NCBI GenBank assembly: GCA_963749915.1
Contig: CAVVOP010000022.1
Span: forward strand, 224,001 to 288,000
Source: an uncultured cyanobacterium
GTDB lineage: Bacteria > Cyanobacteriota > Cyanobacteriia > Cyanobacteriales > Cyanobacteriaceae
DNA: 64,000 bases
Direction: 5' to 3'
Below are positions 1 to 64,000 of the stretch, in pieces. The notes beneath the pieces were generated by a model. That model saw nothing but the letters and a program-made list of their open reading frames with translations, searched no databases and was not told where the DNA came from. A program made the position numbers and the translations under genes. Numbering within the stretch: the first letter of the stretch is position 1; the number at the start of each line of letters is the position of its first letter.

Positions 1-54
1 TTCATTTTATATCCTTTCATTTAAACAATATCGGAATCTATAGTTAATATTTTT

Positions 55-477
55 ATGAAAATTATCCGATTGATGCACGGCAAGTTACATCGAGTTACAG
101 TTACTTCCGCTAATGTTGATTATATAGGCAGTATATCCATTGATCCTGAATTGATGGAAAAAGTCGGTATTTTACCCTTAGAAGAAGTGGATATAGTCAA
201 CTTAAATAATGCGAACCGTTGGTCAACTTATGCTATACCCGGAGAAAAAGGTAGTCGAGAAATTTGTCCTAATGGTGGTGCGGCTTTATTATGCCAACCC
301 GGCGATATATTAATTATCTACGCTTATGAACAATGCGATCGCCAAGATATTATGGTTAATGGTCATAAAGCTAAAGTGTTAGTGGCCGATGAGAATAATA
401 ATATAGCAGACTTTTTTGAGCAAACTTTAACTACTCATAAGGGTGAAATTCAGTTTAAAGAAAGACTAGAAGACTAG
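55..477 (+). CDS. panD: aspartate 1-decarboxylase
   Basis: KLHRVTVT...YIGSISID (G-S cleavage site), TYAIPG, NGGAA motifs. Confidence 0.95.
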
Positions 478-598
478 TGGAAGAATGCAGAATTAAGAAT
501 GTGGAATGTGTAGAATGAAAAACCCTTAATTTTCAAGGCTTACAAGAATTTTAAACTCTCGTTTTATTTCCGCACTCTATTACTAGTGGTCTGTCAAG
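472..598. repeat. imperfect inverted-repeat element (MITE-like) followed by a TAGTGGTCTGTCAA IS-end-like motif
   Basis: ACTAGTggaagaatgcagaa at 472 versus the reverse complement of ttccgcactctattACTAGT ending near 587; short GAAT-type repeats inside. Confidence 0.3.
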
Positions 599-654
599 AT
601 ATTTTTGAGGGACTGGGAACGGATAATTTTGGATTTTAGAGAATCCTCCTATAA

Positions 655-1791
655 ATGGCTATATTTAACTTTAGGTTTAGGGACATAAAAGTTTATACTG
701 AAATTGAGCAAGGGCGACAATGGCTTAATAAATATGATGGTTGTATCCCTATTTTTACCTGTACTCTCGGCTTTACCGCAACTGCTTTAACACAAAATAT
801 TTCTACCGCCGGGGCAACTCCCGAATCTCGCCGTTATACTGCTTTAGCTGATGCCGAATTTTTAGTTAATGGTATTCAAAAAAAGCCTACTTTTCCCTTA
901 CCGCCTTTAACTGTGGGTATTTCTCCCACATTAATTAGTCGTGCCGTGATAGAGAAATTTGATTTGCCTCTCTATGTATTTAATGCGGGTTTATTACAAT
1001 CTCCCTCGGTGAACAATATCGACTTAGGGGGAAAAACTGCAGATTGTGTTTCCACAGGAAAAGCCTTATCTTTAGGAACGGTGCAACATTTATATCAACA
1101 AGGCTTATATTGGGGAGAAATTTTGGCACAACAAGCTAAGTCCAGTTATATCATCTTAAGTGAATGTGTTGTCGGGGGTACAACTACCGCCTTGGCAGTT
1201 TTAACGGCGTTAGGGATTTCGGCGGCAGGAAAAGTTAACAGTAGTCACCCAGTGTGTAATCATCAACAAAAATGGACATTAGTGCAGGAAGGATTAAAAA
1301 ACGCCGGTTTTAATGATCAAAATAACAGACCTGATCCCTTAAGGATTATAGCCGCAGTAGGGGATCCAATGCAAATTGTTGTGGCAGGAATGGCTATGAG
1401 CGCGAGTAAAAATGTAGGGATAATGTTAGCAGGTGGGACACAAATGCTAGCAATTTTCGCTTTAATTAAGGCATTGAAAAAAATATCCTCTACTCAGGCT
1501 AACTTAGAAAATATTATCGTCGGTACAACTCGTTGGGTAGCGGAAGATTTTACGGGTGATACTATTGGTTTGAGTAAAATTATCAGTAACGTTTCCCTGT
1601 GTGCCACAGAGTTAAATTTTACCTCCTCTAGTTATCCTCTTTTACAAGCCTATGAAAAAGGATATGTAAAAGAAGGAGTTGGTGCAGGAGGAAGTGCAAT
1701 TGCATCCCATTTACTCGGCATTGATAAAGAAGAATTATTGCACATGATAGAAACCGTTGTGTCTCGTTTCCTCATTGCTACGGGCGGCTAA
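655..1791 (+). CDS. cobT: nicotinate mononucleotide-dependent phosphoribosyltransferase CobT (TIGR00303-type)
   Basis: ECVVGGTTTA, LAGGTQMLA, YEKGYVKEGVGAGG motifs. Confidence 0.85.
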   Translation: MAIFNFRFRDIKVYTEIEQGRQWLNKYDGCIPIFTCTLGFTATALTQNISTAGATPESRRYTALADAEFLVNGIQKKPTFPLPPLTVGISPTLISRAVIEKFDLPLYVFNAGLLQSPSVNNIDLGGKTADCVSTGKALSLGTVQHLYQQGLYWGEILAQQAKSSYIILSECVVGGTTTALAVLTALGISAAGKVNSSHPVCNHQQKWTLVQEGLKNAGFNDQNNRPDPLRIIAAVGDPMQIVVAGMAMSASKNVGIMLAGGTQMLAIFALIKALKKISSTQANLENIIVGTTRWVAEDFTGDTIGLSKIISNVSLCATELNFTSSSYPLLQAYEKGYVKEGVGAGGSAIASHLLGIDKEELLHMIETVVSRFLIATGG

Positions 1792-2190
1792 CAATTGATC
1801 TTCAAGGGATGCAATACGATGATAAGCCGCTGTTAATTGTGCCGTTAAACGGTATACTTGTTCCTCACAAGGAATATTATCTGACCCCTTATAGTCTGAC
1901 AATTCTGCGTACATAGCCTCATCATCCGTTAAAATATCTTTATGATTATTAAGGCCATGGTTATGTTTACTTAAAACTAGATCGCATAGTGCTGTTTCAC
2001 CATCATTAATTGATTCTAGGTTTTTGTCATGATTAGGAGTGGTTTCTAGGCATTGATTAACTTCCAAATCTGACAGAGAAATATTTTCCATTCCTTCCCA
2101 ATCGATATATTCCGCCAGTTGTTTGACGATGCGATAAAGTTGATTAACTTTAATTTGTAAATGGGCTAATTCTTGTTTTTTTCTGTACAT
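1735..2190 (-). CDS. cyanobacterial hypothetical protein with C-terminal coiled coil
   Basis: 151-aa ORF with RLTAQLTAAYHRIASLEDQLL segment; converges on and overlaps the cobT 3' end. Confidence 0.7.
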   Translation of the reverse strand: MYRKKQELAHLQIKVNQLYRIVKQLAEYIDWEGMENISLSDLEVNQCLETTPNHDKNLESINDGETALCDLVLSKHNHGLNNHKDILTDDEAMYAELSDYKGSDNIPCEEQVYRLTAQLTAAYHRIASLEDQLLAARSNEETRHNGFYHVQ

Positions 2191-2485
2191 ATCCAGTTAT
2201 TATCCTTCTATAGTTAGTTAGTTAATTAATCTGTTTATTTTTTCTATTTTCCATGTTAAAGTCTCCGAAAAAATAATCCGCAGTATTACTGATTAATTTA
2301 ACAATTCCCCTCTATCACTGATCTTTTCTTGAAAAGGACAATGAATGAGCCGAGTGACGCATAAACCATAAATTATTACAAGTTTTTTTGATAAAATGAA
2401 AGTCTGAAATGTAATCTGGGGTCTCCACGCTATATATCTTTCTTAGAATAGTCGTGTGTTTTGTCATATATGGAGGTGCAAATTA

Positions 2486-3151
2486 GTGGGATTATCACAT
2501 CAAATAATTGGCGATGGTAGTCAACTACAAAAACAAACAAGTAAAGTGGCCCAAGATGTGTTAAGAATGGGAGCATTAGTGGAGGAGTCGTTTCGATATT
2601 CTCATCAGGCCTTATTTGAAGGTCAATTAGAGTTGGTGGCGATTATTAAAGCAAAAGATCGGGAAATCGATCGCTATTATCGAGAAATTGAAATGCACTG
2701 TGGCAGTATTTTAACTTTACAAGCACCAGTAGCTCAAGATTTGAGGATACTGAGTGCTTTTATGCAACTTGTGCGAGATTTAGAAAGAATTGGAGATTAT
2801 GCTCAAGATTTAGGGGAAATAGCCATTAAACTGGCACTTTATACCCCTCATTCCTGTATGCCTGATTTAGCTATTATGTCGGAACAAGCACAGATAATGT
2901 TAGCGAAAACTATGGTAGCTTTAAGTGAGTTAGATCGTGAAGCAGGAGAGAAAATCAAACTTTTAGATGATACTGTTGATTCCGCTTATGAAAGTCTTTA
3001 TAAAACTTTAGCTTATCAAAGTGATGTAAAAGGAGTAGTTGAACCGATTATATTACTTGCCCTAGCAATTCGTCACCTAGAAAGAATGGCAGATCATGCA
3101 ACCAATATAGCCCAAAGAGTATCATATATCGTCACGGGGCGGCGCAATTGA
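2486..3151 (+). CDS. phoU: phosphate signalling protein PhoU
   Basis: LQAPVAQDLR, DLERIGDYA and HLERMADHATNIA repeats; GTG start at 2486 follows a GGAGG RBS (ORF track starts at 2456). Confidence 0.95.
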   Translation: MGLSHQIIGDGSQLQKQTSKVAQDVLRMGALVEESFRYSHQALFEGQLELVAIIKAKDREIDRYYREIEMHCGSILTLQAPVAQDLRILSAFMQLVRDLERIGDYAQDLGEIAIKLALYTPHSCMPDLAIMSEQAQIMLAKTMVALSELDREAGEKIKLLDDTVDSAYESLYKTLAYQSDVKGVVEPIILLALAIRHLERMADHATNIAQRVSYIVTGRRN

Positions 3152-3185
3152 CGATGAACAATTAATTATTAACTACCCACTGTTA

Positions 3186-3923
3186 ATGTTCGATTTAAAA
3201 AATAATGCCAGAATTGGAACTTTTTATGGTGTCAGCGTTGGTACAGGCGATCCAGAATTAATTACGGTAAAAGGTTTAAAAATCTTACAAAATACGAGAA
3301 TTATCGCTTTTCCGGCAGGCATTAATCATAAAAAGGGTGTGGCACAAACCATTATTGGAGAATATTTACAACCCCACCAAAAAAAACTCTCCTTATCTTT
3401 TCCCTATACGTTGTCTCAAGAAACTCTTTCCCAAGCTTGGCATTCTGTCAGTATGGAAGTTTGGCAATATTTACGAAAGGGTGAGGATGTGGCTTTTGCC
3501 TGTGAGGGAGATATTAGTTTTTACAGTACTTTTACCTATGTTGCCCTAACCCTGCAAAAAATATGCTCTGCCATTCAAATTGTGAGGATTCCGGGGGTTT
3601 CTTCACCAATGGCGGCGGCCTCGGCTTTAAGTCTGCCATTGACAATGCAAGAGGAAAAATTAGCTATTTTACCTGCACTTTATTCTATCCAAGAGTTAGA
3701 AAATACTTTGGATTGGGCGGACGTTGTGGTGTTAATGAAAGTGGCTTCTGTTTATAACCAAGTATGGAATATTTTGGCAAAAAGAAATTTATGGGATTGT
3801 GCTTATTTGGTAGAAAAAGCGACTAATAATTCCGAAAAAATTTATACTTCTTTAGAAAATTACCCTCAATTAAAACTAAGTTATTTTTCTATCTTAATTA
3901 TTCGTTTTAACAAATTATCTTAG
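3186..3923 (+). CDS. cobI: precorrin-2 C20-methyltransferase
   Basis: GVSVGTGDPELITVKG, EGDISFYSTF, IPGVSS, YFS motifs. Confidence 0.9.
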   Translation: MFDLKNNARIGTFYGVSVGTGDPELITVKGLKILQNTRIIAFPAGINHKKGVAQTIIGEYLQPHQKKLSLSFPYTLSQETLSQAWHSVSMEVWQYLRKGEDVAFACEGDISFYSTFTYVALTLQKICSAIQIVRIPGVSSPMAAASALSLPLTMQEEKLAILPALYSIQELENTLDWADVVVLMKVASVYNQVWNILAKRNLWDCAYLVEKATNNSEKIYTSLENYPQLKLSYFSILIIRFNKLS

Positions 3924-4210
3924 GGCTCTTCCAGAGTAGTTATTATAAAAACATATTAAACACCTTAAACACTTAAGTAATAAGGCGTAGTAAACACTTA
4001 ATGGTTTATGAATTTTATATTTAAAGACTTTTTTTATTGATAAAAAATCATTAAGTATCCAGATAAAAATTAAATATGACTCGCATATATGTTTAACTTT
4101 ATTTAAAATTTATGCCAAATTCTTCACCAAAACTTTAAGAAAAAAGCCGTAAAAATTATATTGATCTTAGTAAGATATAAATAAGGTTTAATATCAAAAA
4201 ATATTAGTAT

Positions 4211-4510
4211 ATGTGGGAAAAAAAACAAGATTTAGAATTATTATTATCCTCTTTTAGGGCTTTATCAGATCCTATTAGACTGGAAATATTGGAAATATTA
4301 GGAAATAAAGAAATGTGTGTAGGAGATATTCATACATTATTAAAAATAAAACAACCTAAAGCCTCTTTTCATCTAAGAATATTAAAAGAATCAGGTTTTG
4401 TGAATATTAAACGTCAGGGGCGTTACATCTACTATAGTTTAAATCAAGATCATTTCACTAGATTGAGGGAATATTTAGATAAATATCGAGAAAAACCTGT
4501 TAATCAATAA
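4211..4510 (+). CDS. ArsR/SmtB-family transcriptional regulator
   Basis: FRALSDPIRLEIL, EMCVGDI, SFHLRILKESG, RQGRYIYYSL. Confidence 0.9.
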   Translation: MWEKKQDLELLLSSFRALSDPIRLEILEILGNKEMCVGDIHTLLKIKQPKASFHLRILKESGFVNIKRQGRYIYYSLNQDHFTRLREYLDKYREKPVNQ

Positions 4511-4604
4511 CTGTCATCTTGAAGATATTCGAGCACAAAATTCTACCGATTTTTAGGTTAAACTGCAATATTATCTAAAAAGTCAATTCAAGGATTAACA
4601 GAAG

Positions 4605-5492
4605 ATGTCACGTCAATTAGCTTTTCTCGGTTTAGGGGTAATGGGTAAAGCCATGTATGTAAATTTGCTGAAAAATGGTTGCTCTATTAAAGCATGGAAT
4701 AGAACCACAAATAGTCTTTCTCTTCAATCATTATCCTCGGAATTTCAGTTAAATGTTGTGGATAGTATTTCCGAAGCGGTTAGGGAAGCGGATATAATTT
4801 TTACCTGTTTAGGGGATGTGCCGGATGTAGAGGCGGTAATTTTTAACTCTCAAGGGGTGATGGAGTTTGCACAATCCAATAGTTTAATTGTGGATTTTAG
4901 CACCATTGGCTCACAAGGGGCTCAAAGAATTGCTGAAAGATTACAAACTAAAAATATTCGTTTTTTAGATGCACCTGTTTCTGGGGGTGACATTGGTGCC
5001 CAACAAGGCACTTTAACTATTATGGTAGGGGGACACTTCGCGGATTTTCAAGAATGTGAACCTTACTTTAACATTTTAGGCAAAAATATTACTTATTGTG
5101 GTTCGGTAGGTAGCGGTCAAGGGGTGAAATTATGTAATCAAGTATTAGCCTCACTACATATGATTGGAGTATGTGAAGCCTTAAAATTAGCCGAAAAACA
5201 AGGTATTGATCCTAACCTGATAGTCAAAGTTTGTAGTACGGGAGCGGCTGGTTCTTGGGCTTTAAGTAATTTAGCACCGAAAATTATTGATTCTGACTAT
5301 AATCCGGGTTTTATGATTAAACATATTTTGAAGGATTTACGGTTAGTAGAAGAAACTCTGGGGAAAAATAGTCATTTACCCGGTGTGGAATTGGCACAAA
5401 AATTATTTGAGATAGCGGCACAATTAAATGAAGGTGAGGGTTATAATCTCGGCACTCAAGCTATGATTAAAAGTTATTCTTCCATATTATAA
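4605..5492 (+). CDS. NAD(P)-dependent beta-hydroxyacid dehydrogenase (3-hydroxyisobutyrate/tartronate semialdehyde reductase family)
   Basis: GLGVMG, DAPVSGG, KLCNQ motifs. Confidence 0.9.
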   Translation: MSRQLAFLGLGVMGKAMYVNLLKNGCSIKAWNRTTNSLSLQSLSSEFQLNVVDSISEAVREADIIFTCLGDVPDVEAVIFNSQGVMEFAQSNSLIVDFSTIGSQGAQRIAERLQTKNIRFLDAPVSGGDIGAQQGTLTIMVGGHFADFQECEPYFNILGKNITYCGSVGSGQGVKLCNQVLASLHMIGVCEALKLAEKQGIDPNLIVKVCSTGAAGSWALSNLAPKIIDSDYNPGFMIKHILKDLRLVEETLGKNSHLPGVELAQKLFEIAAQLNEGEGYNLGTQAMIKSYSSIL

Positions 5493-5533
5493 CTATTTTT
5501 ATTAAGGGAATAATTTACTAACAATTTAATTAT

Positions 5534-6442
5534 TTATTGTCCATTTTCAATTGCGATAAAAGCAATAAATGCGGCAATTAATTCGCCTAAAATGCTATTA
5601 ATCCGAAATAATGCTATGACTATTAAAACTATTTGAGGGGGCAAAAAAGACTGATTAAAAGTAGCGATAATAGTGGCTTCAAAAATGCCAATTCCGCCAG
5701 GGGCACCAGGTACAATTAAACCTAGTAACCAGGCGAAACTAAACCCGCTTAATATTTGAAAAATTAAGCTCATTTTTACGGAAACAAAAGCTAATAAAAT
5801 TAATAAAAATGCAAATCCTCTTAATAATAAAAAAATAACTTCTCCTAATAATGGTAACAAAGGATATTTAGTTAATTCAGCACTATTATTACTGCTTTTA
5901 CTCTTCGCTAACTTACTTAAAATGGGGTTAATAATTTTAGGATTAATCCCTACTAAAATAATGATAATTATTATTAATTGAAGTAGAAAAATTATGGGAG
6001 AAAACTTAACTTCAATGATGCCAATACTAGCACTCATAACGGTAATTAATAGAGCGGCGATCGCCATTAATAACGGTTCAATGACAACGCTAACCGTAGC
6101 AACGGCTAAATTATCACCTTCGTCCTGAATGGCTTTAACTCTACCGAAAAAATGCCAAATATTACCCGGAAGATATTTACTGATGTTAGTAATCAAATAA
6201 ATTTTGATTGCTTTTAATCCTTGTAATTTAGTTTGAAAAATAGCTAAAATCCATGTCCAAACCCAGGCAGAAAAAGTATGAGCGATAATATTTAAAAATA
6301 AACTTAATCCTAACATCAACCAAGTGAAGTTAGTAAATTTAACTCCGATAACCTCTCGCCAATTATTCTTAAAAGTAGCGATAATAAAAAAGAAAGTTAT
6401 CCCTAAAATTAGCCATCGAAAAAACTTTTTAACTAATTTCAT
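5534..6442 (-). CDS. UPF0104/lysylphosphatidylglycerol synthase TM-domain membrane protein
   Basis: multi-TM protein; KYLPGNIWHFFGR and PGAPGGIGIFE motifs. Confidence 0.8.
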   Translation of the reverse strand: MKLVKKFFRWLILGITFFFIIATFKNNWREVIGVKFTNFTWLMLGLSLFLNIIAHTFSAWVWTWILAIFQTKLQGLKAIKIYLITNISKYLPGNIWHFFGRVKAIQDEGDNLAVATVSVVIEPLLMAIAALLITVMSASIGIIEVKFSPIIFLLQLIIIIIILVGINPKIINPILSKLAKSKSSNNSAELTKYPLLPLLGEVIFLLLRGFAFLLILLAFVSVKMSLIFQILSGFSFAWLLGLIVPGAPGGIGIFEATIIATFNQSFLPPQIVLIVIALFRINSILGELIAAFIAFIAIENGQ

Positions 6443-6451
6443 TAACTGAAC

Positions 6452-6883
6452 TCATTCCCAAAACTTTGATGTTGTGATCAATTGAAAAGAAAAAGAGCCA
6501 ACAATAAAGGCTAAAATGAAGATAATCGGATTAAAACTGAGTTGCACTAGGGAAGTAACGGCAGGTCCGGGACAAAAGCCTGAAATTCCCCAGCCAATGC
6601 CGAAAATCACCGCCCCTAATATTAATTTGGCGTCTATATCGTTGCGGGTGGGAAGGTAAAATTTCTTGTCAAAAATGGGGTGTTTTAAGGGCAAAATAAA
6701 CCTAAAAGTAATTACCGTTACCCCCACCGCACCGCCTAAGACAAACATTAAGGTTATGTCCCATTTTCCCATGACATCAAGAAAACCGATAACTCTCTCT
6801 CTGTCTACCATCTGAGATACGGCTAACCCTAAACCAAATAATAAACCACTGATCAACGCCACTATATTCTGTTTATTATCCAT
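6452..6883 (-). CDS. YeeE/YedE-family sulfur-compound transporter subunit
   Basis: GLLFGLGL..SQM, FGIGWGISGFCPGPA. Confidence 0.9.
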   Translation of the reverse strand: MDNKQNIVALISGLLFGLGLAVSQMVDRERVIGFLDVMGKWDITLMFVLGGAVGVTVITFRFILPLKHPIFDKKFYLPTRNDIDAKLILGAVIFGIGWGISGFCPGPAVTSLVQLSFNPIIFILAFIVGSFSFQLITTSKFWE

Positions 6884-6885
6884 GC

Positions 6886-7308
6886 TTATCCTAAAATATG
6901 TCTAACTACAAATACCGTGATCATCCCCGATGTTAAAAAACTGATTACTGCTGTAAGCGATCGCACTGATAATCTACCTAAACCACAAACTCCATGTCCA
7001 CTAGTACAACCGTTGCCCATTCTTGTGCCAAAACCCACTAAAAAACCGCCGATAATCATGGTAATTAAGTCGAGGTTATAACTGGGGGTGTTAGGCAAAG
7101 GTAAAAAATACTCATAAATCAAGCCACCGAGTAACATTCCTCCGAGAAAATACCAACGCCATACTTGAGAGGCGGTAAATTCTAATGCACCATTCATCAT
7201 GCCACTAATACCGGCAATTCTACCGTTAAAAGCTAATAAAACAGTGGCACTTATGCCGATTAAGACGCCGCCAATTAAGCCATTTATCCAACTTGATTGT
7301 ATTTCCAT
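6886..7308 (-). CDS. YeeE/YedE-family sulfur-compound transporter subunit
   Basis: GRIAGISG, GNGCTSGHGVCG; ATG at 7308 preferred over the ORF-track start 7344. Confidence 0.9.
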   Translation of the reverse strand: MEIQSSWINGLIGGVLIGISATVLLAFNGRIAGISGMMNGALEFTASQVWRWYFLGGMLLGGLIYEYFLPLPNTPSYNLDLITMIIGGFLVGFGTRMGNGCTSGHGVCGLGRLSVRSLTAVISFLTSGMITVFVVRHILG

Positions 7309-7380
7309 ATAGTTAATTTTGAAAAGATTTGAAATTGATCCCAAATTCTAAATTCTCAATTCTCAATTCTCAATTATTAC

Positions 7381-8481
7381 CTATTTACCTACCATAAAAT
7401 TAGCGTAACTTAACTCATTAATACTGTTCCATTTGACGATGGCATCTTTAAAGGCTTTCCAAGGTTCATAAATAGCCTTAAAATTAGCATCCTTAGCTGC
7501 GTTACTTTCATAGATATCTAAAGCTACTTTTTGGGCTTCAGTCATAATATCTTGAGGATAAGCCACCAATTTTGTACCCCCTTGAATAATAGTTGTTAAA
7601 GATTTTTGATTGAGGAAATTATATTGTGCTAGCATATTGAGATTCGCTTCCTTTGCCGCTGAGATAAACATATTTTGGTATTCTGAAGGCAGTTTTTCCC
7701 ACGCCAATTTATTCACTAATACATCTAGAGTCGGTCCGGGTTCCCACCATCCGGGATAATAATAATATTGTGCCGCTTTATTTAAACCCAGTTTTTGATC
7801 ATCATAAGGTCCTACCCATTCTGCCGCATCAATAGCACCCCGATCAAGCGCCAAGAAAATTTCCCCGCCGGGTAACACTTGCACATTTACCCCTAGTTTC
7901 GACATAACTTCACTCCCTAATCCAGGAATGCGCATTTTTAAGCCTTTCAAATCAGCAAGGGATTTTACCTCTTTTTTAAACCATCCCCCCATCTGTGCCC
8001 CTGTATTCCCAGCAGGAAAGTTGATAATATTAAAGTCGGCGTAAACTTTTTGCATGGCTTCTAATCCCCCCCCATGATATAACCATGCGTTTTGTTGTTC
8101 TGCCGTTAAGCCAAAAGGCACGGATGTCCCAAAAGCGAGGGCAGGGTTTTTGCCAATATAATAATAACTTGCCGTGTGTCCACACTCAACGGTGCCATTT
8201 TGTACCGTGTCTAACACTTCTAACCCCGGTACAATTTCCCCTGCGGCATAGGGAGTGACGGTGAATTTTCCGCCACTCATGGCTTTAAGGCGATCGCATA
8301 CTGTTTGTGCACCTCCAAAGATAGTATCTAAAGATTTAGGCCAACTGGTCACCATACGCCATTTGATTTCAGGGAGACTGTTAGCGGTGACGGTGGAATT
8401 ATTTTGACTTTGACAAGAGACTAAAGTGGCAGAAGTTACAGCGCTAATACCAGCACTGGTTAAAAATTGTCTTCTTTGCAT
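7381..8481 (-). CDS. TRAP transporter substrate-binding protein (DctP/TakP type), Tat lipoprotein
   Basis: RRQFL twin-arginine signal, LVSC lipobox, GNTGAQMGGWF, KMRIPG, EWVGPYDD. Confidence 0.9.
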   Translation of the reverse strand: MQRRQFLTSAGISAVTSATLVSCQSQNNSTVTANSLPEIKWRMVTSWPKSLDTIFGGAQTVCDRLKAMSGGKFTVTPYAAGEIVPGLEVLDTVQNGTVECGHTASYYYIGKNPALAFGTSVPFGLTAEQQNAWLYHGGGLEAMQKVYADFNIINFPAGNTGAQMGGWFKKEVKSLADLKGLKMRIPGLGSEVMSKLGVNVQVLPGGEIFLALDRGAIDAAEWVGPYDDQKLGLNKAAQYYYYPGWWEPGPTLDVLVNKLAWEKLPSEYQNMFISAAKEANLNMLAQYNFLNQKSLTTIIQGGTKLVAYPQDIMTEAQKVALDIYESNAAKDANFKAIYEPWKAFKDAIVKWNSINELSYANFMVGK

Positions 8482-8679
8482 TAATTTTCTTTTCTATATA
8501 TGGATAAATTTTTCTGAATTTAACTATTAATTTAACTATTTAATGTTTTTTTAAAAGACGCAAAAAAATAAGAGTTTTTTATTTTTAAGCTTATTTTCTA
8601 CTAAAAATATTCTACAGGAATTAAGGTGTGCAGTGCGTCTTTCTACATAAATTGTTAAATATTTAATTACTTATTTCTA

Positions 8680-8714
8680 ATTACACCTCGTTCACCGATT
8701 TCAAAATTAGTTAG
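8680..8714 (+). repeat. left terminal inverted repeat
   Basis: ATTACACCTCGTTCACCGATTTCAAAATTAGTTAG. Confidence 0.8.
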
Positions 8715-8746
8715 GAAAATTAGGTATAGTTCTGCTTCTCCTAGTA

Positions 8747-8818
8747 AATTAACGCCCAAGCTCACCGGCGGCAATCGAGCGCAGCGGAATTGCCGTCCGG
8801 TGCAGCGCCTTGTTATGT
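8747..8818 (-). other. integron attC recombination site (72 bp)
   Basis: minus strand ACATAAC-AAGGC-GCTGCACC-...-GGTGAGC-TTGGGC-GTTAATT: R'', 5-bp spacer, L'' with one extra G, palindromic core, L', R'; the gene's TAA stop lies inside R''. Confidence 0.9.
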
Positions 8819-10876
8819 GTTTTCTGCATATTTTATTGATAACTCATCTTCAAAATCGAAGGTTGTCAGAGCTTGCTTAATTCTGTCAAATTTGCCCATA
8901 TTGTCAATGTTTGCTTCAATGAAATAAGTGTCATTTATTGGAACTGCTTGTCTTAATCCCTTTTCTCTTGGATTCTTTGTCAAACTAATTCGCTCACCCA
9001 AGTCGGATGTGAAAAATGTTTCAGGTTGAAGCTCAAAAAGCTGTTTAAAGACTTCCACATAAAGTTTCGCTACTTGATTAACTTCAATTTTTTGGTCAAA
9101 GAAAATGGCATACTCCAATTTTTTATGTTTTGGATCGTCAGCTTCAAATATATTTAGTTCTCCATTGTCTCCGTTTGTTTCAATCTCTATTTGAGGGTAT
9201 TCCCATATTTTCAAGAATCGTTCTGAAATCAAGTCAAAGCGTCTTTCAATTTCTGTCTTGTCCCATTTGTCGAGGATTGAAAGGTATTTGTTAATCCATA
9301 ATCGGCTGTCTTTATATCCCGCTCCGTCTAAGTCTCTTTTATGAATAAATGGTTTATTTCCGAGTTTGCTATTATTACCCGATAAAGTCAGATTGCCAAT
9401 GGTGTTCAGATAATTTTCTTTGATAAAGATGTATTCGTCATTGCCCAATTCCATTTTCCATTTTGGGTCAGGATTCTGAGGAAAGATGTGTTCAATTGTA
9501 ATATCTGGATTTCCTTCAATGGCTACTCTCTCTCTATTTTCATAGTTCTCAAGTCTTTCAAGTAGATAAATCCTATTCTTAGATTTAATGTTGTAAACGT
9601 CTTTAACCTTTAGAGCGTCAATAACTTCTGCATTCTTTGGAAAACGCTGAACACCTGACCTTTGTAGTAATGATTTTTGAATTGAATAAAGATAATTGTC
9701 CGACTCTACTTTGTCGTAGAGGCTCATGAATATCTTGTTCAGGGCATTAGTTGGTAAACCAAGAATAAATCTTCTCCATGTAAATGACTGGATTAAGTCA
9801 AGGACTTTTAAAAAAGTGGGTTTATCAATAATTGATGAAACAAAATCATCATATACTTTCATCAGGAAAGGGAAAGCAACATTAATCTCAAGGCGGTTGA
9901 TATACTCCAATTGTAGGCGTATATCTTTGTCAGGCTCATTTTTGGGATTAATCAATTTGTTATAGTGTTTGACCAGTCCTTTTATTCCTGTCAGATTACT
10001 TTCAAGTTCGTCTATTGATGTTGTCGGGTATTTTGTTTTAAACTCAAGATACACTTTTCCCTTATTGGGTATTTTTTTGTTCTCTAAAGTCAGATAGTCA
10101 CGGATATAGTCGGAAACTCGGCTAACATTAAGAGTTTCGTCCTTTGCAAGCTTTTCAATGACTTCCCAATAGTTTTGATAAATGTTGTTTTGGTCTCTGC
10201 GGTTCAGACCCATCAAGATATAATTTCGGATTAAGTCTGCCTGAGACAATTCTAAGCCTGTTGAATTAAGGCTTTCAAAAATTCTTTGAGGATCGTCTTT
10301 TTCTCTGTCAAGTGAAATTTCAACAAACATGAGCTTTGAAAGACCTTTCAAGATGAATTGATAATTTTCTTCAGTAATTCTTCCCTTGAAGTAATTGAAG
10401 TTGTCAACGAGCTTGGAGAAATCAGGGAAATCTTCATTATCGTCACTTCTTAAAAGATATTTCAACGCCTTATCATTATTCTCAGTAGGTCTTAGTTTCA
10501 GCTTTTCTTCTTCTGGGACAAATTTGTTTATTAGGTATGTTTCGCTTATTTCATTTACAAGCTCTTCGTCTTTTAATTCTTTAGCAAGCCTGTGAAGAAC
10601 CAAGTAGATGAGTGTTAGTGTTGTCAATCTTTGTTGACCGTCAATCACCGTCAATTCTTTAATTCTTGAAGCTGTGTAAACATCATCATGAACATAAACT
10701 ATGCTACCGATAAAGTGAGCATTCATTTCGTTATTTGTGCCGACTTCAAGAATGTCGTCAAGTAGCTGTTTACATTGCCCTATTGACCAATCATAATTTC
10801 TTTGGTAAACAGGAATTACGAACTGAGTCTTATTTGATGATAAAAAGTCTTCTACTTTGGTTTCGTTTGCTTTCAA
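8813..10876 (-). CDS. GmrSD-family (DUF262 + DUF1524/HNH) putative modification-dependent restriction endonuclease with an extra C-terminal domain
   Basis: IPVYQRNYDW, IDGQQRLTT, IFESLNSTG (GmrS); TIEHIFPQ, IGNLTL..NSKLGN (GmrD HNH); TTG start at 10876 after an AGGA RBS, downstream of the cassette core site. Confidence 0.9.
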   Translation of the reverse strand: MKANETKVEDFLSSNKTQFVIPVYQRNYDWSIGQCKQLLDDILEVGTNNEMNAHFIGSIVYVHDDVYTASRIKELTVIDGQQRLTTLTLIYLVLHRLAKELKDEELVNEISETYLINKFVPEEEKLKLRPTENNDKALKYLLRSDDNEDFPDFSKLVDNFNYFKGRITEENYQFILKGLSKLMFVEISLDREKDDPQRIFESLNSTGLELSQADLIRNYILMGLNRRDQNNIYQNYWEVIEKLAKDETLNVSRVSDYIRDYLTLENKKIPNKGKVYLEFKTKYPTTSIDELESNLTGIKGLVKHYNKLINPKNEPDKDIRLQLEYINRLEINVAFPFLMKVYDDFVSSIIDKPTFLKVLDLIQSFTWRRFILGLPTNALNKIFMSLYDKVESDNYLYSIQKSLLQRSGVQRFPKNAEVIDALKVKDVYNIKSKNRIYLLERLENYENRERVAIEGNPDITIEHIFPQNPDPKWKMELGNDEYIFIKENYLNTIGNLTLSGNNSKLGNKPFIHKRDLDGAGYKDSRLWINKYLSILDKWDKTEIERRFDLISERFLKIWEYPQIEIETNGDNGELNIFEADDPKHKKLEYAIFFDQKIEVNQVAKLYVEVFKQLFELQPETFFTSDLGERISLTKNPREKGLRQAVPINDTYFIEANIDNMGKFDRIKQALTTFDFEDELSIKYAENT

Positions 10877-10896
10877 TTCTTTAATTCCTGTTTTCG

Positions 10897-10905
10897 ACAC
10901 ATAAC
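10897..10905 (-). other. cassette 5' core (R') site G/TTATGTGT
   Basis: exact 9-bp complement of ACACATAAC at the attC R'' end (8812-8820). Confidence 0.8.
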
Positions 10906-10939
10906 TTATAATTGTACCGCAAGTGCAGTATAACACTTT

Positions 10940-10952
10940 CAGGACTTACGCA
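10940..10952 (+). repeat. CAGGACTTACGCA IS-end-like motif
   Basis: motif recalled from cyanobacterial IS/MITE termini; no partner copy seen in the window. Confidence 0.4.
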
Positions 10953-11139
10953 AGAGAAAAAAAAGAAATAGCTATAACCCTTGTCAGTAGGTTTAAAGGC
11001 AAGACAGCGATCGTTATAACCTTCCATTGAGATTAGTTAATGGTAAAATTAAGGAGAAAATAGTTTTCTAATCTGATTTTAGAATATCTTTTATTTATTG
11101 TGTTAGACGGCGTTAAAAAGTTCGATGACAAACTATTAT

Positions 11140-11174
11140 CTAATTAATTTTGAAATCGGCGAACGGGGCGTAAT
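11140..11174 (-). repeat. right terminal inverted repeat
   Basis: reverse complement ATTACGCCCCGTTCGCCGATTTCAAAATTAATTAG; ends 2 nt from the trpA stop codon. Confidence 0.8.
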
Positions 11175-11176
11175 CA

Positions 11177-11974
11177 CTAATTATTGATCGCTTCTCTGAG
11201 ACTATGACATAATATTGCTAAATCTTTTAAGCCTTCTTCGGGGCTAGTGTTAGCTAATTTTTTGACAAAGGCACTACCAACAATTACGCCATCTGCCCCC
11301 CATTGTTTCATCTGTATTGCTTGAGAAGGTTCAGAAATGCCAAAACCAACTCCTATGGGTTTATCGGTGACGGTTTTTAACTTACTGATTAAATCTTCAA
11401 CTCGACTTTCTACCTGCAATCGCATCCCAGTAACACCAGTAACACTAACTAAATAGATAAAACCTTGAGATTTTTCAGCAATATGTTGAATTCTATCCAA
11501 GGGTGAAGTTGGTGCAACTAATAAAGTAACCTCTATACCGCATTTTTCGGCAATTTGTAAGAAAGTTTCCGCCTCCTCTAAAGGTAAATCGGGAACAACT
11601 AAACCCTTAACCCCTACATTAGCAATAGTTTTCATGAAATTTTCTACTCCCCGATAAAAAATAGGATTGTAGTAAGTAAATAAAATAATGGGAATAGTAA
11701 TTTCATCTTGAAGGTTTTTGACAATCTCAAGAACATCATTTAAACAGACACCATTTTTTAAAGCACGAGTAGCCGCTGCTTGAATTACAGGGCCATCGGC
11801 AAGAGGATCAGAATAAGGCACACCTAATTCAATCATATCTGCACCATTTTGAGCCAAAATTTTGATAGCTTTAACGGTGGTTTCTAAATCAGGATCTCCC
11901 GCGGTTATAAAAGGAATTAAAGCACATTTATTTTCTTTTTTTAGTTGTTCAAAACACTGAGAAATTGAGGTCAT
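11177..11974 (-). CDS. trpA: tryptophan synthase alpha subunit
   Basis: [32 protein letters not shown]. Confidence 0.97.
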
Positions 11975-12077
11975 TTGTTATGAATAAATATATAAACTTA
12001 ATAAATTAGTAATCGTTAGTAAAATTGACAATTAATCATGATTCTTATCTCCTAATCTTCTAGTCTCCTAGTCTCTA

Positions 12078-12368
12078 TTACTCTTTTTCTGCCATTAATT
12101 TTTCGATTTCTTCGGGGGACATTTTCTCTAATTGTTTAGCAAAAAAAGCGTCTTCATAGTCTTTAACTTGTTTATGATAAGTCATGTCATTAGTGAAAAC
12201 TCGGAATAAATAAGTTAATATCCAACCGATTAAACCTAATACTAAAATTCCTTGACTCCAAATGCCAGCTTGAGCAGAATCAACTCCTAAAAATTGAAAA
12301 ACAACATAAGCTAAACCGCCTAAGGAAAACACCCCTAAAGCGATTAAAATAGCATCTATTCTTCTCAT
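12078..12368 (-). CDS. DUF3007 family membrane protein
   Basis: MRRIDAI..., AGIWSQ, TYLFRV...MTY; lies between ndhL and trpA. Confidence 0.85.
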   Translation of the reverse strand: MRRIDAILIALGVFSLGGLAYVVFQFLGVDSAQAGIWSQGILVLGLIGWILTYLFRVFTNDMTYHKQVKDYEDAFFAKQLEKMSPEEIEKLMAEKE

Positions 12369-12411
12369 GATTAAATCCTAATTTATTTTCTTCTTATTTA
12401 TGCTTTTTTTC

Positions 12412-12663
12412 CTAGGTTAATTCTCGGCGACGAGGGCGAAAATTTAAAAATGGACTTAATAATATCATCCCGGGAAAAGAAAAGAATACCATAAAGTACA
12501 TAAATCCTCTTTCAACGGAACTCGCCACATACCATCTTTGGTTGAGGTAAAAATAAACCCCTGCAGGAAGTATTAATAAATATAAACCACTGAGACTTAA
12601 ATATAAAATAGCGGTGATAATGGTTTCTAAGTCAATATTTTCGATGTTTAATAAGTTTTCCAT
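12412..12663 (-). CDS. ndhL: NDH-1 subunit L
   Basis: RWYVASSVERGFMYFMVFFSFPGMILLSPFLNFRPRRR. Confidence 0.95.
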   Translation of the reverse strand: MENLLNIENIDLETIITAILYLSLSGLYLLILPAGVYFYLNQRWYVASSVERGFMYFMVFFSFPGMILLSPFLNFRPRRRELT

Positions 12664-12724
12664 AATTGCTGATTTTGTTCTAACTTTTTTCTGCTTTTTT
12701 AGATTGCTATATAGTTACTATATC

Positions 12725-13040
12725 TTGACATTCGCCCACCGTTAACCCTATGGGTGTAACGGGGGATTCTTACTTCATCCACTCAACTTATCAATCTAGC
12801 ATCATTGGTACTTTTAGCTAAACAATGATTCTTAACCATATCAGCCACTCTTAAATTCTCATAGGCCACGACATCATTAGATGACACTACGCACCGAGCT
12901 AATTTTACTAGCCAGTCTTTACGCTGACGAGAGACTAAAAGATGCTTTCTGCCTAATCGATTAATTGCTTTTTTGCGATTATTACTACCTTTTTTCTTTT
13001 TACTTACTTGTCTTTGAAGCCTTTTTAACCCCTTCTCTAA
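12725..13040 (-). pseudogene. tnpB: IS200/IS605 remnant: internal tnpB fragment joined to the right end
   Basis: translates as LKRLQRQVSKKKKGSNNRKKAINRLGRKHL...VVAYENLRVADMVKNHCLAKS; followed by AAGAATCCCCCGTTA..TAACGGTGGG..TGTCAA right-end hairpin. Confidence 0.85.
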
Positions 13041-13095
13041 GATTATTATAGATTAAAGGGAATTACTTTAGCAATGTTTTCTTTACAGGTCAAAT

Positions 13096-13150
13096 TTGAT
13101 CCCCCGTTAAAAGGTTGTGCATCTTGAGTTTTTAACGAGGGGATTCATTC
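13096..13150 (-). mobile_element. second IS200/IS605 right-end-like hairpin
   Basis: GAATCCCCTCGTTAAAA...TTTTAACGGGGGATCAA. Confidence 0.5.
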
Positions 13151-13337
13151 GACATCCAAAGATAATTCCGGAAGAGCCAAACTTAATTTGAGAGAAAAAA
13201 TGTATAATTATGAATCTCAAAATAGGAACATTTATAATTAAGGGTCAGTCTGTTTGTTCATAATAGCAGTCAAACTGATTGTTAGTTATTCATTGCTATA
13301 ACTGTGACTTTTACTTTAAAAAATAAAATAATTTTTG

Positions 13338-14600
13338 ATGAATAAATTAAATAACTATAAAACAAATAACTATAAAACTACCACTGCTTTATTCCTTAGT
13401 CTTACTTTTGGGGTTGGTGCGACTCTGCCTATAACCACATCTTTCCTTCATCCTCCGGCGGTAATGGCTCAAAATGCCCAATTTAACGATGTTTCTCCTG
13501 ATTATTGGGCGGCAAATTTTATCAATCCTTTGGTACAAAAAGGCATTATTGCTGGTTTTCCTGATGGTACTTTTAAACCCGATGCACCTGTAACAAGAGC
13601 TCAATTTGCAGCGATGGTGCAAAAAGCCTTGCCGAAAAATCAAGTAAGACCTCCTATTAATTTTAATGATGTAGCAAGTAATTATTGGGCCAATAATGCC
13701 ATTAGAAAAGCTTATCGTATGGGTTTTCTTTCGGGTTATCCAGGACAAATTTTTCGTCCTGAACAAAATATTCCCCGGGAGCAAGTCTTGGTATCATTGG
13801 CTAATGGATTGAATTATAATCCTAATCAAGATGTTAATAGTATTCTTAATTTCTTTAATGATTCCAGTAGCATCTCTGATTTTGCCCGTTCTCCAATAGC
13901 CGCCGCCACCGAAAGAAATTTAGTGGTTAATCATCCCACTTTACGGCAATTAAACCCTCTTAGTAATGCGACTAGGGCGGAAGTTGCTGCTTTCATTTAT
14001 CAGGCTTTGGTTTCTCAAGGACAGTTACAAGCTATTAACTCGAATTATATTGTTGCCTTGACGCCGACGGTTACAAGTTATAGCCTTGCCAAGGGTACAC
14101 AAATCCCTGTTACCCATGAGGAAGATTCAATTTTATTAACGAGGAATGAAATTGTGCCTCTAACTCTAACGGTTACAGCTAATATGCGCAATAATAGGGT
14201 CATAATTATCCCCCGTGACAGTAAAATTATAGGGGAGTTGCGTCCTGTGGCTAATGGTACAAGGTTTTTTGCCCAAACATTACAATTAAGTAACGGTCAA
14301 ACTTATAACATAAGTGCTTCTTCTCAAGTTATCACTGAAACTACCAGTGTTTCTAAAGGTATGAATGTAGGAAATTTATTGAAAAATGCCGCCTTAGGTA
14401 CGGCAGCAGCGGCGGCTATTGCCGCAATTACAGGAGATCGAGCGATCGCTACTGAAGAATTATTAATGGGTACAGGGGCGGGTATTTTAGCCACATTAAT
14501 TCCCCAATTTTTAGGATTAAATAAGGTGGATTTATTAGTAGTAAGACCCAGCAGTAATTTAGATCTAATTTTGGATGAGGATTTCGTAATTAACAATTAA
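13338..14600 (+). CDS. S-layer homology (SLH) domain protein
   Basis: signal peptide; three SLH repeats (FNDV..YWA, GFPDGTFKPDAPVTRAQFA, ATRAEVAAFIYQAL). Confidence 0.9.
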   Translation: MNKLNNYKTNNYKTTTALFLSLTFGVGATLPITTSFLHPPAVMAQNAQFNDVSPDYWAANFINPLVQKGIIAGFPDGTFKPDAPVTRAQFAAMVQKALPKNQVRPPINFNDVASNYWANNAIRKAYRMGFLSGYPGQIFRPEQNIPREQVLVSLANGLNYNPNQDVNSILNFFNDSSSISDFARSPIAAATERNLVVNHPTLRQLNPLSNATRAEVAAFIYQALVSQGQLQAINSNYIVALTPTVTSYSLAKGTQIPVTHEEDSILLTRNEIVPLTLTVTANMRNNRVIIIPRDSKIIGELRPVANGTRFFAQTLQLSNGQTYNISASSQVITETTSVSKGMNVGNLLKNAALGTAAAAAIAAITGDRAIATEELLMGTGAGILATLIPQFLGLNKVDLLVVRPSSNLDLILDEDFVINN

Positions 14601-14673
14601 CAATTGTAATAAGTAATAAGCCAGTAATATATAACTTCAGATTTTGAGTCCAAAATCTTACTATGAAAGAAAC

Positions 14674-15477
14674 TCACATTCTCAAATCTTGTTTATTGCC
14701 TAGAGTATAATTATTATTTTGAATTAATTTTTCCAGGCGTTTAACTCTTTTTTCTGGTTGGGGATGACTAACAAAAAAATCGGTGACATTATCTTGTTTA
14801 TTTTCATTAATTAAACGTTGAAAAAAATCGGTCGCCCCTGCTACATGACCATAATATTGATTTAATAAATTTAACCCAAATTCATCGGCTTTAATTTCTT
14901 GGGCTTGAGAATATTGTGCATTAGCTAATATATTGGCGAAATCTGCACCTGATTGAAGAATTTCAACACCACCGAAAATATAATTAATCACTATTTTGAA
15001 TAGCAAAATATTACCTAAACTTCTCAGATGATCCCTATGGGCAAAATGTCCTATTTCATGACCTAAAATCATCACTAACTCATTTTCTGATTTTACTTCT
15101 TTTAATAACCCTTCGTAGATAATAATCATATCCCCCGGAACTGCTAAAGCATTAACAGTATCTTCAGGAATATATAAAACCTGATAATCTCTTTTATAGG
15201 CACTATTTTCTGGTAATAATTCCTCTAATTTCTCGACTATTTCATTTAATTTTACTTCTGTTGATGATGGGTTACTTTTATGTTTAAATTCCTCAGTAAT
15301 TAAAGCTCCTATTTTTTGTTCTACACTCACAGGAATAAAGTTAACTATCTGATTAATTAATACAAATAATCCGAATAAAATAGATATTCCTACTCCTCCA
15401 AATAAGACTAATAATATTAATAATTGTCGATTATTAGTTTCGGGATTTCGATCGCTAATGGGTGAAGAATAAGGCAT
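14674..15477 (-). CDS. M48-family zinc metallopeptidase
   Basis: N-terminal TM helix; NALAVPG, HEIGH, EIKAD, SHP. Confidence 0.92.
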   Translation of the reverse strand: MPYSSPISDRNPETNNRQLLILLVLFGGVGISILFGLFVLINQIVNFIPVSVEQKIGALITEEFKHKSNPSSTEVKLNEIVEKLEELLPENSAYKRDYQVLYIPEDTVNALAVPGDMIIIYEGLLKEVKSENELVMILGHEIGHFAHRDHLRSLGNILLFKIVINYIFGGVEILQSGADFANILANAQYSQAQEIKADEFGLNLLNQYYGHVAGATDFFQRLINENKQDNVTDFFVSHPQPEKRVKRLEKLIQNNNYTLGNKQDLRM

Positions 15478-15505
15478 TAAATTAATTAATAAAAATTTAT
15501 TTTAC

Positions 15506-16207
15506 TTAGCTTTTAACAGGACGAAAAGGATTGAGAAAATTAAGCAAAGAATACAAATTGCGGGATTGTAACCACAATTTACCATTGCCACTAAAACGAC
15601 AAACTAAACCTTCTCCCCCGAAAATTCCCGTGCGTAAACTACGAAAAGATAAACCACCGATCATTTCCACATTATAATTAAGGGTATCCTCAAAGGCAAC
15701 GATATAACCGGTATCGACAATATAATTTCCCCTAACATCAATTTCAAGAATAGCACCATAGGAACTAAACCAAAAATCGCCGATTCCTGTGGCTTTTAAT
15801 AAGAATAGAGATTCACCACTAAAAAACCCTTTAAAACCTTGAAATTTAGTGTCAATTTCGATAGTAGGACTACAGGCAACAAAACCAGAAGATTGCACCA
15901 TTAAACCACAATTTTTGGTTAAATAATAATGTTTAATATCTCCGGGAACACCGGGAGATATATATAATTCTCCAGAAGTTTTTTTGGCCGTAAATTCGCT
16001 TAAAAATAAAGATTCACCCCCAAACATTCTCCCAATACTCTTACCCAAACCACCACGCATTTTTGACTTCATTTCGATACCAGAATCCATCGCCGCCATA
16101 CCCCCTGCTTCAACGATTACTGTTTGATTTGGTTCAAGCTCCAAAATCAAAAAACCATAGGCAGGATTATGCTCAACACGATATTTTATTGCCGATTTAT
16201 TAAACAT
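15506..16207 (-). CDS. AIM24/TIGR00266 family protein
   Basis: EAGGMAAM, GGESLF, VDTGYIVAF, GEGLVCRFSG.G. Confidence 0.9.
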   Translation of the reverse strand: MFNKSAIKYRVEHNPAYGFLILELEPNQTVIVEAGGMAAMDSGIEMKSKMRGGLGKSIGRMFGGESLFLSEFTAKKTSGELYISPGVPGDIKHYYLTKNCGLMVQSSGFVACSPTIEIDTKFQGFKGFFSGESLFLLKATGIGDFWFSSYGAILEIDVRGNYIVDTGYIVAFEDTLNYNVEMIGGLSFRSLRTGIFGGEGLVCRFSGNGKLWLQSRNLYSLLNFLNPFRPVKS

Positions 16208-16253
16208 AATGAATAATGAATAATGGATATTTAATATTTGGTTTTTAAATATT

Positions 16254-16281
16254 TTACTTATTACTTATTACTTATTACTTA
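16254..16281. repeat. heptamer tandem repeat (TTACTTA)4, STRR-type
   Basis: read directly from the sequence. Confidence 0.9.
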
Positions 16282-16959
16282 TTATCGTGGTGGCAATTGT
16301 GAACCAATTAAACTGCCAAAATGACCTGGATTATGGGTTTGACAAAAGACTTTTCCTCGTCCATAAAAACGACAAACTAAACCTTCTCCTCCTAAAAATG
16401 AGCCTAGCCAACTATTCCCAGCTTTACCAATTTTAAAGTCTAAGGTTTTTTCAAAAGCGACAATATGCCCTGTGTCAACAATATATTCTCCATCGACATC
16501 TATTTCGTAAATACCGCCGAAGGAGCTTAAAATTACGGGGCCATAACCTGTAATACTTAACCAAAAAACGGATTCTCCTGAAAAGAGGGATTTTAAACCC
16601 TGAAATCCCAAGTCTATATCGATGCCAGAGGCACAGGCTAAATAAGAACCTGATTGAACTATTAATTCATTACCTAGCATTTCATAAACGAGGATATCAC
16701 CGATGAAACGAGGTGCTAAAAAAATTTCTCCATTAGGTTGATAACAGCGAAAAACACTCAGAAACAGTGATTCTCCAGCCATCATTCTTTTTAACCCTCC
16801 GAGTACACCCCCTCCCTTTCCTTGCCTTAGGGTGGTGCTAACATTGATAAAATCGCTCACGGCAACCATTGTTCCCGCTTCAGCTATTAATTCTTCTTGG
16901 GCGTTCATGGTTATTTTGGCGATGGCACTATCTGGCTGTTGTAAAATTTGTATATCCAT
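16282..16959 (-). CDS. AIM24/TIGR00266 family protein
   Basis: AEAGTMV, AGESLF, VDTGHIVAF, GEGLVCRFYG. Confidence 0.9.
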   Translation of the reverse strand: MDIQILQQPDSAIAKITMNAQEELIAEAGTMVAVSDFINVSTTLRQGKGGGVLGGLKRMMAGESLFLSVFRCYQPNGEIFLAPRFIGDILVYEMLGNELIVQSGSYLACASGIDIDLGFQGLKSLFSGESVFWLSITGYGPVILSSFGGIYEIDVDGEYIVDTGHIVAFEKTLDFKIGKAGNSWLGSFLGGEGLVCRFYGRGKVFCQTHNPGHFGSLIGSQLPPR

Positions 16960-16962
16960 AAA

Positions 16963-17625
16963 TTACCGCACCTTGGGACGTAAAAAACCGACTAAACCAC
17001 TGACACTACGAGATTGAATGTAAATAGTGCCTTTACCTTTCAATTTATTGACAAAACCCTCACCGGAAGTGAGAGACGATAACAAGCCACCAGATAAACC
17101 TACACTCATTTTAATATTTGAATCATATCCGACAAGGTGACTACTATCGACAATAAACTCGCCGTTAATTTCTTTATGGGTGATACCGCCATAACTACCA
17201 AATAAAACCCTACCTTTACCGCCAAATTGTAGTTTAAATAAACCCTCTCCAGCAAACCAACTAGCAAAACCGGCCCATTTAACCCCCATTTTAGCACCTC
17301 CTGCATGGGCAATATATGTTCCGGCTTCTAAACAAATGCTTTTACCTTCTAATTTTAGGGCTTCAATATCCCCAATCACCGATTGAGTTAAAACAAGATT
17401 TAATGGACGATTAGTTTTATTGTGAAATACATTAACGAATAAAGATTCTCCGCCGAAAAATTTGCGCATCAAGGCGGGAATTAAACCACCAGAAAATTCT
17501 GTTGTCATCACAATATCAGCGTCCATGCTAACCATAGCACCAGCCTCTGCCGTAATTTTCTCTCTGGGTTCTAAAGTGACAAAAATAGCGGCAAAAGCAG
17601 GACGGTAGCGGATGTTATATTTCAT
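16963..17625 (-). CDS. AIM24/TIGR00266 family protein
   Basis: AEAGAMVSM, GGESLF, GEGLF, VDSSHLV. Confidence 0.9.
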   Translation of the reverse strand: MKYNIRYRPAFAAIFVTLEPREKITAEAGAMVSMDADIVMTTEFSGGLIPALMRKFFGGESLFVNVFHNKTNRPLNLVLTQSVIGDIEALKLEGKSICLEAGTYIAHAGGAKMGVKWAGFASWFAGEGLFKLQFGGKGRVLFGSYGGITHKEINGEFIVDSSHLVGYDSNIKMSVGLSGGLLSSLTSGEGFVNKLKGKGTIYIQSRSVSGLVGFLRPKVR

Positions 17626-17761
17626 GATTCAAACAATGACTATCATATCATTGTTCCCATTTTAGTTTATTTATTTTGATGAAGAAATTAAAAAATTATT
17701 AAGTAAGATAATAATAAAAATTTTTCGTTAATTAAGAAGCAATAATTTTGGGCAATATTTA

Positions 17762-19471
17762 TTATTTTTTAACAGCGGAAGGTTTACCCCAAATAACCGT
17801 TTCTCTGGTATAAATTACCATGCCAGGTTTAGCACCTTTTGGTTTATATACATAGCTGGGTTTAGTATAAATTACTGGCACTTGATCACTTTCTCTACCC
17901 TGACTATAATAGGCAGCTAAATTAGCGGTAAATTGTAAATCTTGATCCTCTGGTGCATCTCCAGCACTTAATCTTAGTAAGACATGGGAGCCCGAAATTT
18001 CCTGTGCATGAAACCATATATCATAATCCGTAGCGGTGCGAAAAGTTAATATATCATTTTGACGATTATTTCGTCCCACCAAAACTTCATAACCGCAGGG
18101 GGTTTGATAGTGTCGAGGATTCGATTCTTCTACAATATTATTAACTCGATATTGGCTATCTTCGATATATTTTTGACTAATTAATTCGGTTTTGATTTCC
18201 TGCAAAGTGGTTAAATCTTCCGTTTCTTGATAGTCTAATTGATTTAAAATTGTGGCTATTTGTTGTAAATAATTAATTTCGGATTCCACTTCTTCCAATA
18301 AAGGCTGAACCATTAATTTTGCTCGTTTTAATTTCTGATTTTGCTTATATAAATTTTGGGCATTTTGAATCATATTTTTATTCGGTGCCAGGTCAATTTT
18401 TACTGCTTTATTCGTGGTAAAGTCATTTAATATTATTTCTTTCATTCCCGCTTTCCATTCATGTAAGTGGGCCATTAATAAATCGGCTTTATTACTGTAA
18501 ATTTCGCAGTTATCGGAATCGTTTAATTTATCTTTATATTTATCTTTTTTGATTATTAGTTTATTTAAAATATTCTTGATTTTTTGCTGTATTTTTTGTT
18601 TTGATTGTCTAAAATTTTCACGATAAATTTGATTATTATAATAATTATTTATAATTTTATGTAAGTCTTTATTATTAATATTTTCATCTAAAACCGTATA
18701 ACCTTTATCAGTTTCTCGACAATTAAAAGTTTTATTTTCAATAGTTATTAACCAATGTTGCCAATTTTTATATAAATTTTGCCATTCTTCAGATGTTAAT
18801 TCTTGATTCGATTTTTCTCCTAAAATTTGCGATCGAGTTAATAAGTCTTGTAGGATGATGGAGCTAACTCCTCGATAAGTTTTGATTAATTGTTTATCAA
18901 TTCTACCTGGAATTAAACTTACTTTTTCCTGCCATTTTTTAAAAGATTCCGTTAGTTTTGGGGTCTCTCCTGGCAATGCAGGAGGTAGTTGATAGAATTG
19001 GCTAGTTTCTACTGTGCGCAAACTGGATTTATCGGCGGTGACTTGCTTGGCAACGGTAATAATTTGATTCTCGGCAGAGGTAAGAATCACATTGCTATAT
19101 TTACCCATTATTTCTATATATAAATGATGTAAAGGTTGTTCATTTGGGCGTTTTGCAAATTCAAAATCTACTACCCTCTCCCAATCTGCCACAATTTTTA
19201 CCCCAATTAAAGCATAACCGTTAATGAGATGTCGTAATTGCTCACTAAAAGTAAAGGTATCTTTGCCCCGAGGAGGAGGATTCCCAATGCAAATTCTAGC
19301 GGCTTGGGGATGCCATGATACCGTTAACCAAGCTTTATGATTCAGACTGCGCAGACAAAAACTGATAGTGTAGCGATCAATTTGATATATTTGTTCCAAC
19401 CTAGAAGGAATATAGTTATTATTTAATGAGTCACAGATAGCTACAAGGGTTGTATAGTCAACAGGTTGCAT
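17762..19471 (-). CDS. rqcH: ribosome quality control protein RqcH/Rqc2 (NFACT/FbpA family)
   Basis: EIMGKYSNVIL, central coiled coil, VGRNNRQND, WFHAQEISGSHV, KPKGAKPGMVIY. Confidence 0.92.
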   Translation of the reverse strand: MQPVDYTTLVAICDSLNNNYIPSRLEQIYQIDRYTISFCLRSLNHKAWLTVSWHPQAARICIGNPPPRGKDTFTFSEQLRHLINGYALIGVKIVADWERVVDFEFAKRPNEQPLHHLYIEIMGKYSNVILTSAENQIITVAKQVTADKSSLRTVETSQFYQLPPALPGETPKLTESFKKWQEKVSLIPGRIDKQLIKTYRGVSSIILQDLLTRSQILGEKSNQELTSEEWQNLYKNWQHWLITIENKTFNCRETDKGYTVLDENINNKDLHKIINNYYNNQIYRENFRQSKQKIQQKIKNILNKLIIKKDKYKDKLNDSDNCEIYSNKADLLMAHLHEWKAGMKEIILNDFTTNKAVKIDLAPNKNMIQNAQNLYKQNQKLKRAKLMVQPLLEEVESEINYLQQIATILNQLDYQETEDLTTLQEIKTELISQKYIEDSQYRVNNIVEESNPRHYQTPCGYEVLVGRNNRQNDILTFRTATDYDIWFHAQEISGSHVLLRLSAGDAPEDQDLQFTANLAAYYSQGRESDQVPVIYTKPSYVYKPKGAKPGMVIYTRETVIWGKPSAVKK

Positions 19472-19735
19472 GGGAATTAACAATTAACAGTGAACAATAA
19501 ATTAACTATCAACTGTGAACTGTCAACTGTCAACTATTAAGTACTTGTATGTAAATATATTCTGATGATTTATCGGTAACCCAATACTGATACTGTTGGT
19601 CAACTTAAACCAGAAGATAGAGGCTCTTATTGGAAAAGAACCGCGCACATTTCTTAGTTGCACATCGCGTTTTCATCGATTATAATCATAGGCTAATCAA
19701 TATATTGATATAAATATCATGTGAGGATAAAAAAA

Positions 19736-20290
19736 ATGAATGAAAAATTGAACAGCATACAAAAGTTTATGGGTTCAACTCTTGGAGCCTTGGTACTAGC
19801 TACTGGAACCTTAGGACTATCTGTTAGCAGCACTCAAGCCCAAGTAGAAATAATGGAAGAAGATGTAGTAGTGGAAGAAATTCCTTCAGACCAACTTGAA
19901 GCACTAATTGCCGTGGCAAAAATGGCAGAAGGACAAAGAACTTATTATAAAAAGAACGGTAAGTTCCTCGATGAAGTAAGTGAACTTCAGAAGTTGTTTG
20001 AAATTGAATTGCCATCTAGCTTCAATTATGCAGTTCGCACGACTGATGAGGCAGCCTATAACTACGTCATTCCCAAGGATAATTCTTCCCTTAAAGCCTT
20101 TGTTGGGTCCACCTTTCTAGCACCCGATGGCAGTGGCGAACTGACTACTATTATCTGTCTAAATAAACAGGCAGGACAAGATCGTCTTTCCGATCCTCAT
20201 TTTGTGAGAAATCCTCTGAATCCTCAACAGTTTGGTTTGCAATGTGGAGAGGACTCAGTCCTAGTACCAGCCTCTAAGCTTACTGAATAA
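19736..20290 (+). CDS. secreted protein with a type IV pilin-like G/H domain
   Basis: AQA-type signal peptide; Q..YY.KNGKF...L, FNYAV, LKAFVG, TIIC...C pattern. Confidence 0.6.
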   Translation: MNEKLNSIQKFMGSTLGALVLATGTLGLSVSSTQAQVEIMEEDVVVEEIPSDQLEALIAVAKMAEGQRTYYKKNGKFLDEVSELQKLFEIELPSSFNYAVRTTDEAAYNYVIPKDNSSLKAFVGSTFLAPDGSGELTTIICLNKQAGQDRLSDPHFVRNPLNPQQFGLQCGEDSVLVPASKLTE

Positions 20291-20521
20291 GCAAGCCAAG
20301 TGAGCTGCTCATTTCCGACTAACTTCTGAGAAGGGAATATTTCTACTTTTACGCCCCAACCTTTGAAGGTTTAGGAAAACTAGGGGCGATTTGGCTTGAA
20401 AAGTTTTTTCAGTCCCATAACCATAGGGGAATTGCCAATAGATAACCAGAAAAATTTATTAACACGATCTTCTTAAGTTACGTTACGATTAGTAAGATCA
20501 AAATTATGAGGAGTCTTAAAA

Positions 20522-20932
20522 ATGATTAAAAATATCTTGAAAATGTGTTCTTTAGCAGTTGTTACCGTTGCCGCTCAAAGTTTAGTTCCTCTGGTTGCCC
20601 AAGCAGAGACTTCTAGTCTCAGTGATGGTGTAATGTGTGTAGCTAAAGGCACTGTTAGTGGGAAGCGCATTTGGTTTCAAACCTCTGTCATTGATGATGC
20701 CACGATGAAAACTAATGGAACACCCGTGACAGTTTTGATCACCGAAGCTAAAACTACTGGTCCTGCCTCGGAAACAATGGTAGCAGGAAAGGGAACGACC
20801 ACTTATCTTGGCGACAACCGCTATAGTGGTAAGACAGAAACGGATACCCCGCTATCCTTCTCTCTATCCAGCAATTATTCCCACATTGCCTTGCGGCACG
20901 GTGACGACCTCTTTGCCGGAGTCTGTCATTAA
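20522..20932 (+). CDS. hypothetical secreted protein
   Basis: GAGGAG RBS; AQA signal peptide; N- and C-terminal Cys. Confidence 0.75.
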   Translation: MIKNILKMCSLAVVTVAAQSLVPLVAQAETSSLSDGVMCVAKGTVSGKRIWFQTSVIDDATMKTNGTPVTVLITEAKTTGPASETMVAGKGTTTYLGDNRYSGKTETDTPLSFSLSSNYSHIALRHGDDLFAGVCH

Positions 20933-21013
20933 TCTCAAAGAGATTGATTCCCCGTTGTAGATTGCCTCCCGCCCTCGCTACAACGGCTAGATTATATATT
21001 TTTTAAAACTATT

Positions 21014-21463
21014 ATGAAGCGTCTACCACTGCTAAAACTTCTAACTTTTGGTTTGATTTTAACCTCTGCAAACTATATCCCCGGTCATCTTGCCGCTCAA
21101 ATTCCTAAACAACCTGAAATGGAAATGGATGGTACAAATATAGATAATTTACCTAACGACCCACAGCAAATGACTACTTGGCTTTGCAATCAAGACACTA
21201 AAGAAATCGTCGTTGAAGTAAAGGATGTGGCTATTTGGCCAAAAATGCTTGAAAACGAAGGTTGGCAATGTCAGGAAACTTTATCGGCTATTCCAGTTAA
21301 TTCAGAAAAGTTTTATTGTACCCCCACTAAGGATATCGGTATTCTAACCGTATTTTGGGTCAAAGGGGAAGGTGGAAAAGAGCAAATGCAAGCTTGGTTA
21401 GATGAGTTAAGGAAAAACCAAGGTATGGTTTGTTATATCAACCACAATCAATTTTGGCAATAG
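21014..21463 (+). CDS. hypothetical secreted protein
   Basis: signal peptide; four Cys. Confidence 0.75.
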   Translation: MKRLPLLKLLTFGLILTSANYIPGHLAAQIPKQPEMEMDGTNIDNLPNDPQQMTTWLCNQDTKEIVVEVKDVAIWPKMLENEGWQCQETLSAIPVNSEKFYCTPTKDIGILTVFWVKGEGGKEQMQAWLDELRKNQGMVCYINHNQFWQ

Positions 21464-21541
21464 ATAGTTTTTAGCCTCATCGGCATTCAGTGCGATCATT
21501 TAATCATTATTAATTAATTTTTAGTCAAGAGGAAATTTATC

Positions 21542-22243
21542 ATGAACAAAATCACTTGCTATTTAATAACTCTAACCCCGTTCGTCTTTTCGGCATTCGC
21601 TTGGACGATACAGCCCTTGCCAGCAGAAGCTCAAATGCGAGGGGGGGATTCCCAGCAGTTCTTTGAGGAAGGGAACGAGCAGATGCAACAAAATATTCAA
21701 GACCTAGAACAGGAAAGAGAGAAAAAAGAAGAACCATTAGGAGAAACTCTCAGTATAGGCGAAAAAGACCCTAGTGAACCACAAATAGAAAAAGATCCCA
21801 CTAAACCAGAGGTTGAAGACGTTCCTGATCCCGGTCAAGAAAAACCAGATGTTCAAGGGTCAGAACCAGAAAAAGAGAAAAAAGAAGAACCACTAGAAAA
21901 AACTCCCAATGTAGGCGAAAAAGACCCCACTAAACCAGAGGTTGAAGACGTTCCTGGTCCCGGTCAAGAAAAACCAGATATTCAAGGGTCAGAACCAGAA
22001 AAAGACCCCACTAAACCAGAGGTTGAAGACGTTCCTGGTCCCGATCAAGAAAAAATGGATATTCAAGGGTTGGAACAGGAAAGAGAGAAAAAAGAAGAAA
22101 CATTGGAAAGAACTCTCAATGTAGGCGAAAAAGACCCCAATAAACCAGAGTTTAAAGACGTTCCTGGCCCCGGTGAACAACTGGGACTGGATGAAAACCA
22201 ACCTTTCGCCCCCACCGATGAAGAAGCAGAAATCAAGCTTTAA
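21542..22243 (+). CDS. secreted acidic Pro/Glu-rich repeat protein
   Basis: AEA signal peptide; four EKDPTKPEVEDVPGP-type modules. Confidence 0.75.
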   Translation: MNKITCYLITLTPFVFSAFAWTIQPLPAEAQMRGGDSQQFFEEGNEQMQQNIQDLEQEREKKEEPLGETLSIGEKDPSEPQIEKDPTKPEVEDVPDPGQEKPDVQGSEPEKEKKEEPLEKTPNVGEKDPTKPEVEDVPGPGQEKPDIQGSEPEKDPTKPEVEDVPGPDQEKMDIQGLEQEREKKEETLERTLNVGEKDPNKPEFKDVPGPGEQLGLDENQPFAPTDEEAEIKL

Positions 22244-22267
22244 ATTAACAAATAAGGGGAATTTTTC

Positions 22268-23020
22268 ATGTTTTATTGTTCTAGTTTATTAAAGGTATAT
22301 ATCATCAAAAATATTCGATTATTTCAATATTTATTAAGTTTTTTGACTATGGTTAGCCTCTCTAATTTAGAACTTTTATTCCCTAAATTAGCCCAAGCTC
22401 AAAAAGCAGATGATTTAGTAAGTTTACAATTTCCATCTGGGGTCAAAAATCAAATTTCTCTTGGTAATACTTGCCAAGATTCACACGGAAAACCCATGAT
22501 AGTTTTAATGCCTGCCATTAAAACTGAATCAGGGGGAACAAAAAACTATGGCAAAACGATTAACTCTAATCCAATAATTTTGATTTATGTACCAGAAAAA
22601 GGAAAAACAGTAAAAATACAAGTCAATAATGCAGATGGAAAAGGATTAGAGTCAAGAGTAATTAATCTATTCGGAGAGGCTGGTATTCTCAAAATTAATT
22701 TGTTAGCTTATAGTGAGCTAGAGCAAGGAGAGACTTACAATTTTGCTCTTGATTTAGTTTGTGACTCAGGGAAAAATCTCAATTTCACAGCAGAAATAAA
22801 AAGAGAAAATTTAGCAAAAGATATTGAAAAATTGCTTACTGAAGAAGAAGATACTTTGGCACAAATTCAAATTTATGCAGAGAACGATCTTTGGTTTGAG
22901 ACCTTGGCTTTAATGGCAGAAATTCGCCAAGAAAACCAACAAGAATGGGAGGAACTGTTAAATTCCGTTGGTTTACAAGCATATCAGAATGAGGTTTTTA
23001 TTCTTGATGACTCCAATTAG
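22268..23020 (+). CDS. DUF928 domain protein
   Basis: LMP...GKT...P.ILIYVP, LVCD, YAENDLWFETL, WEELLNSVGL. Confidence 0.8.
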   Translation: MFYCSSLLKVYIIKNIRLFQYLLSFLTMVSLSNLELLFPKLAQAQKADDLVSLQFPSGVKNQISLGNTCQDSHGKPMIVLMPAIKTESGGTKNYGKTINSNPIILIYVPEKGKTVKIQVNNADGKGLESRVINLFGEAGILKINLLAYSELEQGETYNFALDLVCDSGKNLNFTAEIKRENLAKDIEKLLTEEEDTLAQIQIYAENDLWFETLALMAEIRQENQQEWEELLNSVGLQAYQNEVFILDDSN

Positions 23021-23144
23021 GAGTTGCACTTCCATTGACAGCCCTTCTCCCCTCTCTCTTGATGCGCTACCAAGTGCGTCTTTCGCCGAAGCGGGCACTG
23101 CCTCCTGCCCTCTTCAAAATATTCAACCTTAAGAGGTATTTTTT

Positions 23145-23612
23145 ATGGGTTATCGTCCTATCCTGTTCGCCATTTTTGCTTCTTTAATCAGCTTTCCCTT
23201 CCCAAGTCAAGGGGAAACCTGTATGCCTCTGTCGCTGGTTGGCGGTCAAGGAAGTGAAGTAACTAAGACCGTCTCTCAACCTACCATTCCGGGTCCTTTT
23301 GGTGTTGATATTACTCGTAACAATTGGAATACTGATTGGGCAGTTCCTAGCGATCGCAGTTTCCGGAGTTTTGTGGCAACGATTGTTTCGGAAAAAGGCG
23401 GTTCTTTTGACATCAAAATGTATCTTAAATACAGCGACCAAACGGCTGGCGAATTTTACAACGCTAGTGGAGTTCAACTAAATTCGCGGGATCCCTTAAA
23501 AATTACGGCCGGGTCGCGTACAAATGATGAACCCTATCAAGTAAATCTGTTTGTTGGTGGCTTAAATCACATTGGCAATAGCTATAAGGCATCTGTGTTT
23601 GGCTGCTTATAG
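23145..23612 (+). CDS. conserved hypothetical secreted protein
   Basis: signal peptide; NNWNTDWAVP, YLKYSD, PYQVNLFV. Confidence 0.75.
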   Translation: MGYRPILFAIFASLISFPFPSQGETCMPLSLVGGQGSEVTKTVSQPTIPGPFGVDITRNNWNTDWAVPSDRSFRSFVATIVSEKGGSFDIKMYLKYSDQTAGEFYNASGVQLNSRDPLKITAGSRTNDEPYQVNLFVGGLNHIGNSYKASVFGCL

Positions 23613-23839
23613 CCGTGTTCAAATGAATGATAGAGTTAAAAACAGATACTTCCATTTATACAAAGGAAATAATTGGACTTTACTCAAATAAGCCATTAAT
23701 TCTTCCGGGAAATATAGATTGATCTTGATTTTTTAAGGTATGATCCCACTAAAATGTAAAATAATTGGGGACGTCAAGGGCATTTTTGTTGATTTTCAAC
23801 CCCCAATTATAGACAAAACTATTATGTGAGGAATTAAAT

Positions 23840-25276
23840 ATGGTACTTTCTGTTACTAAAAACTCGTCTTTGTCAGATTATAAAATCTCAAAACCTAGCG
23901 ATCACTTGCCCGATAAATTATTCGGTACAGACGGTATTCGAGGCAAAGTTGGGGATTTATTAACGCCTAATTTGGCTTTACAGGCAGGGTTGGCGGCGGG
24001 TAATGTTTGGCAAGAAGAGTTTAAGGCTTCCGAGGGTGTTGTTATCATTGGGCAAGATTCCCGTAATTCTAGTGATATGTTATCAATGAACATCGCATTA
24101 GGTTTGACCTCTCTAGGTTTGGATGTGTGGAATATTGGTTTATGCCCTACTCCTTGTGTAGCTTACTTAACAAAGACAACAGAAGCTATGGGAGGGATCA
24201 TGATTTCTGCCAGTCATAACCCTCCAGAAGATAACGGAATCAAGTTTTTTGGTTCTGATGGTACTAAGTTAGATCAATTGTTGACCAATGCCATCGAAAA
24301 GACTCTCCGCAAAAATATCGACAATGAAATTAGCTTAAACGGAGGTAAATGCGGTGAAAATAGTCAACAACACCATTTACTAAAAAATTATGCTCATTTT
24401 TTAAGAATGTCCCTCCCTCCTGATTTAGACTTTGGGGGAATGCGTATTGTCTTAGATTTGGCCTGGGGGGCATCTGTAGAACTTGCCCCTGTTCTATTTG
24501 AGGCTTTAGGGGCGGAGGTTATTTCTTTACATAATCGACCAGATGGCGATCGCATCAACGTTGATTGTGGTTCAACTCATTTAGAGAAATTGCAACAAGC
24601 AGTACAAAAATACGAGGCGAATATCGGATTTGCCTTTGACGGTGATGCAGATAGAGTTATGGCAGTAGATGCTAAAGGTCGTGTTGTTTGCGGTGACTAT
24701 ATTCTTTATTTATGGGGTAAATACTTAAAAGAGCACAATTTGTTACCTGATAACTTATTAGTAACTACAGTTATGGCAAATTTAGGCTTTGAATTAGCAT
24801 GGCAAAAATTAGGTGGTAAATTCTTGCGCACGGCGGTTGGTGATCAATATGTTCAAGCTGCCATGTGGGAAACGGGTGCTATGCTGGGGGGTGAACAATC
24901 AGGACATATTCTCTGTCATCATCATCATTTTTCGGGGGATGGCATTCAAACGGCTTTACAATTAACGGCCTTAGTCAGACAGCAGGGTAATTGTTTAGTG
25001 TCTTTAGTAAATAATAGCTTTATTCGGTATCCCCAAGTATTGAAGAATGTAAGGGTAGAAAACCAAGAAAAACGCTTAAATTGGCAGGATTGCTACCCAT
25101 TACAACGGGCGATCGCCAAGGCGGAAGAAGCCATGGGTCGTGAAGGTAGAGTCCTAGTAAGGGCATCAGGTACAGAGCCCTTAATTCGGGTAATGGTAGA
25201 AGCAGAAAACGAGAATTTAGTCAACTATTGGATAGATTATTTAGTTAGAGTTGTCGAACAAAACTTCAACAACTAA
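23840..25276 (+). CDS. glmM: phosphoglucosamine mutase
   Basis: [43 protein letters not shown]. Confidence 0.95.
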
Positions 25277-25284
25277 CAATTAAC

Positions 25285-25460
25285 AATTAGGGTTAGGTTG
25301 ATACTAAATCTCTTCCGGCACTCTGGCAAGGGTTTGACAGAGGCTAAACTACAAAATAATCTGATTTTTAGATCAAATACAGCGACAATGGTTGAGTAAA
25401 ATATTAACTCAGGCATGGAAAAGTTTACGGCAATAGACTTTTTCGCCAGAATCCAGTTTT
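25285..25460 (-). ncRNA. ssrS: probable 6S RNA (boundaries approximate)
   Basis: minus strand folds into a long rod: UAAACUUUUCC/GGAAGAGAUUUA closing stem, CCUGAG motif, central bubble, terminal stem with G-U pairs valid only on this strand; resembles cyanobacterial 6S as recalled. Confidence 0.65.
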
Positions 25461-25461
25461 T

Positions 25462-26736
25462 ATGGGAATCACAGTGAGTAATAGGCAACTTTTTCAACAG
25501 GTAAGAATTTTAGATCCTTTTTCGGCGATGGACAAAGTTAGTGATGTATTATTGGATCAGGGCATCATTACGGAAATTAGCGATCACATTGTTACAGAAA
25601 AAGATCAAACTCGATTAATAGATGGTAAGGGTTTAATTTTAGCACCCGGATTGGTAGATTTGTATAGTAGAAGTGGTGAGCCAGGTTACGAAGAAAGAGA
25701 AACCCTAAAAAGTTTGACAGAAGCTTCACAGGTAGGAGGTTTTACCCGCTTAGCTATTTTACCGAATACTAATCCCATCATCGATAATCCTAGTATTGTT
25801 ACATGGATAAAGCAAAAAACAACTCATTGCAAGACGAAATTTTATCTTTGGGGGGGATTAACTCAAAATTTAGAGGGGATTGCTATTGCAGAGTTAGCTG
25901 ATTTAGCAGAATCGGGAGTGGTTGGTTTCACGGATAATCATCCCCATAGTAATTTACAATTGGTGAGAAAATTATTAGAGTATGCCCAACCTTTTAATTT
26001 ACCCGTGGCTTTGGTACCGACAAATGTGCAATTAAGAGGGAATGGAGTTGTGAGGGAAAGTCGTACTTCTATTCGTCTCGGTTTAGTTGGAAATCCAGAA
26101 ATTGCGGAAACCGTTGCCATTGCCTCTATTTTAGAAATTGTTTCCCTAACGAAAACTCCTGTTCATTTAATGCGCATCTCTACCGCAAGGGGGGCACAAT
26201 TAATTAAACAAGCCAAAGAGAGTAATTTACCCGTTACCGCTAGTGTCAATTGGCATCATTTACTGTTAAACACTGAAATTGTCGCTAGTTATAACCCCAA
26301 TGTAAAATTTGAGCCTCCTTTAGGTACGGAAATCGATCGACTTGGTTTAGTAAAGGCTATTAAGGATAATATCATTGACGCCATCGCAGTGGATCATACC
26401 CCTTATACTTATGAAGAAAAAACTGTCGCCTTTGCACAAGCACCAACAGGAGCGATAGGATTAGAGTTAGCCTTACCGTTACTATGGCATAATCTCGTCA
26501 TCACAGGAGAATTGTCACCGTTGGAATTATGGCGCAGTTTGAGTGTTAATCCTTTAAAATGTTTAAATCAAGATCTTATTAAACTACAAGTAGGGCAACC
26601 TGCGGAGTTAACCTTGTTCTCTCCCCAACAGACATGGCAAGTTACCCCTTCTCAACTGAAATCTTTATCTTTTAATACTTATTGGTTGGATAAACAATTA
26701 AAAGGGAAAATAGTGCCCCTAGAAATAGGGTGTTGA
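25462..26736 (+). CDS. pyrC: dihydroorotase (cyanobacterial PyrC-like)
   Basis: APGLVDL, GGFT, PNTNP, AVDHTP, EEK; start may be GTG at 25474. Confidence 0.85.
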   Translation: MGITVSNRQLFQQVRILDPFSAMDKVSDVLLDQGIITEISDHIVTEKDQTRLIDGKGLILAPGLVDLYSRSGEPGYEERETLKSLTEASQVGGFTRLAILPNTNPIIDNPSIVTWIKQKTTHCKTKFYLWGGLTQNLEGIAIAELADLAESGVVGFTDNHPHSNLQLVRKLLEYAQPFNLPVALVPTNVQLRGNGVVRESRTSIRLGLVGNPEIAETVAIASILEIVSLTKTPVHLMRISTARGAQLIKQAKESNLPVTASVNWHHLLLNTEIVASYNPNVKFEPPLGTEIDRLGLVKAIKDNIIDAIAVDHTPYTYEEKTVAFAQAPTGAIGLELALPLLWHNLVITGELSPLELWRSLSVNPLKCLNQDLIKLQVGQPAELTLFSPQQTWQVTPSQLKSLSFNTYWLDKQLKGKIVPLEIGC

Positions 26737-26962
26737 TTTTTTACACCATAGTTCATACTGTTTTTATTACCAATGGCTTAGAATTATTTGTTTATTTAAA
26801 TATTATAGTTACTAATCTTCAAAGTGGTTTTATAATGAGTGGGAAACCTGACTTGAAGGGGTAACCATCAGCCCAATGAGGCACTGAAGTGGGCAGGATG
26901 AAAATCCAAAAAAGTTTAGACAATTTGTTGTCGCTTTAAGAAATAAATAAAAGGAGTAGAAA

Positions 26963-27667
26963 ATGTCAACAGTTTTTGATTTAATGGCGAAACCTTTGGG
27001 AAAAATACTAGAAGAAGCTGGGTTAATAAATCAAGGACAGTCACAGGTAGTTTTAATGGAGCAAAATATTTATGATAATTTAAAATTTGGTGAGATTTTG
27101 GTTCTTCATGGTTGGTTAAAGCAAGAAACAGCAGATTTTTTTGCGGAAACAATGCGACAACTAATCAAAAAAGAAACTTTTGATCTGCAAATTGGCAAGT
27201 TTTTTAAACAAGCAGGTTTATTATCAGAACAAGATATTCAGAGTATTTTAAATGAACAAAAAAACACAGGCATAAAATTTGGTTCTATAGCTGTATTGAA
27301 AGGATTTATAAAAGAACAAACGTTAGATTTTTTTCTCAAATACTTTAGCGGGACTCATGAAAAAAGCGATCTTCAGTATAAAGATAAGGACACCTTAACA
27401 GAAAGAAGATTATCTCTTCAGAATCAAAATAAATCATACCTATCTGATTACTACGATCTGGCTATGGCTTATTTTGCCAAAGCTAGTTCCGTAAGCACTA
27501 AATTAGAAAAGCTCAAAATATTGCAAGATTTTTTGAATTTGTACCACAACATTGAAAGACTGCAAATGCAAAATGATCCCGATATTGGAAAATTACCGAA
27601 AGAAGCACAACATCGGCTTGATCAGGTTTATGCCTTGGTCTTAGCGGAATTGGCTAAACTCCGGTAA
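26963..27667 (+). CDS. protein with MshEN-like repeats (putative c-di-GMP binding)
   Basis: PLGKILEEAGLI..Q, KFGEILVLHGWL, QIGKFFKQAGLL..Q, KFGSIAVLKGFI; AAGGAG RBS. Confidence 0.65.
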   Translation: MSTVFDLMAKPLGKILEEAGLINQGQSQVVLMEQNIYDNLKFGEILVLHGWLKQETADFFAETMRQLIKKETFDLQIGKFFKQAGLLSEQDIQSILNEQKNTGIKFGSIAVLKGFIKEQTLDFFLKYFSGTHEKSDLQYKDKDTLTERRLSLQNQNKSYLSDYYDLAMAYFAKASSVSTKLEKLKILQDFLNLYHNIERLQMQNDPDIGKLPKEAQHRLDQVYALVLAELAKLR

Positions 27668-27917
27668 CTGTAATTGCTTGAATGGGAAATATTATCATCC
27701 CAGCAATTTTTATCTTGTAGAAGTACAAAAGTAGCCTAAAAATTTTTACAGGGGACCGGAACTAAATTTCAGGCATTGCACCATTGGCGAACGATATACA
27801 ATTTTTTACGGAGTTCAAATAAATATTTATCTCGAGGGATCGCCTAATGTTAAAACTTTTATCAAAAAATTACGATCTAATCCCACAGATTTTTGGTTCA
27901 CGACTAGTATTTTTTAA

Positions 27918-27998
27918 TGCGGATGGCGAGACTCGAACTCGCAAGGCAAAGCCACACGCCCCTCAAGCGTGCGCGTATACCAATTCCGCCACATCCGC
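27918..27998 (-). tRNA. tRNA-Leu(GAG)
   Basis: cloverleaf GCGGATG...CACGC TTGAGGG GCGTG, long variable arm, GTTCGA. Confidence 0.97.
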
Positions 27999-28085
27999 AA
28001 AGGCTCACAACCCAGTATTATAGCTTATTGTTCTTGAATCAGTCAAGTATAATAAGGAAAAGTTTTTACGAGATGGCTGTCAGTA

Positions 28086-29225
28086 ATGTTAAATAAATTT
28101 ATCGGTTTATCCTTGTTGAGTCTCAGTTCTAATTTTGTATTTAATAGTCATTCATTGGCTCAATCTATACCTTTAAAACCTGTTGATAATGTGCCGATCA
28201 AAATAGTTGATGAACAATTATTTACCCGTGACAAACAAGCATTAATACGGGGGATCGATCACAGTTTGCGTTATCTCAATACTGATAAGGCGAAAACTGT
28301 TTATCAAAATTATACAATGCCCGAGTTTAGTCGTGAACGGGTGATAGCTTCCTTAAAGCGTTTTCGTCAATTATTAGTTAATTCTACCAGTGCGGCACAG
28401 TTACAAAGGGCGGTAGACAAAGAATTTCGGTTTTATCAATCGGTGGGTTATGACGATCAGGGAACGGTATCTTTCACTGGTTATTTTCAGCCTGTTTATA
28501 ATGCAAGTCGTCAAAAAACGGCTGTTTATCGTTATCCTTTGTACCGTAAACCGAATGACTTTGATTCTTGGCAAAATCCCCACCCTAGCAGGTCAGATTT
28601 AGAGGGTAAAGATGGGTTAGGTAATAATAGTATTTTAAGGGGTAATGAGTTAGTTTGGTTTAGTGATCGCTTACAAGCCTATTTGGTGCAGATTCAAGGT
28701 TCAGCAAAATTGAAACTCACGGATGGTAAAATTATGACCATCGGTTATAGTGGTGCAACAGATTATCCTTATAGTAGCTTGGGGAAGGAGTTAATCAAAG
28801 ACGGGAAAATACCAGCAGACCAGATGAGTCTGCCCCGTTTAATAGCTTATTTAGAAAGTAATCCCGATGAATTAGACATCTATTTGCCTCGCAATAATCG
28901 TTTTGTTTTCTTCAAGGAAACAGGAGGAAAACCAGCCACGGGTAGTTTAAATGTTCCCGTTACCGATGAAAGATCGATTGCTACAGATAAGTCAATTATG
29001 CCTCCGGGGGCGTTGGCTTTAATTTATACACGTATTCCCCAACTAGATAACCAAAAACGGCTTGTTACTCCTAACGTTAGCCGTTATGTCTTAGATCAAG
29101 ATACAGGAAGTGCCATTAAGGGTCCGGGTAGAGTAGATATATTTTTCGGTACGGGAGACATGGCGAAAACTAAAGCGGGTTTGGTAGATTGGACAGGAGA
29201 TTTATATTACTTACTCCTTAAGTAA
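28086..29225 (+). CDS. mltA: lytic murein transglycosylase A
   Basis: FTGYFQP, QIQGS, SIATD, QDTGSAIKGPGRVDIFFG. Confidence 0.93.
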   Translation: MLNKFIGLSLLSLSSNFVFNSHSLAQSIPLKPVDNVPIKIVDEQLFTRDKQALIRGIDHSLRYLNTDKAKTVYQNYTMPEFSRERVIASLKRFRQLLVNSTSAAQLQRAVDKEFRFYQSVGYDDQGTVSFTGYFQPVYNASRQKTAVYRYPLYRKPNDFDSWQNPHPSRSDLEGKDGLGNNSILRGNELVWFSDRLQAYLVQIQGSAKLKLTDGKIMTIGYSGATDYPYSSLGKELIKDGKIPADQMSLPRLIAYLESNPDELDIYLPRNNRFVFFKETGGKPATGSLNVPVTDERSIATDKSIMPPGALALIYTRIPQLDNQKRLVTPNVSRYVLDQDTGSAIKGPGRVDIFFGTGDMAKTKAGLVDWTGDLYYLLLK

Positions 29226-29248
29226 AAAAGGCGATAAACAATTAACAA

Positions 29249-30256
29249 TTATTTACTTATTTGTTCGGTATTATTGGGAGATTGTCCGTTATTACCGCTA
29301 AAAGATTGAAATAGGGTAAATCCTGCTATCGCCACTACAGCAACAGCACCAACAATTCCGGCTATTTTTAATTTACCTTTATTATTGGTTTCTGGGACAG
29401 AATCTTCTTCGGCGGGATCTTCAGGATGGGCGTAACGATGAAAAAGAAAATCTAGGGCATAGTTGCGTAATTCGTAGTAACGAGGATCTTCAGTTATTTG
29501 CACACGATTACGGGGACGAGAAAAGGGAATTTCGAGAATTTCGCCAATTTTTGCCTTGGGACCGTTGGTCATCATTACAAGGCGATCGGCTAAAAACAAT
29601 GCTTCATCTATATCGTGGGTGATCATCATAACGGTTAATTGATGATTGCGCCAAATTTCTAATAATTCCTCTTGCAATTCTTCTTTGGTGATGGCATCTA
29701 ACGCCCCAAAAGGTTCATCTAAAATCAAGACTTCTGGACGAATAGCCAACGCACGGGCGATGGCCACCCTTTGTTTCATCCCCCCAGATAATTGATTAGG
29801 TTTCTTTTTTGCCGCTTCCGTCAAGCCAACCATGGCCAAATGTTCTTCCACAATGGTGAGTTTTTCTTGTTGATTTTTGTTTGGATAGACAGCATTAACC
29901 GCAAGAGAAACATTGTCAAAGGCTGTTTTCCAGGGCAATAAACAGTAATTCTGAAATACCATCATGCGATCAGGACCGGGTTCGGCGATAATTTTATCTT
30001 TAAGTTTAACTGTACCAGTGGTGGGCTGATTAAAACCGGAAATCATGTTTAAAAGGGTAGATTTACCACAGCCGGAATGCCCTATGACGCACACAAATTC
30101 ATTTTCTTTAACAGTCAAATTGACATCATCTAAAACTGTGTAATCGCCGTTGGGGGTTTCGTAAACCTTGGAGACTTGATCCACAGTTAAAAAGGCAGTT
30201 TTTTCGATGGTAGAAGTATTATTTTCAGTATTCATTAAACTTTGCATAATTTTCAA
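29249..30256 (-). CDS. nrtD: nitrate ABC transporter ATPase
   Basis: [16 protein letters not shown]; last gene of the operon; C-terminal TM tail. Confidence 0.9.
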   Translation of the reverse strand: MKIMQSLMNTENNTSTIEKTAFLTVDQVSKVYETPNGDYTVLDDVNLTVKENEFVCVIGHSGCGKSTLLNMISGFNQPTTGTVKLKDKIIAEPGPDRMMVFQNYCLLPWKTAFDNVSLAVNAVYPNKNQQEKLTIVEEHLAMVGLTEAAKKKPNQLSGGMKQRVAIARALAIRPEVLILDEPFGALDAITKEELQEELLEIWRNHQLTVMMITHDIDEALFLADRLVMMTNGPKAKIGEILEIPFSRPRNRVQITEDPRYYELRNYALDFLFHRYAHPEDPAEEDSVPETNNKGKLKIAGIVGAVAVVAIAGFTLFQSFSGNNGQSPNNTEQISK

Positions 30257-30365
30257 AATAGTGGTTTGTTAATAATTATTTTTATTCCTAAATCTTGGCC
30301 CCCAAATCCACAACTTTGGCGAATTTAATTATATTTCTCTGCCAGAATTGGGAGTGAAGGGAGGA

Positions 30366-32366
30366 TTATTTAGTGGCTAAATTATCAATCAAGATCTCGG
30401 ATACTTGATAATCACGGCGGATAGTGAATCTTTCTAAGTAGCCGATGGGATCATCGGGATTGAAAACCATTTTGTCAAACAGTGGAAAACTATGGCGATC
30501 GGGCTCAACATCCGATAAACCTAATTGCCTACAAGCCTCACCGTATAAATCCGGACGACGCACTCTTTCCAAAATTTCGACCCAGTTACGAGGGAAAGGT
30601 GTATAACCCCAACGGGCTAATTGAGTTAACACCCATAATCCTTCAACCCTACCCGGAGAATTGGCTTGATCTACATAGAATTGATTAAACCTTAATAAAG
30701 ATTCGGTTTTTGTGCCGTAATTATAGGAATCGACAAAACCAGGACGGATATATTTAGCATCAACACCGACATATTCAGGACGGGCAAGTAACTCGACAAT
30801 TTCTGCACGGTTACGGTAATCGTCACAATATTCACAAGCCTCAATCAAAGCCTTAACTAAGGCAATGTGAGTTCTGGGGTATTTTTCTACCCAATCTTCT
30901 TTTACTCCTAAAATTTTCTCAGGGTGTCCTGACCAAATATCGATGTCTGTAGTAATCACGAAACCAAGATCTTCCTGCACTGCATGAGAATTCCAAGGTT
31001 CACCAACACAGTAACCGTCAATGTTACCAGCCTTGAGATTTGCCACCATTTGTGGCGGTGGAATTACCGTTAAACTGACGTCTTGATCGGGATCAATGCC
31101 CCCTGATGCTAACCAGTAACGCAATAGCAAATTGTGCATAGAAGCAGGGTGGACCATGCCAAAAGTGTGGACTTTATCAGGAGTTCGGGCGATCGCTTCC
31201 TTCAATTCCTGAAGGTTTGTAACTCCCATTTCTTGGAATTCTTTACTTAAAGTAATAGCGTTACCGTTGCGACTTAGCACCATTGAAGTAATCATGGGAA
31301 TCGAAGGGTTCCCCCCTGCACCCAAAGTCATACTTAAAGGCATTCCTGCCACCATTTGTGCGGCATCTAAACGTCCTTCGGCGACGCCTCTTGCTAATTC
31401 TTTCCATGATGGTTCGCGGACTAATTTCACTTGTTCTAAACCATGTTCTTGGAAAAATCCCTTCTCTTTGGCAATCATTAAAGGTGCACAGTCAGTTAAG
31501 GGTATGAAACCAATATCAAGGTTAATTTTTTCTAAGCCATTACCCGCCACTGCTTCTTTATTAAAGATGATTTGTCCGACTTTTTTGGATCGCTTCTGTT
31601 GATTGAGGAAATAAACCATTTCGTTTCGCAGAACATAGTAACTGGGATTATTTACCACTTCTAACCTTTGTCTTGGACGGGGGAACGGTACTTCTAAAAC
31701 TTGCCCGATATGAGCCTCAGGACCGGTGGTTAACATGACGATGCGATCCGATAACAATAAGGCCTCATCCACATCATGGGTTACCATTATGCAAGTAACA
31801 TGATTTTCTTGAACAATCCTCATTAAATTTTCTTGTAAATTTCCTCTGGTTAAGGCATCTAATGCCCCAAAAGGTTCATCTAAGAGTAGTACTTTGGGTT
31901 TTGTTGCCAAGGCACGGGCGATGGCAACCCGTTGTTTCATACCTCCAGACAGTTCCCCCGGACGTTTATGGGCAGCGTGTTTTAAGCCGACAATACCGAT
32001 ATTTTCTTCCACAATGGCTTTTCTTTCCGCTTCGGGAAAATGACGCATCACACGGTTAACCCCTAGAGCGATATTTTGTCGAACCGTCAACCAAGGTAAT
32101 AAAGAATAGTTTTGAAAGACTACCATGCGATCGGGACCCGGTTCGGTAACTTCTTTCCCCTCAAGGATAATACCACCGTGAGTTGCATTAGATAAACCGG
32201 CAACCATGTTTAAAAGAGTAGATTTACCGCAACCAGAATGACCAATTAAAGAGATAAATTGTCCCTTGTCGATCTTCAAATTAATATTGCGTAAAGCTAT
32301 ATATTCTCCCCCATTAGCAAGGGGAAAAATCTTATCAACGTGATCAATTTCAATAAAACTAGGCAT
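30366..32366 (-). CDS. nrtC: nitrate ABC transporter ATPase with NrtA-like C-terminal domain
   Basis: ABC domain plus [11 protein letters not shown]...CVGEPWN domain. Confidence 0.92.
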
Positions 32367-32407
32367 GATTTCAATAGTAAATAATTAATAGTTAATGATT
32401 AAGGTGA

Positions 32408-32600
32408 GACTTGCAAGTGGGGGAAGAGGGGGAAGATGGGGAAGATTCCTCAACCAAAGAATAGGCTTTTCACTCCCTTGTCTACTTTCCTTCCTCTCTT
32501 GGTCAGCATTCCCTTGCGACTGTCGTCGTCGCGGGGTCTGACCGCTTGTCCTCCTTGTCTTGCCAACACCTAATTATAAAAAACCTACCCTTGTAAGAGA
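32408..32600. repeat. MITE-like intergenic repeat with a nested GC-rich hairpin
   Basis: purine/pyrimidine repeat arms (GGGGAAGA.../...CTTGTC); hairpin GGTCAG...CTGACC at 32501-32543. Confidence 0.5.
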
Positions 32601-32622
32601 AGGGGCAGAGGACAGGAGCTTA

Positions 32623-33447
32623 TTACTTCTGCTCACCGGGAACAACTAAATCAGCAATAAAAGTCATTAATCTATCTAATAACAATCCCACGACACCAAC
32701 GTAAACCAAGGCAATAATAATTTCACTCATCAAAGAACTATTATAGGCATCCCAAATAAAGAAGCCAATTCCCACTCCACCAATGAGCATTTCTGCGGCA
32801 ACAATAGCTAACCAAGATAGGCCAATGCCAATTCTTAACCCCGTAAAAATATATGGAACAGCTGAGGGAAACAAGATGTTAAAAAAGTATTCTACCTTTG
32901 ATAGTTTTAAAACCTTAGAAACATTATTGTAGTCCTGGGGAATTTTTTGTACCCCAACTGTTGTATTGATAACAATAGGCCAAATGGCAGTAATAAAAAT
33001 AACAAAAATAGCAGAGGGTTCAGCCTCTTGAAATGCAGCTAAGGCGATTGGTAACCATGCTAGAGGAGGAATAGTACGCAGTACCTGAAAAATGGGGTCT
33101 AGTGCATCATAAATTAAGCTATTTGTACCAATTAAAATACCTAAACTTACACCAACAATAGCGGCTAAAGAAAAGCCAATGGCCACCCTTGTGAGACTGG
33201 CAAAAACTTGGAGTCCCAACCCTTTGTCTGTGCCACCATTATCAAAAAAGGGATTAATGATGAGAGGATAAGTATCTTGAAAAACCTTTACAGGACCAGG
33301 AAGATTGGAGTTTTCTCCTCCACAAATAATTTGCCAAATTACTAAAAGCACAATCAATGCCACTACAGGGCGAATAACTTTTTTAGAATAAAGAAAACTA
33401 AGAGGATTTTTCTGAGGGCGAAATCGTAAATTGGTAGAATTAGCCAT
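32623..33447 (-). CDS. nrtB: nitrate ABC transporter permease
   Basis: NPFFDNGGTDKGLG, LRTIPPLAWLP, IVAAEM. Confidence 0.92.
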   Translation of the reverse strand: MANSTNLRFRPQKNPLSFLYSKKVIRPVVALIVLLVIWQIICGGENSNLPGPVKVFQDTYPLIINPFFDNGGTDKGLGLQVFASLTRVAIGFSLAAIVGVSLGILIGTNSLIYDALDPIFQVLRTIPPLAWLPIALAAFQEAEPSAIFVIFITAIWPIVINTTVGVQKIPQDYNNVSKVLKLSKVEYFFNILFPSAVPYIFTGLRIGIGLSWLAIVAAEMLIGGVGIGFFIWDAYNSSLMSEIIIALVYVGVVGLLLDRLMTFIADLVVPGEQK

Positions 33448-33543
33448 AGGAATATATGTCAAGTATTTAGCTGTTTGAGAAAATAGAGTTGATAAGTTAC
33501 CCTATCTTTTATTAAAAGAATTGAGAGTAACACCGTTAATTGA

Positions 33544-34854
33544 TTAACTTTGAATTGTTTTGATTTTGAGACTATCTAAATAGGCTTGGGGATTTTCGGG
33601 ATCAAAAGTTATACCATCAAAAAAAGTTTCAATTCCACGGGAAGTGCTAGTGGGAATTTGATCTGCTGGCACACCTAGTGCTTTGGCTGCTTCTTTCCAT
33701 AAATCTTCTCGGTTAACTTGATCCACAATTTTTGTGGTATCAGTATCTGCCGGCAGGTAACCCCAACGGATATTTTCAGTTAAGAACCATTGATCATGAC
33801 TCTTATAAGGATAGGAAGCATTATCTGTCCAATACTTCTGCATTAAATCGGGATCATCAAAGGTTTGACCATCTCCAAAGTTATAAATTCCTTTGGATCG
33901 ATCGATAATATCCTCATAAGGCACTTTAAACCATTCCCGTTTAGAAACAATTTGACACATTTCTTCTTTATTTTCTGGTTTATCACACCATTGTTGTGCC
34001 TCTAACACAGCCATTAATAAGGCTTTAGCGGCCTTGGGATTTTTATCCACCCAATCGGAACGCATGGCAAACGCTTTTTCTGGATGATTTTTCCAAATTT
34101 GTCCCGTGGTTACGGCTTGATAACCAACATTTTGGTTTACTGTTTGCAGAGGCCAAGGTTCTCCAACACAAAAGGATTCCATCGCATTAACTTTAACGTT
34201 TGCAACCATTTGTGCTGGTGGTACAACAATAGTCGAAACATCCTTACCTGGTTCGATGCCACCTGCCGCCAACCAGTAGCGAATCCAGCAATCGTGAGTA
34301 CCTCCGGGGAAAGTCATAGCCACTTTGGGATCGGTTACTTTTGCAAAGGCATCTTTTAAAGGAGCAGTATCTAAACCAATTTTGAGATCTTTATAATTAT
34401 TTCCTAACATAATACCCTGACCGTTGACATTGAGACGTGCCAGAATATACATGGGTACTTTATTCCCATTGGTTACAGTTCCCATGCTAATGAGATAGGG
34501 CATGGGGGTAAGAATATGCGCTCCGTCAATACCACCGCTACCTGAACCCAAAACTAAATTATCACGGGTAGTTCCCCAAGAAGCCTGTTTACTAACTTCC
34601 ACATCGGGCATCCCATATTTTGTGTAAAAGCCTTTCTCTTTTGCGATAATTAGGGGGGCGGCATCGGTGAGGGCAATAAAGCCTAATTTTGCCCCCGTAA
34701 CCTCGGGAGTCTCCCCTGTGGCTGGTGCTGTATTAGTAGGGGTTTCTGTGGTGGCTTGATTATTACTTGCCGTGGTGCAACCATGTAAAATAGCGCTGCC
34801 TACAGCAGTGACCCCGGCGGTGAAGATAAATTTTCGTCTGGATACTTGGGACAT
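33544..34854 (-). CDS. nrtA: nitrate/nitrite-binding lipoprotein
   Basis: SRRKF...LHGC, LGFIALTDAAPL, SWGTTRDNL, FCVGEPWP; NrtA-type rather than CmpA-type sequence. Confidence 0.92.
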   Translation of the reverse strand: MSQVSRRKFIFTAGVTAVGSAILHGCTTASNNQATTETPTNTAPATGETPEVTGAKLGFIALTDAAPLIIAKEKGFYTKYGMPDVEVSKQASWGTTRDNLVLGSGSGGIDGAHILTPMPYLISMGTVTNGNKVPMYILARLNVNGQGIMLGNNYKDLKIGLDTAPLKDAFAKVTDPKVAMTFPGGTHDCWIRYWLAAGGIEPGKDVSTIVVPPAQMVANVKVNAMESFCVGEPWPLQTVNQNVGYQAVTTGQIWKNHPEKAFAMRSDWVDKNPKAAKALLMAVLEAQQWCDKPENKEEMCQIVSKREWFKVPYEDIIDRSKGIYNFGDGQTFDDPDLMQKYWTDNASYPYKSHDQWFLTENIRWGYLPADTDTTKIVDQVNREDLWKEAAKALGVPADQIPTSTSRGIETFFDGITFDPENPQAYLDSLKIKTIQS

Positions 34855-34935
34855 AGATTAATAAGGTTTCCTAATTTATTTGAACATTTGTTAAGTTTGA
34901 TGCACCTATTTAAAACCCTTAGAAGGGTTCGATTT

Positions 34936-34949
34936 GTACCTTTAGTCAC
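34936..34949 (-). promoter_or_regulatory. NtcA-binding site upstream of nrtA
   Basis: minus strand GTG-N8-TAC with T/A flanks, 22 nt before a TTAAAT -10-like box. Confidence 0.55.
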
Positions 34950-35386
34950 AAAATTTGATTAATTTGCAAAAAATACATTTCAAAGATTTATACTGTGCAT
35001 TACCCTTTATGTTCTGGCTCTTCTCCTGTTTTCCTGTCTTTTATCCCACATTCCCCAGGTTAAAAAGAGAAAGCTAAAAAGTATTAAGTATTAAGTATAT
35101 ATAGCAATCCTAGCCCAACCGTCGATGCCCGCGCGATCGTCAAGCAAATCCGCTAAATCCACCCACGAATTGATGAAGATGGTCGTTTTGTTAGACGCTG
35201 TTAAATCAGCAGTCTTTTTAAGGGTGTATGATGTAAAAGTTTAGTTAAAAATTTTGAAAGAACTCTAGCTCATGCTATAGTAAAGCTTAATCTCTGTTTT
35301 GTCAGACTGATGCTGAAAAGATTGGCGAGTGCATAGATACCAAATGGGTTCTATATATAAGTTAAGTTAGAAATAATTCTACACCT

Positions 35387-36145
35387 ATGTCCCAGCAACT
35401 AAAACAAATTACCGAGCATCAGTGCCAAAATGCACCCGCTAAATACGGCGATCTAAAAGCTCTTTTTCTGAACTGCACACTAAATAGAACTCCTGTTTTA
35501 TCTCATACCAGAGGCGTAATTGATATCGCCAAAACCATTTTTGAAGCCAATGGAGTTCAAACCAAAGTGATTAGACCTGTGGATTACGAAATACCAGCAG
35601 GACTGGGACTAGATATGTCTCAAACAGATGAATGGGACAAAGACGATTGGCCGATAATTCAAAAAGAAATTGATGAAACTGATATTTTGGTTTTGTGTAC
35701 TTCAGTGTGGCTAGGAGAAAAGAGTTCCGTTTGTAATCGAGTCTTAGAAAGAATGTATGGTTACACTCATCTTTTAAATGAAAAAGGTCAATATCGAGAT
35801 TATGGAAAAGTCGGTGCCACTCTAATCACTGGGAATGAAGATGGTGTTAAACATTGTGCCATGAATATCTTATTTTCTCTTTCTCATATTGGTTATACAA
35901 TTCCTCCCCAAGCTGATGCAGGATGGCTAGGAGAAGTTGGCCCAGGCCCTTCTTATCTAGATCCTGGTTCTGGTGGTCCGGAAAACGATTTTACCAACAG
36001 AAATACCACTTTCTTAGCTTGGAACTGTATGCACCTGGCCAGAATGTTGAAAGATAATGGCGGAATTCCGGCTCATGGAAACCAACCTGGAGTTTGGGAT
36101 GCAGGTTGTAAAAGTGATTTTAAAAACCCAGAACATCAAGTATAA
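35387..36145 (+). CDS. flavodoxin-like / NADPH-dependent FMN reductase family protein
   Basis: FLNCTL...SHT, TSVWLGE, GKVG..LITGNEDG, PPQADAGW. Confidence 0.85.
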   Translation: MSQQLKQITEHQCQNAPAKYGDLKALFLNCTLNRTPVLSHTRGVIDIAKTIFEANGVQTKVIRPVDYEIPAGLGLDMSQTDEWDKDDWPIIQKEIDETDILVLCTSVWLGEKSSVCNRVLERMYGYTHLLNEKGQYRDYGKVGATLITGNEDGVKHCAMNILFSLSHIGYTIPPQADAGWLGEVGPGPSYLDPGSGGPENDFTNRNTTFLAWNCMHLARMLKDNGGIPAHGNQPGVWDAGCKSDFKNPEHQV

Positions 36146-36173
36146 ATCCTTTTGAGCTTTAAGGATTTCAAAA

Positions 36174-36245
36174 ATGTCAGCTACAGAAACACAGTGGTTT
36201 CGCGTTCTCGAGCCTGATGAATTAGCCGATGTCAATTTAATTTGA
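36174..36245 (+). pseudogene. truncated 5' gene fragment (possibly Rieske-domain N-terminus)
   Basis: AAGGA RBS, MSATETQWFRVLEPDELAD then a stop. Confidence 0.35.
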
Positions 36246-36266
36246 CCGGTTTCCTGAATGAGGGTA

Positions 36267-36294
36267 TTAGGGGCTTAAGATCTTAAGCCCCTAA
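36267..36294. repeat. perfect 28-bp palindrome
   Basis: TTAGGGGCTTAAGA|TCTTAAGCCCCTAA. Confidence 0.9.
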
Positions 36295-36331
36295 AGCCTT
36301 AGATTATTTCAGTTCAGATTCAGAAAATAAC

Positions 36332-38248
36332 ATGAAGATTCAACAAATGTTAAAATTTGTTTTAACAGTATTATTAATCTGTTTTTTATCATTTAATACT
36401 GGTGCAAGTTTAGCACAAAATACTTGGGTTCAAGACAATGAAAAAGCGATGATTGTTTTGGACGGAAAACTTTTATTTAAAGTAGGTAGTATTGAGAATT
36501 TTACCGCCCAAGAAAGAGCAGAATTAATTAACTCTAATTTGGTCAAAGAAGTCAATAGTTTACAACCATTAAAATTAGAAGTCTTGTTAGAAAATGAGCA
36601 AACAGTTATTCGCAATCTTCCTAACAATCAACATATTTTGAATGTAACTCAATCAGATGTTATTTCGGGAACGACGATCGATGATCAGGCAAAAGTATGG
36701 AACAAGATCTTACAAGATACTTTAATTCAAGGAAGAAAAGCAAGAACATCATCCTATATATTAAATCATTTATTAAAAACTATTTTGGCAGTTATTTTTG
36801 CCATTTGTTTTAATCTTTGTCTCTATTTTTTTGGAAAATTTTGTCTGAAAAATTTTGACTGGCTTCTCAAAAATCCAGCCTCTCCTTTTTATAATTTAGA
36901 AACGCCTTTTTACATTATCTGGAATTTAACGGTTTTTTCTCTGCAAGTAGGTGTTTGGATTTGGGTTTTATATTATGTTAGTGAAGTTTTTCCTTTAGCT
37001 CGTAGTATTCGTTATCAAATTTATCAAACCCTTGAGCAGAATATTTTTAACTTAGGGGAAAGTCAATATTCGGCAATCGATCTGTTATTTCTGTTAATTT
37101 TTACCATTGCTTTATTATTCTTTATCCGTATTTTTACTGTTTTATTTAAAAGAAATATTTTAAGCAAGACAGGAGCAAATAATGCATTACAAAGTATAAT
37201 TACTACTGTATTTCAATATGTTTTGAGTTTTTTATGCATAATTATTCTTTGGCAAATTTGGGGATTTGATGTTAGTTCTTTAGCTATTTTAGTCAGTGTT
37301 TTAGGGGTGGGAATTGGTTTTGGTTTACAAAATATTGCCAATAATTTTATTAGTGGTTTAATTATTACTATTGAGCGTCCAATCCAAATAGGTGATTTTA
37401 TTAAAGTGGGAGATTTGCAGGGAAAAGTACAAAAAATTGGTTCTCGTAGTACAGTAATTAAAACCATGGATAAAGTCTCAATTATTGTTCCTAACTCGCG
37501 ATTTTTAGAAAGTGATGTAATTAATTGGAATTATGATGATCCTGTTTCTCGCTTAAGAATTCCCATTGGTGTTGCCTATGGTTCTAATATTAAAAAAGTG
37601 CGACTAGCCTTGTTAGAAGCAGTCAAAAGTCATCCTGATGTCTTGGTAACTCCTCGCCCTCAAGTTTGGTTTCGCGAGTTTGCCGATAGTTCCTTAAATT
37701 TTGAAGTTGGTGTCTGGATTAGTGAACCCGCTAGACAATTACAACTTAAAAGCGAAATCAATTATCGTATTGCTGCTAGTTTATATCGTCATAATATTGA
37801 AATTCCTTTCCCTCAAAGAGATTTTCATTTGCGATCGCCCAAAGTAGAACAAATGATCGAAGTTTGGCTGAGAAAACAGGGAATATCACCACAAGACGAA
37901 GCAAAGTATAGCCAAGAAGAGATGGAAGTGAGGGAAGAAGATAGAGATAGTTTTTTAATGTATCTGGAAGATAAATTGACGGATCAAGAAATAGATAATT
38001 TAGTAGGTAAAATTAGAAGTGAAAATGGCGTACAAATAAAAAATCGTCGTTACCGTCTCAATACTTATGATAGTTGTTTTATTGGTCAAGAATTAGTGGA
38101 CTGGCTAGCGACAAATTATGATTATAGTAGAGAAGAAGCCACTGAACTAGGACAGATTTTAGTTGAGAAAAAAATTATTCATCATGTTACTGATGAGCAT
38201 CCTTTTAGCGATGAGTATTTTTTCTATCGTTTTTATGTTGATGAATAA
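36332..38248 (+). CDS. MscS-family mechanosensitive channel with C-terminal DEP domain
   Basis: GIGFGLQNIANNFISG, PIQIGD, IVPNS, IEIPFPQR; tail KNRRYRLNTYDSCFIGQELVDWL...HHVTDEHPFSDEYFFYRF. Confidence 0.9.
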   Translation: MKIQQMLKFVLTVLLICFLSFNTGASLAQNTWVQDNEKAMIVLDGKLLFKVGSIENFTAQERAELINSNLVKEVNSLQPLKLEVLLENEQTVIRNLPNNQHILNVTQSDVISGTTIDDQAKVWNKILQDTLIQGRKARTSSYILNHLLKTILAVIFAICFNLCLYFFGKFCLKNFDWLLKNPASPFYNLETPFYIIWNLTVFSLQVGVWIWVLYYVSEVFPLARSIRYQIYQTLEQNIFNLGESQYSAIDLLFLLIFTIALLFFIRIFTVLFKRNILSKTGANNALQSIITTVFQYVLSFLCIIILWQIWGFDVSSLAILVSVLGVGIGFGLQNIANNFISGLIITIERPIQIGDFIKVGDLQGKVQKIGSRSTVIKTMDKVSIIVPNSRFLESDVINWNYDDPVSRLRIPIGVAYGSNIKKVRLALLEAVKSHPDVLVTPRPQVWFREFADSSLNFEVGVWISEPARQLQLKSEINYRIAASLYRHNIEIPFPQRDFHLRSPKVEQMIEVWLRKQGISPQDEAKYSQEEMEVREEDRDSFLMYLEDKLTDQEIDNLVGKIRSENGVQIKNRRYRLNTYDSCFIGQELVDWLATNYDYSREEATELGQILVEKKIIHHVTDEHPFSDEYFFYRFYVDE

Positions 38249-38500
38249 ATGAGAAGAAACATCAAAGACATTTATATTTTATGTTTTACGCGATCGCCCT
38301 GGGAGAGTAAGTTAGTAAGTTAGTAAGTTTTATCCATCACCCAAGAAGCAAAAAAACTTACACTACCTCCAGTTCCCATGGCACCTATTATGGTTCGCCT
38401 TCGACAATGAAGATTGTTTCCCCTTAAGCGATCAAAATTTTCGTCCTGGATTCCTCTGATAATAAGATTTTCGAGCTTATTTGCTCAATTTTTATACTAC

Positions 38501-38541
38501 TCACTTATTACTTATTACTTATTACTTATTACTTATTACTT
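38501..38541. repeat. heptamer tandem repeat (TTACTTA)n, STRR-type
   Basis: read directly; about 5-6 units. Confidence 0.9.
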
Positions 38542-38544
38542 TAA

Positions 38545-40188
<1,644 letters not shown>

Positions 40189-40348
40189 TTAAGTTTGTTA
40201 ATTTTTTTTCTGCCCCTAATTTATCAGTAAAGAGTGCAAAAATATTACCTAAGGTGAGCATTGATACAAATTAAGTTTATTTTATGATAGTCAGAGATTT
40301 ATTATTATAATTAGACTATTAATCAATCAATTTAATTATCATTGAATA

Positions 40349-41116
40349 ATGAAAAAAGTATCTTTATTAGTAATATCAAGCCTATTCTTATTAACGGGAT
40401 GTACCTTATTTGGTGGTGGTGAAGACACTTCTACTGTCCCTTCCATTCCTGCCGAGAATCCGACCCCTATCCCTGAGACTCCTGGAAATAATATCAATAA
40501 TAGTATCAGTAGCACTAGCGGATTAATTCCTTCTACGAATCCTCAAAATAGATTGCAGCAGATTAACCAAGGTAGAAATGATCCTTTTGATTCTATTACC
40601 CCTCCCGCAGTTATTAGAGTCAAAAGTGATCGAGTTGTTCCTGAATCTGTAGCTAGTAAGAAAGCTATTCTTAAAGAAGATCCAGTAACAGCCGTCGGGA
40701 ATGCTGATGTCGGTGATAATAAAAATAACGTAGTTTCTAATGGAGTTAGTGGTGGCAACAATTTGTCTCCTTTTCAACCTCCAGCAACACCTTCCCTTAG
40801 GGATGCGGAAAATATTATTGTCTCGGGTATATTGAGTTTAAACGGTGAAAATGTGGCATTGATTCAAACTCCTTGGGATAAGGTTACTCGTTCTGTGCGC
40901 ATTGGCGATATAGTTTCTGATAACACCTCGGGAATTAGTGTCAGAGTGAAGGATATTAATTTCGGTGATCCTACTACCATCGCCTTACAGGAAGATAATC
41001 AAACAGTTTTGCGCAGTATTAATGATAATAATGCTGTTGTTATTTTAGAGCAATCCGGACAAAGAGTTATTCGTCAAATAGGTGATAATGATGATGATAA
41101 TCTAGCCACATTATAG
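40349..41116 (+). CDS. lipoprotein, PilP-like
   Basis: LLTGC lipobox, disordered linker with RNDPF, C-terminal SGIL...VALIQ...SVRIGD beta domain. Confidence 0.55.
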   Translation: MKKVSLLVISSLFLLTGCTLFGGGEDTSTVPSIPAENPTPIPETPGNNINNSISSTSGLIPSTNPQNRLQQINQGRNDPFDSITPPAVIRVKSDRVVPESVASKKAILKEDPVTAVGNADVGDNKNNVVSNGVSGGNNLSPFQPPATPSLRDAENIIVSGILSLNGENVALIQTPWDKVTRSVRIGDIVSDNTSGISVRVKDINFGDPTTIALQEDNQTVLRSINDNNAVVILEQSGQRVIRQIGDNDDDNLATL

Positions 41117-41164
41117 AAAAATAATTGTGATCAATAATTAATTTATGGGGAGGTTTAGAAAATA

Positions 41165-41452
41165 TTGTCCAATACTATTATCAATCAATCAACACAAACA
41201 ATAAAACTAACTTGCCATCGATTACCTCTGGCAGTGTATCGTGAAATAGTGTCCCATTTAAGACAAATTAATGGTGTTAACGCTGGTTTATTGCCTCAAA
41301 CTGCGACGAAATTTGATTATTTACAAAGTCAAGTGGGGGGTTTATGGTTAGAATATTCCCCCATAGAAGATAGGGAAATAAAGGTTAAAGCCGTATTAGC
41401 TTACTATGAAAATAAATATAGTTCGTGGAAAATAATTAGTAATGAGAAATAA
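41165..41452 (+). CDS. conserved cyanobacterial hypothetical protein
   Basis: LPLAVYREIVSHLRQI, FDYLQSQVGGL. Confidence 0.75.
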   Translation: MSNTIINQSTQTIKLTCHRLPLAVYREIVSHLRQINGVNAGLLPQTATKFDYLQSQVGGLWLEYSPIEDREIKVKAVLAYYENKYSSWKIISNEK

Positions 41453-41500
41453 ATAGAATAAAAATTTATAATTATTCTCCTTTAAAATATAGATAACATT

Positions 41501-42220
41501 ATGGAAATTCTCATGAATTCAACCTTAATAGAAAATGAAAAAATTTCCCTGTCTAAAGGTTTAATTTCTTTAGAAAATATCTATAAAATCTATGGTAGCG
41601 GTGAAACAGAAGTTCATGCTTTATCAGGGGTTAATCTTACCATTGACCCGGGGGAATATTGTGCCATTATGGGACAATCAGGATCGGGAAAATCGACTAT
41701 GATGAATATTTTGGGTTGCCTCGACCGCCCTACTTATGGTAAGTATTATCTTAATGGGGAAAATGTTGCTGATTTGTCTAGTCAACAATTAGCTACTATA
41801 CGCAATTTACAAATTGGCTTTGTTTTCCAACAATTTCATCTTTTGCCCCAGTTGACCGCCTTGGAAAATGTCATGCTACCTATGATTTATGCTGGTGTTT
41901 CTGAGAAAGAACAAAAAAAAAGGGCAATTTCTGCCTTAACAAAAGTGGGCTTAAACCATCGTCTTCATTATAAACCTAATCAGCTTTCTGGGGGACAACA
42001 ACAACGGGTTGCCATCGCTCGTGCTATAGTTAATAACCCCTTAATTTTGCTGGCGGATGAACCCACTGGTGCATTGGATTCAGAAACCGCCAGAGAAATA
42101 ATGCATATATTTCGTCAATTAAATGATGAAAAAATGACCATTATTGTAGTAACCCATGAACAGGATATCGCCGCAGAAAGTAAGAGAATAATTCGCTTTG
42201 CCGATGGAAAAATAGCTTAA
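41501..42220 (+). CDS. ABC transporter ATP-binding protein (LolD/MacB-like)
   Basis: [26 protein letters not shown]. Confidence 0.92.
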
Positions 42221-44862
42221 TTCGAGAGTAAGATTATTTTTTCTCGATGAGCTTTTATTAAACTTACATTTTCAGCACTAATTTGTTCTAACATATAGCA
42301 AACTTGATCAGGAGTTAATAATGAGCCGTCATTTTTCGCACTGCCTATATATTTAATATTAACTCGTTCTGATTCTGTAAAATTATTATCAACTAAGGAG
42401 ATATTAGATAAATTATCTCTCAAATTAACAATTTTTTTCTTACCGGTTTTAGCCGTTTTTTCCATCATAATTTCTGATGAATTTTGTACTTTGTTAAGCC
42501 AATTTTGCCATTGAGAAACACCCACTTTGTTATCAGCAGAAATAGTAATAATATATTCGACTTTATCTAATAATTGAGTCGGTTTAGGAGATTTAAGAGG
42601 CAATTCTTCCACTTTAAAAATCGGCAAATTTGAGGGTAATTGAGCCTTTAATTTCTCAGTAAATTCATCAATACCCATCCGAGTATGATTTTCAAAATCT
42701 ACTATTTCTCCATTACTCGTCATCCCTAATGATAAAGCGAGGGCGATGGAAATTTTGGGACCAGGATGAAAACCACCAGTATAAGATATAGGAATACTAG
42801 CTCGTCTGATAGCTCGATCGAACAAACGCACTAAGTCTAAATGACTGACTAAAGCCATATCGCCATGTTTGCCAAACCACACCCGGATTTTTTGGGCTTT
42901 TTCTTGATTCGGTTTAAAATCCCCCAAATATTCAGGGATTGGAGGGGGAGTAACGACAATATTATGTCCAAAATCAGGACCACATACACCGCAACGGCTG
43001 CAACCATCAAAGGCACAATCGGGCACAGTTGCTTCTTTTAATGCCCTTTCTAAGTCTTCTTTCAACCATTGTTTATCAATACCTGTATCTAAATGATCCC
43101 ACGGCAAGGGCATATTAGTTAATAGTTGATCGTTGATCGTTGATCGTTGGTTCTCAGCGGTTGATATATCATTGTGCATACTTCTTTCTGCCCTCTCAAA
43201 AAGATTCCATTCCCCATTTTCCACTTGACGATATTTCCATGTTAATCCTGCCTCGTCGATAGCTGTCTGCCAAGCTTTATAAGCCTTGTCGATGCTTTCC
43301 CACCATGAATCCATTCCGGCACCCAATTCCCACGCCCGACGCACTACAGGGGCCAAACGGCGATCACCACGTCCAACAAAATCTTCTATTGCCGAAATAC
43401 GAACATCGGTATAGTTAACTTTAACCCCTTTGAGGGGATAAAATTCATCTCGCAAAATGTTACGTTTGCGCAAAAATTCGGAGGTAGAAACAGAATGCCA
43501 TTGAAAAGGTGTATGGGGTTTTGGGGTAAAGTTGGAGATAGTGACATTAAAATTAAGGCGTTTATTGCTGAGGTGACGACATTCTTGACGCAACCATTTA
43601 ACCGTTTCCACAATACCGATAACATCCTCATCGGTTTCTCCGGGTAAGCCGATCATGAAATACAATTTAATCTGATTCCAACCTTGTTTTACCGCCGTTT
43701 GGATACCCCGCAATAATTCCTCATTGGTTAACCCCTTATTGATAATATCGCGCATTCTTTGGGTACCCGCTTCCGGGGCGAATGTTAAGCCAGTTTTCCG
43801 AGTGCCACCAATAATATTAGCAATGTTTTCGTCAAAGCGATCGACTCTCTGACTGGGGAGAGAAAGGGAAATATTTTCATCCTTGAGACGGTTTTTAATT
43901 TCGATGCCAACGGCAGGTAATGAGAGATAATCAGAGCAACTGAGAGATAATAGGGAAAATTCGTTAAATCCCGTCTGTTTCATCCCCTCCACAATGCTAT
44001 CTACTACCGCCTCAGGCTCAACATCTCTGGCTGGGCGAGTTAACATCCCTGGTTGACAAAAACGGCAACCTCTAGTACAACCTCGACGAATTTCAATAGT
44101 AAGGCGATCGTGTACCGTTTGCACATAAGGCACTAAACCTATGGAATAGGCGGGGATAGGAGTTGCAACCCGTCGCAAAATCCGCTCAGGCACACCATCA
44201 CGATTAGGCTTAACACTACCATCCCCCTGCATATCGTAAAACTGAGGTACATAGACCCCCGGCACTTGAGCTAAATCTAATAGTAATTCTGTTCTAGTTA
44301 AAGCGTCTCGTTTGCCTTCTTCAATAACTAAGCCAATTTCGGGTAATAATTCTTCACCGTCACCTAAGGCTACAAAATCGAAAAAGGCCGAATATGGTTC
44401 CGGGTTGGAGGTTGCGGTTTGTCCCCCAGCAAAAATGAAGGGATAATCGGTGTCTTTTCTTTCCTGCCAAGTTAAGGGAATTCGGGCTAAACTGAGCATT
44501 TCTAAGATATTAGTTGCTCCCAGTTCATAACTCAAACTAAACCCTAAAATATCGAATTCTTTAACCTCTCTTTTCGATTCAAGGGCAAATAATGGGGTAT
44601 TCGTTACTCTCATCTTTGTTGCTAGATCCGGGGCAGGTAAATAAGAGCGATCGCACAATTGTCTCGGTTGTGCGTTAATGATATTGTAGAGAATAATATG
44701 TCCTAAATTAGATGCACCTACCTCATAAACTTCGGGGTATGTCAACACCCATCTGAGTTTAGCGGTTTCCCAATCTTTATGTTTTGCCCCCAATTCGTTA
44801 CCTAAATAACGTGCGGGTTTATGTATCTCTGATGTGATTAGATCCTTAAGTGCGTTCGCCAT
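42217..44862 (-). CDS. TIGR03960-type radical SAM protein fused to a DUF2344/TIGR03936 domain
   Basis: RGCTRGCRFC; C-terminal SHLDL...GGFHPGPKISIALAL. Confidence 0.88.
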   Translation of the reverse strand: MANALKDLITSEIHKPARYLGNELGAKHKDWETAKLRWVLTYPEVYEVGASNLGHIILYNIINAQPRQLCDRSYLPAPDLATKMRVTNTPLFALESKREVKEFDILGFSLSYELGATNILEMLSLARIPLTWQERKDTDYPFIFAGGQTATSNPEPYSAFFDFVALGDGEELLPEIGLVIEEGKRDALTRTELLLDLAQVPGVYVPQFYDMQGDGSVKPNRDGVPERILRRVATPIPAYSIGLVPYVQTVHDRLTIEIRRGCTRGCRFCQPGMLTRPARDVEPEAVVDSIVEGMKQTGFNEFSLLSLSCSDYLSLPAVGIEIKNRLKDENISLSLPSQRVDRFDENIANIIGGTRKTGLTFAPEAGTQRMRDIINKGLTNEELLRGIQTAVKQGWNQIKLYFMIGLPGETDEDVIGIVETVKWLRQECRHLSNKRLNFNVTISNFTPKPHTPFQWHSVSTSEFLRKRNILRDEFYPLKGVKVNYTDVRISAIEDFVGRGDRRLAPVVRRAWELGAGMDSWWESIDKAYKAWQTAIDEAGLTWKYRQVENGEWNLFERAERSMHNDISTAENQRSTINDQLLTNMPLPWDHLDTGIDKQWLKEDLERALKEATVPDCAFDGCSRCGVCGPDFGHNIVVTPPPIPEYLGDFKPNQEKAQKIRVWFGKHGDMALVSHLDLVRLFDRAIRRASIPISYTGGFHPGPKISIALALSLGMTSNGEIVDFENHTRMGIDEFTEKLKAQLPSNLPIFKVEELPLKSPKPTQLLDKVEYIITISADNKVGVSQWQNWLNKVQNSSEIMMEKTAKTGKKKIVNLRDNLSNISLVDNNFTESERVNIKYIGSAKNDGSLLTPDQVCYMLEQISAENVSLIKAHREKIILLSN

Positions 44863-45012
44863 GGTTGCCTTTGTGGTGTGTTAATTAGATTTATTACAGT
44901 TGAGGGGCAAAGTATAAAAAATTTGTTTTATAGGGTATCCGTTATATTTTCCTTGACATATTCGGTGAAAGAAAATGGCCAGTAATATGCTGATTGCTAA
45001 TTATTGATTGTT

Positions 45013-45795
45013 TTAACTACTTTTTGTCATTATCATTTGTAGTCCTAACCAACCTATAACAATATAAGCGATCGCCAACATAAAACTACTGACGGACGTG
45101 CGTAAACTCTGTTTTAAGGCTAAGGTTTGTGCTTTTCTTTTTTCTTTTTCCTCTACTTCGTTTAATTGTGATTGTAATTTAGTTTGCACTTCCTGTAATT
45201 TTGCCTTTAATTGATCCGGTTGTTGTGATAATTCTAAAATCTGTCGCAATTCATCTCGCTGACTTGTAACCAATTGTAATTGTTGAGGGTCAAGTTTTTG
45301 ACCTTGTATTACCCCTCCAGCTTCGATAACTTGATTTCTTTGATCAATTTCTAGTTTTAATTGTTCAGGATTTTTAGAAATAGCTTCTAATTGGGCTACA
45401 AAACCTTGAATTTGAGCTTCTTGTTGTCCTTTTCTTTGGGCAATTTGAGCCATTAAATCAGCACTAACACTGTTAATATTAGTTAAATATACGGGTACTA
45501 AGATCAAAAATAATAAGCCCAAGATACTAGAAATAATAAAAACTGGAAGACGAATATTTGTCCCCGATTTTTCATTATTGTTATCATTAATCCACCATGC
45601 TATAAGTAACAAAGCTATAGCTATTAAAGGAACAATACCTCGATCAACTAAACTATTGGTAAGATTTATTTGCCAATTTTGATCTTGTAACTCTAAAGGA
45701 ATTAATAAGAAAAGATAGTCAATTAAAGAGGAAATTAAGAGAATGCCTCCTAGTAATTTTAATGAGAGACTAATAAAAGCAGAAGTAATTTTCAT
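45013..45795 (-). CDS. HpsJ-like membrane protein
   Basis: four TM helices, LVDRGIVPL, central coiled coil. Confidence 0.65.
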   Translation of the reverse strand: MKITSAFISLSLKLLGGILLISSLIDYLFLLIPLELQDQNWQINLTNSLVDRGIVPLIAIALLLIAWWINDNNNEKSGTNIRLPVFIISSILGLLFLILVPVYLTNINSVSADLMAQIAQRKGQQEAQIQGFVAQLEAISKNPEQLKLEIDQRNQVIEAGGVIQGQKLDPQQLQLVTSQRDELRQILELSQQPDQLKAKLQEVQTKLQSQLNEVEEKEKRKAQTLALKQSLRTSVSSFMLAIAYIVIGWLGLQMIMTKSS

Positions 45796-45836
45796 GGTAC
45801 AAGTTTTATTGAATATGAGCGATTATCCATTATTAA

Positions 45837-46040
45837 TTATTTTAGATTGCCCCTTGCATCTATTACCGCTAGTAAAAAAGATACTATTGTTAAAGGAATA
45901 CTAATGGCCAAAATAATAGTTGTATTTGTCTGACCTAATTGCGGTACTCCTGATGTTAATTCAAACACAGAACCCACAGAAGCTATCGCAGCTATACAAG
46001 AAAGAAGTAGCAATACGCCACTTTTAGGAGTCATGTACAT
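45837..46040 (-). CDS. small two-TM hypothetical protein
   Basis: CIAAIASVGSVFEL...P.LG motif. Confidence 0.7.
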   Translation of the reverse strand: MYMTPKSGVLLLLSCIAAIASVGSVFELTSGVPQLGQTNTTIILAISIPLTIVSFLLAVIDARGNLK

Positions 46041-46201
46041 AAGTAGTTGTTAATAATTTAATTCCATTCTTTACCTTAAATGTTTTTAACACAATAGGGA
46101 AGTAATTAACAATGAAATGAGCAATGAGTAATAAGCAATTATCAATGTCACATTCTTCACTTTCATCTATAGTCAGTCAGTTTTTGGTGTACTGACTCTC
46201 C

Positions 46202-46239
46202 AAAAAAAACCCTTCTCTGACTATTAAATTAGAGAAGGG
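46202..46239 (-). terminator. intrinsic terminator of cpcG
   Basis: CCCTTCTCT/AGAGAAGGG stem followed by a T8 run on the minus strand. Confidence 0.7.
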
Positions 46240-46276
46240 ATTTAAATAAAAGTTGATGAACCACTATAAAGGTTAA

Positions 46277-47026
46277 TTATTTGCGGTAAGGAACTCTATC
46301 TAAACTGATGTTTCCAGCTGATACACGGGGTGTAGGAGCTGGTTTAGCATTAATACTGCGAGCCATGTTAAGGTACAGAGAGGGATCTCCAGCTTTGGCT
46401 TGTTTTTCCTGAGGTATAAAACGGCGAACTTGGTTTTGCCAAATAATTTGCGGGAAACCAAGAATGCCACGATAGTAGGCATCATAACGAGGAGATTTGA
46501 GGTTAAAAGGCATTTCTCCTAGTTCGCGGGAAGGTAAATTCCGACGACGTTGATAAGGTACGATGTCATAACCAAAGTTCTCTAAGTATTCGTCAGAGTT
46601 TAATAACTCATCGACGAAGCCTTTAATACCTTTATTAACGACGACAATTGACCATGCAATCTTTTCTCTTTCGCTGTAGGGTGTGCGACCCAACACTTTT
46701 TGAATACAATGTTCTACAAAACGGTAGTTACTATTTTTTTCGTAAAAACTATTTTTAAAGGTTTCTGATAATAATAAACCACGAATAAAATCACGCACAG
46801 TAATCTGTTTGTTACGTAGTTGAGACTCTAAAAAAGGTTCACGATCAGATTTGAAAGCATGGAAAAAGATTTGACGATAAGCCGCTTCAATTAATACATC
46901 TACATCAGACGCACTATAAAGACTTTCAGCATTATAGATTTTTGGTTGTTCGTCGCCGCCTACTTCATAACCAGCTACACGGGTATTCTGAGAATTAGGT
47001 GCGTAATTTAAAAGAGGAATAGCCAA
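46277..47026 (-). CDS. cpcG: phycobilisome rod-core linker
   Basis: [34 protein letters not shown] start after GGAGG; hydrophilic C-terminus (not CpcL). Confidence 0.95.
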
Positions 47027-47257
47027 TGTTAAGACCTCCGTATCTTAAAATTATCTTAAAATGTTTTTTCTACAATCATTAGCATAATCGACAATGGCAT
47101 CTTACCTTAAAAAACGTAAAGATTTGTTACAGTTAAAAATTAACAAACATTTAGGGAACATTATCCTGCGAACATTAATTATTTACTCTCAATTTAATCG
47201 CTGCTATTATAACTCAGTGAAATGATGGAACATGATGAAATTAACAAGGGAAAATCA

Positions 47258-48118
47258 ATGAGTCAAGTAGCAATTTTCGGCATGGGATTAATGGGGCAAC
47301 CGATGACGATAAAATTACATCAGGCCAATATTCCCATTATGGCTTACAATCGCACGGCGGAAAAACTTAAACCTTTACAGGCACAAAATATTCCCGTTAC
47401 TACTAATGTACAAGAGGCGATCGCTTTTGGGAATTGTTTAATTTTGATGTTGACGGATATTAAAGCCATTGAAGAAGTGATTTTAGAATCTAACGCCGAT
47501 TTGACGGGTAAAACTATCATACAAATGGGTACCATTTCCCCCGATGAGAGTAAAAAGTTATTGTTGGAAATCGAGACAAGGAGCGGAGAATATTTAGAGG
47601 CACCGGTTTTAGGCAGTATTCCCGAAGCCAAAAACGGAAATTTATTGGTGATGGTTGGTGGCAAGAAAAATCAATTTGATACATGGCAAGATTTACTAAA
47701 AAATTATAGCCTCGAACCGATTCTCGTGGGTGAAGTTGGCACGGCGGCGGCGTTAAAATTAGCTTTGAATCAGATGATTGCCGGATTAACTAGTACTTTT
47801 GCTCTAAGTTTAAGTTTTATCAAACAACAAGGGGTTGAGGTATCCACTTTTATGGATATTTTGCGTAACAGTGCTTTATATGCCCCTACTTTTGATAAAA
47901 AATTGTCGAGAATGGGGAATCGTAACTATGATAGTCCGAATTTTCCCACAAAACATTTACTCAAAGACATAAATTTATTCTTGAGATCAGCGAAGGAAAA
48001 AGGTTTAAATACGGAAGGTTTAGAAGGGATAAAGGAGATCCTATCCCAAGCGGTAAATCAGGGTTATGGCAATGATGATTATTCGGCACTGATAGAAGGG
48101 ATAATCAGTTTGGATTAA
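47258..48118 (+). CDS. NAD(P)-dependent beta-hydroxyacid dehydrogenase (glyoxylate/succinic semialdehyde reductase-like)
   Basis: GMGLMG, EAPVLGS, KLALNQ, FPTKHLLKD. Confidence 0.88.
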   Translation: MSQVAIFGMGLMGQPMTIKLHQANIPIMAYNRTAEKLKPLQAQNIPVTTNVQEAIAFGNCLILMLTDIKAIEEVILESNADLTGKTIIQMGTISPDESKKLLLEIETRSGEYLEAPVLGSIPEAKNGNLLVMVGGKKNQFDTWQDLLKNYSLEPILVGEVGTAAALKLALNQMIAGLTSTFALSLSFIKQQGVEVSTFMDILRNSALYAPTFDKKLSRMGNRNYDSPNFPTKHLLKDINLFLRSAKEKGLNTEGLEGIKEILSQAVNQGYGNDDYSALIEGIISLD

Positions 48119-48169
48119 TTAGAGTTGATGGTGCGTTACATTTTATGAACACACCCCATTTTTAGATTT

Positions 48170-48892
48170 TTAGAGGAAACTGGGTTTATGACGAATTAAA
48201 CCAAGAAATTCCTCACGGGTTTTATTTTCTTCTTGGAATACCCCTAACATTGCACTGGTGACCGTCCATGATCCGGGTTTTTGAACTCCACGCATTACCA
48301 TACACATATGAGTTGCTTCCATGACTACTGCTACCCCTTGAGGATCAAGAATGGTTTGGATTGCCTCAGCTATTTGACGGGTAAGACGTTCTTGTACTTG
48401 CAATCTTCTGGAGTACATTTCAACGATACGGGCTAATTTACTTAAACCAACTACTTTTTGATTAGGAATATAAGCAACGTGTGCCCTGCCCATAAAAGGT
48501 AGCATGTGATGTTCACAAAGACTGAAAAAGTCGATATCTCTGACTAATACCATCTCGTTATGACCTTCATCAAAAATAGCACCATTGACGAGTTTTTCCA
48601 ACGATTGACTATAACCTTGGGTTAAAAACTGCATGGCCTCGGCTACTCTTTTTGGGGTTTTGAGTAGTCCTTCCCGTTCAGGATCTTCCCCCACAGATTC
48701 TAAAATATTGGTGACAGCATCCATCATTTGCTGTTTATTTTCTTCATGGGTAAGGTTGATTTTGGCAACTTGTCCATTATGGGTATTACGATCGGGACGA
48801 GTAGCTACACTACTGTACACTTCTGTACTAATGGGAGAAAAAACATCGGGGGAAGTCTTATTAGAATTGGAACCGTTGGAAAATTCTGTCAT
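48170..48892 (-). CDS. folE: GTP cyclohydrolase I
   Basis: [26 protein letters not shown]. Confidence 0.97.
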
Positions 48893-49052
48893 GGTTAAGT
48901 TAGCAAATTAGTTTAATTGTGAGATTTAAGAGCGGGATTTTAGTTACTTGAACCGAAAAAGCCCAATAGCTTAGGATATTTAGGGGATTTGTCCAGGAAA
49001 AACACCGCCACAAAAAAAGATTAATTTCGTGGTTTCAAGGTGGAATATTAAT

Positions 49053-49781
49053 CTACAACGCCCCAATACTAGGGGTTATGGTTAATTGTTCAATGACTGC
49101 CTCTTGGGGAAGTAATACTGCTTGTAAAATTGCTTGGGCGACAGTTTCTGGTTTCAGCATTGCCAATCGATTGAGATCTGCTTGGACTGTATCAGTGTCC
49201 CAGATAGGTGTATTAACTGCACCCGGACAAATAGTTGTTACTCTGATGCCGTTACTTCTTTCTTCGAGGGCAAGGCATTGACTAAAGGTAACTAAAGCGG
49301 CTTTACTAACAGCATAAGTTCCCCATGCAGGAAAAGGGTTATTGGCGGCGATGGAAGCCACATTGATAATTGTACCTTGACCTTGTTTTCTCATTTGCGG
49401 TAATACCCCCATGACGCACTGGAAAACGCTGGTCAAATTTAGATCTAATACTTTTTGCCAGTCAGTTAAGGGTGTTTCTCGAAGGAGATTTGTGTAACCT
49501 ATCCCGGCATTATTGACAAGAATATCGATCACCCCAAATTCATGAACAATGGCTTCTATGTTCGCTTTTACGGTGGCTACTTCAGCAAAATCAGCAGAAA
49601 CTATTTTAACTTTTACCCCATATTCAGAAACTAAGTCGGCAACCTCCGCTAATTTTGCGATTTGGCGACTAATTAAACATAGGTCAATCCCTGATGAGGC
49701 AAAGGCGATGGCTGTTGCTTTTCCAATTCCACTACTAGCTCCGGTAATGATAGCCGTTCGTTGATTTGGGGAATATTCCAT
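49053..49781 (-). CDS. short-chain dehydrogenase/reductase upstream of folE (possible pterin reductase)
   Basis: TGASSGIG, NNAG, YAVSK. Confidence 0.9.
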   Translation of the reverse strand: MEYSPNQRTAIITGASSGIGKATAIAFASSGIDLCLISRQIAKLAEVADLVSEYGVKVKIVSADFAEVATVKANIEAIVHEFGVIDILVNNAGIGYTNLLRETPLTDWQKVLDLNLTSVFQCVMGVLPQMRKQGQGTIINVASIAANNPFPAWGTYAVSKAALVTFSQCLALEERSNGIRVTTICPGAVNTPIWDTDTVQADLNRLAMLKPETVAQAILQAVLLPQEAVIEQLTITPSIGAL

Positions 49782-49875
49782 GATAAATATTGCTTTTTTT
49801 GAGTTAGTAAAACTAAATTGGATTTAAACCTTAAATAAGTTCTGTTAACTGAGTCCGGGGTTAGCCGCTTCTCAT

Positions 49876-49893
49876 AATGTGAAGTTTTGTAAC
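49876..49893 (-). promoter_or_regulatory. possible HLR1 (RpaB) direct repeat
   Basis: GTTACAAA-AC-TTCACATT upstream of the SDR-folE pair. Confidence 0.3.
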
Positions 49894-50003
49894 AAAAATC
49901 ACCTTCCACATTATAACTCATTGTTCACCCATTTTGTTCTAGGGTGGCAAAAAAAAGTCGTTTAAACTAACTCAGAGTTAGCTCATAGTCTAGTTTGAGG
50001 TGA

Positions 50004-52200
50004 TTAGACAAATTGGACAAACATGAAGTTATCAGCGTCCAATTCGGTGAATCCGATAAGAGTAATCTGACCAAAGCCAGAAGTAATAGAGGTGATAATG
50101 CTGCTTCCAAAGATAGTAGTCGTATCAATGTTTAGAGCACCAAAACCTCCCGCCCCTAGACTAAAGGCCGTTAAATCAATCTTATCATTACCGGTTCCAA
50201 AGTCTGTGATGACATCGGTGCCAAACCCACTAGCAAATACGAAATTGTCGCTTCCTGTGCCGCCCTGGAGGTTATCATTGCCGCGGCTTCCGTAGATGGA
50301 GTCGTTGCCATTGCCACCATTGAGGACGTCCCCTACGCTGGATCCGCCGATGTTAGCTGCGGTATAGGCATAAAGGCGATCGTTGCCATTGCCACCGTTG
50401 AGGGTGTCGCTGCCGTAGCCCCCCTGGAGGAGGTCGTTGCCGTTGCCACCATTAACCAGATCATTGTCGTTGCCACCATTAGCGGTGTCATTGCCGCTGC
50501 TTCCGTAGATGGAGTCGTTGCCGCTGTCACCATTGAGGACGTCCCCCACGCTGGATCCGCCGATGTTAGCTGCGGTATAGGCATAAAGGCGATCGTTGCC
50601 ATTGCCACCGTTGAGGGTGTCGCTGTTGAAGCCCCCCTGGAGGAGGTCGTTGCCGTCACCACCATTAACCAGATCATCGCCGGAACCACCATTAGCGGTG
50701 TCATTGCCGCTGCTTCCGTAGATGGAGTCGTTGCCATTGTCACCATTGAGGACGTCCCCCACGCTAGATCCGCCGATGTTAGCTGCGGTATAGGCATAAA
50801 GGCGATCGTTGCCATTGCCACCGTTGAGGGTGTCGCTGTTGTAGCCCCCCTGGAGGAGGTCGTTGCCGTCACCACCATTAACCAGATCATCGCCGGAACC
50901 ACCATTAGCGGTGTCATTGCCGCTGCTTCCGTAGATGGAGTCGTTGCCATTGTCACCATTGAGGACGTCCCCCACGCTAGATCCGCCGATGTTAGCTGCG
51001 GTATAGGCATAAAGGCGATCGTTGCCATTGCCACCGTTGAGGGTGTCGCTGTTGTAGCCCCCCTGGAGGAGGTCGTTGCCATTGCCACCATTAACCAGAT
51101 CATCGCCGGAACCACCATTAGCGGTGTCGTCGCCTGCTTCGTAGATGGAGTCGTTGCCCCTGTCGCCATTGAGAAGGTCGCCCACGCTGGATCCACTGAT
51201 GTTGGCTGGCGGTATACCCATAAAGGCGATCGCTTCCTGTGCCACCATTGAGGGTATCGTTACCATCCCCACCGACGAGGGTATCATTACCAGCACCACC
51301 GTAGAGGTAGTCATTGCCCACATCACCGTAAAGGTAGTCGTTGCCGTCATAACCGAGGAGGGTATCATCTCCAGCCCCCCCATTCAAAGTATCATTTCCC
51401 GTATGGGGACCATTATGGGGATTGATAATTGCTGTAATGGGTACTTTAGCGTTAGCAGTGGCGACATCATCCCAAAGATAGCTCGAACTATGCCAATTAG
51501 GATAGGAATAAAGAGGCAATAAAATATTTAGGTTGCTAGAAGCTGGTAAAGAATCGATATAATCGACCTCTTGTTGCCAGTACGAAGGTATTCCATCCCA
51601 AGGGTTCCCATCTTCTCCATCTTCTGTAACATATACATAGCCAACATTCCGACTAACAGCCGTGTCAATATAGTTCCTCATCACCTCGGGATCGTTAACA
51701 GAATACATTAAGCTGGAGAATCGGTTGGGGTTATGGCCGCTGGGGGGATTTGGGGCCGTCTCCCAACCCTTGTTATTTTCAAAGATAACTAAATTAGCAT
51801 TGGGTAAGTCAGAGACATAAACTGAGTCAGGTTGAGTCCCGTGGTTCAGAACCACTGTGCTTAGTTGATTTGTTTTTGCAACATAGTTGTATAATTCTTT
51901 GTAGTAGTTGAAATCCCTAGCACTGGCAGAAGCTTCATCAAAAAAGATCCCATTAACATTGTAATAGTTGCGGTATAAATCAAGATCGGCTTTAACTTCT
52001 TCAAGATCACGTCTTCCGTAATCAGTCCAGACATAGCCGAGTAGATTAACACCAGAGGATCTCAAGTCCTGAAGTCCTCGGACATAGTCACTATTTGGAG
52101 AACTCCCCCCTTTCAAAATTTCGTTTTTCTCGCTACCATTGAGTAAATCATTGTTAGCAGTGCCGAGAATTTCTATATTAGTGGTCGTCATCATCCGCAT
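50004..52200 (-). pseudogene. Spherulin-4 (GH135) / RTX calcium-binding repeat protein, split by a +1 frameshift near 51208
   Basis: ORF 51118-52200 ([25 protein letters not shown], then GGxGxD repeats) continues in the frame of ORF 50004-51383 (RTX repeats; FVF..GFGTDVITDF..GNDKIDL C-terminal secretion-type region). Confidence 0.8.
50280..51240 (-). repeat. 213-bp (71-aa) tandem repeat, about 4.5 copies, GC-rich
   Basis: GCGATCG anchor at 50376, 50589, 50802, 51015 and 51226. Confidence 0.92.
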
Positions 52201-52250
52201 TATCTCCCTCTGTTTTCATTTACCGAATTTTATCGAGAAAATCCAACAAC

Positions 52251-53657
52251 CTACTTAAAAGGTCCTAAGATATTTTTCTCGACTATACTTTGAGTGGCAG
52301 AATTATCCCCAAAAGTACGTTTAATGTCTAGTTTTACTTGAACTGCTTTACCTGTTTCTAAATAGCGAGGATCTATGGGTAATTGTCCTAGGTCAATGAG
52401 AAAGCGATTATTACTATAACGAATCACTTCGGGGGGAATTTCACCTTCATAACGTAATGTATAATCACTTACTGGACGTAAACGGGCTTCTGAAGAGTTA
52501 GAGACACTATATTTGATATAGAAAGTCGTCTTAATTAAATCAGATTTTTCCCCTTCATCAATTAATTCTACTTGCAATCCTAAACCCACTCCTGATAAAC
52601 CCTTACTTTTTAGTCTTGTAGCATCCTGGGATCTGATGGCATTGAATACGAATAATTCTGTAACGTTATTTCTCTGTAAAATATTGGTTTCTAGCCATAA
52701 ATCAGGGGAAAATTTCATTGCGACACTACGATCGTCTTGTAAGTTTAGGGTAATGGTATCATTGCTGAAAGGTTCAAATACTTGAGGGGCATTCCAGATT
52801 AAAACCACAGAATTTTCTACTCTTTCCAACAATTCTAAGTACTGATCATCGATAATGGAATTTTGTGCAAATAATGCCTTTGCTCCCGTGCGGGTTTCCC
52901 ATATATTTTTAGATAAACTAAAACCCCTATTTTTTAACTCTGCCATGGTGACGGAAGCAGAAAGGCGATCGGGTGCTAACGGTTGATTAGTATTGATCAG
53001 AGTAAGAGAACCTAGTTTTCCTTCTCTTCCAACCCTTCCGGATCTACCATTTTTGCCATTTTCTCCGTTTAAACATCTAAATTCCTTACTGCTACAACTA
53101 TAGTCAGGCTCTCCTGGCCTACCTGTACAAGATTCTACTACCCAATAGGGTTGAGGACATTGGCAACCCCCACCACCATTACCACCTTCACCAGGTTTAC
53201 CACCCATGGCACCGTTAGCCTGAACATAGATTTGTGTTAAATAGTTTTTGTCCGTTGCATAGATAGTCAAAGATCCTCCATTGCCACCATCGCCACCATT
53301 ACCACCGGTGCCGCCGTCACCGCCATCACCCCCCACAAGATTGTAATTAACATTAACAGGTTGATTATCACAGAGGGCATTTTCACCGTTACCACCATTT
53401 TCCCCTGGAAATCCCTCCTGTCCAGATAAATCTAAATTTAGAGGCGAACCATCGGCAAAAATAGTCAAAGCCTCACTATCTCGACCCCTAACTCCATCTT
53501 TCCCGTCAACACCGTCCTTACCGTTTTTCCCAAAGCCGAGGATTTGATTAGCAGAGGCTTTTAAAAAACATATTGCCGATTTAGGGGTTAAAGTAGGCAA
53601 CATATCCGGAATAAAGAAAAATAGTGCTGTAAGAGAAACCCTTGCAAACCAACCCAT
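52251..53657 (-). CDS. collagen-like (Gly-X-Y repeat) exported protein
   Basis: GKNGKDGVDGKDGVRG, GGDGGDGGTGG and GENGKNGRSG tracts with Cys-rich linkers. Confidence 0.75.
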   Translation of the reverse strand: MGWFARVSLTALFFFIPDMLPTLTPKSAICFLKASANQILGFGKNGKDGVDGKDGVRGRDSEALTIFADGSPLNLDLSGQEGFPGENGGNGENALCDNQPVNVNYNLVGGDGGDGGTGGNGGDGGNGGSLTIYATDKNYLTQIYVQANGAMGGKPGEGGNGGGGCQCPQPYWVVESCTGRPGEPDYSCSSKEFRCLNGENGKNGRSGRVGREGKLGSLTLINTNQPLAPDRLSASVTMAELKNRGFSLSKNIWETRTGAKALFAQNSIIDDQYLELLERVENSVVLIWNAPQVFEPFSNDTITLNLQDDRSVAMKFSPDLWLETNILQRNNVTELFVFNAIRSQDATRLKSKGLSGVGLGLQVELIDEGEKSDLIKTTFYIKYSVSNSSEARLRPVSDYTLRYEGEIPPEVIRYSNNRFLIDLGQLPIDPRYLETGKAVQVKLDIKRTFGDNSATQSIVEKNILGPFK

Positions 53658-53793
53658 GATAGTTAAAGATAGAAGACGACATTTTATGACTTTACCATAC
53701 TGCGCTTTTTCTTTACTCATAACATAATCTTGGTTCGGGATTAGTTAGGGGCAGGATTACCCTACCCTTCAGGATTTTTATGGGAAACAGAGG

Positions 53794-54195
53794 TTAAATA
53801 GCGGCTTGTAATCTAGCTTTAGCCTTTTTCATATTTTGAGTCGCTTTTATTTGTAAACGACGATCTCCTGAATTCGTAGCTTGTTCGAGGGATTGTTGAG
53901 CTTCATCTAAAGCCTTTTGAGCATCTTCTTTATTAATGGAGTCCCCTAATTCAGCACCATTAACCAAAATTTTGACCTCATTCTGTTCTACTTCCGCAAA
54001 ACCGCCCATAATAGCGATGGATTTCCATTCTTTCTCAGGACGTACACGAATAACACCAATATCGAGACTAGTTAATAAAGGAGCATGATCCGTTAAAATA
54101 CCCAATTGTCCGCTACTACTGGGTAAAATTACCTCTTGAGCAGTTTGATCCCAGACAATCTTATCAGGAGTAATTACTCTTACAGTTAAAGTCAT
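53794..54195 (-). CDS. atpC: ATP synthase F1 epsilon subunit
   Basis: [28 protein letters not shown]. Confidence 0.97.
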
Positions 54196-54246
54196 AATTA
54201 AAACTTAAATTTAATACTGAAAATTTTATGTCACTTAAGAAAGCTA

Positions 54247-54298
54247 AGTTTGTAGTAAATTCTTTAGAGTTAAACGACTAAAGTCCTCACCACAAACT
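54247..54298. repeat. REP-like palindromic element
   Basis: AGTTTGTAG...CTTTAG..CTAAAG...CACAAACT. Confidence 0.55.
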
Positions 54299-54325
54299 AT
54301 TGTCAATTGTTAATTATCAATTAAT

Positions 54326-55780
<1,455 letters not shown>

Positions 55781-55929
55781 TTACTGTTAATTTACTTTCG
55801 TAAATGTTAATTTATAATAAGATTTGCCACTTTCAAGATTATCATGGACTGGATCAATTGTGATCCCAAATTAATCTACTTGTCGGAGTAAAGAGAAGAT
55901 AAGTGTATTTTTAATAAAAGAATAAATAA

Positions 55930-56001
<72 letters not shown>

Positions 56002-56059
56002 ATTTTTGACACTGTACAATATTAACGTAAAACAGTATTTTTTGGCAAGAAAAAAAATT

Positions 56060-56524
56060 ATGGGTTTAGAAATTGAGCGCAAATTTTTAGTTAACAAAAA
56101 CCTCTGGATACCCTTGAATGAGGGTGTATTGTATCGGCAGGGTTACATTTATACTTATAACGGTAATACGGTAAGGGTTCGAGTTGCAGAAAATCAGGGT
56201 TATTTGACTCTCAAAGGCAGGACTAAAGGTAGTGCACGCTCGGAATTTGAATATGTTATACCCTTGGAAGAAGCAAGGGAAATGTTAGATTTACTGTGCG
56301 ATCGCCCGTTAATTGAAAAAATTAGATATAAAGAGAAAATAGGAGAATTAACCTGGGAAATTGATGAATTTTTAGGGGAGAATAAGGGATTGATTTTAGC
56401 AGAAGTAGAGTTAGAAAGTGAAGACCAAAAGGTTACTTTACCTAGATGGATAGGGCAAGAAGTCACCCAACATGCCCGTTATTATAATTCTAATTTGGCA
56501 AAAAACCCTTACAGTCAATGGTAA
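56060..56524 (+). CDS. CYTH domain protein
   Basis: EIERKFLV, EFEY, EIDEF, AEVEL; ATG at 56060. Confidence 0.92.
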   Translation: MGLEIERKFLVNKNLWIPLNEGVLYRQGYIYTYNGNTVRVRVAENQGYLTLKGRTKGSARSEFEYVIPLEEAREMLDLLCDRPLIEKIRYKEKIGELTWEIDEFLGENKGLILAEVELESEDQKVTLPRWIGQEVTQHARYYNSNLAKNPYSQW

Positions 56525-56607
56525 TTTTTTCATCAATAAACAACAACAAGTCTTCATAACTATTTTGAAGTTATAATAGCAGCGATTAAATTGGGAGTAA
56601 ATAATTA

Positions 56608-57138
56608 ATGTCCGCAGAAACCATCGATATTGGTATTATTATGGGTAGCGATTCTGACTTACCTACAATGAAAGAAGCGATCGCCATTTGTGAAAAATTT
56701 GCCGTTACTTATGAAGTTAAAATCGTCTCCGCACATAGAACCCCTTTAAGGATGGTAGAATATGCCCAGAATGCTCATAAAAGGGGCTTAAAAGTGATTA
56801 TCGCCGGGGCAGGAGGGGCAGCACATTTACCCGGTATGGTTGCCTCTTTAACACCTTTACCTGTTGTCGGTGTACCAGTGCAAACTAAACAGTTGCAGGG
56901 CGTTGATTCTTTATATTCCATCGTGCAAATGCCCAGAGGTATTCCCGTAGCCACCGTAGCCATTGGTAATGCGGAAAATGCCGGTTTATTAGCAATCAGA
57001 ATTTTAGCTAGTCAACAACCAGAATTGTTAAAAAAAGTTGAGAATTACAGTCAAAATCTCGAAAATATGGTGAGGAATAAACAAGCAGAATTGGACAAGT
57101 TAGGTTATCAGGAATATTTCAAACAAAAGTTATTATAG
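56608..57138 (+). CDS. purE: N5-CAIR mutase
   Basis: [22 protein letters not shown]. Confidence 0.97.
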
Positions 57139-57181
57139 AGCAAAGTTTGGCATACTAGAAGAAGACCTTAATTGATGAGTT

Positions 57182-58495
57182 ATGATAAATAGTCCAAATT
57201 CTGCCATTATGCAGTCCATCGAACAATTAAACTATCGAGTTACGGTGGGAGATGTTGCCAGCAAATCGGGATTAGATGTGAAGATTGTACAGCAAGAATT
57301 ATTAAATCTTGCATCGGAGACTAACGGTAATTTACAGGTAGCAGAAACAGGAGATATTGCTTACTTATTTTCTCCCAATTTTCGTACTATTTTAAGGAAT
57401 AAGTATTGGCAATTACGTTGGCAAAAATGGTTACAAAAAGCATGGGAAGTTATCTTTTATTTAATTAGGATCTCCTTTGGAATTTTACTCGTTTCTTCTA
57501 TTATCTTAATGCTTATAGCTATTGTGATCATTGTGATAGCTATTAATAGCAAAGGTGATGACAACAATAATAGTAACTCTGGGAGACGAGGGGGAGGAGG
57601 CTTTTTCTTCCTGCCACGCTTTTGGTTTTCCCCTGATTTTTTCTGGATATTTACCCCTAATTATCAACAAAGACGTTATCAAAGACAAATCAGTAATTCT
57701 GCGGAAAATCAGCTTAATTTTTTAGAATCGATTTATTCCTTCCTGTTTGGTGACGGTAATCCCAATCCTAATTTAGAAGACAAACGTTGGCGGGGAATAG
57801 CTACAATAATTCAAAATAATAATGGTGCGATTATAGCGGAACAATTAGCACCTTATTTGGATAATATTAACATTTATAATGAAAGAGACGAGGGTTATAT
57901 TTTACCTGTTTTAATTCGTTTTAACGGTTATCCTCAAGTATCAGAAAAAGGAGAGATTATTTATTATTTCCCTGAATTGCAGGTAAAAGCGGAAACAAGA
58001 GGAAAAGTAGCCGTTTCCCCTTATCTTCAAGAGAATATCTGGCAATTTAGTCTGGCTACTAGCAATCAAAAAATATTAGCCATCGCTTTGGGGGCAGTTA
58101 ATATAGTATTAGCCTTAGTACTAGGTTCATTATTGACCCCAGAAATAGCTCAAGAAATGGGGAGTTTCATTTTATTTGTTGATTTTCTTTACCCATTATT
58201 ATTAACTTATGCCGTCAGTTATTTAAGCATTCCTTTAATTCGTTATTTTTGGCTACAAAATCGCAATAATAAAGTAAATGAAAGAAACTATCGACGGGAA
58301 GAAAAAGCAAAATTACTCAAATCTAGTGAAGAATTGCAATTAAAAATTAACTATGCTCAACAATTTGCAAATCAAACAGTTATTAGTCAAGAAAACCTTG
58401 CTTATTCTACTGAAAAAGATTTATTAGATCAACAGTTAGAACAAAAAGATAAAATAGACCAAGAATGGGAAAAAAAACTTAGAGGGGGTAAATAG
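57182..58495 (+). CDS. conserved membrane protein of cyanobacteria/plastids
   Basis: RVTVGDVA, SFLFGDGNPN, IYYFPELQ; TM segments. Confidence 0.8.
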   Translation: MINSPNSAIMQSIEQLNYRVTVGDVASKSGLDVKIVQQELLNLASETNGNLQVAETGDIAYLFSPNFRTILRNKYWQLRWQKWLQKAWEVIFYLIRISFGILLVSSIILMLIAIVIIVIAINSKGDDNNNSNSGRRGGGGFFFLPRFWFSPDFFWIFTPNYQQRRYQRQISNSAENQLNFLESIYSFLFGDGNPNPNLEDKRWRGIATIIQNNNGAIIAEQLAPYLDNINIYNERDEGYILPVLIRFNGYPQVSEKGEIIYYFPELQVKAETRGKVAVSPYLQENIWQFSLATSNQKILAIALGAVNIVLALVLGSLLTPEIAQEMGSFILFVDFLYPLLLTYAVSYLSIPLIRYFWLQNRNNKVNERNYRREEKAKLLKSSEELQLKINYAQQFANQTVISQENLAYSTEKDLLDQQLEQKDKIDQEWEKKLRGGK

Positions 58496-58508
58496 TAAAC
58501 CGAAATAA

Positions 58509-58628
58509 ACAGATAATGAATTTTTGGTTGATGTTGAAAATAGCAACTCTGAATCTGTTTGTCCTCCCTGTGAAAATATTAGCTCCAATATTCATCAAGA
58601 TCATCGGTATGGATTAGACACCTTCTAG
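58509..58628 (+). pseudogene. ISL3-family transposase N-terminal fragment
   Basis: frame reads DNEFLVDVENSNSESVCPPCENISSNIHQDHRY, resembling the ISL3 zinc-finger CPxC...IHQ.H; no start codon. Confidence 0.5.
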
Positions 58629-58759
58629 GATATAAAAACAACAATAATTTGCGAATATTACTTACCAAACTTAGATATAATGAGCACTGACAGAATTGAG
58701 AATATAGCTTAATCTATTCTTAAGGATATACTGAACACTCCTACTAAATATATATTGTA

Positions 58760-60097
58760 ATGACTACTCGTGTAATTATAGTGCGTCATGGTCAAAGTAG
58801 TTACAATGCACAAAGAATGATACAAGGGCGTTGTAATGACTCGATAATCACTGAAAAAGGCGAAACACAAGCTAATTTGCTCGGAAAAGCTTTAAGTAAC
58901 CTGAAATTTTCCGGTTTTTATTGTAGTCCGTTACAAAGAGCGCATAAGACTGCCCAAATTATTCAAGAATTAAATCAACATCATCATAATTTAACCGTGG
59001 CGGAAAAATTACGAGAAATTAATCTACCTTTGTGGGAAAAATGGAAGAAGGAAGATGTAAAACAAGAATATCCCCAAGAATATCGTCTTTGGAAAGAAAA
59101 ACCCAATGAGTTAAAGATGAAGGTTGACGGGGAAGATTTTTACCCCGTCTTGGATTTATACCGTCAAGCACAGGAATTTTGGCAAGACATTATCCCCCAA
59201 CATGATAACGAAACTATTTTAATCACAGCTCATAATGGCATCAATCGCTGTTTAATTCTCACGGCGTTGGGGATGGAAGCCCGTCACTATCATAGTATTC
59301 AACAATCTAACTGCTGTATTAATGTGCTTAATTTTTCGGGAAATTATGGGCAACCTGTACAATTGGAATCCCTTAACCAAACCTCTCATTTAGGAATGCC
59401 TTTACCCGATTACCGCCCAGAACAAAAACAAGGGTTAAGATTGTTATTAGTGCGTCATGGTGAAACGGAGTGGAATCGGATGTCACGGTTTCAGGGGGTG
59501 AAAGATATTCCTCTCAATGAGAATGGCAGACAACAGGCACAAAAAGCCGCCGATTTTCTTAAACATATTACCATGGATTTTGCGGTGACAAGTCCATTAT
59601 TACGCCCGAAAGAAACCGCTGAAATAATTTTACAAAATCATCCGAATATTTCCTTAACTACCAAAAAAGATTTAGAAGAAATTTCTCACGGTTTATGGGA
59701 AGGTAAATTAGAAAAAGAAATTGAGGCTGAATATCCAGGATTGTTAACACAATGGAAAGAAAAGCCAGAAACTGTGCAGATGCCTGAAGGGGAAAATTTG
59801 GCTCAAGTTTGGCAGAGGGCGATCGATTCTTGGCAAGAAATTATCAAAGAAAACTTTGAAGAAGGCAAAATGAAGACTGGTATTGTCACCGCCCATGACG
59901 CTATTAACAAGGTAATTATCTGTTATCTATTAGGCTTAAAATCTGCTAATTTTTGGAATATAAAACAAGGAAATGGGGCCATAACTGTTATTGATTATCC
60001 TCAAGGTTTGGATGGAGTGCCCATTTTACAAGCTATTAATATTACCAGTCATTTAAGTGATGACGTTTTCGATCAAACTGCCGCAGGTGCACTGTAA
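58760..60097 (+). CDS. tandem-domain histidine phosphatase
   Basis: two RHG motifs (VRHGQS, VRHGET). Confidence 0.92.
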   Translation: MTTRVIIVRHGQSSYNAQRMIQGRCNDSIITEKGETQANLLGKALSNLKFSGFYCSPLQRAHKTAQIIQELNQHHHNLTVAEKLREINLPLWEKWKKEDVKQEYPQEYRLWKEKPNELKMKVDGEDFYPVLDLYRQAQEFWQDIIPQHDNETILITAHNGINRCLILTALGMEARHYHSIQQSNCCINVLNFSGNYGQPVQLESLNQTSHLGMPLPDYRPEQKQGLRLLLVRHGETEWNRMSRFQGVKDIPLNENGRQQAQKAADFLKHITMDFAVTSPLLRPKETAEIILQNHPNISLTTKKDLEEISHGLWEGKLEKEIEAEYPGLLTQWKEKPETVQMPEGENLAQVWQRAIDSWQEIIKENFEEGKMKTGIVTAHDAINKVIICYLLGLKSANFWNIKQGNGAITVIDYPQGLDGVPILQAINITSHLSDDVFDQTAAGAL

Positions 60098-60159
60098 TAA
60101 TTAATAATTAATAATTAACAATTAACAATAACTATACAAAAACACTTTTTTAGCAAAGC

Positions 60160-60852
60160 CTAAATAAATTTTTCCATCATTTGTGCCGCCGACTGATTAA
60201 TTTCTTTTGCTAAATTAAATAATTCTCTACCTGTATGTAGGTAATAATCATCATAAGTTATGGTGAATCTCTCTAACTCCTCAATACCATCACTAATGTG
60301 ATTTAATCCATAATAAAGATTAGCGGCAATTCCGGCGTATAAACTAGGATTTGGTTGGGATGTTAAAATTCTTCTAGCTTTTGTCAAATCTTGATAACAA
60401 TTACTTAAATATTGAGTAAAAATTAACATTAAATGATCATCGAATACATCGGCAGACAATTCTTCAACTTCTCTTTCTAAAGGTATAATAATCTCAGAAA
60501 TTAGATGATTAATGGGAAAATAAACTTCTTTTAACCACTGAAATTGAGAAAAATCTCGTTGTTTTTGTTGTTGTTTCTTTTGCTGATAATATGCAGAAGC
60601 ACTATGACTTCTATCCTGCCTATAATTAAGGGTATTAGCAAATTGTTGAGTTAATTTTTGATCGTAAATATGACGATTTTGTTCATCACTAAGTACCTCA
60701 TAAGCAGCATTTAGTTTGATAATTAGATCATGATGAGCATTTTTATGGTTACTATCAGGATGAAATTCTTTCACTAAACGTCGATAGGCCTGTTTTATTT
60801 CCGTTGCCGAGGCACTAATTTCTACTTGTAAAATTTCGTAATAATTCATCAC
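60160..60852 (-). CDS. DnaJ-domain protein
   Basis: YYEILQV, HPD, AYEVLSD. Confidence 0.92.
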   Translation of the reverse strand: MMNYYEILQVEISASATEIKQAYRRLVKEFHPDSNHKNAHHDLIIKLNAAYEVLSDEQNRHIYDQKLTQQFANTLNYRQDRSHSASAYYQQKKQQQKQRDFSQFQWLKEVYFPINHLISEIIIPLEREVEELSADVFDDHLMLIFTQYLSNCYQDLTKARRILTSQPNPSLYAGIAANLYYGLNHISDGIEELERFTITYDDYYLHTGRELFNLAKEINQSAAQMMEKFI

Positions 60853-61791
60853 TTAACTAAAATCTTTAAATAAGGGAGTACTTAAGTAGCGTTCCCCAAA
60901 ACTGGGTTGAATCATTACGATCAGTTTACCCTTATTTTCTGATCTTTGACCTAATTTTATCGCCCCAGCCAAAGCCGCCCCGGTAGAAATCCCCGATAAA
61001 ATCCCCTCTTCCCGTGCTAATCTTCTACCATAAGTGATGGCTTCATCATCAGTAACGGTGATAATTTCGTCGATTAAATCTAACCGTAAGACTTCAGGGA
61101 TAAAACCTGCCCCAATGCCTTGTATTTTATGAGGTCCCGGTTTTCCACCTGACAATACCGGACTGCTTTCTGGTTCAATGGCGATCGCCTTAAAACTAGC
61201 TTTTTTGGGTTTAATAACTTCGGTGATACCTGTAATTGTACCACCAGTGCCGACACCTGCCACCAGAAAATCAATTTTACCATCGGTATCTTTCCAAATT
61301 TCTTCCCCTGTGGTATCGTGGTGTATTTGGGGATTCGCAGGGTTTTGGAATTGTTGCAGCATATAAGCAGAAGGGATAGTATCAAGAATTTCTTGGGCAC
61401 GTTGAATACAACCTCTCATGCCTTCACTACCGGGAGTTAACTCTAATTTTGCCCCATAAGCACGTAACATTGCCCGTCTTTCTTCGCTCATGGTTTCGGG
61501 CATAGTTAAGATTAACTGATAACCCTTAGCCGCCGCCGCCATGGCCAAAGCAATACCTGTGTTACCAGAAGTAGACTCAACTAAAATTGTTTCTCCTGGT
61601 TTAATTAAACCTGCCTTTTCCGCCGCATTAATCATATTAACCCCAATACGATCTTTCACAGAGGCGGAAGGATTCATTCCCTCCAATTTAACGATAATTT
61701 CGGCAACACACCCCTCCTCTTGAGGAATACGATTAAGTTTAATTAAAGGAGTTTTTCCCACTAATTCAGTAATATTATTAGCAATTTTCAT
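60853..61791 (-). CDS. cysK: cysteine synthase A
   Basis: [30 protein letters not shown]. Confidence 0.96.
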
Positions 61792-61849
61792 TATGTACCT
61801 CAAATTGAATTTTAACAATATTGAAATTGATTATTTTAATATTTATTAT

Positions 61850-62704
61850 TTAGTTTTTTAGAAAATTTTTGATAGTGGTTAAATAGGTTTGAGCATCTTC
61901 TAACATGGGAAAATGTCCTGTTTTCGGAATTTCTGCATAATAAATATGATCGGCATTTAAAGCAGCCGCAGCTTTACCCATGGAGGCAGGAATTATTTGA
62001 TCTTTTTCTCCTGATATAAGCAAAGTTGGGACTTTTATTTTGGCAAATTCTTGAGGCATAATTTCTACTGCTTTTTTGCTTACGGATGAGTAAATAGTAT
62101 TTAAAGCAGCGTTATAATCTGCCGATAAAAAGTCTTCCAAAAAAGCGATACTCATATCTTTCGGAATGGGTTGATGTAAAAACCTAGCCATAAACATTTG
62201 ATCGGCAAATGGCACTTTTAAAAACCAATTATAACGGAATTTTACCACATAACCACCTACTTGATGAAAAGCCGAAAAAGCAAGGGAATTATAAGTAAAA
62301 ATTCCATTGCAAGTTAAAATAGCTTTATGGATTCTTTCAGGTGCCAAATTAATCAAAATTGCCCCAACCGATGCTCCCATTGAGTGAGAATTAAAGTAAA
62401 TTTTATCGAGGTTAAATATGTCTAATAAAATTAATAAATCTTGGGCATAATCTTCCAATTCATAGCCAATATTTGTCCCTTTTTCCTCCGTTGATTGGCC
62501 AAAACCGCGCATGTCATAGAGTAAACAGTCATATTCATGGGCGATCGCCTGAGCTGTAGTACGCCAGTATCGACAAGAACCACCCCAACCGTGAATAAAA
62601 ACCATGATAGGCTTCGGCTGATTATTTTCGGAGGGTTGCCGAATCCACTCGTAATAGTGATTTACCCCTCTAATATTAATTTTTCCTTGTTGGTCGATAA
62701 TCAT
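61850..62704 (-). CDS. alpha/beta-fold hydrolase
   Basis: HGWGGS, HSMG, GEKD, GHFPMLE. Confidence 0.9.
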   Translation of the reverse strand: MIIDQQGKINIRGVNHYYEWIRQPSENNQPKPIMVFIHGWGGSCRYWRTTAQAIAHEYDCLLYDMRGFGQSTEEKGTNIGYELEDYAQDLLILLDIFNLDKIYFNSHSMGASVGAILINLAPERIHKAILTCNGIFTYNSLAFSAFHQVGGYVVKFRYNWFLKVPFADQMFMARFLHQPIPKDMSIAFLEDFLSADYNAALNTIYSSVSKKAVEIMPQEFAKIKVPTLLISGEKDQIIPASMGKAAAALNADHIYYAEIPKTGHFPMLEDAQTYLTTIKNFLKN

Positions 62705-62843
62705 ATTTCAATAGTTTACAGTTGACCGTTGTCAATGGGTACTTTTCTTTTTAAAATTATAGGTTAAGGCAAGAAACCATAGTATTTTCTTTATAGCTTA
62801 ACTGATAATTGATAATTGGAAGCAGTCTTTTAGGTTGATATCT

Positions 62844-64000
62844 TCAAGAAAATAGAATTAATTTTTTGTGGTTAAAACTACGATTTAACAAACTAAATTG
62901 TGACTGTAAATAGTCCAAGTTGGGGGTTATATTTCCATAACGCCATTGTACGTAACTATTAGTAATTAATAGCACAATTTCCACTTTTTCTCGGTTTAAA
63001 AAGTCAGTTAAACTGTGGGCATATTCTAAGGGAGTTTGTGTTGATTTTTTTTCGTACCCTTTATAGGCTAACAAGTCTAACATTTCTCGATAGATTTTTT
63101 CTACAGGATTAAGTTTAGCTAACCGCAGAAGATATAATAATCTTTTAGCAAAATTCCAGCCTAACCAACTAATAAAAGCAAGGATAATTAAGCCTAAAAA
63201 TCCCATCAAAATACCGACAAAACTTCCGGTTAAAAATTGCCATAGTTTGGTTAACCACCCTGCACCAAAAAGATTAGTAATAGTATTAAATATTTTGCTA
63301 AATAAAGTAGTAATAAAGCTGGTTATAGGAGATGGCAACCAACTGGCGATCCAACTCCACAATTGCCCTAAAACCCCGAAGGTATTATCATCTTCAAAAG
63401 ATGGTGGTATGATTTCATGACCGGGTAAAGGATCAAAATAATGCCATCCAGAATTGGGAAAATAAACTTCTGCCATGGCATGGGCATCGGTGTTGTGTAC
63501 CACATAATAACCTGTAAAGGGGTTGAATTGTCCACTGGCAAAACCCACGACTAAACGGCTAGGAATATCAAGAGCTCGCAACATCATCGTGTAAACTGTA
63601 GCAAAGTGGTCTGGATATCCCCCTTGATTTTTAAAGAATGCTAAAATTAAATCTTCTCCTTCTTCTAGTAGAGGTATTGTTGGTTGAATTTGATAGTTTT
63701 GTTTGATAGCTTGAGCTAAATATAAGGCTTTTTCATAGTTAGATTCTAAATTATTGGGAGATTTGGCTAATAATTCCTCGGCTTTTAGTCTTACTTTCTC
63801 TTTTATCTCCCTAGGAATTTCTAAATAATATTCACTGATGGATTTGGGATAATTACTTCCAGCTTTTTCTAAATTTGCTTGACTTCGATAGGGTACTTGT
63901 GATATAGCAGTATATGTTAAACCTTCAATTAATCCGGTGGGCGATCGCAAACTACCCTCATTATCTAAAGCAATTTGTTCCGTGGGAAAGTAAAGAAATT
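62844..64000 (-). CDS. transglutaminase-like (TgpA/DUF3488-DUF4129) membrane protein, 5' end outside the window
   Basis: GYPDHFAT, SRLVVGF..G, AHAMAEVYFP..GW..FDP, QTPLEYA. Confidence 0.85.
   Translation of the reverse strand, partial: FLYFPTEQIALDNEGSLRSPTGLIEGLTYTAISQVPYRSQANLEKAGSNYPKSISEYYLEIPREIKEKVRLKAEELLAKSPNNLESNYEKALYLAQAIKQNYQIQPTIPLLEEGEDLILAFFKNQGGYPDHFATVYTMMLRALDIPSRLVVGFASGQFNPFTGYYVVHNTDAHAMAEVYFPNSGWHYFDPLPGHEIIPPSFEDDNTFGVLGQLWSWIASWLPSPITSFITTLFSKIFNTITNLFGAGWLTKLWQFLTGSFVGILMGFLGLIILAFISWLGWNFAKRLLYLLRLAKLNPVEKIYREMLDLLAYKGYEKKSTQTPLEYAHSLTDFLNREKVEIVLLITNSYVQWRYGNITPNLDYLQSQFSLLNRSFNHKKLILFS

Follow-up and report, generated by a model that had tools for sequence, protein, structure and literature searches.

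An integrase-less integron piece with a GmrSD-type gene between IS1634-subgroup ends in a cyanobacterial chromosome: a likely stranded relic

We analysed a 64,000-nucleotide stretch of DNA, called the window here, from an uncultured member of the Cyanobacteriaceae (GenBank assembly GCA_963749915.1, contig CAVVOP010000022.1, positions 224,001 to 288,000 of the forward strand); positions below are those of the window. The gene content of the assembly and the named relatives of its elements likewise point to a cyanobacterial host. Between trpA and a gene for a TRAP solute-binding protein, a pair of inverted repeats frames a segment of 2,489 bp with a 687-aa gene. This is the only long ORF between the arms and no transposase ORF accompanies it, in agreement with the preliminary description of the locus. 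Read on the minus strand, the parts follow each other in the order right end, 48 bases of spacer, IS701-type end, attI stump, cassette, 38-bp tail and left end. They are listed here by position:

8679..8682, plus strand: left copy of a likely 4-bp target duplication, AATT, from the sequence and in the register of 14 of 19 related end pairs
8683..8714, plus strand: left 32-bp terminal repeat of the IS1634-subgroup type; 18.7 bits, rank 11 of 9.38 million positions
8715..8752, minus strand: 38-bp tail beyond the attC crossover, with an AGGAG motif, from the sequence; no homolog found
8747..8818, minus strand: attC site with its G/TT crossover at 8753/8752 and an R'' box that overlaps the stop codon of gmrSD; top-scoring attC of the genome
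8813..10876, minus strand: gene for a fused GmrSD (DUF262-DUF1524) protein of the type IV restriction type, 687 aa, TTG start, intact frame; Pfam
10899..10905, minus strand: 5' core site of the cassette, GTTATGT, by sequence exactly complementary to R'' of the attC; the G/TT crossover falls at 10905/10904
10905..10939, minus strand: 35-bp stump of a true attI of "type B", its upstream repeat and intI missing; by comparison with loci L085, L186 and L187
10940..11091, plus strand: IS701-type element end that truncates attI; inner limit from one metagenome contig (contig 13, run X2)
11092..11139, no strand assigned: 48 bp inside the right end; no informative match
11140..11171, minus strand: right 32-bp terminal repeat of the IS1634-subgroup type; 26.3 bits, rank 4 of 9.38 million positions
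11172..11175, plus strand: right copy of the likely target duplication, AATC, from the sequence, 1 bp before the trpA stop codon

The preliminary description had reported an inverted match between positions 8680 to 8714 and 11140 to 11174, and we confirmed it at 31 of 35 positions. The best 35-base inverted matches in 60 random 3-kb windows of the same genome reached 22 to 29 of 35, so the repeat is real and lies above the chance level. Its length was overstated: the repeat proper is 32 bp long (8683 to 8714 and 11140 to 11171, 28 of 32 positions identical), and the outer three bases of each arm are target DNA, 35 bp having been read because ATT is shared by both flanks. Similarity between the arms ends after these 32 bp, and there are no inner partner ends. 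Both arms had also been described as reading outward to TA, as in a TA target duplication. From the 35-base limits the left end does so, but the right end reads CA, and some related ends follow a G (L054, L057). The flanks, AATT and AATC, instead fit a 4-bp duplication with one mismatch (3 of 4). Perfect 4-bp duplications occur at that same register in 14 of 19 related end pairs. Eight of these perfect pairs belong to MITE copies in two genomes and are hence not independent; L047 (no partner), L121 (contig edges) and a solo end on contig C11 were omitted from the count. In the left end, a G common to all 14 reference ends is changed. The right end, which is present beside trpA in sequencing runs X1 and X2, is polymorphic, with one substitution at 11152 in these runs.

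As described earlier, the repeats bracket an attC, an intact gmrSD gene and its core site. The attC scored best of 25 candidates in a heuristic scan of the genome; the scan recovered only some of the attC sites in control loci, so that the genome count of two is a lower bound. A complete cyanobacterial integron, L102, contains an attC that agrees with this site at 63 of 65 positions; the hairpin of the site has a z score of about -2. The arrangement is that of an integron gene cassette: the gene is followed by an attC with paired R boxes, and the 5' core of the GTTRRRY type is complementary to R''. The 38-bp tail beyond the crossover is possibly the cut 5' end of a next cassette. Upstream of gmrSD, no promoter stood out above chance (8 sites versus 9.3 expected), and Rfam gave nothing meaningful. 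The exact attC and attI patterns were absent from the metagenome and viral contigs, and plasmid searches with the non-coding parts yielded weak matches only.

The encoded protein scored 133 bits for GmrSD_N and 85 bits for GmrSD_C in Pfam and contains VIDGQQR, FxxxN, IEHIFPQ and IGNLTLSGNN. These agree with the motifs given for the family in the accessible part of PMC4619093, namely DGQQR and FxxxN in DUF262 and (E/D)HxxPQ plus NL in DUF1524; matches to the longer strict pattern ending in xLL, and to the KK that closes NxxFxxKK, are inexact. The window protein thus shares both domains, with their nucleotide-binding and HNH motifs, with the fused GmrSD type IV restriction enzymes of that source, and differs from those described there by about 100 extra C-terminal residues with no Pfam match. 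Its closest database proteins are 94 to 97% identical, the named ones being labelled Saprospiraceae, Balneolaceae, Clostridiales and Streptococcus, whereas the gmrSD homologs in the host's own family are 61 to 73% identical, lack attC sites and are not cassettes. Because of this difference, the sequence comparisons indicate that the cassette is a recent import. Homologs of about 90% identity in a marine run continue into the same attC. On the strength of its family and intact motifs, gmrSD is probably the working part of the unit today, a candidate nuclease against modified phage DNA, and its intact frame is the likely reason why the shell is kept.

The preliminary description had also proposed a landing site for cassettes, and in this it was right, as the core site is that of a real, truncated attI. 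That attI and the IS701-type end at 10940 had both been overlooked. Among 31 intI loci, 27 of them with the 5' end, we distinguished two types of attI upstream of intI; of 251 genomes belonging to the order, 28 had IntI matches (E values up to 1e-60). The stump is identical at 28 of 32 positions to the attI beside intI in L085 and also resembles that of L105. By this comparison the core site belongs to a true attI of a type unlike the host's own, which rules out that the cassette sits at a secondary site. Intact attI sites carry a second repeat 20 bases upstream, which is missing in the window. Searching 300 genomes with a pattern derived from type-B sites added three more; although the pattern makes this search circular, the surroundings of its matches do not depend on it. 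In one case the site lies next to an intI remnant and is followed by two attC sites, and another genome holds two copies, one of them followed by an attC. Type-B attI heads attC arrays in L186 and L187. With 3 mismatches allowed, the exact attI was not found in 200 other genomes. Integrase-less attI sites that have cassettes but no framing ends occur in L187, L188 and on contig C13 of the host.

In the type-B loci L085, L105, L183, L184/L187 and L185, attI contains an internal palindrome, and the IntI of this type is 52 to 57% identical to the common type. In two genomes (G272, with two copies, and G238), type-B attI has no intI nearby.

The terminal 15 bases of the IS701-type end at 10940 also flank an IS701 transposase in L193 (NF049921, 378 bits). 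There are 15 sites in the genome with such an end at no more than one mismatch, and three MITEs of 91 to 111 bp in the assembly have ends of this type. In metagenome run X2, two contigs with loose ends before 10902 read as the start of another cassette after the same attI sequence, and two with loose ends behind 10939 fit the 20-base spacer of an intact attI; these contigs cannot be tied to the trpA contig, to this locus or to this organism. There is no intI at the locus, which is thus not a complete integron, and no intact IntI in the assembly, where three intI fragments, 75 kb away and beside the other attI type, were all that we found.

We assigned the terminal repeats to a family with an end matrix built solely from 14 ends of seven transposase-bearing elements, all in other genomes. 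The window ends ranked 4th and 11th of 9.38 million positions, and one block-shuffled genome contained none so high. By these scores they are of the type of a cyanobacterial IS1634 subgroup characterised by an NF033559 transposase and 4-bp duplications. Autonomous relatives of 1.83 to 1.87 kb (L136/L169, L151 and L153) have a 32-bp repeat at each end, laid out as the arms of the window are. The unit thus resembles NF033559-coding cyanobacterial elements of about 1.85 kb in its ends and differs from them in lacking a transposase. The NF033559 model, with a cut-off of 100 bits, scored 318 bits for L169 and 281 bits for a 578-aa ORF of the host; L074 is above the cut-off as well. That ORF, enclosed by host IS copies with related ends that we found with a relaxed end pattern, is the one intact transposase of the subgroup in the assembly (contig C10), and the ends of that IS match those studied here at 16 to 19 of 32 positions. 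The preliminary description had envisaged an autonomous IS with the same ends; within the genome this is the nearest. The assembly is very rich in IS: the IS1634 model matches it 95 times and the IS982 model 15 times. For IS1634, a 2008 table (PMC2266710, in part) gives AT-rich duplications of 5 to 6 bp and a C start; the present subgroup departs from that table because it shows instead 4-bp duplications and an AC or TC start. The end alignments in the supplement of that paper may already list it.

The relaxed pattern also detected MITEs of 220 to 259 bp with related ends in other cyanobacteria. They form a family (L046 to L057, L042) with IS1634-subgroup ends and 4-bp duplications and reach at most seven matches per genome. 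The idea that the two arms of the window are the "left" ends of two MITEs was dropped, as autonomous elements show the same motif at both ends.

We searched for further copies of the ends. At up to nine mismatches, the 4.69-Mb assembly contains the two arms of the window and one more distant, solo copy on contig C11; two short look-alikes elsewhere lie inside genes and are due to chance. With 28 of 32 positions in common, the window ends are closer to each other than to the next closest ends of the genome (26 and 25 of 32), and they share private features seen in no other end there. This speaks against two independent copies of a common repeat, the case named at the outset as one that would overturn the proposal. 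As many as 57 positions score at least 14 bits as subgroup ends, and the convincing inward-facing pairs among them are four IS1634 copies and the pair of the window. Other pairs, empty or with different cassettes, had been anticipated; the assembly contains no second pair of window-type ends, filled or empty. With as many as three mismatches allowed, such ends were likewise absent from 19 further genomes of the family, and the metagenome and viral contigs contained none either. A collection of species genomes gave one exact match to the ends, a 220-bp MITE, and matches in four of 400 other genomes of the phylum were all MITE ends or truncated ends. No autonomous element with exactly these ends was found in the assembly, these 19 and 400 genomes or the metagenome and viral contigs.

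Two solo IS1634-type ends of the genome (G000:C11:25383 and window position 49916), for which no partner end was found, directly adjoin foreign-looking genes. These are P-II-like and sterol-desaturase-like genes, and a repeat-rich gene of the calcium-binding type.

A trpA-TRAP region free of the 2.5 kb had been expected in relatives. Among 30 other genomes, the two genes are adjacent in G007 only, with a 248-bp spacer that could not be aligned as an empty site (65 of 300 shuffles score equally well). None of the four sequencing runs examined, of 20 listed, contained a contig joining the flanks without the element; runs X1 and X3 belong to a single study and are possibly close to the sample from which the genome was obtained. 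Run X2 showed no coverage of gmrSD, which carries no weight because only about 37% of it was read. We also compared 27 other integron loci of 9 to 16 kb each, 25 from other genomes and two from the host. None is framed by an IS-type inverted pair around attI, two raw pairs proving to be a palindromic repeat and a second attI. Enclosure alone means little, because some inverted pair also encloses the centre in nine of 40 16-kb windows placed at random in this genome, which is rich in IS.

A reading to which we give a probability of about 0.6 is that these 2,489 bp represent the shell of a single IS1634-subgroup IS, the inside of which has been replaced by a cut-out integron piece, and that it is now stranded. 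The attI stump, the gmrSD cassette with its canonical attC, the 38-bp tail and the IS701-type end inside mark the cargo as such a piece rather than as a cassette dropped into a site of a MITE's own. From this arrangement we infer the order of the nested insertion and deletion. The matching core sites show that an IntI put the gmrSD cassette into attI. An IS1634-subgroup element would have inserted just after the trpA stop, duplicating 4 bp, and the duplication would since have decayed. Its transposase-bearing inside would then have given way to the integron piece, which the IS701-type end trims at one margin and which stops at a cut some 30 bases beyond attC at the opposite margin; the shell may have been filled where it now lies, or earlier and then have made one last jump. 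As the genome has retained no transposase for these ends and no IntI, the unit would now be stranded. The IS1634-type scores and the autonomous members with 32-bp repeats and NF033559 transposases argue for this reading, as do the mutual similarity of the ends, the 4-bp duplications of related pairs, the match of the stump to an attI beside intI and the X2 loose ends at 10902 and 10939. The single copy, the reduction of intI to fragments and the unframed state of all 27 other integron loci are also consistent with it. Against it, the two target copies are not identical and alignment of an empty site did not succeed, so that a single insertion is inferred rather than seen; moreover, no autonomous element with the exact ends turned up, unpaired subgroup ends are numerous and random windows are often enclosed. 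That the unit is stranded is judged from an assembly of 34 contigs, in which one intact subgroup transposase, that of C10, is present.

The abundance of unpaired subgroup ends, some of them beside foreign genes, would also suit another origin, in which an integron relic, acquired by recombination of taken-up DNA, lies by coincidence between two solo IS1634 ends that are unrelated and point towards each other. The frequent enclosure of random windows, the imperfect duplication and the unframed attI sites with cassettes in L187, L188 and C13 are compatible with it. We nevertheless consider it unlikely, as the ends share 28 of 32 positions and private features, their variant was found in none of the 19 family genomes or the metagenome and viral contigs, and the two flanks can be read, in the correct register, as copies of a single AAT(T/C) target. 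We also find it quite improbable that the locus is a live unit with two tiers of mobility, whose IS1634 ends move by a borrowed transposase while attI still swaps cassettes by a borrowed IntI. All the cis parts would be at hand (paired ends, a near-duplication, the attI core and an intact attC), IntI genes occur in the order, and in run X2 this attI sequence precedes another first cassette, while the right end is found beside trpA. However, there is one copy and no second shell, the ends of the only intact subgroup IS match poorly (16 to 19 of 32), the left end is changed at the invariant G, attI has lost its upstream repeat and no intact IntI remains; the X2 loose ends are not tied to this locus or organism, and no other integron locus is framed. 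To the same slight degree we would credit the wider proposition that cyanobacterial IS1634 shells with a minimal attI exchange defence cassettes, this locus being one of them and other strains holding other cassettes. Least probable by far is a MITE derived from IS982, to which the ends had been likened, or from a TA-duplicating, IS630-like element. The IS982 consensus AC(N)6T(N)5TT (PMC7335449, in part) does share with the ends the initial AC and the T at position 9, and the genome has its 15 IS982-transposase-family matches. Positions 15 and 16, however, are GA in both ends rather than TT, and the ends of the host's IS982 copies are spaced differently and match at no more than 19 of 32 positions in chance-level alignments. 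A TA-type element is at odds with the right end, which is not followed by TA, and with the related ends preceded by G. Above all, the similarity of the ends to repeats that flank IS1634 elements far exceeds background.

The label MITE, used in the preliminary description, does not suit the stranded shell: it has IS-type terminal repeats and no transposase, but at 2.5 kb and with a gene it is neither short nor non-coding, and it is not dispersed in copies. Mobile insertion cassette (MIC) is the fitting term (PMC6199540 and PMC3129680, as far as accessible). Like MIC231 of the Bacillus cereus group, the unit consists of two IS ends that flank a passenger gene without a transposase, within the 0.7 to 3 kb given in the accessible part of PMC6199540; it differs from MIC231 in that its ends are of the IS1634 rather than the IS231 type, what it carries is part of an integron, and the genome was not found to contain an IS with matching ends. 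It also resembles the IMU and NFM2 MITE-flanked class 1 integrons of Proteobacteria (PMC3184786 and PMC3575428, both in part), in which a defective integron without integrase likewise lies within transposon-derived ends; here the defective integron comprises the attI stump, cassette and attC. Those units are flanked by two whole, identical MITEs of 288 or 439 bp with 5-bp duplications, whereas the present locus has one pair of 32-bp ends, an attI stump that is not of class 1 and a location in a cyanobacterial chromosome. Movement has been demonstrated for IMU in these sources, while the present unit is known from its sequence. A third parallel is with CALIN and other integrase-less remnants (PMC4889954 and PMC8618304, in part), which similarly have attC cassettes with no neighbouring intI and IS nearby (38% of CALIN in PMC4889954); the present locus differs in having a single attC instead of a cluster and in keeping an attI stump. 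Integrons in Cyanobacteria, their integrase-less remnants and the link to IS are thus already published in these two papers, and two bioRxiv preprints, seen in part, describe integron defence cassettes. In searches of an open-access library of papers, we found no IS1634 ends around an integron and no framed cyanobacterial integrons.

Most likely, then, the unit is a stranded relic that keeps a defence gene and is MIC- or IMU-like at best. The earlier proposal that it re-mobilises defence cassettes in trans met with checks that were negative or empty, and with several negatives and no support for repeated re-mobilisation, the feature as it stands is one well-dissected relic. It illustrates a route by which an integron defence cassette, 94 to 97% identical to proteins labelled as from distant phyla, enters a cyanobacterial chromosome without a working integrase, and it brought out a second cyanobacterial attI type that often lacks intI. 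Mobility of the shell, if true, would extend IMU- or MIC-style mobilisation of integrons to a new IS family and phylum.

The genome contains two other integron relics. A decayed integron 67 kb upstream of the window (G000:C22:154300-157250) has a type-A attI and an intI in three fragments of about 330 bp, the N-terminal one 89% identical to the IntI of L093; its cassette is McrB-like and frameshifted and is followed by a broken second gene. The third relic (G000:C13:920-3900) comprises a type-A attI without intI, a two-gene cassette resembling a restriction-modification system, an attC and a short MITE-like repeat. All three relics of the genome contain defence-type genes. In addition, a foreign-looking Fic-domain gene with a broken methyltransferase-like neighbour lies beside a housekeeping gene at G000:C22:526600-528200.

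Follow-up and report, generated by a model that had tools for sequence, protein, structure and literature searches.

A single integron cassette carrying a GmrSD-type gene in the trpA-dctP spacer of a cyanobacterial chromosome: a likely insertion at a secondary site

Type IV enzymes of the GmrSD/BrxU type cut modified phage DNA. Frequent horizontal transfer of the modification-dependent DUF262-DUF1524 nucleases has been noted in one study (PMC4619093). The folded attC site of an integron cassette is described in PMC5027507 as requiring extrahelical bases that, in the coding strand, lie on the same arm as AAC and are 6 bp apart. For insertion into ordinary genomic DNA, the consensus of the attG target is given as GWT in bioRxiv 10.1101/2022.09.11.507474. 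SALIN insertion and defence cassettes have both been published previously.

In this study, a 64-kb stretch of cyanobacterial DNA (the window) was analyzed around a gene that a first-pass annotation had marked as a solitary cassette at a secondary site. Very probably, positions 8753-10904 of the minus strand are one complete integron cassette, composed of a promoterless GmrSD (DUF262 + DUF1524) gene and an attC hairpin. An integron integrase likely placed it at a GTT of the spacer between trpA and dctP, away from any integron platform. The cassette anatomy and its exact boundaries can be read directly from the DNA (Table 1). The cassette, which lies between two housekeeping genes, illustrates cleanly and in nature a route of gene spread that has been described before, and it is not a new kind of element.

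Table 1. Positions of the cassette, its attC site and the surrounding features in the window (a slash marks the crossover point).
Feature	Position	Strand	Remarks
DctP-family solute-binding protein gene, downstream neighbor	7381..8481	-	Pfam DctP 3.3e-61
Inverted repeat, right arm	8680..8714	.	35 bp, 31/35 complementary; encloses the locus with the left arm
attC recombination site	8747..8818	-	sequence anatomy, fold, covariance models
R' GTT	8753-8751	-	followed by target-derived AATT 8750-8747
Spacer TTGGGC	8759-8754	-	6 nt
L' GGTGAGC	8766-8760	-	
GC-rich stem CGGCAAT/ATTGCCG	loop 8788-8776	-	13-nt loop
Second unpaired base A	8796	-	exactly 6 bp inward of the extra G
L'' GCTGCACC	8806-8799	-	one extra G at 8803
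Spacer AAGGC	8811-8807	-	5 nt
R'' ACATAAC	8818-8812	-	stop codon TAA 8815-8813 inside
Integron cassette as inserted	8753..10904	-	2152 bp; from the TT of the left G/TT junction to the G of the right one
GmrSD-type Type IV restriction gene	8813..10876	-	687 aa; TTG start 10876-10874
Leader	10877..10904	-	28 nt, promoterless, AGGA ribosome-binding motif; kept in the Bacteroidota array L111
Left junction, host DNA	10905..10916	-	TACAATTATAA-G; contains the G of the target triplet GTT and a -10-like TACAAT (10916-10911)
Inverted repeat, left arm	11140..11174	.	begins 2 nt after the trpA stop codon
trpA, upstream neighbor	11177..11974	-	Pfam Trp_syntA 8.1e-96; possible read-through source

The first-pass annotation had described an integrated cassette from the stop codon within ACATAAC through a 5-bp spacer, an L'' box with an extra G, a GC-rich palindrome and L' GGTGAGC to a GTT. 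All of these boxes were found, and an attC covariance model matches the site. R'' agrees with RYYYAAC at six of seven positions, and the AAC/GTT pairing is kept in 32-33 of 33 related sites. The extra G and the unpaired A are separated by CACCGG, and in the coding strand both are on the arm that carries AAC. The unpaired base of L'' is a C on the bottom strand, where a G is called "usual" in PMC5027507; the functional blaVIM attC has the same letter at that position of the model. Covariation was detected at 16 of the 20 stem pairs across 33 related sites, a level reached by none of 500 shuffles, in an alignment that was itself fitted to the model. Folding of the site as DNA, which had been suggested as a check, gave z-scores of -2.1 to -2.35; by itself the fold is only weakly better than shuffled sequence.

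Two covariance models, both seeded from relatives of the window attC itself, scored the site at 100 bits (R1) and 76 bits (R2, E 3.7e-16 with filters off). As an outside control, R2 was applied to two class 1 integron loci, where it recovered all six attC sites behind the blaVIM, aac(6') and aadA1 cassettes and gave no other match. Repetition of the palindrome in the host genome was considered and rejected, blastn giving no second copy, and an Rfam scan of the window at gathering thresholds returned only two tRNAs, the palindrome matching no family. Of 151 genomes of the order, 49 contain the site family of the window attC according to the covariance model of attC relatives. Canonical arrays of this family beside intact IntI occur in two other cyanobacterial records, a genome designated G031 and a Kovacikia minuta plasmid. 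The former encodes two integrases (490 and 460 bits; cut-off of the model 265), and on its contig C13 the 460-bit IntI faces away from R2 matches at C13:2554-2647 and 401-493 on the opposite strand; the plasmid integron contains five R2 matches. The window attC belongs to a site family that accompanies IntI.

The junctions read TATAA-G/TT on the left and GGGC-G/TTAATT on the right. A complement to the end of the gene had been reported about 20 nt ahead of the start codon: GTTATGTGT (10905-10897) is indeed the exact reverse complement of ACACATAAC (8820-8812) and ends 20 nt before the TTG. The 5' end of the cassette is thus the exact complement of R'', which gives closure on R'' in the circular form. 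Crossover at G/TT, also proposed at first reading, was borne out by a cassette in a Bacteroidota attC array (L111), where the gene is flanked by attC sites and has the leader and R'' seen in the window. Its homology to the window begins precisely at G/TT and covers 10905-8805, with identity in alignment A4 starting at GTTAT. Similarity to metagenome contigs ends at 8749-8751 and 8815-8817, contigs with the attC only break off at 8749-8751, and coverage in a marine metagenome is restricted to 8703-10924. The GTT target in the spacer matches the GWT consensus. The downstream core GTTAATT, previously listed as non-canonical, is present, but its oddness is expected because the bases after G/TT are derived from the target. 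At 2.15 kb the cassette is long, which was counted against insertion by an integron; long cassettes reportedly recombine poorly (bioRxiv 10.1101/2024.07.02.601686).

At the locus the cassette stands alone. With filters off, R2 detected no second attC in the 64-kb window (next best match E 1.6), and the integron-integrase model, which responds to other tyrosine recombinases as well, had no match within it; the absence of an integrase and of a second complete attC from the 64 kb had been stated before and was confirmed. An attI site, a second attC and an intact intI are all absent around the cassette. Across the genome the description as solitary did not hold, as at least four further strong attC sites were found at other loci. 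Likewise, a search for intI revealed no intact copy in the host genome by the integron-integrase model, but the genome is not integron-free: a remnant of intI, 300 bp long, was located on the same contig at a distance of about 75 kb, and several orphan attI platforms each head cassettes. The attI motif is present at three other cassette junctions and heads most of the other cassettes of this genome.

Such platforms and the decayed intI would suit a different history, in which an integron array or orphan attI platform at this locus decayed and left the cassette as its only remaining member (a CALIN-type remnant). The 10 nt that precede the junction are rich in A and T, like those at the attI junctions of this genome (...ATAATAnATA/GTTA). 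We regard this history as improbable. Neither CCAGAAAGTTTC nor GGAAAGTTTC occurs with up to two mismatches on either strand in the 272 nt upstream of the left junction, R2 finds no other attC in the window, and the order ndhL-DUF3007-trpA-dctP is common to the window and a relative (G007) that has nothing between the last two genes. The absence of the attI motif at the junction fits insertion of the SALIN/attG type. Together with the adjacency of trpA and dctP in that relative, it upholds the original proposal of a single cassette at a secondary site.

Relatives were searched for the empty site. In G007, trpA and dctP are adjacent, about 245 bp apart and without the cassette, but a base-exact empty site was not found, and beyond the coding ends no alignment was obtained between the window flanks and the spacers of relatives. 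In genomes of the same genus the two genes are far apart. Before insertion, the trpA-dctP spacer would have included TATAAGTTAATTTACTAGG, uninterrupted across TATAAGTTAATTT. The locus is also enclosed by a 35-bp inverted repeat, and the spacer without the cassette measures 542 bp in the window. Both observations could be accommodated if a transposase-free MITE-like element with 35-bp terminal inverted repeats (8680-11174) had moved with the cassette as its cargo: the arms are complementary at 31 of 35 positions (E about 1e-5 against the whole genome), and the excess over the spacer of G007 is roughly the size of such an element. This explanation is also unlikely in our judgment, since the genome contains a single repeat pair, no target-site duplication is visible, and the unit shared with other loci runs from G/TT to attC and is never the segment bounded by the repeat. 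A 26-nt core of the repeat (up to three mismatches) was found in two of 401 genomes of the order, the matches other than the window being a different 48-nt conserved motif. As an element with terminal inverted repeats, then, the segment was set aside: it has the repeat, with no duplication and no further copy in its own genome or in 400 others of the order.

The cassette gene encodes a fusion of a DUF262 (GmrS-like) domain with DGQQR and a DUF1524 (GmrD-like) His-Me finger in one protein (Pfam GmrSD_N PF03235, 1.8e-38, 133 bits; GmrSD_C PF07510, 7.5e-24, 84.6 bits). The DGQQR and EH...N...N motifs are present in the translation and can also be seen in the alignment to 9jfl, a DUF262 protein matched in the PDB (E 2.4e-11) along with SspE. 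PADLOC models Orf5, HEC-06, SspE and mREase_IV were matched; the best of them bears no other name than "Orf5" and is uninformative about function, and NCBIfam has no family for the protein. By analogy with its relatives, the predicted enzyme would cut modified (e.g. hydroxymethylated or glucosylated) phage DNA. The relatives start with ATG, and the window gene has one extra T, giving TTG. A scan for promoters and terminators over 8300-11400 returned no promoter-like site near the junction (TACAAT was unflagged) and no terminator-like site, with counts no higher than in shuffled sequences. Transcription may occur by read-through from ndhL-DUF3007-trpA or from the weak -10-like TACAAT that precedes the junction by 6 nt.

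The nearest relatives of the gene are in other phyla. A cassette-sized contig binned to another phylum (L066) has 94.4% DNA identity to the window gene and 97% amino acid identity over residues 1-686. Copies in the same cyanobacterial family have 71% and 67% DNA identity and are without attC. A FastTree phylogeny of 62 rows agrees with cassette-borne copies in other phyla as the nearest relatives; the tree is unrooted, no direction of transfer is claimed, and the copy from G007 was left out because its ORF is broken. Sequence comparison and tree alike point to a foreign affinity of the gene, in accordance with the origin first assigned to it. The 2.1-kb GmrSD cassette was found with 70-97% protein identity in ten phyla or more, some of the contigs being assigned to archaeal bins. 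Among 80 homologous loci R2 matched L111 only; the attC classes of the other cassette-borne copies are beyond the reach of this model, and a rule-based closure test was used for that reason. The exact R''/GTTxxxx closure signature was present in 20 of 60 evaluable homologous loci, by a script with crude ORF picking that left 20 of 83 sequences unevaluated. One positive locus, L106 (AAAAAAC), is probably spurious.

These comparisons also bear on whether the gene could be native and vertically inherited, with the GC-rich palindrome as a terminator or host repeat and the match at the 5' end due to chance. The GC content of the gene (0.34) is near that of the window (0.37), and homologues lacking attC occur in the same family. 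Nevertheless, native descent is highly improbable. The gene was not found in five of six genomes of the same genus, and in the sixth (G005) the only copy is 66-68% identical and lies elsewhere; the copy binned to another phylum is 94% identical. No terminator with a T-tract was called at the palindrome, whose family occurs in IntI-linked arrays and whose model finds class 1 attC sites.

The most likely course of a cassette insertion can be proposed from these features. The bottom strand of the circular cassette (the plus strand of the window) would have folded into the attC hairpin, presenting an unpaired C and T with 6 bp between them on the arm that faces the AAC triplet. IntI would then have carried out a single-strand exchange between attC and a GWT target in double-stranded DNA, as in attG-type recombination, and replication would have resolved the junction. 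The expected outcome is a left junction G/TTATGTGT and, on the right, the attC followed by G/TTAATT. The integrase may have been supplied by a transient element or by the integron of which the 300-bp remnant is left on this contig. As the genome contains no intact intI, the integrase step is inferred and the cassette is presumably now fixed in place.

The type of attC differs among the copies. The window gene is followed by a short cyanobacterial-type attC and the L066 gene by an attC of about 130 nt, a type seen in Bacteroidota homologues; the same-family cyanobacterial copies have no attC at all. The same GmrSD gene may thus be carried on unrelated attC classes, and if attC sites were exchanged or newly attached with little divergence of the gene, the family would record cassette genesis or the re-tailoring of attC to the integrase of a new host. 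We offer this tentatively and consider it rather doubtful. To our knowledge, neither process has been caught in nature. Differences in attC class among near-identical genes provide an entry to the question of how cassettes are made. The locus itself is a base-resolved natural case of a cassette that appears to have left an integron for an ordinary genomic site, bringing a predicted anti-phage nuclease to a cyanobacterium. The GmrSD cassette is a good model for defence genes crossing deep lineages, and the use of two insertion routes in one genome, orphan attI platforms and a bare GTT, makes a natural comparison.

The protein resembles the GmrSD/BrxU/SspE family, as described in PMC4619093, in its fused GmrS-like N-terminal domain with DGQQR and its GmrD-like C-terminal domain with the His-Me finger motif. 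It differs from the solved members in having only distant sequence similarity to them, and from the family in a C-terminal extension of about 120 aa beyond the Pfam domains. The attC site has the same R''/L''/L'/R' layout as class 1 sites (blaVIM-2/-24, aadA1 and aac(6') on the Pseudomonas plasmids L150 and L151), with the same AAC/GTT triplets, spacers of 5-6 nt and unpaired bases on the AAC arm; the blaVIM attC also shares the unpaired G on the coding strand. The cyanobacterial model scores the class 1 sites at 24-51 bits in the right place and on the right strand. Their sequences are otherwise unrelated to that of the window attC, which, unlike them, belongs to a class with 81-95% identity among cyanobacteria.

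Phage-defence cassettes have been reported as BRiCs (bioRxiv 10.1101/2024.07.02.601719) and from the Vibrio superintegron (bioRxiv 10.1101/2024.07.02.601686). They share with the window cassette a single-gene defence system in cassette form and non-integron homologues that keep the coding region without attC. The window cassette lies outside any array, unlike those cassettes, and is much longer than the streamlined systems stressed in those papers, whose main texts carry no mention of GmrSD or DUF262.

The closest match is to the SALIN/attG route. As there, the locus has one CDS and one attC, and its surroundings contain neither intI nor attI nor another attC; the cassette sits at a GWT triplet (GTT) of ordinary double-stranded genomic DNA, the bases after G/TT are derived from the target, and the orientation permits expression from resident transcription. 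It differs from the described cases in that it is found naturally in a cyanobacterial chromosome and not in an E. coli or V. cholerae assay, that its cargo is a 2.1-kb defence gene, and that the genome also has orphan attI platforms, which this cassette does not use.

The GmrSD gene follows ndhL, DUF3007 and trpA on the same strand, and its 3′ neighbours are a gene for a binding protein of the DctP family and two genes that resemble sulphur-transport genes. Both GmrSD domains were detected in the protein (PF03235, 1.8e-38; PF07510, 7.5e-24), and the DGQQR and EH...N...N motifs were seen in an alignment to the solved DUF262 protein 9jfl. PADLOC grouped the protein under Orf5, HEC-06, SspE and Type IV models; the predicted enzyme would restrict modified phage DNA. 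XisH/XisI are encoded at another locus of the same contig; together with NdhL and DUF3007 they are consistent with a cyanobacterial host.

The first-pass annotation had described the parts of an integron cassette around this gene (R′′, spacer, L′′, palindrome, L′, GTT and a complementary 5′ end), and all of them were recovered where it had placed them (see table). A 6-bp stem separates the two unpaired bases of the hairpin. The 5′ element stops 20 nt short of a TTG, and every homologue has its ATG at the aligned position; an extra T relative to all seven aligned homologues changed the start codon, which may have lowered translation of the gene. One marine metagenome contig is without this T. 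No terminator-like site was called in 8300-11400, and transcription of the cassette (8753-10904) would either read through from trpA or start at a -10-like TACAAT. Folding energy of the attC hairpin was modestly better than that of shuffles (z -2.1 to -2.35), a weak signal, and significance had to rest on comparison with related sites.

Features of the GmrSD cassette and of related sites (window positions unless a locus, L, or contig, C, is named; G000 is the window's own genome and C22 its contig)
Feature	Position	Strand	Content
Open frame	8813-10936	minus	707 codons
-10-like element	10916-10911		TACAAT, ahead of cassette
Cassette 5′ end	10905-10897	minus	GTTATGTGT, exact complement of ACACATAAC
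Start codon	10876	minus	TTG
Extra T	10874-10877		ATG to TTG
R′′	8818-8812	minus	ACATAAC
Stop codon	8815-8813	minus	TAA, inside R′′
Spacer 3′ of R′′		minus	AAGGC, 5 nt
L′′		minus	GCTGCACC, one unpaired G at 8803
After L′′		minus	GG, unpaired A (8796), CGGCAAT, 13-nt loop
L′ region of hairpin		minus	ATTGCCG, CCGGTG, AGC
Spacer between L′ and core		minus	TTGGGC, 6 nt
R′ core	8753-8751	minus	GTT, then AATT
35-bp inverted repeat	8680-8714 and 11140-11174		31/35 complementary
intI remnant	C22:156941-157243		300 bp, ~75 kb left of cassette
intI remnant with adjoining attI-like platform	L064 6650-7244 (G000:C22:156650-157243)		repeated GAAACTTTCTGG motifs
Platforms heading cassettes	C13 (~3870); C21:498.3 kb (~498324); C21:501.2 kb (~501212-501284)
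Partial platform copies	C21:212.9 kb (~212922); C8:876.9 kb (~876886)
Degraded, AT-enriched attC-like site	L064 3807-3874 (G000:C22:153806-153873)	minus	R2 21.6 bits, E 0.009
2.85-kb cassette	L059 914-3800 (G000:C13)		terminal strong attC, R2 53 bits
Small attC clusters	L061 2779-5697 (G000:C21:499.3-502.2 kb); L062 3631-5301 (G000:C23)
48-nt motif with small hairpin	L149 1494-1541 (G000:C11:~25389); L146 1494-1541 (G364)		AACTCAyCGTTCGCCyATTTGAAAATGAGTTAG...

When 5 kb around the locus was compared at the DNA level with 40 relatives, two other genomes of the order yielded three isolated matches to the palindrome alone, 64-75 nt long and 81-88% identical. Aligned to the window's site, these kept AAC and GTT and showed compensatory stem changes. 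A covariance model of the four sites (R1) was run on 151 genomes of the order; 49 of them, including the one that carries the window, contain the site family. The six other genomes of the window's taxonomic family gave no match. The alignment of a second model (R2, 33 sites) has 93.8% of its cells paired, and changes on both sides were seen at 16 of its 20 pairs; none of 500 shuffles reached any pairing measure. This alignment had been fitted to the model, a procedure that biases it towards the structure. As an outside control, R2 with filters off was run on two class 1 integron loci. All six expected attC sites were recovered (behind blaVIM-2, aac(6')-IIc, blaVIM-24 twice, aadA1 and aac(6')-31), and nothing else at E up to 1. 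The attC model check called for by the first-pass annotation gave a match, with models of our own.

Genome G031 encodes two integron integrases (490 and 460 bits against an NCBIfam cut-off of 265) and has 20 R2 matches, several in tandem on short contigs. One integrase lies on the plus strand at C13:4290-5231 of that genome; the R2 matches C13:2554-2647 and 401-493 are on the other strand, which gives the canonical divergent arrangement. On a Kovacikia minuta plasmid, five R2 matches lie upstream of an annotated integron integrase, on the strand opposite to it. These nearby intact integrases, the plasmid integron and the outside control tie the palindrome family to integrons. The Kovacikia locus (L152, plasmid pB, 24078-40980) is a complete plasmid-borne cyanobacterial integron; annotated genes among its attC matches include a DNA cytosine methyltransferase and a 2.1-kb AAA ATPase.

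For the cassette boundaries, we retrieved 80 loci whose encoded relatives have 70-97% identity, mostly from Bacteroidota (other bins: Chloroflexota, Thermodesulfobacteriota, Calditrichota, Acidobacteriota, Verrucomicrobiota, Pseudomonadota, Balneolota, Bacillota and two archaeal groups). Among them R2 matched only L111, from a Vicingaceae MAG, where the gene has an attC site on each side (2380-2482 and 4555-4649) and a third site lies at 565-658. L111 and the window have in common GTTATGTG..GAAAACAGGAA as well as R′′ plus spacer ACACATAACAAGGCGC, and blastn homology spans window 10905-8805; 5′ of GTT they are unrelated, with a previous attC in L111 and host spacer in the window. Other fetched loci bear longer attC-like hairpins of different classes. 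A rule-based closure test required a 7-mer with AAC as its last three bases close to the stop codon and the exact reverse complement of this 7-mer no more than 150 nt ahead of the start codon. Of 83 sequences examined, 63 could be evaluated and 21 were positive: the window and 20 of the 60 evaluable fetched loci. One of the positives, L106, is probably spurious.

Independent boundaries were sought in contigs of four metagenome runs, one marine and three sediment. In the marine run, bins 8703-10924 were covered at 90-95% likeness, without flank. Extra contigs from all four runs match the attC core alone and break at 8749-8751 and 8799-8817 into unrelated sequence. The crossover proposed earlier, at G/TT, agrees with the former break and with the divergence from L111. 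The sediment runs also contain low-depth contigs identical to the window, flanks included; these runs may be the sample of origin, so that such contigs are not independent.

The nearest DNA is L066, a 2409-bp contig binned as Clostridiales (94.4% over 2067 nt, 97% for the protein), followed by a Balneolaceae contig at 84%. Copies within the window's family are far more distant (G007, 71%; G013, 67%) and have ATG starts, their own upstream regions and no palindrome 3′ of the stop. Of six same-genus genomes, five gave no match to the gene; in the remaining one, G005, the only copy is 66-68% identical and located elsewhere. In an unrooted FastTree phylogeny of 62 proteins, the analysis suggested by the first-pass annotation, from which no donor is named, the window's protein forms a group with L066 and L067 (support of 98) among sequences that are mainly from Bacteroidota. 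The foreign origin that the annotation had proposed is supported. A native gene followed by a terminator hairpin is contradicted by the same-genus absences, by the near-identity to a copy binned to another phylum and by the R2 recovery of class 1 sites. L066 itself bears an unrelated attC-like hairpin of ~130 nt (2230-2400, R′′ ACCCAAC) and a 51-nt leader, versus window 8747-8820. Near-identical genes thus bear different attC classes, which has a bearing on how cassettes are made.

No second attC was found in the 64-kb window with R2 and filters off, as had been claimed, and no integron integrase in the genome exceeded the cut-off (best, 62 bits). An intI remnant on the same contig keeps model positions 1-41, 192-234 and 293-313 (N-terminus, IntI-specific segment and C-terminal Tyr motif) and has internal deletions. 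Divergent to it is a conserved attI-like platform in which the motifs CCAGAAAGTTTC and GGAAAGTTTC recur; the platform's junction ...ATAATAAATA/GTTAGGC (ATAAATA/GTTAGGC) leads into broken P-loop ATPase ORFs. Orphan platforms elsewhere share up to ~150 nt with exact CCAGAAAGTTTC repeats; three directly precede a cassette junction ...ATAATAnATA/GTTA, and a platform 12-mer has eight exact copies in the genome versus ~0.6 expected by our own estimate. With up to two mismatches allowed, the 272 nt preceding the GmrSD cassette contain no such motif on either strand. A relic of a decayed local array or attI is therefore not supported, there being neither another attC in the window nor a platform.

Other cassettes were observed in the genome. 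The R′′ of the degraded site on C22 is ACACATAAC, identical to that of the GmrSD cassette. The C13 cassette is a second one of the defence type; its restriction-modification gene, similar to Type I/IIG, is broken, with HSDR_N, N6_Mtase and Methylase_S distributed over three ORFs. The cargo of the small clusters consists of genes of unassigned function and of genes for two proteins, one with a PIN domain and one with a prokaryotic YEATS domain. The C23 cluster is preceded, in divergent orientation, by a recombinase of the XerC/D type, not IntI.

In G007 the order ndhL-DUF3007-trpA-dctP is kept, with ~245 bp from trpA to dctP; its spacer and that of the window cannot be aligned, and a base-exact empty site was not found. 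The G007 DctP homologue is split into ORFs 2542-3234 and 3257-3649 (L021 2542-3649), possibly by a frameshift or an assembly error. In the window, the inverted repeat encloses the cassette plus ~320 bp of spacer, as would be expected if the mobile unit were a vehicle bounded by such repeats. However, the repeat has no second copy in the genome and none in 400 other genomes of the order, where the matches belong to an unrelated motif. A target duplication was not seen, and other genomes have the cassette alone in common with the window. The unrelated 48-nt motif is 90% conserved between two distant genomes of the order.

We consider it very probable that the GmrSD gene was delivered as an integron cassette to a secondary genomic site. 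The single insertion put forward in the first-pass annotation fits the lack of other attC sites, intact integrase and upstream attI motif, and the GTT target. To give the observed anatomy, boundaries, attC family membership and insertion context, the folded bottom strand (the window's plus strand) would have undergone IntI-mediated single-strand exchange with a double-stranded GTT target, and replication would have resolved the junction; later loss of integrase activity would have fixed the cassette in place.

Strand-choice criteria have been described in PMC5027507 (on the top strand the unpaired bases lie on the arm with AAC, and 6 bp separate the first from the last), and the window's attC has these features. 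Its bottom-strand L′′ base is C, whereas G is given there as usual; the blaVIM attC has the same letter as the window at that R2 position. Integron-type recombinase domains near GmrSD genes have been reported (PMC4619093), and the main texts of two preprints on integron defence cassettes (bioRxiv 10.1101/2024.07.02.601719 and 10.1101/2024.07.02.601686) make no mention of GmrSD or DUF262. Among the matches listed for 'integron' + 'GmrSD' in full-text literature, none has a GmrSD cassette as the subject of its title or abstract. CALINs, intI pseudogenes and integrons in Cyanobacteria (PMC4889954) and a Cyanobacteria-specific attC model (PMC8352920) have been described, as have SALINs and attG insertion, with a GWT consensus that the GTT triplet fits (bioRxiv 10.1101/2022.09.11.507474). 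With SALIN/attG insertion, cyanobacterial integrons and defence cassettes all described, the GmrSD case belongs to a known kind of element.
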